Virus record (IMG/VR): IMGVR_UViG_3300049564_000015
Location: 1-42,789 of that record
Length of the DNA stretch: 42,789 nucleotides
Direction: 5' to 3' (one strand)
Source of the DNA: a virus
Lineage: Duplodnaviria > Caudoviricetes
Of the stretch, positions 1 to 42,789 are shown in pieces (positions within the stretch are counted from its first letter, which is position 1; each line of letters begins with the position of its first letter). The notes beneath the pieces were generated by a model. That model did not search any database. It had not been told where the DNA came from and saw only the letters and a program-made list of their open reading frames with translations. Position numbers and translations under genes: made by a program.

Positions 1-118
1 CCGGAGTTGCCCTGACCGAACCAGCTGTTTGAGATATAAAGAATGCCATTCGTAATCGTGGCGGCCTTAAATCCCGCTGCCGTAGCGGTGAAGTAAGAGC
101 CCGTCACCTCGAACCGGC
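1..118 (+). repeat. Terminal direct repeat, left copy (assembly circularisation overlap)
   Basis: 1-118 is identical to 42672-42789 and lies inside a CDS that reads through the join. Confidence 0.95.
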
Positions 119-1634
119 CACCGCTCTGCTGTTGAATGCCATTATACCCGTCGAACGCGCAATCGATGGCACTGCCGAAGGTGTAGCCGGACGCTCCGGC
201 AAACAGATTCAGGTCCAAATAGAACAGGAACAGGCAGCGCATCAGCTTCAGATCATCACAACGGCCCGAAGCGATGCACGTCGTTCCTGTACTTTGCGCG
301 ATGCTCAATTGGTTTGCCGTCATCTCGAAGCCGGCGAAATGCAGCTCGCTGATGCGCACGGTATCGACGCAGCCGTCTATGTAAATACCGAATGTGTAGA
401 AGCTGGCTTGCAGATCACGGATATACGCTCCACCGGAGTTGCCGCCCATATTGACCGCAACGGTCGCATTGGTGATCGACATCTCCTCCAGCACGAAACG
501 CGGCTGAGTGCTGGCCATGACCGCCGCCGGATAGGTGGTGAGCGAAGCACGGACGGCGGTGTCTGGCTGCACGAAGCGTATCTTAAAGCTCTTGAGGTAT
601 GCGCCCGGCTCGCCCGAGGTGAGCACGAACACTCCGGCAGCCGACATATTGAACGTGGTGTTGGCCAGGATCACCGAGTGCTGCCGGCCTGCCCCCTGGA
701 TTAACTGGCCAGGCGTTGCGCAGGTGATGGCATCACGCACGAGGTATACCCCTGGCGGGATATAAACTGGTTGGCCAGTAGCGATGGCGGCCTGAATCGC
801 CGCCGTGTCATTAGCCACACCATCGCCAATCGCGCCAAACCACAGCACGTTAACCGGGTTGTTTTGCCAGTCGTCGCGATACCAACGACGCGACGACGCA
901 TCTACGATGATCGTGCCGCCGTTGTCCGCTGTGGTGGTGTCGGTGCTGACATAGAGGAACCGCCCGCCGCCCTTCGTCCCGGTGCCGGCGTAACTGCGCA
1001 CCTGCACGTCGGATACCGGTAACGTGGCACTGGTGGACGCACGCAGCGCCGCAATGGTGGCGGCCGTAGCAACCTGTCGGTCAGCGTATTGCTTGGTTAC
1101 CGCCTGCAAAGGCAACGCCGGATCTAGCGCGAGCGTCACGGTCGAACTAAAGGTCGCGGCGCCCGTTTGCGTGGTAGTGCTGGCAAAGGTCCATGGCGTG
1201 TGCGACGTACTACCCGCGCCGTCGAGGCTCAGCAGGTTGACCGGCGCCGTGGTCGAGTTGGCATAGGCCGGCATGTCAGCGATCCGCAACACGCCCGCGG
1301 CATTGGTGATGCCAATCAGATTGGCGCCGGTGTTATCGGTAAAGCCGATCGTTGGGTTGTTACCCGACCCAGTGACCAGGAGCTGCTTACCATAATTGGA
1401 CGAACTCCAGGAACCCAACGAGGTGTTAATAGTACCGCCATTGAGTGGCAGAAACGCTCCTGGCCCGGCTATCGGCACGACCGACGTGGCTGTGCCGCCC
1501 GACCCACCAGTGCCTTCGCCGTAGTACAATGTATGACTGGCCTCGTTGTAGGCCAGCTCGGCGTTCGCCAGCGACGCTGGCGTCCCTGCTCCGCCCGCTG
1601 CAAGACGACGTTTAATACGCAGAATGTCTGCCAT
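1..1634 (-). CDS. Tailspike/depolymerase, 5' part of a 672-aa gene spanning the contig ends (1634->1, then 42671->42287)
   Basis: Missing from the ORF track. ATG at 1634 (MADILRIKRR...LANAELAYNE), open to position 1; joined length 2019 nt = 673 codons. NVLWFGAIGDGVANDTAAIQAAI...YIPPGVY is a pectate_lyase_3-like beta-helix start. Confidence 0.9.
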   Translation of the reverse strand, partial: MADILRIKRRLAAGGAGTPASLANAELAYNEASHTLYYGEGTGGSGGTATSVVPIAGPGAFLPLNGGTINTSLGSWSSSNYGKQLLVTGSGNNPTIGFTDNTGANLIGITNAAGVLRIADMPAYANSTTAPVNLLSLDGAGSTSHTPWTFASTTTQTGAATFSSTVTLALDPALPLQAVTKQYADRQVATAATIAALRASTSATLPVSDVQVRSYAGTGTKGGGRFLYVSTDTTTADNGGTIIVDASSRRWYRDDWQNNPVNVLWFGAIGDGVANDTAAIQAAIATGQPVYIPPGVYLVRDAITCATPGQLIQGAGRQHSVILANTTFNMSAAGVFVLTSGEPGAYLKSFKIRFVQPDTAVRASLTTYPAAVMASTQPRFVLEEMSITNATVAVNMGGNSGGAYIRDLQASFYTFGIYIDGCVDTVRISELHFAGFEMTANQLSIAQSTGTTCIASGRCDDLKLMRCLFLFYLDLNLFAGASGYTFGSAIDCAFDGYNGIQQQSGGRFEVTGSYFTATAAGFKAATITNGILYISNSWFGQGNS

Positions 1635-1637
1635 AGT

Positions 1638-3434
1638 TCAGAACGACCCGCCGTCCAACTGGACGCCGTCGATCGTGCCGCCGGTAATGGCCACCGCGCT
1701 GGCGTTCTGGCTCGCCATCGTGCCGAGGCCGGTGATATCGGTTAGCGCAAGCTGCGCCTGGGCAGTGAACGCCGACGTGCCGTTGCCCTTGAGGTAGCCG
1801 GTCAGCGTGGTAGCACCCGACCCACCTCGGTTCACCGCGATCGTGGTGGCGTTCCAGGTGCCAGTGTTGACGCTACCCAGCGTGTTGATGCTGACCTGGC
1901 CGACATACGCCGCGTCGATGTCGATGTTGTCGGCGAACGCCGTGATGCGACCGGCGGTGCCGATCACGTCGAACGAGTTGCCTGTGCGGGTCATACCCGC
2001 GCCGGCGGTAACCTGCGCCGCCTGGGAGAACTGCACCCACACGATGGCCGTCGTGCCGAGTGTGCCGCCGGTCGCCGAGTTGCACACCCACGAACTGTTC
2101 GAGTTCAGCGTGCCATTGGCGACGAACACGTATGCCTGGGGAACCTCCAGCCACGTATCCATGTCGAGGGCGCGGGTCCAGGCGCCAGCGACCGCGACGT
2201 AAATACCGTTGTTCTGTGCGAGTGTCTGGTCCTTCACCAGCACACGATCGTTGGTGAGCATCGTATAGCCATCGAGGCTTTGCAGCCCGGACAGGGTAAT
2301 GTTCGCCCCCACCGTCGCCACCTGAACAGCGCCCTTGGCGAGTAGGCCGGTGGCGCTCTGATCCACGTAGCGCTTGGTGGCCGCATCGGACGCAGCGATG
2401 GGATCTCCGAGATTATTGAGTAGCTGATTATTCCAACTCACCGCCGAGGTCGGCACCGCCTGCTGGTCCTGCCGCACGGCGAGGACGAACGCTGTGGTGG
2501 CGATCTGCGTGGTGTTGGTCCCGGTGGCAGCGGTCGGCGCGGTCGGCGTGCCGGTGAGCGGCGCCGATACCAGAGGCGCGAAGTTGGTGGAGACAAAGCC
2601 CGTCGTCGCAACCTGTGTCGTGCTGTTTGGGTAGGTTGCCGTCGGCGCCGCCGGTGTGCCGGTAAATGTCGGCGACGCCAATGGCGCTTTCGTGGTGTCA
2701 CTCGGATGAACGTGATCGCCTCTGGCGTAGGTTGTCAGAGCGCCGATCGCCGCCGTCCCATCCATCACCGGCGTGGTGGCAGATGCGACCGGCAGCGCCG
2801 CTGTTGTCGCGTAGCTCTGCGCCTTGACGAACGCCGTCGTGGCGATCGAGGTGTCATTGTCGGCAGTCAGCGGCGTAGGAGCCTGCGGATCTCCGGTGAA
2901 CACCGGCGAAGCCAGTGGCGCGCGCGACGTATCCACAGGATGCGCGTGGTCGTTTCTTGCGTACGTCGTGCCAATGCCGACCACGCCCGAGCCGGTATCC
3001 ACCAACGGCGTCGTGCTGGACGGGTTTGGCACCGCACCGCCCGTCGCGTAGCCCTGGGCTTTGACGTAGGCAGTGGTGGCAAGCGACACCGATGAGTCAG
3101 CTGTCAACGGCGTTGGCCCGGTCGGGTTGCCGGTGAACACCGGACTGGCCAGCGGCGCACGCGACGTATCGGTCGGGTGGACGTGATCTGCGCGGGTCCA
3201 CGAGCTTGCGCTGCCTGCCGCCGCCGTGCCGTCCATCAGCGGCAGGGTTCCCGACGACAACCCCTGCCCGCCGATGGGAACGATTGTCGAGGCCGTGCCA
3301 CCGCCGCCGCCGGTGCCCTCACCGTAATACAGAATGTGGTCCTGCTCGTTATAGGCCAGCTCGGCATTGGCTAGTGACGTTGGCGCACCAGGGGCACCTG
3401 TCGTTCGACGCTTGATGCGCAGGATGTCAACCAT
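1638..3434 (-). CDS. Tail fibre protein, 598 aa
   Basis: N-terminus MVDILRIKRR...LANAELAYNE; three DH(V/A)HP..DT..APLASP.FTG.P..PT repeats; DAATKRYVD and DRVLVKDQT fibre motifs; ends LDGGSF. Confidence 0.85.
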   Translation of the reverse strand: MVDILRIKRRTTGAPGAPTSLANAELAYNEQDHILYYGEGTGGGGGTASTIVPIGGQGLSSGTLPLMDGTAAAGSASSWTRADHVHPTDTSRAPLASPVFTGNPTGPTPLTADSSVSLATTAYVKAQGYATGGAVPNPSSTTPLVDTGSGVVGIGTTYARNDHAHPVDTSRAPLASPVFTGDPQAPTPLTADNDTSIATTAFVKAQSYATTAALPVASATTPVMDGTAAIGALTTYARGDHVHPSDTTKAPLASPTFTGTPAAPTATYPNSTTQVATTGFVSTNFAPLVSAPLTGTPTAPTAATGTNTTQIATTAFVLAVRQDQQAVPTSAVSWNNQLLNNLGDPIAASDAATKRYVDQSATGLLAKGAVQVATVGANITLSGLQSLDGYTMLTNDRVLVKDQTLAQNNGIYVAVAGAWTRALDMDTWLEVPQAYVFVANGTLNSNSSWVCNSATGGTLGTTAIVWVQFSQAAQVTAGAGMTRTGNSFDVIGTAGRITAFADNIDIDAAYVGQVSINTLGSVNTGTWNATTIAVNRGGSGATTLTGYLKGNGTSAFTAQAQLALTDITGLGTMASQNASAVAITGGTIDGVQLDGGSF

Positions 3435-3458
3435 CAGCGGGCTCCCTTAGTTGCCATA

Positions 3459-3911
3459 TCAGAAATTCCCTCCGTCTATGAGTTCGTCGCCGGCTCCCAC
3501 GACCACCCAAAGGGCGCTGTTTCGGCCGTAGGTCAGGCCGTCCACAGGCGCCTCTCCGAGCCCGCCTGGAGGCCCTGGTGCGCCGTCTGCGCCAGGTGCC
3601 CCGTCCACGCCTGGTGGCCCCGCTGGCCCAGGAGGACCGCGCCATGCGTCGTCCATCGGATCGCAGGGCACCCCTGGTGGTTGGGGGTGTCCGGCGAAGT
3701 CGGGACCGCCGGGGACGCTGATGAACCCATCGAACTGCGGCCCAGGCTCGCATGGTATTGGCTGCGGCTGCGGCTGGCCGATGAAGTCAGGCCCGCCTGG
3801 TATGACCCAGCCGCTACCGCTCATCGGCATAGGGGGCGGTGGAGGGGGCGGGGACGGCTGGTCCGGCTGCAGACGCCCGGAGAATACCGGCCCCCGCATG
3901 CCCTCAGGCAT
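3459..3911 (-). CDS. Collagen-like, foldon-containing fibre/adaptor protein
   Basis: Poly-Pro, duplicated PGGPDF.G.PQP..(I/V)PC.P, Gly-X-Y run, EAPVDGLTYGR...W, ends IDGGNF. Confidence 0.75.
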   Translation of the reverse strand: MPEGMRGPVFSGRLQPDQPSPPPPPPPMPMSGSGWVIPGGPDFIGQPQPQPIPCEPGPQFDGFISVPGGPDFAGHPQPPGVPCDPMDDAWRGPPGPAGPPGVDGAPGADGAPGPPGGLGEAPVDGLTYGRNSALWVVVGAGDELIDGGNF

Positions 3912-6427
3912 TAGGCCAGCACCATGGCGCGGGCCTGCACGCCCACTGACGTAGCCTCCTGCAGTTCGACGTTGGCGAGCACGCGTGGCCAGTAGCGCAC
4001 GCGCGACTTGAAGCCGTTCTGCGCGGCCTGCCGGATGGCACTCAGGTTCAGCCGGTTGGTAGTGACCGGCGCGGTCCCCGAGGACGAGATAACCGCGCCG
4101 CCGTTCAGGCTCCCGGTGAGCGCGCCCGCATTGTAGGTCATCGCCGCCCGGAACGGCGTGCCGGGCAAGACCGTGTTCGCGGTGTTCGCCGATGCCTGCC
4201 CGACACCGCCACTCGCCTCGACGATATAGAACTGGTTACTGGTCACCCGTGCGATGGTGCAGTTGTTGATGCTGCCGTCGTCGAACCCGACGACGTCCTG
4301 GTTGCCGGCGCTCACCTGCTGCATGGTGCCGTCCACCGCGAACGAGCCGGCCGTCGCGCTATACCACGCCGCCGTCGGCATCGAGCACAGGTCGAAGGCG
4401 CGGGCCACCGTTGCCGTAGTCGGGGTCGGGATGTAGCTGGTAGGCGCCGTGAGAAACGCCGCCGTCTCGACCTGCGCGCCCCAGGTGAAGATGCCGAGGC
4501 CGGTGCTGGCCGGGGTGTAGTTGCCGCCGACGGTCGTTACCGTAGCAGGCTCAGGATAGACAGTGAAAACGTACGACCCGCCGGTCCCGTTGCTGGTGGC
4601 TGTCATTGATATTCGGTACCAACCGTTCGGGAACGGCGTAATCGAGCACGTCGTGGTCCCACTTGTCGTCACGATGGTGCCGGTGGTCAGGTCGAACAAC
4701 CCACCGGTGTTACCCGCCGGAAACCCTGTATTAGCAAACGATAGCGACACACGCGGATAAGCGTTCGCTTTTACGAATAGACTGCCGCAATACGTCGTGC
4801 TTAGCGCCCCAGTGTAAGCCCTAAATAAGGCGTGACCATTAGTGCTCGTATCATTAGTTACGACACTCGTTGCAGCGTTCGTGCCGTCAGGCGCCGTGCC
4901 TGCGTTGGGGGTCATCGACAAAGCGCCCCCCGGCGAAATACCCCAGCCAGCGGCAGACTGGTCACCACTCGGACCTATCAGGTTAGTCCGCGTCTCCTCG
5001 ATCAGCAGCCCAAGCGGCGCATGCGAAATCGGGTCATACCCGAACCTCGGCGCGTTGATCGCGGCGGTCTGGATCGTGCCGGTGGCGTCCACGTAGGTGC
5101 CGGTCGTGGAGCGGGTGAGGGTCAGCCCGGTAGGCAGCGTCGGTCCCGTCAGGTAGAGATCCAGCAACGGCCCGCTCAGCGACGTGGCGGCCTGTAGCTC
5201 GCTGTTGGACAGCGCGCGGGGCCAGTAACGGATGCGGGATACCGAGCCATTGAGGTAATTCGGCGTAGCACCGCTCAGGTTCCCAAGCGTAAACACGTTC
5301 ATGCCCGGCGGTGTTGCAATTGCTCCTGACACAATAGCACTACCGCCAAGTGAGGCAGAGAACGTTGTCCCATCCCATGATGCTGCGGATTTAGTTACGG
5401 TGTTTGCAATAATCGTCCCAATCGTGAGCGGAACCGTAGCAGGATTGATTGTTGCAACTGATCGGCCTGTGTTGGCGCTTGCAGACATGCCCAACACAAT
5501 ACGATTGTTTGCTGTTCCGTCCGAGATGCACACTGCACCGCGAACCGATGCACTTGGATTAGGACTTTGTGGAACAACGAAATCAACCGATGCTGAACCA
5601 AGTGCTGCATTGAACCACGCCGCTGTCGGCATCGTCACCACATCCGCCGCCCGCGTGACCGCGCCTGCGGTGGTGGGAATGTAGCTGGTGGGGAAGGCGC
5701 CGGCTTCTACCTGTGCGCCCCACATATACAAACCGGATACGCCGTCGCCGGTATAGACACTACCGCCCATCGCATTACTCAAAAACACACGATGAATGGC
5801 GCCTGTAGTTGCGGCGGCCGACAACGTAGCAGTCAGCGATACGCGGTACCAGCCGTTGAGGAACGGCGTGATCGTCGCCAATGACGATGTTGCCGCACCG
5901 AATGTGGTTGGCGCACCAATTGTGCCAGTCGATAAATCAATGCTTAGAAGCACGCTGTTGGTTGTCGTCGTGTTGTCGAACAACTGGAATTGCGCCCAGC
6001 GGCGGGTGTTGTTCTTCAGAAACACCGACGCCGTGACGGGCGCATTGACCGGAACTGCCGCAACAGTCGCATTGTTATAATGCGTCTGTGCCGCAGTGGT
6101 ATCCTCCACAACGCTGGCAGCCGTTGTCGTGCCATCCGGTGCTGTAGTGGCATTAGCTGTCGCCGTCACGCGGATGGGGTTCCACGGAGAGACGCTCATT
6201 GCACCGGATTGCAGGGCGTAGTTGGTCCGTGCTTCTTCGATCAGCAGTCCACGCGGCGTATGTGCCACCGGATCATAGTCGAAGCGCGGCGCGTTGATCG
6301 CGCCGGTCTGCAACGTGCCCGTCACGTCGAAATACGTTGCCGTGCTCGCGCGGGTGAAGGTGATACTCGGATCGAGCGTCGGCCCTAGCAGGTTTAGATC
6401 AAGCGTCGGTCCGGTAGATCCGCTCAT
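3911..6427 (-). CDS. Virion spike/fibre protein with two tandem ~410-aa lectin-like modules
   Basis: Two copies of TR.ST.TY.D..G..QT.AINAPRF.YDP..H.P.GLLIEE.RTN...WGAQVE...PTSYIPT...RYWPR.L.N.ELQ. Confidence 0.8.
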
Positions 6428-7737
6428 ACGCGCGCCGCCAACACGGAGATCCCCACATCCGCCAGTGTGGCGTCCTGCGTCGCAGCGGCCACCATCTGCA
6501 GGATATCACCCGCCGCCAATGACCCACCCGCGCCCGCCAGGGTGGCGCTGGTCGCCGAGGCCGTGGTGATGGTGATGGTCCCCAGCGCGCTGGTCACGCC
6601 GGCAACCGTGATCTTGTTCAGCGTGAACACCGCGTTCGCGGTCGCCCTGGTCACGTCATACACCACGGTACCCGCGAGTGCCGCAGGTACCGTGATCGCC
6701 ATCGGCATGGGCACGTTAACCGTCGCACCCGCAGACGGCCGGCCGGCGAACGGGAAGCTGATCGGAAGCTGTTGGACTTCGGCGGGGAGGTCGGAATACG
6801 CGAGCGCACCGGCAGTGCTACCGTCGAGTATCAGTCCGTAGGAGGCCAGCGAGGTGAGTAAGCTCGCGAGCGCCGCAGCGTTCGAGCGTGTGCCGGTGAC
6901 GGTGGGCTTGGCGATCGGTGTAGCGCCAAGAAAGCCGAGTTTACCGCCGGTTGGTTGTAGATACATACCAACGTTAGCTGACGCTATAACGCTCGCAGGA
7001 CTAGTAAATACTGGGGCATTAAGCGAAATCGAATTACTTGACGGTGTACCAGCCGTGACACTAGGAGTGCTGAATTGCACTCCCGCAAGGGCGGAAACAT
7101 TAAACGTCAGCATACCTGTGCCGGTCGTGGTAACCGTGACCGCATTTGACGTTGCCGCACCCGGCGTGACCGTCAGCGCATTCGCGGCACCCGTACCAAC
7201 GGTCAGCGGCGAACCGAACGTGGCGCTGCCGGTCGCGCGTGCGATGGTCAGTGGTGCCGGGCCGAGCCCCGTCCCTGCATCAGTAAACCGGGCAAGTGTC
7301 AGATCACTGCCAACATTGCTGCCGGTTTCGGCGGTGGGGCCGGCCATCGTGAGCACCCAACGCAGGAGGCCCGACTTACTCGCCGCGATATATCCGCTGG
7401 CGTTCACCGCGACCGAGGTATCGAACATGATACCGGGCCAGTCCGGGCCGTCGGCAATGACCTTGACCCGCGCCGTGCCGTTCACGGCCTGGTTAGAGTG
7501 AACCAGCAAAGGCCCCTCGACCATGCCGTTCACCAACCCAAGCGCCTGGCTCCATCCCCCATTGAGCCGGCCATAGGTCAGATCGTTAAGCGGCGCCTCG
7601 CCGGTGCCCCCAGGAGGGCCTGGGACGCCCTGCGGCCCCTGCGGACCCGTGGGGCCAGGCGGCCCAACCCAGCGCTCTGGATCAGGCGGCCCGGTGTCAG
7701 TGCCAGGGTAATCGCTGTAGTGGATCTTGTAGGCCAT
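6424..7737 (-). CDS. Collagen-foldon fibre protein, 437 aa
   Basis: [19 protein letters not shown] followed by [16 protein letters not shown]; G/A/T-rich beta-structured body. Confidence 0.75.
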
Positions 7738-8381
7738 CAGAAATACGTCCCCACCACGGTCTGTCCGCTGGTTGGCAGTGCCACGTATCGGTAGATCGAC
7801 AGCATCGCCTGCGCGGTGTCGTTGGCGTCGGTGTCCATGCCGAACAGCGGCGCCAGCGCATCTGCGGCGAGTGTGGCGTATGGATCGGAGAGCGCGTCGG
7901 GGATATCGAGCGATGTCCAGCGTGCGATGCCGCGCATGACGAGGTCGTTGTGGACCGCCTGCACCGCCTGCTGGGCGTTATCGTCGGCCGACAGCACCAT
8001 CGCGCCCTTCTTCACGCGCCCCTCGAGCAGCGCCACGACTGCCGGGTCCACCGCCTTGCCGAAGCTCGATGCGCCATAAGCCGCCGTGAGCTTGGTGTAT
8101 TCCTCGGCGAAGGCGCGTGGCATGGCGTTGCTGTCCCACCACACCACGCCCTGGGCATCGAGCGACGCATGCACGCTCGCGACCTTGTCGAGCATCAGCG
8201 CCTGGTCTGACGCCGATGGTGTCTCGTCCGAGGCGATCACGCCCAACTCCACCAGCGCCGCGGTGGCGAGCGTCGCGGCGGGTACCATTTCCGTCAGCGT
8301 CGGAGAATCATCGAGCGGGACGACGCGCACGCCGAGCCGACGCAGCGCGACCTGAGCAATCGTCCCGACCGATACCGTCAT
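7737..8381 (-). CDS. Head-completion/head-tail adaptor, P22 gp4-like
   Basis: ATG 8381 overlaps upstream TGA (ATGA); N-terminal [11 protein letters not shown] motif; position after capsid genes. Confidence 0.7.
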
Positions 8382-9244
8382 GTCACGATGTGCGCGTTGC
8401 TGGGCGGGGCTGCCGTCGAGCCAGCCGCGTTGGTGGCCGTGACCACGCACGTTGCCGACTTGCCAACGTCACCGGCCTGCACCTCGTAGGTCGCGGCATC
8501 GCTGCCAGCCGCTGCGTCGTCCAGCTTCCACGCATAAGCGTAGGACGTAGGCTCACCGGTCCAGATGCCCATCGTGCAATTCAACGTGGTGCCCGACTGC
8601 GACACGGCGGGAACCTCGCTGTTGACCGGCGCCGTGGCCTCGCCACCGGAACCGCCGTTGCCACCCTCCGGCGGCGGCTCCGGCGGGACCAGCTCGTCAC
8701 CGGTCAAGATGCCGGCAGCGAGTGATGACAGCCGCGAGGCCTGCGCGCCCATCGTCGGCGTGCGTGCCGCCGCTTCCATCCTGGTCTTCTCCGCCTCGCG
8801 CCGCGCCCGGATCATCTCCGGCGTCGGCGGCGGCCCGGTGGGACTGTCCGGGTCGAGGCCGAGCGCCACCAGATGCGCGTCATAGGCGAGGGAGTTCTCC
8901 TCGACTGTGCCGCCAATGCCGCCACGCGCGCCGAGCGAGCCCTCGCTGTTGTAGTCGAGGATGATCTGCGCGCCGATCGATGACGCGCCCTGCGCCTCGC
9001 GGGCCTCGCGCTCGGCCTTCTCGTCCCGCCGTGGTGCGGCACGCACTTCGGACGGTGCGCGAAAGCCCGGCTGGCCAGGCTGCGGCGGACCAGCGGGATA
9101 GCCGGACTGCTGCTGACCGGGCGCGGGCGGCGGGAACTGCGACTGTTGCGCGTGCTGGCCAGGGCCGTAGGGCGTTCGCCCCCCAGCGTCCCGCTCATCC
9201 CGCCGACCGCCGTTGCCGTGGGTCTCGTGTTTGTTGTTTGCCAT
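8378..9244 (-). CDS. Putative capsid decoration protein with C-terminal Ig-like domain
   Basis: Disordered N-terminus; APVNSEVPAVS...GTTLNCT.G.W...SYAYAW...TY.VQAGDVGK...CVVTATNAAGS; AGGAGG RBS. Confidence 0.7.
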   Translation of the reverse strand: MANNKHETHGNGGRRDERDAGGRTPYGPGQHAQQSQFPPPAPGQQQSGYPAGPPQPGQPGFRAPSEVRAAPRRDEKAEREAREAQGASSIGAQIILDYNSEGSLGARGGIGGTVEENSLAYDAHLVALGLDPDSPTGPPPTPEMIRARREAEKTRMEAAARTPTMGAQASRLSSLAAGILTGDELVPPEPPPEGGNGGSGGEATAPVNSEVPAVSQSGTTLNCTMGIWTGEPTSYAYAWKLDDAAAGSDAATYEVQAGDVGKSATCVVTATNAAGSTAAPPSNAHIVT

Positions 9245-9253
9245 ATCAGCCTC

Positions 9254-10363
9254 CTATGCGTCGGCCGGCGCGGACGAGAAGATCACCATCGAGCCGTTAT
9301 CGACGGGTTTCGTGGTGTCCACCGTCGGGTCGGTGCCGAAGCGCAGCTTCTGCACGCCCCTGATCTCCTCAACGCCCGTTCCCTGGAAGAATCCATAGTC
9401 GCGGCTGTTGGTGATCACCTTCGTCCGCTGTGCCCAGGCGATGCCGATGGCCTGCGCGCCGGCCAGATACGATGCCGCAACGTCGGAAGGACCGCCGCCG
9501 ACGCCTGCCAGCACCGGCAACTCGGGGATTTCACGGATAATCATCCCGTCGTAGATGATGTCGCCGGCGGTGAACAACGGATTGTCGCTGCCCCTGTTCC
9601 ACGCATACTGCAAGGCGTTGATAATCACCGGATCGAGCATCAGGTCGCGGAAGCAGAGGCTCGGCACGAACACGACGTACCATTCCTCGTCGTTGTTCAG
9701 CCTGATGGGCCGGATTTTCGGCGTTGCCGTGCGCGCGATGCGCTTGGCCAGCGTGAGCTGTGCGGCAGACATCTTGCCGGTCGCCGGGGTGATAGTGGCC
9801 AGGGCGGTTGCCATGACACCCGACACCGCGTTGCTCTTGGACGCGCCGAACAACACACGATCGGCGTTGTTGACCATCCAGTAGTTGCGCTGTGCTGCGG
9901 TTGCGGCGGCGTAGGACAGCACGACGTTGTTGTCGGCCGTGATCGAGCCGAACGCGCTGATGATGTCGGAGCGCAGCTTGTTGGCGGCCCAGTTCTTCAG
10001 CACCGAGCGTGCGCCCTGGAGCAGATCGATGACCGATTTCTGCTCGTCCCAGTCGGATACCGCGACCGCGTGGCGGATGACGCCGACGGTAACGTTGAGG
10101 CTCCTGGCGTTGAGGATCTCTTCGTTGCCCTCCAGGACCACGTTGCCGGTTACGCCGGCACCCACCAAGTTACGGATGGTTGGGAAGACAACAGTGTCGC
10201 CGGGTTTCCTAGTAAGATCCAGTTGCAACTGGATCATCGCATCCATACTTGTCCCAAAATATGGAGTAAACTGGTTTTCTCTGAGATATTCGACCCAGAA
10301 ATCACTTTGCCACTGGATCGGCGTTAGTCCGGGTCTACTCGGAGTTACGTTCATGTCGGCCAT
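9254..10363 (-). CDS. Major capsid protein, N4-gp56/DUF4043-like
   Basis: 369 aa; DLTRKPGDTVVFP, GNVVLEGNEE, NPLFTAGDIIYDGMIIRE, DYGF..G motifs; follows scaffold; AGGAG RBS. Confidence 0.88.
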   Translation of the reverse strand: MADMNVTPSRPGLTPIQWQSDFWVEYLRENQFTPYFGTSMDAMIQLQLDLTRKPGDTVVFPTIRNLVGAGVTGNVVLEGNEEILNARSLNVTVGVIRHAVAVSDWDEQKSVIDLLQGARSVLKNWAANKLRSDIISAFGSITADNNVVLSYAAATAAQRNYWMVNNADRVLFGASKSNAVSGVMATALATITPATGKMSAAQLTLAKRIARTATPKIRPIRLNNDEEWYVVFVPSLCFRDLMLDPVIINALQYAWNRGSDNPLFTAGDIIYDGMIIREIPELPVLAGVGGGPSDVAASYLAGAQAIGIAWAQRTKVITNSRDYGFFQGTGVEEIRGVQKLRFGTDPTVDTTKPVDNGSMVIFSSAPADA

Positions 10364-10500
10364 CGCCGAGCACTCCTATACTAGCTTTCTCCTTTCATTT
10401 GATCGCGCCCGTTATGCTCGGCGGCAGCCACTGCGCCCGTTTCGGTCGGCGGCACCTGGGTAGGCACTTGCGCCCGTTAACCCCGGCGGCGGGTAGGCAC
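10358..10500 (-). promoter_or_regulatory. Structured capsid-gene leader: three GCCGCCG-N5-AACGGGCGC hairpin repeats plus a helix covering the start codon
   Basis: Plus-strand GCGCCCGTT-N5-CGGCGGC at 10405-10425, 10433-10453 and 10470-10490; 10364-10372 is the exact reverse complement of 10415-10423. Confidence 0.7.
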
Positions 10501-10501
10501 G

Positions 10502-11332
10502 TCAGAACCGGCGGAACTGCCCGTTCGCCGACCGTCGATTCTGCACTGGAGCCAACACGTCCTCGAGCGACGGCTCGCCGGTCCAGGTCGATGCTGTGCG
10601 TCCCGCGACGCTGCGCGCGGTGGCGAGCGACGGCTGCATGTTGGCGGCGGGTGATGGTGGAGGTGCTGCTTTCGCCTCGGCCTCCCACTTGGCGCGGGCT
10701 TCGGCCTCGATGCGTGCGCGGTAGGCTGACGGGTCGTCGCCGACCTCGCGGAGATGCCGGAGCCGGTCCACCTCGCGCGTCATCCAGGCGTAGGGATTGG
10801 TTTGGCTGTAGAGCTTGCCGAACAACGTCTGATCGCGGGCGGCGAGCTGCTTGAACTCGGCGACGTACTCGTTGAGCTTGTCGTCGCCTATCTTCTCGCG
10901 GATGCGTTCCTCAGAGTTGTTCAGCCGCTCGTTGAGCAGCACCTGCTGCAGCCGCGCAGTGAAGCCCACCGGATCCTGCGCCGGATCGATCGGCTGCAGT
11001 GGCGGCATCTGCTCGGGTTGTGGCTGGCGGGCCTCCTCCTGCTGGCGCTTGTAGGCCGCGAGTTCGCCTTCGAGGCGCGCCGCCTTCTCTTTCCAGTCCT
11101 GGCGCTTGCGTCGCTCGTCCTCGTAGGCACGGCGCGGGATGACCGGCTCGCCGTCCAGCGGTTGCGGCGGCTCTGCGTCGTCCTCAGGGGGCTTGGACTC
11201 TGGTGCCGCCTTGGGTTCAGCCTTCGTCTCCGGCGCCTCCTGGCGTGGCTCTGGGGCCTCGCGCGGGGTTGGTTCCACTGTTGCCGCCTGCGCCTCGGAC
11301 GCAAGGAAGCTGTCGAGTTGCTCGTTAGCCAT
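10502..11332 (-). CDS. Capsid scaffolding protein
   Basis: Acidic/Pro-rich N-terminus, VIPRRAYEDERRKRQ coiled coil, PSLA motif near C-terminus; between portal and capsid. Confidence 0.85.
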   Translation of the reverse strand: MANEQLDSFLASEAQAATVEPTPREAPEPRQEAPETKAEPKAAPESKPPEDDAEPPQPLDGEPVIPRRAYEDERRKRQDWKEKAARLEGELAAYKRQQEEARQPQPEQMPPLQPIDPAQDPVGFTARLQQVLLNERLNNSEERIREKIGDDKLNEYVAEFKQLAARDQTLFGKLYSQTNPYAWMTREVDRLRHLREVGDDPSAYRARIEAEARAKWEAEAKAAPPPSPAANMQPSLATARSVAGRTASTWTGEPSLEDVLAPVQNRRSANGQFRRF

Positions 11333-11351
11333 GTGATGTCCTGGAGTTTGC

Positions 11352-11392
11352 TGGTATAGTCGCAGCGGACTGGTGTCTCACCACCAGCCCGC
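11352..11392 (+). promoter_or_regulatory. Extended -10 promoter and leader hairpin of the inverted HNH cassette
   Basis: TGGTATAGT, then GCGG-A-CTGGTG-tctcac-CACCAG-C-CCGC. Confidence 0.45.
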
Positions 11393-11422
11393 CACTAGCC
11401 ATCAGAACCGCAGGAGGCTCCA

Positions 11423-11605
11423 ATGGATGAAATACTTAAGACCCTGGCTACGCTCAGCACCAACGTCTCTGTGCTGAACTGGGCGGTCGGCATTCTCGCT
11501 GCCCTGCTCATCGCCCTGCTGACTGTCATGCTCAACATCAGTCACCAGCTTGGCCGCACCAACGGCGCGCTGGACGTTCTCATCCAGCATGTCCAGATGA
11601 AGTGA
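11423..11605 (+). CDS. Small single-TM membrane protein
   Basis: AGGAGG RBS; hydrophobic WAVGILAALLIALLTVML. Confidence 0.7.
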   Translation: MDEILKTLATLSTNVSVLNWAVGILAALLIALLTVMLNISHQLGRTNGALDVLIQHVQMK

Positions 11606-12114
11606 TGGAAATCTGGAAACGGGTCGTTGGAAACGACGATTACGAGGTCAGCAGCCTTGGTCGCGTGAAGCGTATCACCACGGCTATGGGCGCAACTGCC
11701 GGGCGCATACTTAGGCCGGCTCTAGGCAGTCACGGGTATCTCGGCGTCCATCTTGGCAGGCACAACGGACACCTGATCCACAGACTGATGGCCCAGGCGT
11801 TCCTGCCGCCAATCTCCGGCCGCACCCACGTGAACCACATCAACGGCATCAAAACCGACAACCGGATCGAAAACATCGAGTGGTCGAACAAGAGCCTCAA
11901 TCAGCTTCATGCCATGGAACTCGGCCTTTACGCGGGACCGCCGCTCAAGCAAGGGGCTTCCCAAGGCAACGCCAAGCTGACCGATGACAATGTGCGCCAG
12001 ATCCGAGCAATGCGGGCGGCTGGCGTCCACTACATCAAAATTGCCCAGGAGTTCGGCGTCTCCCAATCGCTCGCCTTCTATGTCTGCAAGACGGGTTGGA
12101 AGCACGTCACGTAG
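11605..12114 (+). CDS. NUMOD4-HNH homing endonuclease with C-terminal HTH
   Basis: MEIWK...YEVSSLGRVK (NUMOD4); HRLMAQAF, VNHINGIKTDNRIENIEW (HNH); NAKLT..NVRQIR. Confidence 0.92.
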   Translation: MEIWKRVVGNDDYEVSSLGRVKRITTAMGATAGRILRPALGSHGYLGVHLGRHNGHLIHRLMAQAFLPPISGRTHVNHINGIKTDNRIENIEWSNKSLNQLHAMELGLYAGPPLKQGASQGNAKLTDDNVRQIRAMRAAGVHYIKIAQEFGVSQSLAFYVCKTGWKHVT

Positions 12115-14281
12115 CCGACCCAGGCGCCGCGGGCTGCGGGATGGGCGTCTGAAGCAGCCTGTTCGTCGTGACCATCGTGTTGTGCGTGTCTGCGATCTGA
12201 CCGACGGCCTGATGCTGCGTATGCACAGCCTTGGCCTCGTCCACCGAGGCTTTGGCATGCTTGGCACGGAGATCGGCAAGATCGTGGGCGGCTTGCATCT
12301 CTGGGGGCATTTGAGGCTCGGAGGCGACTGGAGCCGATGGTGAATCCGGCGCCGCGAACGGCTGCCCGTAGGGCGGAGCGGAGAACTGGGCGTGTATATC
12401 GTGCAGGTTCCGCACGGCATTGACGTTCCGCTCTTTGGCCAGGGCGGAATCCGCCGCAGCTTTCGCCTGTTTGCTCTGGATGTCCGCTTGTGCATGTTGT
12501 TGGGCAAGCTGTCCTGCTTGCTGTTGGACCTGACCTTGTTGCTGCTGATGTGCTTGCATCCGTTGCAGTAATTGGTCCTTATCTTTCAGCCCTGAGGCCG
12601 CAATCAAAACATCCCCAGGGATAAGGCCAGGTTGCATACCAGCTAGTTGCACTAATGTCGCGAATTGTTCTTGCTGTAGACTTGGGATGTCTATCCCCTC
12701 TTCTATTGTTATATCTACATCAAGATCTGAAATATCATTCTGTATTCCAACAACCTGCTGCAACCGTGGATCATCCGGCTGAAGCTGCATGCGCTGCATC
12801 ATCTGCATGCGCATCTGCTCCGGCATGGCCGCCAGCTTGTCCATGACCCGGATCGGCCGGTTGATGCCGACCCACGTCGTGCCGTTCAGTTCGTCCGTGA
12901 TCCGCACCCACTTGCCGCCGGACCAATACTCCCGCGCGGCCATCCAGCAGCTTTCGTAGATCCGCCGCGACCAATAGCGCAGCGCGTCGGCGAGTGGTTC
13001 GTTCTGTGCCTGTCCGCCGGCCTGCTGGGCCAGGATGGCGCGTCCGCTCAGTTCCCGCGGGTCGGTGCCAGACAGCGCCGCATTGGGGCCGGAGAGCTGC
13101 ATCTCGGCGGTGGCGTGCTGCAGTAGCTGGAATTGCCCGGTGGCGAGATCGGCGCTCTGCTCGATCTCGAATTTCAGGCCCGGCATCACCTCGACGTAGC
13201 CGTCCGGCCGCGCCACCTCGCGACGTGCCTTGTCCACGTCCTGCACGGCGCCCTGCTCGGCCACCACCTGGCGGACGGAGAGCAGGTGCAGCGCCTTCGA
13301 GCGCCGCTTGTTGATCTCGTCCTGCAGCGAGATCAGCCCGCGCACCATGCCGTAGCGCTGGTTTTCGCGGTTGATGTAGGCGCTTTGCAGCAGCAGCCCG
13401 CAGCAACTCTTGCCCTTGCGGTCCTTGAACTTGGATTTCTGCGGCGCGGCCAGAATGCCGTTCTTGGTGAACGTCGCCTGCCACCAGGTATCCTTCTCGG
13501 ACCAGTGGCATTGCACAACACGCACACGGCGGCGGCGGTTGTCGGTCCAGAACGCGGTTTCCGGGCGATCGTTGTAGTAGAAATCGACGCTGCTGAACGA
13601 CGCCTCGATCACGTCGTCGCCCTCGGGATACATGCCTTCGAGCTGGTCCCGATCCATCCAGATCACGAGACCCTTGTAGCGGGCGTCACCGAAGTCCATG
13701 GACCTGCTGTGCGGGTCGTAGAAGATGCGATCCCACGGAACGTGCGTAATCGTTATGTTCGCGCCGCCCTGGCCGTCGTCCTCCAGGCCGAGTTCCGCGC
13801 CGCCGGCGCCTTCGACCAGCATGTTCTCGAACACGGCGCTGCGGACCAGCGAGAAGTCGTTGTCGTCGGAGATGTAGCGCAACGCCTGCGTGGCAGCGTC
13901 GGCGCGGTCCTCCTCGGCCGGCGTGCGGGCGAACGCCTTGGGGTCAGTGCGCGCCTTGCGCTCCATGCCGCAGAGCAGGCTGACCTTGTCGTGGATGCGG
14001 TTGATGACGATCGCCGGCTGGCCACGCTTCTTGAGTTCGTCCAGTTCCTCCTTGCTCCACTGCACGTGGTCGAAATACTCGCGGTCACGCTCGGCAAGCT
14101 GGATTTCGTCCTGGCGTGCGAGTTCCGATTCCTCGAACCACCGCACCAGCCGGTCGTGCAGGTCATCGAGATCGCGCGGATACTCGTCCCCCACACCGCT
14201 GCCGGTGAGGTCGGAGACGGCCGGCGGCTGGTCAGGGCCGCGTGGCTCGTGGACGTGGATGTGGATAGCGGTGTCGCTCAT
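12107..14281 (-). CDS. Portal protein, P22-like
   Basis: 724 aa; DREYFDHVQW, RGQPAIVINRI, YGMVRGLISLQDEINKRRSK, SGRAILAQQ; Gln-rich helical C-terminus. Confidence 0.9.
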   Translation of the reverse strand: MSDTAIHIHVHEPRGPDQPPAVSDLTGSGVGDEYPRDLDDLHDRLVRWFEESELARQDEIQLAERDREYFDHVQWSKEELDELKKRGQPAIVINRIHDKVSLLCGMERKARTDPKAFARTPAEEDRADAATQALRYISDDNDFSLVRSAVFENMLVEGAGGAELGLEDDGQGGANITITHVPWDRIFYDPHSRSMDFGDARYKGLVIWMDRDQLEGMYPEGDDVIEASFSSVDFYYNDRPETAFWTDNRRRRVRVVQCHWSEKDTWWQATFTKNGILAAPQKSKFKDRKGKSCCGLLLQSAYINRENQRYGMVRGLISLQDEINKRRSKALHLLSVRQVVAEQGAVQDVDKARREVARPDGYVEVMPGLKFEIEQSADLATGQFQLLQHATAEMQLSGPNAALSGTDPRELSGRAILAQQAGGQAQNEPLADALRYWSRRIYESCWMAAREYWSGGKWVRITDELNGTTWVGINRPIRVMDKLAAMPEQMRMQMMQRMQLQPDDPRLQQVVGIQNDISDLDVDITIEEGIDIPSLQQEQFATLVQLAGMQPGLIPGDVLIAASGLKDKDQLLQRMQAHQQQQGQVQQQAGQLAQQHAQADIQSKQAKAAADSALAKERNVNAVRNLHDIHAQFSAPPYGQPFAAPDSPSAPVASEPQMPPEMQAAHDLADLRAKHAKASVDEAKAVHTQHQAVGQIADTHNTMVTTNRLLQTPIPQPAAPGSAT

Positions 14282-14559
14282 TGGCTCGGTTTGTTCAGTT
14301 TATCCCACTCGGGTGCCGCCCGCTTGGCTACAGCCTCCAAATCCGCGTCCGAATACTGCTGGTCCCACCTCGGTGCCACAGCATGCCTAACCGCCACCTG
14401 CATTGCGTCCCTGAACCACGCTGCCACGAACGCGAGGCGGTCGGCGTCGGTGCGTACGCCATCGGCCTTGGCGTAGGCGGCGAGGAACTCGGCGGCCCAC
14501 TTCTCGGGGTCTGCGCCGACCTCGCGCTGGAACCGCGCGCCGGAGAGGGGTTGGGTCAT
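14278..14559 (-). CDS. Hypothetical protein, 93 aa
   Basis: ATGA overlaps with terL and portal. Confidence 0.65.
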   Translation of the reverse strand: MTQPLSGARFQREVGADPEKWAAEFLAAYAKADGVRTDADRLAFVAAWFRDAMQVAVRHAVAPRWDQQYSDADLEAVAKRAAPEWDKLNKPSQ

Positions 14560-15965
14560 GCTATGCGCCAATTTGCCACCTCTGAGCGGCCGGCACGCTG
14601 GAAGGCCGCAGACCAACTGTCGCGCACGACGGGCTTGGCGGTATCACGCACGAACGGCCGCGACATGCAGGCGTAGCGGCACGAGTCCGGCGCGTGATCC
14701 TCCATGTCGCTGTCCACGTCCTCTGGCCGTGCGTCGTCGTGCTGTAGCGCCGGCAGGGTGCGTATGAGGTCGCGGCTGGTGGAGAACAGCAGCAGCATTG
14801 GCGCGCCGTCAGCGTCGCCCTCAAGGCGGGCGCGGACCTGGTCCCAGCCGCCCATGGCGCCGCGTCCTGCAACACGCTTGTTGTCGGCCGGGCGGAAATG
14901 CACGCCGAGGCCCATCATGCGATGGGCGATCGACGGCCCGCCGTCCTCGGCGAACATGGCGGGATCGGCAACGCCAGTCATCGTGCCGGTATCGTCAGCC
15001 TCGCGCGCTTTGATGCCGGCAGCGATCACCTCGGCAGTCATGCGCAACCCCACGTTGGGCTCACCCGTACGCATGCCATACCACTCGCGATAGTTGACCA
15101 GCGCGCCGCGGGCGATGCCGTCGCTACCGTCGCTGACGGCCCACCAGTGGCAGGCGAACGGGCGAGCGCTGCCCCAGTCGAACGATCTGAACCGCAGCCA
15201 ATGCTCGGGCAACGAACGCGGCGCGATGACGTGGCGCTCCATACTGAACTCCGGGAAGAACGCACCGCTGACGACCGACCAGTCCCCTTCGAGCCAGGCG
15301 CGCACCAGTTCGGGAGAGCCTGACGCACGCAGGCGCTGCACGTAGTCGGGGCCGAGGTAGGCATTATCCCGCACGCGGCTGGGTATGTATATACGATCGA
15401 GGCCCTCGGCGGATTTGATGATGCGCCAGCCCATGGGCTCGGGGTCGATGTAGCGAGCGCGCACCCACTGGTGACCAGGGCCACCGGGATTGCCGGTGAG
15501 ACGAATGCCGACCGGCACACCGGCGCCCGATCGCAATGTGGCCATGAGCTTCATGATCGGCACGGGCGATGGAAAGTTGCCGGCTTCCTCGATGTATACG
15601 CGAGTGTATGACGCGCCCTGATATTGCTCGGCGTCGGCATCGCGTTCGAGGTATGCGAAGGTGAGGCGTGCGCCGTTGGGCATCGTGACGCGCATTGGGT
15701 TCTGCGTGAACGAGGCGCCGAACTTCGTATAAATGAGGCGTGCGCGTTCGTATGTTTCGAGCAGCTCGATGCGCGTGCGGCGGACCATGAGGCCGATGGC
15801 GTCGGCCTTGTAGTCATCGGCGTGGATGGCCCATTCGCCGAGGACAGCGTCGGTTTTTCCACCACCGCGCGCGCCGCCGAAGAAGATTTCAAACACCGGA
15901 CAACCGACGAAAGCGGCTTGCGGGCCAGGCTGCGCTTCCCAGACGGTGACGATCTTTTCAGGCAT
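14556..15965 (-). CDS. terL: Terminase large subunit
   Basis: PQ motif, Walker A GGARGGGKT, Walker B VYIEEA, TGNPGGPGH, nuclease SFDWG and EDHAPDSCRY; start placed at ATG 15965. Confidence 0.93.
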   Translation of the reverse strand: MPEKIVTVWEAQPGPQAAFVGCPVFEIFFGGARGGGKTDAVLGEWAIHADDYKADAIGLMVRRTRIELLETYERARLIYTKFGASFTQNPMRVTMPNGARLTFAYLERDADAEQYQGASYTRVYIEEAGNFPSPVPIMKLMATLRSGAGVPVGIRLTGNPGGPGHQWVRARYIDPEPMGWRIIKSAEGLDRIYIPSRVRDNAYLGPDYVQRLRASGSPELVRAWLEGDWSVVSGAFFPEFSMERHVIAPRSLPEHWLRFRSFDWGSARPFACHWWAVSDGSDGIARGALVNYREWYGMRTGEPNVGLRMTAEVIAAGIKAREADDTGTMTGVADPAMFAEDGGPSIAHRMMGLGVHFRPADNKRVAGRGAMGGWDQVRARLEGDADGAPMLLLFSTSRDLIRTLPALQHDDARPEDVDSDMEDHAPDSCRYACMSRPFVRDTAKPVVRDSWSAAFQRAGRSEVANWRIA

Positions 15966-15982
15966 TGGTGTGTAAATACCTG

Positions 15983-16011
15983 TTGACATCCTGCCCACAC
16001 GTTGGCATAAT
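15983..16011 (+). promoter_or_regulatory. Sigma70 promoter of inverted two-gene cassette
   Basis: TTGACA-17 nt-CATAAT with TGCC-N8-GGCA imperfect palindrome; AGGAG RBS downstream. Confidence 0.75.
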
Positions 16012-16035
16012 GCCTACATAGACAGGAGACGACAG

Positions 16036-16305
16036 ATGGCCAACATTCTCTACTTCACCGGCACTGAGCAGCTTACCAAGCCCCACCACGACGGCAGCAT
16101 CTACACCAGCGCAAAGCATTTCACCGGCCTGAACAGCCTCGGCGTCCGCGTTGCGGTTGAGCGCGCGATCGAGCGCAAGTCTTTCCCGTCCAACCACAAG
16201 TGTGACGCTCGCTGCCTGAACGCTACCGGCTTCAAGTGTGAATGCGCTTGCGGCGGAAAGAACCACGGCGCTGGCAACTTTTCCTGCGAAGCGGTGGCGG
16301 CATGA
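16036..16305 (+). CDS. Cys/His-rich putative zinc-binding protein
   Basis: HKCDARCLNATGFKCECACGGKNHG; promoter and RBS upstream. Confidence 0.8.
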   Translation: MANILYFTGTEQLTKPHHDGSIYTSAKHFTGLNSLGVRVAVERAIERKSFPSNHKCDARCLNATGFKCECACGGKNHGAGNFSCEAVAA

Positions 16306-16496
16306 GCCCCACCGTTTTCCGCGCTCGCCTTGAAGCCCTCGGCTGGACACAGCGGGGCTTCGCTGCGTTGCTGGGCGTCGCGCATAACACGGTACATCGC
16401 TGGGCATTGGATCAGGCGCGGATACCTGACGAAGTTGCAGCATGGATCAACGAAGTCGCGGAGTTCATCAAGCATCACCCTCCGCCGTCTCGGTAG
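16302..16496 (+). CDS. Small XRE-like HTH regulator
   Basis: MSPTVFRARLEALGWTQRGFAALLGVAHNTVHRWA; ATGA coupling. Confidence 0.8.
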   Translation: MSPTVFRARLEALGWTQRGFAALLGVAHNTVHRWALDQARIPDEVAAWINEVAEFIKHHPPPSR

Positions 16497-16818
16497 TTAC
16501 AGATGCATCTATCAGCAGAGGATCGCTGCGGCTGTCGGAAGGCGCGTGCTGGCGCAGCCACTCGGTTGCGCTATCGACGGGCGACGGCGCGCGCAGCACG
16601 TATGTCACGGGATTGTTGGGATCGCCGGTGAGTTGCAACGGCAGCACCTTGCCGACGAGGGTGAGGAACGCGGCGGGCGTGTCGAGCGCGCGTGCGGCGA
16701 GGTAATCACATCCACCAACCACGTTGAGCGCGTTGAGGATCATGTTACGAAGGTCGGCGGTGTCCTTATTCGGGACGCCCTTTCGGCGCCCTTGTCCGCT
16801 TGTGCTCGTCTTTGGCAC
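16468..16818 (-). CDS. terS: Terminase small subunit (putative)
   Basis: GRRKGVPNK.T...AFLTLVGKVLP; upstream of terL. Confidence 0.65.
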   Translation of the reverse strand: MPKTSTSGQGRRKGVPNKDTADLRNMILNALNVVGGCDYLAARALDTPAAFLTLVGKVLPLQLTGDPNNPVTYVLRAPSPVDSATEWLRQHAPSDSRSDPLLIDASVTTETAEGDA

Positions 16819-16839
16819 TGATCAGCACACTTTATGCAG

Positions 16840-17460
16840 TTATTCTCGCGCCACGAGACAATCCACATTGACCGTAACGTCTCTGACGTGTCCGAACAGC
16901 ATGAGCGCGACGTGAGCGGTGGAGCGTGTCACTGAGACGACGACGCCTGGGTGCTCGCGGAACGGCCCCGTGGCGAGGCTGCAGGGGGTGCCAGGAGCCC
17001 ATGGAACGTCGGCGAGTATCCCACTAGCGGCCAGGGCCTCGGCCGCCTGTAGCGCTTCCACAAGGCCCCTAGCGACGTGGCTTGGAATCTGGTCGGCATT
17101 GGTGAGCAGTTTGAACACTCCTGGGGCGTAGCGAATTGGCCACCACGGATCACGCAGGTCGAGGCGAATGAACAGATACGACGGGAAAAGCGGCACCTGG
17201 ACGCGATGGAACATCGACTGGATCGCACGATCGCGACGGCGGACGAACGTGAGCGGCAGGTATGTTTCGTAGCCCTTCTGGGCGAGGCTCTCAGCGGCGC
17301 GGCGCTCGGCTTGCGGATATGACGCGATGACGAACCAGCGCGGGCCTGGACGGCATCCGCTAGGCGTGGGGGCCACAACGCGGGCTGGCCCCGTATCCTG
17401 TTGGCGGGCAATTAAGCAACTGGTTGGTTGCGTGTCAACGCTGGTGATGGCGTTCACCAC
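16840..17460 (-). CDS. NusG/RfaH-family transcription antiterminator
   Basis: RWFVIAS, GYETYLP, PLFPSYLFI (NGN); GPFREHPGVV...LMLFG (KOW). Confidence 0.88.
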   Translation of the reverse strand: MVNAITSVDTQPTSCLIARQQDTGPARVVAPTPSGCRPGPRWFVIASYPQAERRAAESLAQKGYETYLPLTFVRRRDRAIQSMFHRVQVPLFPSYLFIRLDLRDPWWPIRYAPGVFKLLTNADQIPSHVARGLVEALQAAEALAASGILADVPWAPGTPCSLATGPFREHPGVVVSVTRSTAHVALMLFGHVRDVTVNVDCLVARE

Positions 17461-17621
17461 CCACCGCGGAAGACGAGGAAGATGATCACGATCAGCACCA
17501 CGAGGCCGAGGCCGCCGCCGTAGCCCCAGCCTGGGCCGTAGGCGCCGTGGAGGTAGTAGCCGCCGCCGCCGCCGACGCCCACGAGAAGGAGGATGACAAT
17601 CAACAACACGACCAAGCTCAT
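17454..17621 (-). CDS. Gly-rich two-TM small protein, DUF3309-like, 55 aa
   Basis: Below the ORF-track cutoff: MSLVVLLIVILLLVGVGGGGGYYLHGAYGPGWGYGGGLGLVVLIVIIFLVFRGGW. Confidence 0.75.
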   Translation of the reverse strand: MSLVVLLIVILLLVGVGGGGGYYLHGAYGPGWGYGGGLGLVVLIVIIFLVFRGGW

Positions 17622-17633
17622 TTCTTGAGTTCC

Positions 17634-17662
17634 TTGCGTATCGTAACCGAATGCCCTATGCT
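17634..17662 (+). promoter_or_regulatory. Sigma70 promoter, probably leaderless, for GIY-YIG gene
   Basis: TTGCGT-17 nt-TATGCT, ATG 6 nt later, no SD. Confidence 0.6.
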
Positions 17663-17668
17663 GGTTTC

Positions 17669-18415
17669 ATGCCGATCGCCGGAATTTATGCCATCCGTCA
17701 TACGATTAGCGGTCGGGTTTATGTGGGCTCGTCCAAAAGCATAATCAGGCGCTGGCATAGCCACCGCCATCAGCTTCGGGGCGGCAGACACCACGCCCCA
17801 CTGCTGCAATCGGCATGGAACAAACATGGTGAGGCGGCTTTCTCATTTGAGATATTAGAGACCGTCCAGCAGATCGCAGACATGATGCTGCGCGAACAAC
17901 ACTGGATCGACAGGCTAAACGCCTATGGCCACGGTCGAGGATATAACGCTTATCCAACTGCTGGTAGCCCGTCTGGCACGAAGGGCAAATCTAAGTCACC
18001 CGAACATGCCGCAAAGCTGCGAGCCATTTTAACGCTCAGGAACAAGACTCCGGAGAGTCGTGCCAGGACGGCGGAGCGCAATAAGTCTCCTGAGTATGCC
18101 GAAAGGTCGGCCTCTTTTTTAACGGCGAGAAACAGGACGCAAGCGGCGCGCATAGCAACAGGGATACGTAACGGATCTCCGGACGTACGAGCCAAAACCG
18201 CTGCGGTGCTGAATGAGCGTAATAGGTCACCCGAGTTTCGCGCATACGTGAGTGCTGCCGCAACAAAACGACACGCGCTCCGACGAGCGGCCAATCTGCC
18301 GCCCAGAAGGATGTCTCCCGAACAGCGGAAGAACATTGCCGTAGCAGTGACGGCGGCTTGGGCCAGAAAGAAGGCGCAAGCGGCACAAGCCCAAGGGACG
18401 AGTCCCAGCCGATAG
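17669..18415 (+). CDS. GIY-YIG homing endonuclease with repeated basic C-terminal motifs
   Basis: GIYAI...VYVGSS..IIRRW..H, REQHWID, GYN; repeated RN(K/R)(S/T)PE units. Confidence 0.9.
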   Translation: MPIAGIYAIRHTISGRVYVGSSKSIIRRWHSHRHQLRGGRHHAPLLQSAWNKHGEAAFSFEILETVQQIADMMLREQHWIDRLNAYGHGRGYNAYPTAGSPSGTKGKSKSPEHAAKLRAILTLRNKTPESRARTAERNKSPEYAERSASFLTARNRTQAARIATGIRNGSPDVRAKTAAVLNERNRSPEFRAYVSAAATKRHALRRAANLPPRRMSPEQRKNIAVAVTAAWARKKAQAAQAQGTSPSR

Positions 18416-18419
18416 CCGT

Positions 18420-19313
18420 TCATGACGCCACCCAGATGCCGGCCTGCTTGCGCATGGCGGCGAGGTGGGCACCGGCAAGGTGGCAGGCCTTGGGACGCTC
18501 AGGCTTGGCCACAGCCTTGCGTTGCTCGTCCAGGTTGCGGCGTTTCTCCGGACGCTCGAACGCTGCGCCGGACGGCGGAAGCGCATCGAGGATTTCCTTG
18601 AGAGCGTCCCGGGAAAGTCCAGCCTCGTCCGGCGGAGGATTTTGCTCCGGATTGGGCGTTTTCCCCTCGCGCGCGGCTTCCTTACCTAAAGAAAGATATA
18701 AATCTTCTCTTTGTAGAGGTAGCGGTACGCTGGCAAAACTGGTGGCAAAATCCTGGCAATTGCCAGAAATCGGTGGCAAAGGCTCTGGCAAATCAGGTGG
18801 CAAACTTCTGGCATTTGCCAGGTTATCCACAGGCAACGGCGGTGGCAAATTGGTGGCAATTGCCAGACTCGGGCTGTCACCTGGCTGCGGGATGATGTGG
18901 CGCTTCACCACCTCGGGTTGTGGCGCTGGCTGCGCCTTGGGTGTCGGAGGTGCGCCGCCCCCGTTGTTCGTGTGCGCACGATGCTTGGCCTCGGCGCCTC
19001 GCTTGCCGGCATCGCGGCGCTTGTCGCTGATGTCCGTCCAGCGGCGCCGCTCCCAGTCCATGCGCTTCTGGTGCAGGCGGCCGTCACCGTTGGAGGTGAA
19101 GAACCCGCACAGCTTGACCCACACGCCTTTCCACGTCTTTTCGTCCAGCTTGACGATCGCTGCCAGCTCGTCCTGATCGTCGGGCAGCGGGCCGGTGCGC
19201 CAGTAGTGCATCAGCAGCAGCACATAGGCTCCATGCTGCAGCGTGGTCAGGTGCATGGTGTCACCCAGGTAGTCGGCCACATACAGCGGCATCCACTTGT
19301 CGTTGCTGCTCAT
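18420..19313 (-). CDS. Replication initiator, DUF1376/YdaU family
   Basis: WMPLYVADYLGDTMHLTTLQHGAYVLLLMHYW...GPLPDD; contains an iteron array. Confidence 0.85.
   Translation of the reverse strand: MSSNDKWMPLYVADYLGDTMHLTTLQHGAYVLLLMHYWRTGPLPDDQDELAAIVKLDEKTWKGVWVKLCGFFTSNGDGRLHQKRMDWERRRWTDISDKRRDAGKRGAEAKHRAHTNNGGGAPPTPKAQPAPQPEVVKRHIIPQPGDSPSLAIATNLPPPLPVDNLANARSLPPDLPEPLPPISGNCQDFATSFASVPLPLQREDLYLSLGKEAAREGKTPNPEQNPPPDEAGLSRDALKEILDALPPSGAAFERPEKRRNLDEQRKAVAKPERPKACHLAGAHLAAMRKQAGIWVAS
18681..18868. repeat. Putative replication origin: TGGCAA iterons, DnaA box and AT-rich flank
   Basis: About ten TGGCA(A) units at 18731-18866, including two TGGCAATTGCCA palindromes; TTATCCACA at 18823-18831; AT-rich 18681-18716. 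Confidence 0.8.
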
Positions 19314-19585
19314 GCCACGTCTCCCCGCAGGCCATGCACGGTCGCGGCGAAACCCGCATCGGCCGCCATGAGGGCGTCCACCCGCCTCACCGCCTGCATC
19401 ACCGTCGTATGATCGCGGTTGCCAAATGCCCGCCCGATAGCCGGGAAACTGGCGGGCGTAGCCTGTTTAGCCAGCCACATCGCCACCTGGCGCGGCCTGG
19501 CCTGCGCCATCCGTGCCGACGTGAGTTCAAGCACCGTCGTACCCATACGGGACGCGACCAGCCTCTGGATGTCATGGATCGTCAT
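19310..19585 (-). CDS. Stand-alone DnaA C-terminal (domain IV) HTH protein
   Basis: ARPRQVAMWLAKQAT..SFPAIGRAFGNRDHTTVMQAVRRV; GAGGTG RBS before ATG 19585. Confidence 0.88.
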   Translation of the reverse strand: MTIHDIQRLVASRMGTTVLELTSARMAQARPRQVAMWLAKQATPASFPAIGRAFGNRDHTTVMQAVRRVDALMAADAGFAATVHGLRGDVA

Positions 19586-19758
19586 AGACACACCTCTTGC
19601 GTTACAGGCAGAGGCGTGCGATTTGAGCGTTGCACTCTTGCTCAGTTCGCGGCCGCCCCGGCCGTTGGTTACAGCTACAGCGCCGCTTCGATGTTTCCAG
19701 CATCGGGCGGCGTCGTCGTTTGTACGGACATTTCGAGAGTCGTGCAAAGGGCAAGCGT

Positions 19759-20160
19759 TCATGCCGCCACCCTGGCCCGCAGATGCACCGCGGCCTCGAG
19801 CAGCGACGCCTCGACCTCGGCCACGCTGCGGCACAGACACACTGCCGCCCCGGCATAGATCAGCCGCCGCTGCATCTCCCGCTGCGCCGCGGACACGACG
19901 CCGTGTTTCGTTTTCAATTCAATAAGGATCGGCCGTCCCGCTGCGACGACGCATAGATCCGGGACGCCGGCCCGGACGCCGAGACCCTTCATCCGTGCCG
20001 CCTCGCGAGCATGCCGCTTGCCACCGTTGGGGATAGCGAATGCCACCGCGTCGGCCGGCAGCGCCACGTCGAGGAACCGCATCACGGCCCGCTGCAGGTC
20101 GTCCTCCTCATGCCGGCGCACCAGCGGCGACGCCGCCGGCAGCAGCGAGGCATCGTACAT
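19759..20160 (-). CDS. VRR-NUC domain nuclease
   Basis: EDDLQ, AIPNGG.R, GVRAGVPDL, IELKT, SAAQ. Confidence 0.85.
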   Translation of the reverse strand: MYDASLLPAASPLVRRHEEDDLQRAVMRFLDVALPADAVAFAIPNGGKRHAREAARMKGLGVRAGVPDLCVVAAGRPILIELKTKHGVVSAAQREMQRRLIYAGAAVCLCRSVAEVEASLLEAAVHLRARVAA

Positions 20161-20174
20161 GCCACCACCGACCC

Positions 20175-20582
20175 TCACGCCACGCGCTCCCGATGCCGCA
20201 CGAACACGCGGGCATAATGGGGATCGCAGAACGACCGCCCCAGCCGCACCGGTGCGCCGCAGTACAGCCAGGGCGGGCCCGAGCCTTCTAGCCATTTGCA
20301 TTCGCCGGCCGGCGGCGGCGGGGCCGGAGCAGGCACCACGACCACAGGCGCCACCACCGGCTTGCGCTTGCGCACCACCGGCGCCGGCCTGAGCTTCAGG
20401 ATCTGGCCCGTGCGGCAGCCGCCGCCATTGTTGTCGCCCTGCAGCCGGATGCCGAGGCGCCGGCATTTGCCGACGACCTGGTTCTTGGTGCAGTCGAGCC
20501 GCTGCGCGATCTCCGAGCCGGACATCCCCTGCGCCACGAGCCGCCGCAGCAGCGCCACGCGAGTGTCGGACCAGGGGCTCAC
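20175..20582 (-). CDS. gcrA: GcrA-family cell-cycle regulator homologue
   Basis: WSDTRVALLRRL..QGMSGSEIA..L..TKNQVVGK.RRL and CKW..G....YCG......SFC..H. Confidence 0.85.
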   Translation of the reverse strand: MSPWSDTRVALLRRLVAQGMSGSEIAQRLDCTKNQVVGKCRRLGIRLQGDNNGGGCRTGQILKLRPAPVVRKRKPVVAPVVVVPAPAPPPPAGECKWLEGSGPPWLYCGAPVRLGRSFCDPHYARVFVRHRERVA

Positions 20583-20950
20583 GGCCACGTTCCCTGTGGC
20601 CAGGACCGCAGCAGCGGTGACGTGGCACGCTCCGAGCGCGCTACCGCCAGCTCCCAGGCCAGCGCCTCGCGCGCCAGCCGGGCCTCCTCACGCATCCAAT
20701 CCGAAAACACCACGCTCTCGCGCTTCCGCCGGATGCCCTGGCGGCACATCTGCGCCGTGACCCCGGCGACGCTGCGCCCCAGCCGCTCGGCAATCTCCGC
20801 GCGCGTCAGGCCCTCCTGCCGCCAGGCGACGGCGCGCTTCACCTCTGGCACCGTCCAGGGGCGGGCGCCCCGTACGTTTTCGGACACACTGCGTTTTGAG
20901 TGAGCGACACCGTCGCGCGCCTGGGGCGCGGTGGCTGGTGCGCATGCCAT
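20579..20950 (-). CDS. HTH DNA-binding protein
   Basis: PWT.PEV...GLTRAEIAERLGRSVAGV. Confidence 0.65.
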   Translation of the reverse strand: MACAPATAPQARDGVAHSKRSVSENVRGARPWTVPEVKRAVAWRQEGLTRAEIAERLGRSVAGVTAQMCRQGIRRKRESVVFSDWMREEARLAREALAWELAVARSERATSPLLRSWPQGTWP

Positions 20951-20990
20951 CAGGGTGCGGCGAGTAGCGGTCGGTGGGGGTGGGCCGGCA

Positions 20991-21191
20991 TCAGCCGGTC
21001 CGGCCCGGAAACAGATCGGGCCGCAGCCGACGCTTGGGGATCTTGGTGAGCCGCGCCACTGCCGCGACATGCCGCGCCGGCACCCGCCGCCACTGGCTGA
21101 CCGCCGCGCGGGTTATCCCAATGGCCCTGGCGATCTCGGTGACCGCCAGCCGCTGACGAAACGCCTCCTCCAGGATCGGGTCACGTTCCAT
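20991..21191 (-). CDS. cro: Cro-like (YdaS-type) repressor
   Basis: EIARAIGITRAAVSQWRRVP...LRPDLF; divergent from CI. Confidence 0.85.
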   Translation of the reverse strand: MERDPILEEAFRQRLAVTEIARAIGITRAAVSQWRRVPARHVAAVARLTKIPKRRLRPDLFPGRTG

Positions 21192-21195
21192 GGAG

Positions 21196-21270
21196 CCTAC
21201 TTTACGTAAGGCATTCCCGGATTACAATACGGAGAATGCGTTGCTACGATCACCTTAACTCGTGTAAGCT
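21196..21270. promoter_or_regulatory. Divergent immunity promoters and operators
   Basis: Minus strand TTGTAA-17-TAAAGT (21227-21199); plus strand TTGCTA-18-TAAGCT (21241-21270); operator-like CCTAC-N5-GTAAG at 21196-21210 and CTTAA-N5-GTAAG at 21254-21268. Confidence 0.65.
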
Positions 21271-21297
21271 AGGACGGAGCTACTTCAGGTGTGTGGA

Positions 21298-21750
21298 ATG
21301 GAGGTTCGCGATCGACTGCGGAGGGCGCGCGTGGCGCGTGGGCTGCGGCAGCAGGATCTTGCCGATGCGCTAGGCGTGAGCGCGACCGCAGTGCTGATGT
21401 GGGAAAATCCGCGGTATCAGCGGAGCGTCCCCGTCAGGTTCCGGAAGAAGGTCAGCGAAATTCTGGACATAGACGAGGCGGACTTGGTTGACCAAGACAC
21501 CCCGGCGGCGGCTGAGATGCCCAAGCCGAAGTGCCCGCGACCCAGCCCCAAAGAGCATGGGCTCATAACGACGAACAAGCTCGAAACCCAGCTCCTGAAG
21601 CTGTTCCGGCTAATGCCAGAACCCATGAAGCTGGTGCAGTTGGCGCAGTTCGTCGAGTGTCTTAGCGGCAGCGACCCCGATTACAATGGCCGCAATGCGT
21701 TCAATCAGGAGAGGTTCCCCAGCGGCGGCGCGGCACACGAGTCGCGCTAG
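21298..21750 (+). CDS. CI-like XRE repressor without recognisable S24 peptidase domain
   Basis: RLRRARVARGLRQQDLADALGVSATAVLMWE. Confidence 0.85.
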   Translation: MEVRDRLRRARVARGLRQQDLADALGVSATAVLMWENPRYQRSVPVRFRKKVSEILDIDEADLVDQDTPAAAEMPKPKCPRPSPKEHGLITTNKLETQLLKLFRLMPEPMKLVQLAQFVECLSGSDPDYNGRNAFNQERFPSGGAAHESR

Positions 21751-21765
21751 TAGCTGAACATTTAA

Positions 21766-21785
21766 AGCCGGATCGCAATCCGGCT
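21766..21785 (+). terminator. Hairpin after repressor gene
   Basis: AGCCGGAT-cgca-ATCCGGCT; weak U-tract. Confidence 0.45.
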
Positions 21786-21786
21786 C

Positions 21787-21815
21787 TTGCAAGTCTAGCT
21801 TACGTGATGTAAGGT
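21787..21815 (+). promoter_or_regulatory. Early promoter with palindromic operator
   Basis: TTGCAA-17-TAAGGT overlapped by CTTAC-gtgat-GTAAG (21799-21813). Confidence 0.7.
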
Positions 21816-22163
21816 CACGGCTCGCATCGAGTGAGCCTTGGCCATGATGACCGTTCGGCACGTAGATGATCTCCACCCGCGGCTGGCATTGCCCACTGAC
21901 GGCGGCAACAACGGTATTCTACGCCCACCGTTACACGGTGCGGCAAGCGGTTTCAGCCGTGAATATCCCGTTAAAAACCGTGAGTTCACCGGCAGTGAAT
22001 ACGCCTCCGGGATAATATCAACAGCTAAAACCGGTAACCCGTTCACACTCCAACAAATCATGAACGGTACCCTACCGCACGCATTTGGCGGTCAAAGTTT
22101 CGGGCGCTTGTCACAAAATGCAACGCGCCGCGCGGCTTGCGATATCGCAAATTCGGCCGTGCC

Positions 22164-22355
22164 ATGAACCGCGCCCAGGATCTGCGCGACCTCCTGGCCG
22201 CCATCGAAGAATGGTCCCACGCCAGCGGCCCCGACCGCGATTACTGGCGCGGCATCGCGCTGTACCGCATCGCAGCATTCCGCAGTCGTTTCCTCAAACC
22301 GGAGCGGGCCGCCTTCGAGGCCGCTGTCGCTCGCAGCTACAGGAGAGCCGCATGA
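22164..22355 (+). CDS. Hypothetical protein
   Basis: ATG 22164; coupled to next gene. Confidence 0.6.
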   Translation: MNRAQDLRDLLAAIEEWSHASGPDRDYWRGIALYRIAAFRSRFLKPERAAFEAAVARSYRRAA

Positions 22356-22612
22356 GCCACGAAGTCATCGCATCCGTCCGCATTCCGCTGCCGGACGCCC
22401 CCGGCGACATGGCAACGCGGCTGGGCGAGGTCGCCTCGGCATGGGGTGAGTTCCTGGCGGGCATCGAGCAAGGCACCGACATCGAGGTCTCGTTCGTGGT
22501 GAACCAGACACGCACGCGCCCAGCAGGCACCAGCAAACGTGGCCGCAAGCCGCGCCTCGCCGTTGGCGATGTAGCGCCAAGCGGCGTGATGGGATTGGAG
22601 ACCGCAGCATGA
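22352..22612 (+). CDS. Hypothetical protein
   Basis: AGGAG RBS, ATGA overlap. Confidence 0.65.
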   Translation: MSHEVIASVRIPLPDAPGDMATRLGEVASAWGEFLAGIEQGTDIEVSFVVNQTRTRPAGTSKRGRKPRLAVGDVAPSGVMGLETAA

Positions 22613-22842
22613 CCGACCCCTGTCGCATCGTCGCTGAACTCAGGGCCGCCGAGCTTGTAATAGCGCTTCAGGCGGCGATCGCCGGCGAACCGCATTGGCG
22701 TTCGCATGCCACCAGGCTGCTGCACTCGATCGCCGATCTGGAACTGCCGGAACAGGTCTCGGACGCCCTGCGCGCCGTGGATGAGCGCAAGCGCTGCGCC
22801 GAGGTGATGCACGACGTGATGTGGAGCGACTGCAGTGGCTGA
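22609..22842 (+). CDS. Hypothetical protein
   Basis: GGAG RBS, coupled ORF. Confidence 0.65.
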   Translation: MTDPCRIVAELRAAELVIALQAAIAGEPHWRSHATRLLHSIADLELPEQVSDALRAVDERKRCAEVMHDVMWSDCSG

Positions 22843-23308
22843 CATTTCCCCGTACAAGCTCGAACGCGCCATGGCTGCCGTCAGCCGCCTCAAGGCCGAG
22901 TTGGCCAGCCAGGACAGCGACATGATCCTGGCGTCGATTGAATCGGAAACGTCAGCCCTTGAACTCATGGACCTCGTGATCGAGGCCGTGGTCGCCGACG
23001 AGGCGTTGATCGAAAAGGCCGAGGCCAGGATGAGGCGCATCACGGCGCGAGCCAACCGGCACCGCCTGATCCTCAAAGCGATGATGGAGCAGATCGCGGA
23101 GCGCGTCGAAAGACCGCTCGCCACGCTGTCCGTCTCGCATCGCACCGAGGTGGTCGAGGTTCCGACCAACGAGGAACTGCCCTCGATGTTTTTTCGGACA
23201 ACCCCCGACAAGACCATGATCGCGAAGACGCTGCGCGGCGGCGGCAAGTTGCCCGGCTACGAGCTGCGGGAGAAGCCGGACCTAACCATGATTTTGCGGA
23301 GTGCCTGA
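22835..23308 (+). CDS. Gp157-family (Gam-like coiled-coil) protein
   Basis: Coiled coil, LATLSV, ELP..FFR..PDK..IAK.L.GG..LPG; next to ERF. Confidence 0.75.
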   Translation: MADISPYKLERAMAAVSRLKAELASQDSDMILASIESETSALELMDLVIEAVVADEALIEKAEARMRRITARANRHRLILKAMMEQIAERVERPLATLSVSHRTEVVEVPTNEELPSMFFRTTPDKTMIAKTLRGGGKLPGYELREKPDLTMILRSA

Positions 23309-24215
23309 GATGAACGAGATCGTCCCTGCCAACGGCGCCCTGATGTCGTTCATCGAGCGCGCCGCCAAAGACCCCGAGTTCGACGTGGGCAAGTTCGGCG
23401 AATTGCTGCGCCTGCAGCGCGATGTCGGCCACGACCAGTCGCGGCGTGCGTTCAATGGCGCGATGGCCATGGCGCAGTCCGAAATGCTGCCGGTCGTGCG
23501 CGACGCCAGGAACAGCCACCTGAACAACCGTTATGCCAAGCTGGAGACGATCGACGCGGCAATGCGGCCGATCTACACGCGGCACGGGTTCAGCGTGCGG
23601 TTCGGCTCTGCGCCTCCACCGGCCGAGGGCTTCATCCGCATCACCTGCACCGTGGCGCACGAGGGCGGCTACTTCGAGGAGAACTACCTCGATAGCCCGA
23701 TCACCACCACCGGCTCGCAGGGCGGTCGCATGGCCACGACGCCGGTGCAGGCGGTCGGTTCCACCGTCACCTATTTGCGCCGCTACCTGCTTGGCATGGT
23801 GTTCAACATCGTGCTGGCCGATGAGGACGACGACGGCGAGGGCTCGCGCCGCGTTGCTGCGACAGCCACACCGCGCGCACCCGTCAAGCGTGCCCCGGTA
23901 GACGCCGAGGATGCCTACCAGGCGCCGCCGCCGCACCCAGCCCGCCGCACGGCCGGGCAGTTGCTGGACGGCATCGAGATCGCGCTGCGTGACGCGACCA
24001 GCCGCGTCGAGGTCGATCGCATCCTCGATGTCGAGGAGGTGTTTAAGTTCCGCGAGCACTTTGCTGCTGACAGCCCGCCCATCCTCCGCCTGAACGCCCT
24101 GCGCGATGCTGCCCTGGCGCGCCATCCGCCCAGTAAGCCTCGCGAGGACGAGCCGACCGCCGAGGAACCCGACCCCGACCTCGAGATCGTCGGCGAGAAA
24201 TACGCCGCCGGCTAA
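23301..24215 (+). CDS. erf: ERF-family single-strand annealing protein
   Basis: AFN.AM..AQ, RYAKLE.I...RP....HG, H.GG, GSTVTYLRRY...F.I....DDDG. Confidence 0.88.
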   Translation: MPEMNEIVPANGALMSFIERAAKDPEFDVGKFGELLRLQRDVGHDQSRRAFNGAMAMAQSEMLPVVRDARNSHLNNRYAKLETIDAAMRPIYTRHGFSVRFGSAPPPAEGFIRITCTVAHEGGYFEENYLDSPITTTGSQGGRMATTPVQAVGSTVTYLRRYLLGMVFNIVLADEDDDGEGSRRVAATATPRAPVKRAPVDAEDAYQAPPPHPARRTAGQLLDGIEIALRDATSRVEVDRILDVEEVFKFREHFAADSPPILRLNALRDAALARHPPSKPREDEPTAEEPDPDLEIVGEKYAAG

Positions 24216-24242
24216 CACATTTTTGTTATAGCGGAGCGGGAG

Positions 24243-24677
24243 ATGACGATGACCGATGAACGCGAGACATCAAGAGTGCGCTTCGTAGCCCGGGCGGAGT
24301 TCGGCAAACGCCTTCGCAAGCTAATGTCCGACAAGGGGATATCGCCGGCTGATCTGGCGGCCGCCTGTTGGGGCGAGCACGCCAACCAATCTGCCGCCGG
24401 AATGGCTGCAATAGATTTTTATTGCAGTGGGAAAGTGGTCCCTAGCAGTTCAATGCTGACGCAGTTTGCGAGCATCCTCGGCGTGCCGGAGACCGAACTG
24501 ATGCCACAGATAGCGGGGAAGTTCGGCGGCGACCATTCGGACGTGGTTCTAACCGTTGTCGCCGGACAATCCGATCGAGTGCATATCAGTTGGAATGCGG
24601 CGGTCTCACTGGACACCGCGATGCAGATGCTCACGATCTTCCAAGGCGACGTTCGCAAGGGTTTTACAGATCCATAA
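24243..24677 (+). CDS. XRE-family HTH regulator
   Basis: FGKRLRKLMSDKGISPADLA...YCSGKVVP...ASILGV...ELMP. Confidence 0.8.
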   Translation: MTMTDERETSRVRFVARAEFGKRLRKLMSDKGISPADLAAACWGEHANQSAAGMAAIDFYCSGKVVPSSSMLTQFASILGVPETELMPQIAGKFGGDHSDVVLTVVAGQSDRVHISWNAAVSLDTAMQMLTIFQGDVRKGFTDP

Positions 24678-24692
24678 AGGAGGACGATCCCG

Positions 24693-24884
24693 ATGCCCGA
24701 TGAAATCGAATACGACTGCGCCGACTGCGGCCAGCACGTCGTTGCATGGGGTTTCTATGGCACTGCCGCGCCGGGCAAGCGATGCGCCCACTGCAAGTGG
24801 ATACGCGACCACGTGGCACCAGAGCATCAGGCAGCGATGCGCGAGAGGCTAGGCGTCCCGCTCGCAGGAGCGACCGATGACTGA
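24693..24884 (+). CDS. Small CxxC...CxxC zinc-finger protein
   Basis: CADCG...CAHC; GAGG RBS. Confidence 0.7.
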   Translation: MPDEIEYDCADCGQHVVAWGFYGTAAPGKRCAHCKWIRDHVAPEHQAAMRERLGVPLAGATDD

Positions 24885-24958
24885 GACGCGGCATAGTATA
24901 AGCCGTTGATATAACAGGTGCACGTTACGCGGCGAACTCTACTGGAAGCAGGAGCTAG

Positions 24959-25151
24959 CGATGGCTGAGACGCCCACACCGGAGCAGATCGAGCGACTTG
25001 AAGGCGAGATCGCAATGCTGCGGGTCAAACTCCAGTTCATGCGAGACGGGATATTAATGCTGTGCGCCTTCGCCCCGCCGGACGTTGCCGCCAGGGTTAA
25101 GGCAGAACTGGCGACCGATGGCTGAGACGCCCACACCGGAGCAGATCGAGC
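24959..25151 (+). repeat. 36-bp direct repeat at two gene starts
   Basis: CGATGGCTGAGACGCCCACACCGGAGCAGATCGAGC at 24959-24994 and 25116-25151. Confidence 0.95.
24961..25125 (+). CDS. Hypothetical protein, 54 aa
   Basis: AGGAG RBS; MAETPTPEQIERLEGEIAMLRVKL. Confidence 0.6.
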   Translation: MAETPTPEQIERLEGEIAMLRVKLQFMRDGILMLCAFAPPDVAARVKAELATDG

Positions 25152-25240
25152 TAGCGCGGCTGATAGAGGGTGGCCAGTGACCGAGTGGTGGTACGCAGAG
25201 CAGCTTGCCTGGCTGAACTGGTGGCACGAAGAGGTGGCCG

Positions 25241-25471
25241 ATGCGACTGATGCGATTTGCGATTGGCCGATGGCTGGTCCACTGCGGCCTGCGAGTGATG
25301 CCGCCTGGACCTGCCCGAGCGGAACTGACCGACATATTCTGGCAGTGGCGCACGCACGTCACCGTGCAGGTCCGAGCCGGCGCGCGGGCTGCGGAGCACG
25401 CCAGGGCCGTGCAGATCGCGAGGCGTTGGCGCGACCGAGCCGCTGATTACAGATCGACAAAGGACACGTAA
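25241..25471 (+). CDS. Hypothetical protein
   Basis: GAGGTG RBS before ATG; competes with overlapping ORF 25177-25446. Confidence 0.5.
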   Translation: MRLMRFAIGRWLVHCGLRVMPPGPARAELTDIFWQWRTHVTVQVRAGARAAEHARAVQIARRWRDRAADYRSTKDT

Positions 25472-25501
25472 ACGGAGGTTTCAAAACGTGGATGACTTCG
25501 T

Positions 25502-25798
25502 ATGAGCACTAACAAATGGCCGGATGGCACGCCGCGATTGCCCGCAACATCGTGCCCTCACTGCGGCTATCGGATGAACGCCGCCGCGCTCGCGTCGGGC
25601 GACCAGAACATCGCCCCGAACGAGGGCGACCTGTCAGTGTGCTTTGGTTGTGGCGAGGTGCTGACCTTCGACGCACGGCTGCGGCTACAGCGCATCTCCC
25701 CGGCAGTGCTGGCGAAGTTCCACCCCGAGGAAGCGGCGCAACTACGGCAGACGCAGAGCCGCGTCCGCGCGTTCCTGGCAGCCAAACCCGTTGCGTAA
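25502..25798 (+). CDS. Zinc-ribbon hypothetical protein
   Basis: CPHCG...P.EGDLSVCFGCG. Confidence 0.75.
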   Translation: MSTNKWPDGTPRLPATSCPHCGYRMNAAALASGDQNIAPNEGDLSVCFGCGEVLTFDARLRLQRISPAVLAKFHPEEAAQLRQTQSRVRAFLAAKPVA

Positions 25799-25848
25799 CC
25801 CAATCGCATAGCGTGTATCAGCAAACCGACGTTTGATGGAGTGGCCGA

Positions 25849-26097
25849 GTGACAACATACCGGATCAGGTACGCCGCCACGGTGGAGCGCGAAGTCGAAG
25901 TGCCGAACGATCTTAACTGGTCGGAAGCCTACCGCTTCGTGCGTGACCAGCTTGGATGGGATGCGTTGGCGCACTCGGCTGCGGCCCGGCTCACGATCGA
26001 CATCGACCGGGTCGTGGATTTCAACCGCCCGGAATACATCAAGTCGCTTCGCGAGCATCCGTTCGGGGCCGGCGATACAGACCGCCATTTCCAATAG
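25849..26097 (+). CDS. Hypothetical protein
   Basis: GGAG RBS, GTG start, bounded by AAACCGACGTTTG repeats. Confidence 0.6.
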   Translation: MTTYRIRYAATVEREVEVPNDLNWSEAYRFVRDQLGWDALAHSAAARLTIDIDRVVDFNRPEYIKSLREHPFGAGDTDRHFQ

Positions 26098-26116
26098 CTG
26101 AAACCGACGTTTGGAG

Positions 26117-26398
26117 ATGATCCCAATGCCACAAAATCTGCGCCTCGCGATGCGCGTCGAAGGCGACTGGTGGGTGGCCTACGCGGCGCCGATGACCACG
26201 ATGGACGGCGCGGTGCGCGTGGGCTCGATCGGCATGGGCGCAGTGAAAGGCGGCAAAGGCAGCGCCCGGCGCAAGCAGGCTTTCATGGACCTGATGAAAG
26301 ACGTGTTGACCGAGTTCCTGACCGACGCCGGAGCCGCGCCGACGCATTGGGATGATCCAGTGACAGCGCCAGAGCGCGAGCGAGCCGGACGCGGATAA
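26117..26398 (+). CDS. Hypothetical protein
   Basis: RLAMRVEGDWWVAYAA; GGAG RBS; exact start uncertain. Confidence 0.7.
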   Translation: MIPMPQNLRLAMRVEGDWWVAYAAPMTTMDGAVRVGSIGMGAVKGGKGSARRKQAFMDLMKDVLTEFLTDAGAAPTHWDDPVTAPERERAGRG

Positions 26399-26448
26399 CG
26401 TCCGAAAACGAACCGGCTTCCGGGATTACAGACGCATAGAGGTGGCCA

Positions 26449-26619
26449 ATGCCTGAGACGATGGTGGAGCGCGTGGCGCGTGCGATCTATGAAGCCCGCC
26501 CGGAGACGAACGCCGGGGAGCCGATCCCGTGGTCGGACATAGCCGAGGAAACGCCCGTATGGTCCCTCACCTATCGCCGCGCGCAGGCCGCTATCTTGGC
26601 GATGCGAGAGTGGCCATGA
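26449..26619 (+). CDS. Hypothetical protein, 56 aa
   Basis: GAGGTG RBS; MVERVARAIYE...AQAAILAMRE. Confidence 0.7.
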   Translation: MPETMVERVARAIYEARPETNAGEPIPWSDIAEETPVWSLTYRRAQAAILAMREWP

Positions 26620-26885
26620 GCATCGACGATCTCCGCCAGGAGACCTACCTGGGTGACGGAGTGTATGCCCGCTTCGACGGGTATCACGTCTGGCTCCGCA
26701 CGCCGCGCGAGATCGGTGATCACGAGATCGCCCTGGAACCGGGCGTCGTAGCGCGCCTCGCGACGTTCATCGCCGACCTGCGCGTGCAGTTTCCAGGCGA
26801 GACGGTGCCGGCATGGGAATACCTAAAGGCCGCCGTGAAGCGTGCTACCGGCGAGGCCGATATTCCGTCCGAAAACGAAACTTAG
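26616..26885 (+). CDS. Hypothetical protein
   Basis: ATGA overlap; YLGDGVYARFDG..VWL...IALEP. Confidence 0.7.
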   Translation: MSIDDLRQETYLGDGVYARFDGYHVWLRTPREIGDHEIALEPGVVARLATFIADLRVQFPGETVPAWEYLKAAVKRATGEADIPSENET

Positions 26886-26976
26886 TGGCCGGAACGACGG
26901 AGACGTGTGACACGACTGAATCACGACTGAATCCGCTTACCACGCCATATGCAGCCTCGCCACATTGGGACCAAAC

Positions 26977-27069
26977 ATGAACGAAATCAGCGCCATGCCC
27001 CTGCTCCTCGCCGGCCTCGGCACGCTGATCGCGATGGTGGCGCTGCTGGTCGCCGCCTGGCGCCGGTAG
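26977..27069 (+). CDS. 30-aa hydrophobic membrane peptide
   Basis: MNEISAMPLLLAGLGTLIAMVALLVAAWRR; GGGA RBS. Confidence 0.55.
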   Translation: MNEISAMPLLLAGLGTLIAMVALLVAAWRR

Positions 27070-27071
27070 CC

Positions 27072-27107
27072 AAAGAAAAGGCCCCGCACATGGGGGCGGC
27101 GGGGCCT
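27072..27107 (-). terminator. Rho-independent terminator at the convergence point
   Basis: AGGCCCCGC/GCGGGGCCT stem followed on the minus strand by TTTCTTT. Confidence 0.7.
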
Positions 27108-27152
27108 AGGTTTGGTTCGTACGGAGTATCGAAGTGCTTGCAGCCTAGCACA

Positions 27153-27356
27153 TCACTGGCGCTGCTGCAGACAAGAATCGAGGATGCGCGTCAGCATAGC
27201 ATTCCTGGCCTCGGTATTGTGCCCAAAGACGTAGCTGGCAACACCAAGGAATATCACGTTCAAGAGGCACAAAAGTAAGAAAGCAGGAGGCAGCACCCTA
27301 ATCAGCTTCTCGCTGACCGACGCAATCAGGCCATGCGTGGTGGTCGGCTCGCTCAT
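27153..27356 (-). CDS. Single-TM protein, holin candidate
   Basis: LPPAFLLLCLLNVIFLGVASYVF; last gene of the operon. Confidence 0.55.
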   Translation of the reverse strand: MSEPTTTHGLIASVSEKLIRVLPPAFLLLCLLNVIFLGVASYVFGHNTEARNAMLTRILDSCLQQRQ

Positions 27357-27589
27357 GCCGGCTTCTCCGCATCGAGGCCGGCCCAGACGTAGCCCACGCC
27401 CGGCGCGGTCAGCACCATCGCGGGGCCGAGCTGCTCGCGGAGCTGATGGACGTGCGAGCGCAGGCAATGGTGCGCGTGATGCCGGCGTCGCTCACCGGGC
27501 CACAGCGCGGCATTGAACTCGGCGAAGGTCACCACCTCGCCGACGTGCTCCATGAGTAGGCAGACGATGCGGGCTTTGACCCGGCCCAT
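27353..27589 (-). CDS. Stand-alone OmpR/PhoB-type winged-helix domain
   Basis: LLMEHVGEVVT....ALW....LRSHVHQLREQLG...LTAPGVGY. Confidence 0.8.
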   Translation of the reverse strand: MGRVKARIVCLLMEHVGEVVTFAEFNAALWPGERRRHHAHHCLRSHVHQLREQLGPAMVLTAPGVGYVWAGLDAEKPA

Positions 27590-29274
27590 CACGGCGTAAA
27601 CGACCACTTGCGATCGATATAGGTGTTGTCGTCGCTGTTCGTGGCGATCTGCCCGCGCAGCCACTCGTGGCAGTCCACCGCACCCTCGACGCCCAGCGAG
27701 GCTGCCATCGCCAGCGCCGAGAGTGTGTAGCTGGCATAGACCAGCGAGTCCCCCGCCGGCATGACATCAGGATCATCGTAAATCCCGATGCCGGGTTGCA
27801 TTTGCAGGTTGAGATCCCAAGACTCCTGCCAGCTCGTGACGCAGGGTGCGTCTGCGTTTGGTCGCAACGCCACATTGTACGGGCAGGGCTTTGCACGCAC
27901 CCATCCAGACTTTCCGTCCGTTCGCGCGATGCTGTTGGCCAATTTCCATTCGAGGATCGGCCGCCAGTCCGCGTATCCAATAGCCACGACATGACCGAGC
28001 ACCGCCGCTTCGTAGTCCTCCATCCATTGCTGCGACACGCACCCAGGCGGCATCGTGCTGGATGCGGGCGAGTTCTGCGTGTCCGCCATGTAGTGCAGCA
28101 CGGCGTAGGGCAACTCGGTGAACGGCGCCGCAGTCGGGTGCACATAGCGTGAAAGCATCCACTCGCGCTCGCCATCAAGCCACGACTGCCAATAGGCGCG
28201 TGACTGGACCCATGCCGGCGCATCGTCCGGTGTGACCCTGGCACAGTGTGCCAGTGTGCGCAGTGCCCATGCGTGCGCGCGGGTGGCAAAACCGATGCAA
28301 TAGCTGCCGCGCTGCTGCGGCCCCGATGCGAGCACGTTGTAAGTCGCTGCGAACTGCATTTCCTCGAGATAGTACGGGTCGCCGGTCAGCAGGAACGCGA
28401 CGTAGCAAAGATCAGGCTCATGTGCCGGATCGAGCGTGATCGGTGTGCCGCATGCCGGAATGTTGGCGGGGTAGTATAACGTGGCTTGTGGGTGCGCTTT
28501 GAAGTCATAGACTGCGCCGCCGGTCTCATTCCGGTAATGCCACGGCATGGTGCCGCTCGCTTCCGCTTGTGCGATCATCGAGTCGGGCGTGGCATCGCCG
28601 CGCAGATATTCCGCCTGCTGTTCGGTAACGACGCCGATATCGTCACGCTCGCCTGTGCTCGGCATATACGCGGTGAGCCCGGCGAGGCCCATGGGTGTGT
28701 ACGTCTTCGGCCCCGACAGCGGGCGCGTGGTGGCCAATGCCGTATCAAAGCGCGGCAACAGGCCGTCGAGCTGAAGCTGCGCGATGCTGCCGGTTATCGG
28801 ACGCGGCTCGGACTGCCAGCGCCAGCGCGAATACCAGTAGTGCTCGGGCACTTCAATCGCGGCGAGCACTTCGTCGTCGGCATAGATGGTCGCGGTGTAG
28901 GCGCCCATGTTGGCGGCAGCGGTGCCAACCGTGGTGTCGCCCAGCTCGAACACCACCTCGACGCGCGGGCTGTCTCGGTCGCAGCGGAATTGCACCACGA
29001 ACGCCGGCAGATCGACGTTGGTCACATCGACGCGCCGCTGGATGAACGCACCGCGCGCATCGGTCCAGTCGCGGCGATCGACCCCGTCGGCGGCGGCGAA
29101 GTGATAGATGATGCCGTCGTAGGTGATCCGCACAGCGAGGCCAGACGGCGACGGACCAGGGCCGGGATCAGGTCCGGGTCCGGGATCGGGCGGCTCTGGC
29201 GGCGCGGCTTCGAGCGCGGCAACGCGCGCCTCCAGGGCAGCGAACTCGGCGATCGTTGGGACGGTGGACGGCAT
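27589..29274 (-). CDS. 561-aa putative carbohydrate-active enzyme (helical toroid-like)
   Basis: ATG 29274 (TGATG); short coiled coil and PG/PD linker, then TGERDDIG, DPAHEP..YVAFLLTGDPYYLEEMQF, RAHAWALR, QWMEDY; the ORF is solid but function is tentative. Confidence 0.6.
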   Translation of the reverse strand: MPSTVPTIAEFAALEARVAALEAAPPEPPDPGPGPDPGPGPSPSGLAVRITYDGIIYHFAAADGVDRRDWTDARGAFIQRRVDVTNVDLPAFVVQFRCDRDSPRVEVVFELGDTTVGTAAANMGAYTATIYADDEVLAAIEVPEHYWYSRWRWQSEPRPITGSIAQLQLDGLLPRFDTALATTRPLSGPKTYTPMGLAGLTAYMPSTGERDDIGVVTEQQAEYLRGDATPDSMIAQAEASGTMPWHYRNETGGAVYDFKAHPQATLYYPANIPACGTPITLDPAHEPDLCYVAFLLTGDPYYLEEMQFAATYNVLASGPQQRGSYCIGFATRAHAWALRTLAHCARVTPDDAPAWVQSRAYWQSWLDGEREWMLSRYVHPTAAPFTELPYAVLHYMADTQNSPASSTMPPGCVSQQWMEDYEAAVLGHVVAIGYADWRPILEWKLANSIARTDGKSGWVRAKPCPYNVALRPNADAPCVTSWQESWDLNLQMQPGIGIYDDPDVMPAGDSLVYASYTLSALAMAASLGVEGAVDCHEWLRGQIATNSDDNTYIDRKWSFTP

Positions 29275-30749
29275 CAGTCGGCGGCCTCGGGTTGTCCGTT
29301 GCTGGGCAGTGGCCCCTGGTTCACATACGCACCCTTTCCATGACGGAACCCATCCCACTTGGGTGCAGAAACCTCGGCTGGTAGCCGCTGGTATTCCGTA
29401 TCGGCGAACAGGTCTTGCATTCTCGCTTCCTCCGGGTCATCGGCAGGCGGGAACGCGGTGAACAGCGGCGCGTCGTCGCGGCAACGCTGCATCGCCATCT
29501 CGGTGTAGGCCGGGTTGAGTTCTATGCCGATGGCGTCGCGTTGCAGGCGATCGGCGACCAGCAGCGTGGTGCCGGCTCCGGCGAAGGGATCGAGGACCAC
29601 GCAGGGCCGCGTCTCGGCGTTGCACGCGCATGCCGGTGACCAGCCGGTGGTCGTCACGTCGTAACCGTCGCCCATGCGTGTCACAGCCGCTCTAGCGCCC
29701 TTCCGCAACGTCGGATCGTCGCGCCTATCCTCATCCGTGCGCGGTAAGAATGTGCCATCTTCAGCGCGCTGCCGCGGGCGCGATTGGTCGCCCTTCCAGC
29801 AATCAGGCGCCGGCACATCAGCGCCCTTAATCAGCGGCGATAACGCTCGTTTGTCCACCACCCGCACCCACGCCTTCCCGCACTGGCTGCATGCGCCGCG
29901 CTCGCTGGTGCCCGCCAGGATGCAGCGCTCGGCCAACTGCGGCGGGTAGGTGGCGAAGTGGGCGGCGCTGAACGGCGATGTGGGGATCGTCCAGACGTTG
30001 CGTAGGTTGCGGCCGGCGGGGTTGTAGTCTCGGTGCGTGGTCGCAAAGCCCTTGCCGCCGGTCCAGCCCTGGTTCGGCGGCACGTTGTCAGGGTCACGAT
30101 GTACGGCCTTCGGGTTGGTATATACGCCGTTCAGCACGTTGTGGTCCTGATGCGGCTCACGCACCGCCTCGGCGTCGTAATAGTACCGTGCGCTGCGTGT
30201 GAGCAGGAACACGTGCTCATGGGCACTGGTTGGCCTGTCGGTGCATGACTCCGGCATGGGGTTGGGCTTGTGCCAGATGATGTCGGAGCGCACCCACCAG
30301 CCGTCGGCCTGCAGTGCGAGCGCCAGGCGCGCGGGCATCATCAGGAGGTCTTTGGGTTTGTAGCCGGATGGCACGCGTTTCTCTGCTCGCGGCGTCTCCC
30401 CGCGTTCGTCACGGTTTAGTGCGCGTGGTTTGCTATGCGGATCCCAACGATCGGCCGCCGCCGAAAGGCCGTTCTGTGGCCCCTGGACGCCGCTGCTCGC
30501 GTAACTATCCCCGATGTTTAGAAACAGCGTGCCGTCGCGCCTGAGCACCCTGCGCACCTCGCGGAACACGGCGACCATGGTGGCGAGGTATTCGTCGGGT
30601 GTGGGTTCGCTGCCTATCTCACCATGTTCCGCACCAACGCCGTATGACCTAAGCCCGTAGTACGGAGGACTGGTGACACAGCACTGCACGCTCTCGGCGG
30701 GCAGGGTTACGAGCACGTCGCGGCAGTCACCGGCGAGCAGTTGGATCAC
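29274..30749 (-). CDS. Beta-class N4-C/N6-A DNA methyltransferase with insertions
   Basis: CVTSPPY catalytic motif precedes VLDPFAGAGTT...GIELN. Confidence 0.92.
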   Translation of the reverse strand: MIQLLAGDCRDVLVTLPAESVQCCVTSPPYYGLRSYGVGAEHGEIGSEPTPDEYLATMVAVFREVRRVLRRDGTLFLNIGDSYASSGVQGPQNGLSAAADRWDPHSKPRALNRDERGETPRAEKRVPSGYKPKDLLMMPARLALALQADGWWVRSDIIWHKPNPMPESCTDRPTSAHEHVFLLTRSARYYYDAEAVREPHQDHNVLNGVYTNPKAVHRDPDNVPPNQGWTGGKGFATTHRDYNPAGRNLRNVWTIPTSPFSAAHFATYPPQLAERCILAGTSERGACSQCGKAWVRVVDKRALSPLIKGADVPAPDCWKGDQSRPRQRAEDGTFLPRTDEDRRDDPTLRKGARAAVTRMGDGYDVTTTGWSPACACNAETRPCVVLDPFAGAGTTLLVADRLQRDAIGIELNPAYTEMAMQRCRDDAPLFTAFPPADDPEEARMQDLFADTEYQRLPAEVSAPKWDGFRHGKGAYVNQGPLPSNGQPEAAD

Positions 30750-30811
30750 GTTGGGCTACTCTCCAAACGAACGATTGCAGACATCAGGCGATTCTGTCGG
30801 CGTTAGTGTCG

Positions 30812-30849
30812 GATTGTCATTGACAATCGACGCTGTTCTGACGCATCAT
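30812..30849 (+). promoter_or_regulatory. Promoter with inverted repeat over the -35, probably leaderless
   Basis: GATTGTCA-T-TGACAATC at 30812-30828; TTGACA-18-CATCAT; ATG 6 nt later. Confidence 0.6.
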
Positions 30850-30855
30850 CGCGTC

Positions 30856-30990
30856 ATGCCAAACGCACGTATCAACATCGTCGTAACGAAGCCTCAGCAG
30901 GCGTGGCTGGAGCGCGAGGCTGAGCGCCTTGGCGTCCGCATCGGCGAGGTCATCCGACGCATTCTGGATGCCGTGAGGGAAAGCAAGTGA
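30856..30990 (+). CDS. Ribbon-helix-helix (CopG-like) regulator
   Basis: MPNARINIVVTKPQQAWLEREAERLGVRIGEVIRRILD. Confidence 0.8.
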   Translation: MPNARINIVVTKPQQAWLEREAERLGVRIGEVIRRILDAVRESK

Positions 30991-31241
30991 GCGACCGCGC
31001 CTTCCACTGGACCGTTGGCAGCGTAACCGGCGCGGTGGTTGTCCTGTTCGTGGCCCTCATGGTGGCCATGGTGCTGAGCGAGCCAAAGCGCCGCGCCATC
31101 TATATGGCCGACTGCGAGGGTCGCGGGTTCACTGCCCCTCAATGCGTCTTGCTGTATCGGCAGAAGCAGGACGCCGACGCCGCCACATTCCTCGCCCTCA
31201 GCGCCGTCGCAACCTCAGCCGCTACAGCGGCACGCCGATAA
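30987..31241 (+). CDS. Membrane-anchored hypothetical protein
   Basis: N-terminal TM; C...G....QC pair. Confidence 0.7.
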   Translation: MSDRAFHWTVGSVTGAVVVLFVALMVAMVLSEPKRRAIYMADCEGRGFTAPQCVLLYRQKQDADAATFLALSAVATSAATAARR

Positions 31242-31255
31242 CCAAGGACACCGAC

Positions 31256-31507
31256 ATGGACGAGGAACTGAGGCAACAACTGCTTGAGATGGAAGCGCGA
31301 CTTGTCGGGCAGGTAAATCGCTCGACCGAGCGCATTCTCGACCGTCTGACGGCACTGGAGGGCGACGTGCGCAACCTGCGCAGCGAGCACAGCGTAACGC
31401 GCGACACAGTGCTGAAACTACCGGGCATCGTCCTCGGCGCGATCGAGGAGCCGCTGCTACGCCGCATCACGGCGATCGAAACCCGCGTTACCAAGTTAGA
31501 GCCATGA
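31256..31507 (+). CDS. Coiled-coil hypothetical protein
   Basis: AAGGA RBS; heptads ending IETRVTKLEP. Confidence 0.7.
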   Translation: MDEELRQQLLEMEARLVGQVNRSTERILDRLTALEGDVRNLRSEHSVTRDTVLKLPGIVLGAIEEPLLRRITAIETRVTKLEP

Positions 31508-31644
31508 GCGACGCCCCCGTTACCTTGGAGTTCCTAGCGCGCCAGATGGCGCTGCTGCTGGATGAGATAGCCACATTCCGCGACGATCTGAAGAAGCTGA
31601 CCACCCACCTGGAACGCCGCGTCGAGAAACTGGAGGGGTTGTGA
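31504..31644 (+). CDS. Coiled-coil hypothetical protein, 46 aa
   Basis: ATGA overlap; ends LERRVEKLEGL. Confidence 0.6.
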   Translation: MSDAPVTLEFLARQMALLLDEIATFRDDLKKLTTHLERRVEKLEGL

Positions 31645-31718
31645 TGCTACCTATGATCGGGTTTTTTCTACTCGTATTCTTCGCGGGATGCTTGGCGTAT
31701 TGGGGCTGGCTCGACTAA
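31644..31718 (+). CDS. 24-aa hydrophobic peptide
   Basis: GGAGGGG RBS, TGATG overlap; MLPMIGFFLLVFFAGCLAYWGWLD. Confidence 0.55.
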   Translation: MLPMIGFFLLVFFAGCLAYWGWLD

Positions 31719-33571
31719 GGAGTCTCTTGCCCCGGCGGCGTACGTAGCGGCTCGGAAGGATGCAGCATCTGATTCATCCGCTGCATGTCGAGCGTCATAG
31801 TGCGCCGTTCAGCCAGCGTCTTGCCGACGTTCTTCAGCACGCCGAGCGCGATGTTGCCACCCGGCCCAAACAGGTGCCCGGCAACCATATGCAGCGCTCC
31901 CTCGCCGCCCAGCTTCCCGTATGCCTTCATGGCGTCGATGATGTTCGGCATCGTGTCGGAGCCGGCCGCCCGCGCCAGATCCATCGCACTGGCTGAACGG
32001 CGCAGGCTATCGCGGATATTCCACAGACGCATCATGTTGTCATCCGAGATCGCCTTATAAGGGTTGAGGTCGAACGACGGCGTGGACCGACTATCCACAA
32101 CGTTCTTCATGAACCGCTGGAAGTCGCTGTATTGCAGCGTCTGGCCGGGGCCGCGCAGCTTGTCCGTGGCGCCTTGCAATACATTCATCTCATCGATCGC
32201 CCGCGAGTGATCCTTGTACCTGTCCAGCATGGCCTGATAGCCAGGGGCCACGTCCTCGATCTGTTTGTCCACGACGCCAGAGACTTCGTTCAGATCGTGG
32301 GCAACCGCGTGCAGATTGCGATCATCAGCTTTCGCCCGCGCGCTGGTCATCGAGTCAATATCCCGGCGCAGGCTCCACGCCTCCACTGGATCAGTGATGT
32401 TCGCCGATTTGATGCGCTCCAGCAATGGGCGATAGACCGCCTGCAGTGCCGAGTTCTGCCGGTTCATCGGCTGGTTGAGCACGTCCTCCATGTGGCTGAT
32501 GACGGGTTGAAGATCGACCGGCCCGGTGACGTTCGTAGGCGCGAACACCGCGGCCTTGTCAGCGTTGATGTCAGCCTCTCTCGCCACACCCCGGTTATAG
32601 ATATCTACCGGGCCTTTCGCGGTGTTGTTCAGGTAGGTCACCCGCGCAGTGTTATTGCTGGCTGCGGCTTCCTTGGCGGCCTGCGATGCCTCTGGCGTGC
32701 GGATACCGAGCTGCTTCAGATCCCTGGCCACCGCGACGGACTGCTCTTGTTCAGCCAAATTGGCATTTTCGCCGGGAATGTAGAGGTTGCGGTCAGGCTC
32801 GCCGATGACTTGCGGCTCAAGCAGTTTCTGGCCTTCAGCGTTGGTGCGATATACGGCCTCCTCTGCTGGCGTATGGATTGCCTCATAGCCTGGCGTGATC
32901 TGAGCGCCGGCCGGCCGCGCTGTGACGCCCACTTCCGGTGTTGGCGGGGGCGCAATACCAGTCGGCGACGCGGGTCCACCAGGCTCGACCGGCGGCCGTG
33001 CCGCCAGTTCCGGTGTGAGTGGTGCGGCATTGAACTCCGGCGACAACTTCGCACGCGGGTTGAACGTTCCTGGCGGCACGAAAATAGGTGCGCCGAACCG
33101 CATCGGCTGCGCTCCAAGGCTACCCGCCTGCAGCGCCTCCGGCGTCACCCCTAGGCGACCAGTCCCCGGATCGATGGTCACCGCGTTGTCGGGGTTGTCA
33201 CCGAAGAGCGTCGGCGTCTGGGTCATGCCGAGCAGCATATTGAGCGGCGTCTGGAGCAGCCCGGCCCCGAGATGCACGCCAGTTGCGATGGCCTGACGCC
33301 CGAACCTCTCGGGTTCACTCGCACCAGGTGGCGGCGCCAGTCCGTGAATGGCTCTCAGGTCTAGCTCGCGGATCTTGTCGCGCAACGCCGTCACTGAGAA
33401 CGGCGGCGTCGGCGTCTGTGATTGCGGGATGTCCGCGGCCAGCGCATCGGGAGATGCCAACACGTCGGATAGCGACTGAGGGGGCTGCGTCTGCTGGGTC
33501 GGTGTCTGCGTCACGACATCCCAAGCGCCCGCCGCCGGCTTGGTGTCTATGACATCCCATTCGCCAGCCAT
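31715..33571 (-). CDS. Internal virion/ejection protein
   Basis: 618 aa, helical C-half; third of three genes in the ejection-protein position. Confidence 0.65.
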   Translation of the reverse strand: MAGEWDVIDTKPAAGAWDVVTQTPTQQTQPPQSLSDVLASPDALAADIPQSQTPTPPFSVTALRDKIRELDLRAIHGLAPPPGASEPERFGRQAIATGVHLGAGLLQTPLNMLLGMTQTPTLFGDNPDNAVTIDPGTGRLGVTPEALQAGSLGAQPMRFGAPIFVPPGTFNPRAKLSPEFNAAPLTPELAARPPVEPGGPASPTGIAPPPTPEVGVTARPAGAQITPGYEAIHTPAEEAVYRTNAEGQKLLEPQVIGEPDRNLYIPGENANLAEQEQSVAVARDLKQLGIRTPEASQAAKEAAASNNTARVTYLNNTAKGPVDIYNRGVAREADINADKAAVFAPTNVTGPVDLQPVISHMEDVLNQPMNRQNSALQAVYRPLLERIKSANITDPVEAWSLRRDIDSMTSARAKADDRNLHAVAHDLNEVSGVVDKQIEDVAPGYQAMLDRYKDHSRAIDEMNVLQGATDKLRGPGQTLQYSDFQRFMKNVVDSRSTPSFDLNPYKAISDDNMMRLWNIRDSLRRSASAMDLARAAGSDTMPNIIDAMKAYGKLGGEGALHMVAGHLFGPGGNIALGVLKNVGKTLAERRTMTLDMQRMNQMLHPSEPLRTPPGQETP

Positions 33572-36135
33572 TATCGCACCTTAATTGGCTGGCCATTCCG
33601 CAGCGTCCAGACCTGCCCGTTGCCGAACGTTGTCTCGTGGCCCTCCTTCAGACTTGATCTGGCCGCGGCGGGAAGTGTGACCGTCTCTGGCGATTCACGC
33701 CCCGGCGCACTTCCGTCCGGCTGCCGCATCTCGCCGGTTTCCGGATTGTAGATCGGCGCTAACCCATGGCGGTCGTAATAACCGGCCTGCCAGCCGGGCG
33801 GCAGCATACCCCCGCTGCCGGGTTGGGCCGCATCTTTCACCGCGGCTTGTGCCATCTCACGCTCGTAGGTGAACTGCGAACGCGCCCAAGCCAATACCCG
33901 CCGCACCGCGTCCGGGTCAGTCTCGATACCAGGCTGAGCGTGGATGAATGCATCGATCTTCGCGTCGGTGATTGAACTGCCCGGCCCAAGGATCTGTTGG
34001 AGGATGGCACCCGACACCACAGACAACGTCTTGCGCGCTGTCTGGATATTCCCGATGGCCGTCGGATCGACGTTAATGAACGGCACCTTATCGGTCGGCA
34101 CACCGAGCGACTTCAACGCCGACTGTACCTCTGTGAGAGCACCCGAGAAGTAGCCGGTATTGATGCCTCCGGCACGCGCCTTATCCAGTTGACTTAGGCC
34201 ATAGTCGATATTCCCCTCCGCCGTCGCCGCGGCGCGACCCTGGTCGATTATCTTCGGCAGAGCTTGCGCGGTTGCGGTGCCGGTGGCGGTGCCCTGTGCT
34301 GCCGCAGCAGCCTGCTCGGCCACCCTCTTGGGGTCGGTTGTATAAACAACCGTCGCCTTACCGCCAGGCTCGGATTGGAGGATCGTGCCCTCTTTGGTGG
34401 TCGTCAGGCTTGGCGCTCGCGGCGTCACCGGCGGATGTGTGCCGGTCTCATCGATCCATGCGTTGTGCTGGTCGTTCCAGACATAGTGCGCATTCGGGTT
34501 CGCCGCGTTCAAACGCTCACCGGTAAGCTGCTTCGTCTGAATGCCGGTATTCGGATCGACGCTGACACTATCCGCCTGCATCACCAGCGCCGCCTGCGAC
34601 TTGAGATAGGCGACTGCCGCCTTCGCCTGCGGCAGTTGGCCACCCGGCCCCATCTCGATCGCAGCCGCTTGGCGGAGCATCTGCTGCGCCTGGTGATACT
34701 GCGGCGAGTTCACCCCAGTTCCGGGTTGCGCTCCAGGCTGGACCACCGGAGCCGTTGGAGGTTGCTGTTGTACCGGCGCTGCGGCGGTCTCAGAGCCTGC
34801 CCCAGGCCCGGCCGTGTCTGTCCCACCCGTCCGCGCCGCAACGCCGCCAGGGGCTACCGGAGTGGCCGCGCTGGCCTGTCTCACGCCGGCAGCGATGTCC
34901 GCTTGCGATAGCCGCTTTCCGGCACCGCCGGTTTCACCCGGCTGCGCCGCAGTGATCCAGGCAGCCGTCTTTGTCGGGTCCAGTTGAAACGGCTGATCCA
35001 CGCCGACGCCCATCGCCCCGGCGATCCGTTGCATGTCGGCGTCGTTGACCGCGCTCCCCTTGTGCCATTCGGTATACATCTGCCGCACGGTGTTGAGGCC
35101 GCGATCGGTCTGATACGACTGGAGCTTGGCCGCGGTCGCGGCAACGCCGTCCGCCATCGAGCCGAAGTTCGCCAGCCGCGCTCCGCCGGGCGTAACAACG
35201 CCGCCGGTATCGGTGGTGAGGTTCAGCGGGTTGTTGGCATTCCACCCGGTAGCAACGCCCTTGGGATGGTCGGTGCCGGGGCCTGAGCCTCGCGCGACCT
35301 CGAAGTGCATCGGATCGCGGTCGGCGCCCTGCCAGTCACCGCCCCACGTCAGGCCCCACTTGGCGGCGAGACTGCGCGCCAGATCAGGCGGGATGTCTGC
35401 CTGTGTGTTGGCACCCCGCGGATTGCGCTGCCAGTTCACGTCCATTGCCAAACCGTAGGCGTGCTGGCTCGGCGTGTTGGTGCCGGCGATGTTGCGCGGG
35501 TTGTAGCCGCCGGTGGTGTCTGGATCGAGCTTGTAGCCGGCCGCTTCAAGGTCGGTCAGCAGCCCCTGGAACTGCGGCGCGGCGCTCTTGGCAACGGTCG
35601 CGCCAGCGCCGCTTGGCAGCCGGAACTGCGTCAGGTCGGGATGGATGCCCGCAAGGTTCTGCGGCGCCGTTGGTGTGCTTGTCCCAGGCGGTGCATTAGT
35701 CCCGCCGCCCGCCGCCGGAGCCGTTGACGTGGGGGCGTTCTGTCCGAACACGGTGCGTAGGTTCTCTGCCAACCCAGGTGGGGTTATGAACCCCATCGAA
35801 TACTGGTCTTTGGCGGAGATCCCCATGCCAGCCAGCGCCCGCGCCTGGTCATCACCTGGGTAGGAGGCCGGTGCATTCTTGAAGTACCCAGGCGCCGACG
35901 CCCGCGCGTTCGCCAGCAGCGTCGGATACGCCGCGGCCCGCGCCTCCGGCGTCTGATACTGTGACAGCAGTGTGCCGGCGAGCCTCGCGCCCATCTCGAT
36001 CTCGTGGCCGCCGATGTCCTGCTGCTGCTGCAGGAGCTGGTTCTGGCCGCTCTGAAGATCGATCCCGGTCTTCCCCGATATCGAGTCATACAGGATGTTC
36101 AGCGGGACCGAGCTGGAAACCTGGGTGCCGGACAT
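33571..36135 (-). CDS. Ejection protein with M15 peptidase and lysozyme-like domains
   Basis: GGYNPR...SQHAYGLAMDVN...WGGDW...DPMHFE; NNPLNL...F.SMADGVAA....L..Y...GLNTVRQ. Confidence 0.82.
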   Translation of the reverse strand: MSGTQVSSSVPLNILYDSISGKTGIDLQSGQNQLLQQQQDIGGHEIEMGARLAGTLLSQYQTPEARAAAYPTLLANARASAPGYFKNAPASYPGDDQARALAGMGISAKDQYSMGFITPPGLAENLRTVFGQNAPTSTAPAAGGGTNAPPGTSTPTAPQNLAGIHPDLTQFRLPSGAGATVAKSAAPQFQGLLTDLEAAGYKLDPDTTGGYNPRNIAGTNTPSQHAYGLAMDVNWQRNPRGANTQADIPPDLARSLAAKWGLTWGGDWQGADRDPMHFEVARGSGPGTDHPKGVATGWNANNPLNLTTDTGGVVTPGGARLANFGSMADGVAATAAKLQSYQTDRGLNTVRQMYTEWHKGSAVNDADMQRIAGAMGVGVDQPFQLDPTKTAAWITAAQPGETGGAGKRLSQADIAAGVRQASAATPVAPGGVAARTGGTDTAGPGAGSETAAAPVQQQPPTAPVVQPGAQPGTGVNSPQYHQAQQMLRQAAAIEMGPGGQLPQAKAAVAYLKSQAALVMQADSVSVDPNTGIQTKQLTGERLNAANPNAHYVWNDQHNAWIDETGTHPPVTPRAPSLTTTKEGTILQSEPGGKATVVYTTDPKRVAEQAAAAAQGTATGTATAQALPKIIDQGRAAATAEGNIDYGLSQLDKARAGGINTGYFSGALTEVQSALKSLGVPTDKVPFINVDPTAIGNIQTARKTLSVVSGAILQQILGPGSSITDAKIDAFIHAQPGIETDPDAVRRVLAWARSQFTYEREMAQAAVKDAAQPGSGGMLPPGWQAGYYDRHGLAPIYNPETGEMRQPDGSAPGRESPETVTLPAAARSSLKEGHETTFGNGQVWTLRNGQPIKVR

Positions 36136-36761
36136 CAGACTGTCCAAGTCCCGGTGTCAGTGCCGCCGCCACCACCGCTGCCGCCAAGCCAACTCTGAAA
36201 GTCCTTGTTGGTCAGCAGCGCATTCGCGGCAGTGCCGAGGGAACTCGCCGTGTTTCCGTAAATCGAACTCTGCGCGTTGGCCCCGCCGATCGCCGTAGCG
36301 CCAGCAGCATTGGCCGTTGAAGCGCCCCCCGCCGCAGCGCTCTCGCCCAACGTGGATAAGCCCATAAGACGATTATAATACGTTCCGAAGTCGGAATTGG
36401 CTAGGCCCTCACCGAACGTCTGTTCTGCCTTGAGCGTTGCCCCCGATCGCAGCATCCCATGCGATGCCGCCCCGGCGTCCACTGCCCGAAGGCCCTCGCC
36501 CATTTGCCAGGCATATCCGGGCGATGTCTGATAATTTGCCATCGCAGCATCGGCCGCCGGCTGCCCGTTAAGCCCCAGCAGATCCTGCTGCGCCTGAAGC
36601 GGCGCGAGGCCGGCAGTGCGATACGGCGACAGATCCTGGCGCTGCTGATCGAACTGCTTCTGCGCCTGCGCCTGGCCCGCCTTCGCGGCACCGGACTGCA
36701 GCAACCCGCCACCGAGCGCTCCGGCAGCACTAACCCCAGCAGCAGCTACGGCCCAAGGCAT
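36135..36761 (-). CDS. DNA-transfer/pilot protein, P22 gp7-like
   Basis: Gly/Ala-rich; LSPYRTAG, SPGYAWQ..EG...., G.LRSGATLKA...FG.GLA. Confidence 0.8.
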   Translation of the reverse strand: MPWAVAAAGVSAAGALGGGLLQSGAAKAGQAQAQKQFDQQRQDLSPYRTAGLAPLQAQQDLLGLNGQPAADAAMANYQTSPGYAWQMGEGLRAVDAGAASHGMLRSGATLKAEQTFGEGLANSDFGTYYNRLMGLSTLGESAAAGGASTANAAGATAIGGANAQSSIYGNTASSLGTAANALLTNKDFQSWLGGSGGGGGTDTGTWTV

Positions 36762-36764
36762 CGC

Positions 36765-37106
36765 TCAGTCCTCCAGATCCAGGTGCGCGCGCAGCGACAC
36801 CGCAGGCTCGCCCTCGACGTGATCGGCGTTGTGGATGCAGGCCAATGTGCATCCGTTTTCAAGTGTGAGAAACGTATGCAGCGTATTGGCCGGAATACGA
36901 ATGACGGCCGGCGCTTGGTAGTCGCCAATCATCTCATCACCTCGCCATGCCCGTACAGCGCCAGCCGTCACAAGCGTAATGTGGCCTGTCTCGTGAGCAT
37001 GTTGGGGCAAGAGCGTGCCAGCGTCCCGCACAGACCAGAGCTTCATAAACACGCCAGCAAAGATGACCAATTCCACCTGCTCTGGCTGGTGTTCAGCGCG
37101 TTTCAT
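36765..37106 (-). CDS. Cupin-domain protein
   Basis: PQHAH..GH.T....G.V...IPANTLH.F..LE.....CIH. Confidence 0.82.
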   Translation of the reverse strand: MKRAEHQPEQVELVIFAGVFMKLWSVRDAGTLLPQHAHETGHITLVTAGAVRAWRGDEMIGDYQAPAVIRIPANTLHTFLTLENGCTLACIHNADHVEGEPAVSLRAHLDLED

Positions 37107-37656
37107 GTTCCACCCGCAGACAGATGATCAGCGTCGTGCGCTGCGTGGTACCGCCATTCTCCATGGAATGTGGGCGCAGATTGTCCAGCTCGAAGATCTC
37201 CCCAGGCCGGAACACCTGCTCGTCGCCGTCACACTCCACCACGCAGCGGGCATTAGCTTCCAGCACCACGTAGCACTTGCAGTTGTAGCGCTCCGCATGC
37301 CAGGCGCCCGCGTCACTATGTCGCTCGATACGACCTCCAGGGGGCAGCCGGGTGCAGAGTATCCCCCCGAGTTCCACAGACCTCTGTGAACCCATCAACG
37401 ACCAGACGACAGGATGTATCGACGGCAGCCGGTCCCACACTGGATAGAACACGCATTGGCCGGGCTGGTTGTAGTCGGCCGGTTCCCGCAGTGTCTCGCG
37501 TGGGAAGTACCTAATCCACACGTCAGTCATATCGCCGTGCGCGGTTCCTTCGCGCTCCTTGCGTTCCGCGTACTGGCCCCACTCCGGGAGAGCCTCCAAC
37601 TCAGCCAGGATTGGCGAAACGTCGAGGCCGGCATGGATGAGACGGAAGTTGCGCAT
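37093..37656 (-). CDS. 2OG-Fe(II) oxygenase, Asp/Asn beta-hydroxylase / proline hydroxylase-like
   Basis: RLPPGGRI..HSD, GEIFELDN..PHS..N.G...R..LII (HxD...H...R). Confidence 0.88.
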   Translation of the reverse strand: MRNFRLIHAGLDVSPILAELEALPEWGQYAERKEREGTAHGDMTDVWIRYFPRETLREPADYNQPGQCVFYPVWDRLPSIHPVVWSLMGSQRSVELGGILCTRLPPGGRIERHSDAGAWHAERYNCKCYVVLEANARCVVECDGDEQVFRPGEIFELDNLRPHSMENGGTTQRTTLIICLRVEHETR

Positions 37657-38324
37657 CACCCCTCCGGGGAAGGACGCCAGCCGCCCGCAGGCAGACTGGC
37701 GCCGCTAGTATGCAGAGAAGAATTCTCCATGAACGACCTTCGCGGCAATAAGCCAAGCCGCATGAGCTTCTTCCGCAGTTTTATATGAACCAATCACAGC
37801 AAGAAACTCACGGCCATGTCTCCGCACGCCCTTCGGCAGCGGGCTTGTTCTCCCTCGATTCATGCACTGCTGGACAGGAGTTGCTTCCCGAAGGTTCGCC
37901 CAACGATTGTCGTAAGGGTTGCGGTTTATGTGGTCGATACTTTGCTTTGGCCATGCGCCGGTCATTATCGCCCAAGCCACCCTGTGAGCAAGAAATTGGT
38001 GCTTGTTGACAGCCACGACGAAGCCACTTCTCAGATGGCGTCCCCCTGCTGCTCTGCCGGCATGTTTGGTGTTCCAGCCGAACCCTTGCGGAGACTGAAA
38101 GGATTCTATCGGCCTTGGCTTCCAGGTTAATCTCCCAGTGAGATGGTCGTAGGCGAGAAGTTGACGCAGGTACTCTGGTGTGATGGGGTCGTCTTTGGTC
38201 ATTAGTTCCGCTCCAATCGGACTGATGATCTTGGAGAAGGGCGCTTGCATCGCTCATTCTCCTCGGTAGCGCCGGCGGGATCAGCCCCGTCGGCGTTTCC
38301 ATGTCTAGCACATCGTTGCGCATC
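37648..38324 (-). mobile_element. HNH cassette flanked by a 10-bp direct repeat
   Basis: GTTGCGCATC at 37648-37657 and 38315-38324; GC-rich hairpins near both ends. Confidence 0.6.
37705..38250 (-). CDS. HNH homing endonuclease with degenerate AP2-like C-terminus
   Basis: LAYD..TG.L.W, AHRVAW...G.WP..IDHINRNPYDNRWANLREAT, AEEAHAAW..AA...HGEF; alternative start 38202. Confidence 0.9.
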   Translation of the reverse strand: MQAPFSKIISPIGAELMTKDDPITPEYLRQLLAYDHLTGRLTWKPRPIESFQSPQGFGWNTKHAGRAAGGRHLRSGFVVAVNKHQFLAHRVAWAIMTGAWPKQSIDHINRNPYDNRWANLREATPVQQCMNRGRTSPLPKGVRRHGREFLAVIGSYKTAEEAHAAWLIAAKVVHGEFFSAY

Positions 38325-38839
38325 TACCGCATACGCCTGGCGCGAATCACACCGCTCGCCGTTACCGTGCCGCTGAAATACGCCACCGCCACCAGCCACA
38401 CCGTGGTCGCCGCCGTCACGTTGTAGCGCCGCGTCGCCGTGGCCAGAAGCTGGTTCGTGGAGCCAGCCGGGAACGTCGCGTTGATCAGCACGGTGACGCC
38501 GCCAATGCCGCAGCCCACCGCACTGAGTGTGCCGCCACTGGTCACGAACTGCACATCACCCGACACATCCCAGTCGCCTGCCGTCAGCGACAGCGAAACC
38601 ACGTTGGTGCTCGCGCCACTGAACAGCGGCGTCGCAGCGCTCGCGGTCAGATACTCGCCGATATTGCCAGCCGCCGCGTCGGAACCGTCCGTCACGCCCT
38701 GGTTTACCTTCGCGAGCGCCGTCAGTTGACGCGATACATCATCAAAGAAACCGTTCCAGGCCTGCGAGTGCTGGCCATCAGCCGCTATCGGATTCTCGTT
38801 GGCGGGTGGTGACACCGCGCCGGTTGTCGTCATGGGCAT
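38324..38839 (-). CDS. Tail-associated structural protein (needle/plug position)
   Basis: Follows gp10; W..FF motif; GVTDGSDAAAGNIGEY; LTAGDWDV; ends IRARRMR. Confidence 0.65.
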   Translation of the reverse strand: MPMTTTGAVSPPANENPIAADGQHSQAWNGFFDDVSRQLTALAKVNQGVTDGSDAAAGNIGEYLTASAATPLFSGASTNVVSLSLTAGDWDVSGDVQFVTSGGTLSAVGCGIGGVTVLINATFPAGSTNQLLATATRRYNVTAATTVWLVAVAYFSGTVTASGVIRARRMR

Positions 38840-40296
38840 CAATGAGTGCCCGCGGTAGTATCGACATCCACGCCATACAGGGTCGGGCTACCCATCATCG
38901 TCAATCGGAAAACCCTTTGCCGGAAACTGCCTAGCCGGGTCGTCGCGGTGCGAAACCGCGTCTGCCCGGCCGGCGCGGTCGGCAGCGAGCGTGAGGCGTT
39001 CCAGTTGATCCCGCCGTCGTCGCTCCATTCCAGGGTCATTGGTGCCACTGACGTTGCCGAACCCTGCCCCATCTCGACTTCCAGCCGCGCGCAGAATGCC
39101 CGGCGCGTCGTGGCCCAGAGCGGCGGCAGCGTCGCCTGACGTATCAGCGGTACACCTCCATCGCTTGCGCTTCCCAGGTTCGGAAGGAACAAAGCTCCGG
39201 TCGTTGCGTCCCCCAGCAGATAGCTTGATCCGAACGACGCCGCCGTCCTGGGCCGCCAGGCAGCGCTGCCATCCGCCGAGCTGGACCGCTCATGCCACAA
39301 GCTTGTGGCCACGTCATACACCAGCGTCCGCGTGTCCTGCGTGATGCAATAGAGACTGTGGCCATTGTAGACAAAGGCATACGCATAGTCCGTTTCTTCA
39401 ATGATCTGCTCAATGGCGTGCGTGGAAACGCGCTGCGGCCTATAGCCGACGCTGCGATACACTATGCTGTCGGTGCCTACCCACCACACTGAGCCGTCGA
39501 GCACCGCCACTGAGCGGGCCGTGAAGATACCTGGCGCAAACACCCCTCCGGCACGGCGGCGGAAGGGAAAGAACGAGGTGCCGGGCGCTGTCTCCAGGCC
39601 AGAAGACCCCGCATCATACCAAACCTCGAAAGCTCGCTCACCAATAAGCCAGAACTCTCCCCTGTGCGCGATCACCCGGCGGATGACGTTTGGCACGCCG
39701 TCCGAATAGGCAAAGTCCAGGGCGTCATATTTTGTCGGATCAAGCAAATAGGATATGAACCAGCGCGTATCGTCCTCGTATCCCGTGAAAGCGAAGTAAC
39801 CATCCAACTGCGCCACCGAGGCGGCGCCGGGAAAGTCGCCGGTTATCTGGTTGAGCGGACCGTTCCAGTTGCATGTCCACGCATTGGGCGGCACGCAGAC
39901 AACAGCCTGCGTCGATCCCACGGCGATTGTCACGTAATCGTAAGGCCGCGCCGGAACGCCCACGTCGCCCATATCCTCTATGGCGGGCGTGGGGTCTGGT
40001 GCGTTCGGGAACGTCACCCGATAGAAGTGCGTGCCAGATACAACGTAAGTCACGCCCGGCTGGTCGTCATTCAGCGCCCAGATCGGGCCGCTGCCGACGG
40101 TCATGAACAGGTTCAGTCCGGCCGTAGACACCAGGGCCGCGGCGGTGCGCGCGTCGGCCGGTTCCTGCTCGGCCATCAGGTTGATGAGCCGCTTCGCCGA
40201 CAGCGGCAGCGAGGAGTGGCTGTAGCTTTCCAGCGGAATCGGGATGCGCCGCATGCCAGTCTGTGGCGTAGGCGCCTGGGTGTTGGTGTCAGACAT
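38839..40296 (-). CDS. Packaged-DNA stabilisation/tail hub protein, P22 gp10-like
   Basis: LDGYF, EVWYDAG, RVSTHAIE, TLVYD..T.LWHER, SDDGG..W, RLGSFRQRVFRL; ATG 40296. Confidence 0.85.
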   Translation of the reverse strand: MSDTNTQAPTPQTGMRRIPIPLESYSHSSLPLSAKRLINLMAEQEPADARTAAALVSTAGLNLFMTVGSGPIWALNDDQPGVTYVVSGTHFYRVTFPNAPDPTPAIEDMGDVGVPARPYDYVTIAVGSTQAVVCVPPNAWTCNWNGPLNQITGDFPGAASVAQLDGYFAFTGYEDDTRWFISYLLDPTKYDALDFAYSDGVPNVIRRVIAHRGEFWLIGERAFEVWYDAGSSGLETAPGTSFFPFRRRAGGVFAPGIFTARSVAVLDGSVWWVGTDSIVYRSVGYRPQRVSTHAIEQIIEETDYAYAFVYNGHSLYCITQDTRTLVYDVATSLWHERSSSADGSAAWRPRTAASFGSSYLLGDATTGALFLPNLGSASDGGVPLIRQATLPPLWATTRRAFCARLEVEMGQGSATSVAPMTLEWSDDGGINWNASRSLPTAPAGQTRFRTATTRLGSFRQRVFRLTMMGSPTLYGVDVDTTAGTH

Positions 40297-41759
40297 CAGG
40301 CGGTGACCGCAGTGCCAGAGCAGACCGAGATCCACTGCGCTGACGACCAGAACACTAGCACGCCGGTTCCCGCGCCGGCGGCCTCGCCTGGCTTGCGACC
40401 GTTCATGCAAAAGACCATGCAACCGCTGTTCTGAACGTGCATCACCGGCAACTGGGCAAACGTCACGGGCCAGGGCAGCAGTGGCACGGTGAACTGCGGC
40501 AGGGTAGCGTTGGCGCCGCCACCAGAGACTGTGCCGCCCATGACGCTGATCTGCACATCGGCGTTGTTCTGTCCACCCAAGATCCGCAGACGTGTCGGAT
40601 TGGTCAACGAGCCATAGGTCGCATCCAGCGACTGCAATCCCGGCTGCAGCACCTGGGGAACCGCGCCGGCAACGTAGCTGCCTATGGCATCATAATAGAG
40701 CGTCGCGCCGGGATCGATGGTGATGGTCGGTGCGCCATCCATCATACTGACCTGAATTTTGTTGTTGATACTTGGCGTTGTGCCGCCAAGCGCCCTGATC
40801 GGCGCCGCAGTGCCGACCGGCGTGCCGGCAAAGCAGCCCCAGATGAATGTGTTGTTCTGGGCGTTCTTCAACGATCCATCAGACGTGCCATTGAATACGA
40901 CGCCATAACCAGTCCCACCAGAACCACGCGATGAGCTGCAATTAATGAACACATTATCGTCGCCGCACACGATGACGTATGCGGTCCCGTTCATGTGCGT
41001 GACCTGGATGTTCTCGAAGAAATTAAAGGCGCACCCATAGCCAAGACCAGGTGTGGTGCCGGTAACGCTATCGAGCCCGATGCCGTTCCCGGCAGCAGAG
41101 AGGGTGATATTAATATTGCGGAAGTTGTTGCGCTCGGAATAGCCCGCGGCGGTCGTGGGGGCTGTGGCAACATAAATTCCGTTGTCCTGCGCTGTCAGGA
41201 TGTTCAGATTAGCAAACTCGGAATTGCAGACCGAGGAGACCAGTAGCCCCTCATTCGCGCGGCCGTTGCAATCGAGGTTCATGTCACGGACTGCCATACC
41301 CCACAGGAACTGCGGATTTGGCATGCCGGGCACCCCTCCCGGAACGGGTGGGCTGAAAGCCAGCAGCGGTCCGGTGGCTCCAGTGTAGAGCAGCGTCGTG
41401 CCACGATTGGGCTGGTATCCGTACATCCAGTTGCCAGCTCCAGCACCCTGCATCTGCACGTTGGGCACGTTGATGTTGATTGTACCGCTCACCGCATATG
41501 TGCCAGGCGGGAAATGGATCGAACCGCCGGCGATGCCGACAGCGGCGATGGCAGCGTTGATTGCTGACAGATCGTCATGCACCCCGTCGCCCACCGCGCC
41601 ATATTCCTGCGGGGTGACAACGCCGGAGCTGGCCAGGCAATAGTTGCGCAGCGCAACGGCACTGAAGCGACCAGATCCGGCTCGCTCGCCCACAAATGAC
41701 GACGTATCGGTGACGGCGCCGATGTCCGGCATATCGACGATGCGGATGCTGCCACTCAT
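40296..41759 (-). CDS. Second tailspike/depolymerase, beta-helix, 487 aa
   Basis: MSGSIRIVDMP; TPQEYGAVGDGVHDDLSAINAAI...IHFPPGTY; Asn-rich coils. Confidence 0.85.
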   Translation of the reverse strand: MSGSIRIVDMPDIGAVTDTSSFVGERAGSGRFSAVALRNYCLASSGVVTPQEYGAVGDGVHDDLSAINAAIAAVGIAGGSIHFPPGTYAVSGTININVPNVQMQGAGAGNWMYGYQPNRGTTLLYTGATGPLLAFSPPVPGGVPGMPNPQFLWGMAVRDMNLDCNGRANEGLLVSSVCNSEFANLNILTAQDNGIYVATAPTTAAGYSERNNFRNINITLSAAGNGIGLDSVTGTTPGLGYGCAFNFFENIQVTHMNGTAYVIVCGDDNVFINCSSSRGSGGTGYGVVFNGTSDGSLKNAQNNTFIWGCFAGTPVGTAAPIRALGGTTPSINNKIQVSMMDGAPTITIDPGATLYYDAIGSYVAGAVPQVLQPGLQSLDATYGSLTNPTRLRILGGQNNADVQISVMGGTVSGGGANATLPQFTVPLLPWPVTFAQLPVMHVQNSGCMVFCMNGRKPGEAAGAGTGVLVFWSSAQWISVCSGTAVTA

Positions 41760-42271
41760 GCCAGGACGGGCTCCAGGATGTCGGTCGTTATCGGGATCGT
41801 GTCGTCGGTGAGCAGCGAGGTCGGCGGCAGTTGGAACACCGCGCCGCCGAGGCGGATATGCAGAATGCCGGACATCAGCGTCTCGGCGCCCTGCGTGTCG
41901 TAGCTGAGCTGCACGGCCCAGATGCAGCGGCGTGGCCAGAGGCTCATGGTGCCGGACGGGAACGTGAAGTCGAACGCGCCGAGGGCATCGGATGCGACGC
42001 CTGGAATGCTCGCTAGCAACTGGCCGGTGACCGGGTGCCACATGCCGTATTCGTGCCAGTACTGACCGGGCACATCGGCCCACACGGTGAACTGAGCGGC
42101 GGGACCGCCGAGGCCGCCGGTGACCTCGATCGCCTGCGCGCACGGGTCGTCACTGTCCACCACGGTAACGCGCAGATAGAGGCTGTCGGCCGAGGCCAGC
42201 ACCAGGTCGCGGCGCGGGATGTGGATGGGCGAGGTGCGCATATAGGGCACGGTGAGGGCCATGGATGGCAT
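41756..42271 (-). CDS. Structural adaptor protein
   Basis: Beta-rich body, C-terminal LLTDDTIPITTD; between the two tailspike genes. Confidence 0.6.
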   Translation of the reverse strand: MPSMALTVPYMRTSPIHIPRRDLVLASADSLYLRVTVVDSDDPCAQAIEVTGGLGGPAAQFTVWADVPGQYWHEYGMWHPVTGQLLASIPGVASDALGAFDFTFPSGTMSLWPRRCIWAVQLSYDTQGAETLMSGILHIRLGGAVFQLPPTSLLTDDTIPITTDILEPVLA

Positions 42272-42286
42272 TTGGTCGTCCCTGGG

Positions 42287-42789
42287 CTAATTGAACTGAT
42301 AGACACCCGCTGCTTGCACACCTGGGAATGTGTTGGTCCAGTTCGGCGAATTGTTGCCGATGATCCGGTGCTGATTGTCACTCGCACAGTTGATAAAGAT
42401 ACCGGCCCCTGCGCCTTTGTCGTTAGCGCGACAATTCGACATCGAGAGGAAGCTAGAGATGTTCGCGCCGACCGATACGCACGGCTGCACATAGGCAATG
42501 TTAGCTGTGCGAAGGAAGAAACATGACGATATAATCGCTTCGGCGATACCGCCGCCTGTTCCGTTAACCACAACCCCCGTCACATCAGCCGACGAGGTAT
42601 CAAATGAGCATCCTGTCAGGACAATGCGGCCGGTATTACCGGAAGATCCAAGCACGTCGATGAACGATGCGCCGGAGTTGCCCTGACCGAACCAGCTGTT
42701 TGAGATATAAAGAATGCCATTCGTAATCGTGGCGGCCTTAAATCCCGCTGCCGTAGCGGTGAAGTAAGAGCCCGTCACCTCGAACCGGC
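42287..42789 (-). CDS. 3' part of the contig-end-spanning tailspike gene
   Basis: In frame with 1634->1 across the overlap; TAG at 42287. Confidence 0.88.
   Translation of the reverse strand, partial: RFEVTGSYFTATAAGFKAATITNGILYISNSWFGQGNSGASFIDVLGSSGNTGRIVLTGCSFDTSSADVTGVVVNGTGGGIAEAIISSCFFLRTANIAYVQPCVSVGANISSFLSMSNCRANDKGAGAGIFINCASDNQHRIIGNNSPNWTNTFPGVQAAGVYQFN
42672..42789 (+). repeat. Terminal direct repeat, right copy
   Basis: Identical to 1-118. Confidence 0.95.

Follow-up and report, generated by a model that had tools for sequence, protein, structure and literature searches.

The window, by which we mean the whole 42,789-base virus record that was analyzed, encodes in order on its minus strand terminase, a P22-like portal (PF16510), a 276-aa protein and a PF13252 major capsid protein. 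The 276-aa gene is assigned as the scaffold gene by its position between portal and capsid and by alignment with the scaffold annotated in Pam5 (E 1e-16; 278 columns, 28% identity). The scaffold stop lies just before an array of three repeats, and the 138-nt gap from this stop to the capsid start is filled by the array and a predicted helix over the start. The features of the region are listed below; P1 and P2 denote the two stems of the fold predicted for each repeat, and OFF the state in which the capsid start is buried.

9254..10363, minus strand: major capsid protein gene, 369 aa (PF13252, phrog_334)
10356..10369, minus strand: local 5-bp hairpin with the AUG in a 4-nt loop, from the constrained fold with unit 3 folded
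10358..10373, minus strand: 3' arm of the OFF helix (last G of the Shine-Dalgarno (SD) sequence, SD-AUG spacer, AUG, codon 2)
10373..10377, minus strand: capsid SD, AGGAG
10381..10398, minus strand: mini-ORF MKGES*
10389..10394, minus strand: orphan SD-like AAGGAG in the OFF helix loop
10406..10428, minus strand: unit 3 (last); P1 GCU/AGC, loop 10425-10419, tail 10411-10406
10414..10429, minus strand: 5' arm of the OFF helix, taking both P1 strands and the loop of unit 3
10434..10456, minus strand: unit 2; P1 GGU/ACC, loop 10453-10447, tail 10439-10434
10471..10494, minus strand: unit 1; P1 (A)CCC/GGG(U), loop GCCGCCG 10490-10484, tail CGGGCG 10476-10471
10500-10491 and 10467-10458, minus strand: two copies of GUGCCUACCC, in which GUGCCU is able to pair with the tails of units 1 and 2, replacing P2
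10502..11332, minus strand: scaffold protein gene, 276 aa, between the P22-like portal and the capsid, similar to the Pam5 scaffold

Elsewhere in the window, the interval from portal to scaffold carries, in antisense orientation, a 60-aa ORF and an HNH/NUMOD4 gene (11423-12114, plus strand), the latter overlapping the portal stop; a NusG paralogue (16840-17460, minus strand) stands directly upstream of a small gene at the terminase position, and is common to 15 of 20 records of the clade to which the window belongs; and a near-consensus sigma-70 promoter-like site (11/12) precedes a small antisense ORF between the terminase genes (15983-16305, plus strand). A promoter and terminator scan of the window found nothing near the array. 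Near relatives of the capsid protein include Acetobacteraceae-labelled assemblies among others.

The initial annotation had described three GCCGCCG-N5-AACGGGCG hairpins, each with a 7-nt loop ending in AA. The repeats are indeed exact, at 10490-10471, 10453-10434 and 10425-10406 (minus strand), and one further match in the window carries two mismatches (chance mean 0.69 for up to two mismatches); a model search of the whole window returned only these three units as strong copies, with unit 1, itself in the training set of model R1, scoring 34.9 bits. The plain hairpin did not stand: its stem is P2, one half of a predicted H-type pseudoknot, and what had been taken for loops is the 3' strand of P1, which was overlooked, plus a linker. 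In the predicted layout of this 25-nt element, which covariation supports, a variable P1 of 3-5 bp closes a GNCGCCG loop, and this loop pairs with a CGGGCG tail to give P2. Within P2, CGCC is matched by GGCG, and one more pair, beyond a bulged G, joins the final base of the loop to the base that opens the tail; at three loci this bulge is missing and P2 consists of five unbroken pairs. P1 and P2 are predicted to form at once. In ViennaRNA, which treats nested structures only, the folds are no more stable than those of shuffles for the whole region (z +0.59) and give z +2.04 against shuffles for the repeats alone. A single bulged hairpin per unit was rejected, as it is not the predicted fold of single units and 37 of 146 aligned rows lack its outer G pair. 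The sequence GTGCCTACCC does precede two of the units, as had been noted, abutting unit 1 at 10500-10491 and lying 4 nt before the unit 2 loop at 10467-10458, and the pairing of GUGCCU with the tails in place of P2 appears in minimum-energy folds.

Covariation and distribution of the repeat unit

In the upstream regions of related phages the three bases on each side of GNCGCCG vary yet stay complementary, and the window itself holds three different triplets (CCC/GGG, GGU/ACC and GCU/AGC). Among 98 distinct pattern hits, picked regardless of their flanks, 48 have at least three flanking pairs, with 18 triplet types, compared with 8.8 +/- 2.6 in shuffles (maximum 18 in 2000 shuffles); the remaining hits look like chance matches. 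Positions 1, 2 and 3 of P1 are Watson-Crick in 105, 121 and 118 of 141 leader cores chosen without regard to P1. For P2, 31 of 209 units have changed once in the loop and once in the tail, 28 of these at partner positions, where the Watson-Crick pair is restored in 19 cases and not in 9.

Alignment A2 consists of 145 of 164 distinct units (the first 147, less two that were likely noise) plus the window's three. It has two-sided changes in eight of nine pairs, including four of the five P2 pairs, and the true register pairs at 93% against 28-53% for slid controls. Part of the P1 pairing in A2 comes from the way units were selected, and relatives contribute more than one count, which makes the flank-blind hits and the 141-core set the cleaner tests of P1. 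In A2 the initial G of the loop and the GG of the tail never vary, though the finder had demanded them. On the sense strand G-U exceeds A-C at P1 positions 1 and 3 (24 vs 6), and over four positions (42 vs 25). Compensatory changes back both stems of the H-type pseudoknot, and the comparison supports the view that the repeats are a structured RNA under selection, on the sense strand only.

The distribution of the units was assessed in 217 distinct capsid loci; a two-unit pattern scan proved too loose (approximately 120,000 stretches), and loci from it were excluded. Within 200 nt upstream of the capsid start these loci have 281 units, and a further 105 lie at -1000 to -700, with 2 antisense units in the two bins; the strand-independent conservation that, according to the initial annotation, would favor DNA sites is not seen. 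Arrays are mostly of two to four units, on the sense strand, before the capsid or the scaffold gene and rarely both: among 172 loci with enough flank, units occur on the capsid side only in 72, in the scaffold window only in 60, in both in 8 and in neither in 32. Four of the 60 were reassigned as capsid-side arrays moved approximately 600 nt upstream by an antisense HNH-like gene, the scaffold being located in one and inferred for three. The scaffold gene was placed in 65 window-clade loci, and in 4 of these it, too, is preceded by a unit; the leader of the window's own scaffold gene has none by pattern and model search. This either/or pattern mostly reflects two clades and not independent events.

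Strong model matches form one cluster in nearly every genome. Two units precede the scaffold gene in the cultured phages Pam1, Pam5 and Pan3 and in CBW1004C-Prop1, and no unit was found in P22 (by pattern and model), RHph_Y1_10, KLEP18-1 or KPP25; in a nucleotide search of cultured phages, the Pan3 and Pam1 leaders were the only ones above chance level. Units are also found before scaffolds associated with PF25209 and PF11651 capsids, giving three capsid Pfam families in all. On the scaffold side the last unit ends 11-44 nt before the start (at 11-18 nt in 26 of 53), compared with 34-75 nt in window-clade capsid leaders and 42 nt before the capsid AUG in the window; the 30S footprint reaches about 20 nt upstream of a start codon.

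Several other observations were made in these loci. Antisense HNH-like genes occur in the scaffold-capsid gap downstream of the array (L066, L073, L076, L464) or upstream of it (L068, L348, L430, L432, L468). Five unit-less head-gene leaders (L203 from RHph_Y1_10, L207 from KPP25, L372, L514, L521) have other possible small H-type pseudoknots, with a 3-bp CGC/GCG stem and a loop pairing 4-6 nt downstream, which may point to a sister family. In the Pam clade, 12 of 61 loci (L200, L496, L497, L511, L512, L530 and L564 among them) have a terminator-like hairpin with a U run in the scaffold-capsid gap, on the downstream side of the array, an odd position before the gene for the most abundant protein. 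In several relatives (L025, L051, L079, L441, L444, L453, L455) the capsid gene seems to start with ATC, not ATG or GTG, and a conserved second in-frame Met a few codons downstream may be the true start. Capsid matches span 270-530 extra bases in L018, L048, L051, L052, L449, L453 and L454, which suggests introns or other insertions.

Predicted pairing of the last unit with the capsid start

The initial annotation had proposed that the last repeat overlaps one strand of a helix of 15 in 16 pairs, 9 of them contiguous Watson-Crick, that runs from the end of the AGGAG over the capsid AUG. This helix (10429-10414 with 10373-10358) was confirmed with the same pair counts, the last G alone of AGGAG being paired, and it is the minimum-energy fold of 10432-10355 (-29.8 kcal/mol, z -3.34; 1 of 200 shuffles as good). 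The fold of unit 3 and the helix at the ribosome site share nucleotides 10429-10414 and are mutually exclusive, as had been claimed. When both states were folded, as the initial annotation recommended, the constrained ON fold placed the AUG in the loop of the local hairpin; opening of the ribosome site costs 17.0 kcal/mol with the earlier units only folded and 12.8 with all folded (ON). The OFF state lies at -30.1 kcal/mol, against -14.3 plus the small pseudoknot, and if the pseudoknot is put at -5 to -8 kcal/mol the OFF state would, as a rough estimate, be about 8-10 kcal/mol lower. Simple equilibrium switching would not bridge a gap of this size, and control would have to be kinetic.

Coupling between units and start sites was analyzed in 28 clusters comprising 85 capsid leaders, after one of the original 86 had been discarded as noise. 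In 21 of these clusters the last unit finds a better partner in its own ribosome site than in the sites of other clusters (p 0.006), whereas earlier units do so in 13 of 27 (p 0.55); the paired contrast of last against earlier units gives p 3e-5. Three pairing registers exist among relatives. In the window clade the SD-AUG spacer is the partner of the loop and the P1 3' strand. In clade B the partner is the SD with the bases upstream of it, which pair with the linker, tail and 3' flank (z -4.13 in L478), and in clade C this same stretch pairs with the P1 hairpin as a whole (z -3.80 in L030). Conservation in clade C is concentrated in the partner strand (0.92, vs 0.51 for the free SD-start spacer). 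Folding of the last unit gains at least 3 kcal/mol in only 9 of the 28 capsid-leader clusters, and scaffold leaders show no anti-start coupling (4 of 57, mean z +0.24).

The covariation sought across related spacers was found in part: both stems of the unit covary, whereas the OFF helix has no two-sided change in the 21 window-clade rows, its counts equalling those of shuffles. Elsewhere the competing helix has two-sided changes at one SD pair in clade C and at none in clade B. Among the 21 members of the window clade, conservation is 0.76-1.0 in the spacer and 0.76 in the loop; the local AUG hairpin, in which the spacer pairs with codons 2-3, could be a rival reason for the conservation of the spacer.

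The capsid SD is present in all 21 clade rows, and a second AGGAG, mostly without a start codon at normal spacing, in 18. A mini-ORF had been pointed out in the helix loop, and it does lie at 10398-10381 in the window; its ATG is kept in only 4 of the 21 members, it is probably incidental, and control by a leader peptide (uORF) was rejected on this count.

Candidate functions of the array

Sequence comparison shows three things: the two stems of the unit, its place before head genes and the competing helix. The repeats are very probably a genuine phage RNA element, and apparently an uncatalogued one. Rfam 15 has no match in the window at the gathering score, and nothing under E 10 covers the array, the best matches being unrelated snoRNA models, which agrees with the initial annotation in recognizing no named RNA family. 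No description of the motif was found in the literature; the supplementary alignments of PMC10690425 (Fremin 2023), with 10,006 candidates, may hold a match, and the accessible portions of PMC5737381, PMC9382816 and 10.64898/2026.09.22.753630 make no mention of it.

That the array forms part of a translational switch, specific to certain lineages, is probable. The complete reading we favor only tentatively and with less than even confidence: the last unit would compete with the start helix, and a bound protein, possibly unassembled scaffold, would hold the leader open. Unit 3, transcribed about 30 nt ahead of the rival strand, could fold first; the downstream strand would then invade through the linker and bury the capsid start. 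A ligand that stabilizes the pseudoknot would keep the start usable, with ligand and ribosome capturing the open state. The weakest step is the ligand itself. Free scaffold is a possibility in which we place limited confidence; it is favored because of the P22 precedent, the restriction of units to scaffold and capsid leaders, and the ability of both layouts to correct a scaffold excess. Where the array sits tight against the scaffold SD, as in relatives, the same binding would repress scaffold synthesis, and both layouts would raise capsid relative to scaffold under scaffold excess. The wider proposition, that P22-like phages share a widespread, uncatalogued scaffold-sensing RNA module in which one pseudoknot aptamer is wired as a repressor at the scaffold SD in certain lineages and, once relocated in front of the capsid gene, as an activator, with platforms evolved at least three times, seems to us unlikely.

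Some observations count against the favored reading. Among them are the scarcity of two-sided changes in the start helices, the rival local hairpin, the small share of clusters that gain from folding the last unit, the size of the OFF/ON gap and the 12.8 kcal/mol still needed to open the site in the ON state. In four related loci the antisense HNH-like gene puts approximately 600 nt between an intact array and the capsid start. The scaffold genes that follow units go with capsids of three Pfam families, and unit-less phages, too, have scaffolds with the same basic helix. This short helix (ER-x-KRQ-like) recurs in otherwise dissimilar scaffolds (L107, L116, L131, L145, L147, L204, L205 from P22, and that of the window at 10502-11332) and is a candidate RNA-binding segment. 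The basic motif is associated with units (70/128 vs 9/30, p 0.025), and since several of the scaffold calls are wrong ORFs this association is not relied on. The NusG paralogue, which had also been put forward as ligand, occurs in 16 of 37 records, 15 of 20 from the window clade and 1 of 17 with scaffold arrays; its absence from 16 of the 17 excludes it as a general ligand, and it may be a helper in the window clade.

Function without any phage ligand is doubtful: the pseudoknots would recruit 30S or bS1 as a standby site, or would time folding, and ribosomes would reach the buried start from the array, or only on nascent RNA. Consistent with this, the unit sequence is kept across unrelated capsid families and hosts, the spacer between the last unit and the SD is A-rich and G-poor (A 0.32, G 0.19, vs 0.21 and 0.30 in the capsid gene), and 18 of 21 clade members have the orphan AGGAG within the helix loop; a 5' pseudoknot is required for bS1/30S standby at the sequestered site of tisB, according to the accessible part of PMC7708055, and the large OFF/ON gap fits a folding timer. 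A pure enhancer, however, gives no reason for evolving, three times, a strand that destroys the last unit, and a host-general enhancer should also turn up at further strong genes, whereas the matches form a single cluster in nearly every genome.

It is rather improbable that the array is an mRNA stabilizer or processing landmark, which would protect the 5' end of the scaffold/capsid message so that the high-copy head proteins outnumber portal and terminase, and to which the anti-start helix would be a clade-level addition or a by-product. The array is always upstream of the capsid gene, directly or via the scaffold, and persists approximately 600 nt from the start in the four loci with HNH-like insertions; a terminator-like hairpin lies within 90 nt before 11 of 53 scaffold arrays, the switch is missing in two thirds of the capsid-leader clusters, and T4 gene 32 transcripts, with their leader pseudoknot, are the most stable T4 mRNAs according to the part of PMC3014915 available to us. 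Stabilization nevertheless leaves unexplained both the near-fixed P2 sequence beside a free P1 and the pairing specific to the last unit, and no paper on phage exonuclease-blocking pseudoknots with RNase J came up in a literature search.

An action on transcription, as a put-like nascent-RNA antiterminator or as a loading site for the NusG paralogue, which could in the window clade also recruit ribosomes to the buried start, is very improbable. The paralogue is present in the window and in 15 of 20 records of its clade, and 12 of 61 Pam-clade loci have the terminator-like hairpin beyond their array; the paralogue occurs, however, in only 1 of 17 scaffold-array records, in none of Pam1, Pam5, Pan3 and CBW1004C-Prop1, and is missing from three window-clade records at least 93% complete, while no promoter-like site is found near the array and some terminators lie upstream of it. 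Hardly credible is that the repeats are DNA sites (promoter or packaging boxes), with which their fixed orientation alone would be compatible, or an array of small-molecule aptamers, for which tandem units and a variable platform on the last make a riboswitch-like layout, since two crossing stems covary with a preference for G-U over A-C on the sense strand, needless for a duplex site, and the array has no Rfam riboswitch match and precedes structural genes.

The capsid:scaffold ratio in phages with one late transcript is poorly explained, and we know of no defined RNA target for the autoregulation of P22 scaffold. If the element responds to a protein, it would be the second phage pseudoknot operator after that of T4 gene 32 and the first that would activate; if it senses scaffold, capsid would be made only when free scaffold is present to shape it. 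Natural variants with and without the competing helix, together with the carriers Pam1, Pam5 and Pan3 in culture, make the question directly testable.

Comparison with known systems

The preQ1-I and SAM-II translational riboswitches have H-type pseudoknot aptamers, and the array recalls their layout in its conserved small pseudoknot, tandem copies and variable expression platform; unlike them, it has no Rfam match and precedes structural, not metabolic, genes.

Translational autoregulation by the P22 scaffold (gene 8) was reportedly described by Wyckoff and Casjens in 1985. The N-terminus of this protein is "implicated in translational autoregulation" (10.1101/2022.12.13.520362, in the portion accessible to us). 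The window shares with P22, as far as such partial sources describe it, the portal-scaffold-coat order, a P22-like portal and, in the proposed reading, post-transcriptional control of the head-protein ratio, and gp8 has the short basic helix. P22 differs in having a portal-scaffold gap of 13 nt and no unit by pattern or model, which sets the element apart from a gene 8 site; in the window the element precedes the capsid gene.

The tisB mRNA likewise combines an upstream pseudoknot with a ribosome site buried in a stable helix (PMC7708055, in part). There, in a toxin mRNA, pseudoknot and sequestering helix coexist, whereas in the window, in a phage head mRNA, they share nucleotides and exclude each other.

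The T4/T2 gene 32 operator, a leader pseudoknot and possibly the only viral example of such autoregulation according to the accessible text of the review PMC3014915, is likewise an H-type pseudoknot in a phage leader, tens of nucleotides before the start, for which protein-dependent control is proposed. It differs, on the same partial account, in being one pseudoknot, in repressing by cooperative coating of an unstructured A+U tract and in belonging to a gene for a ssDNA-binding protein; the window has tandem G+C-rich units at head genes and a competing helix that implies activation, with a capsid gene downstream and a ribosome site that is predicted to be structured. As far as these partly accessible sources allow the comparison, the element would be closest in its action to the T4 gene 32 operator, with a likeness to the tisB standby system, and it is a member of neither.
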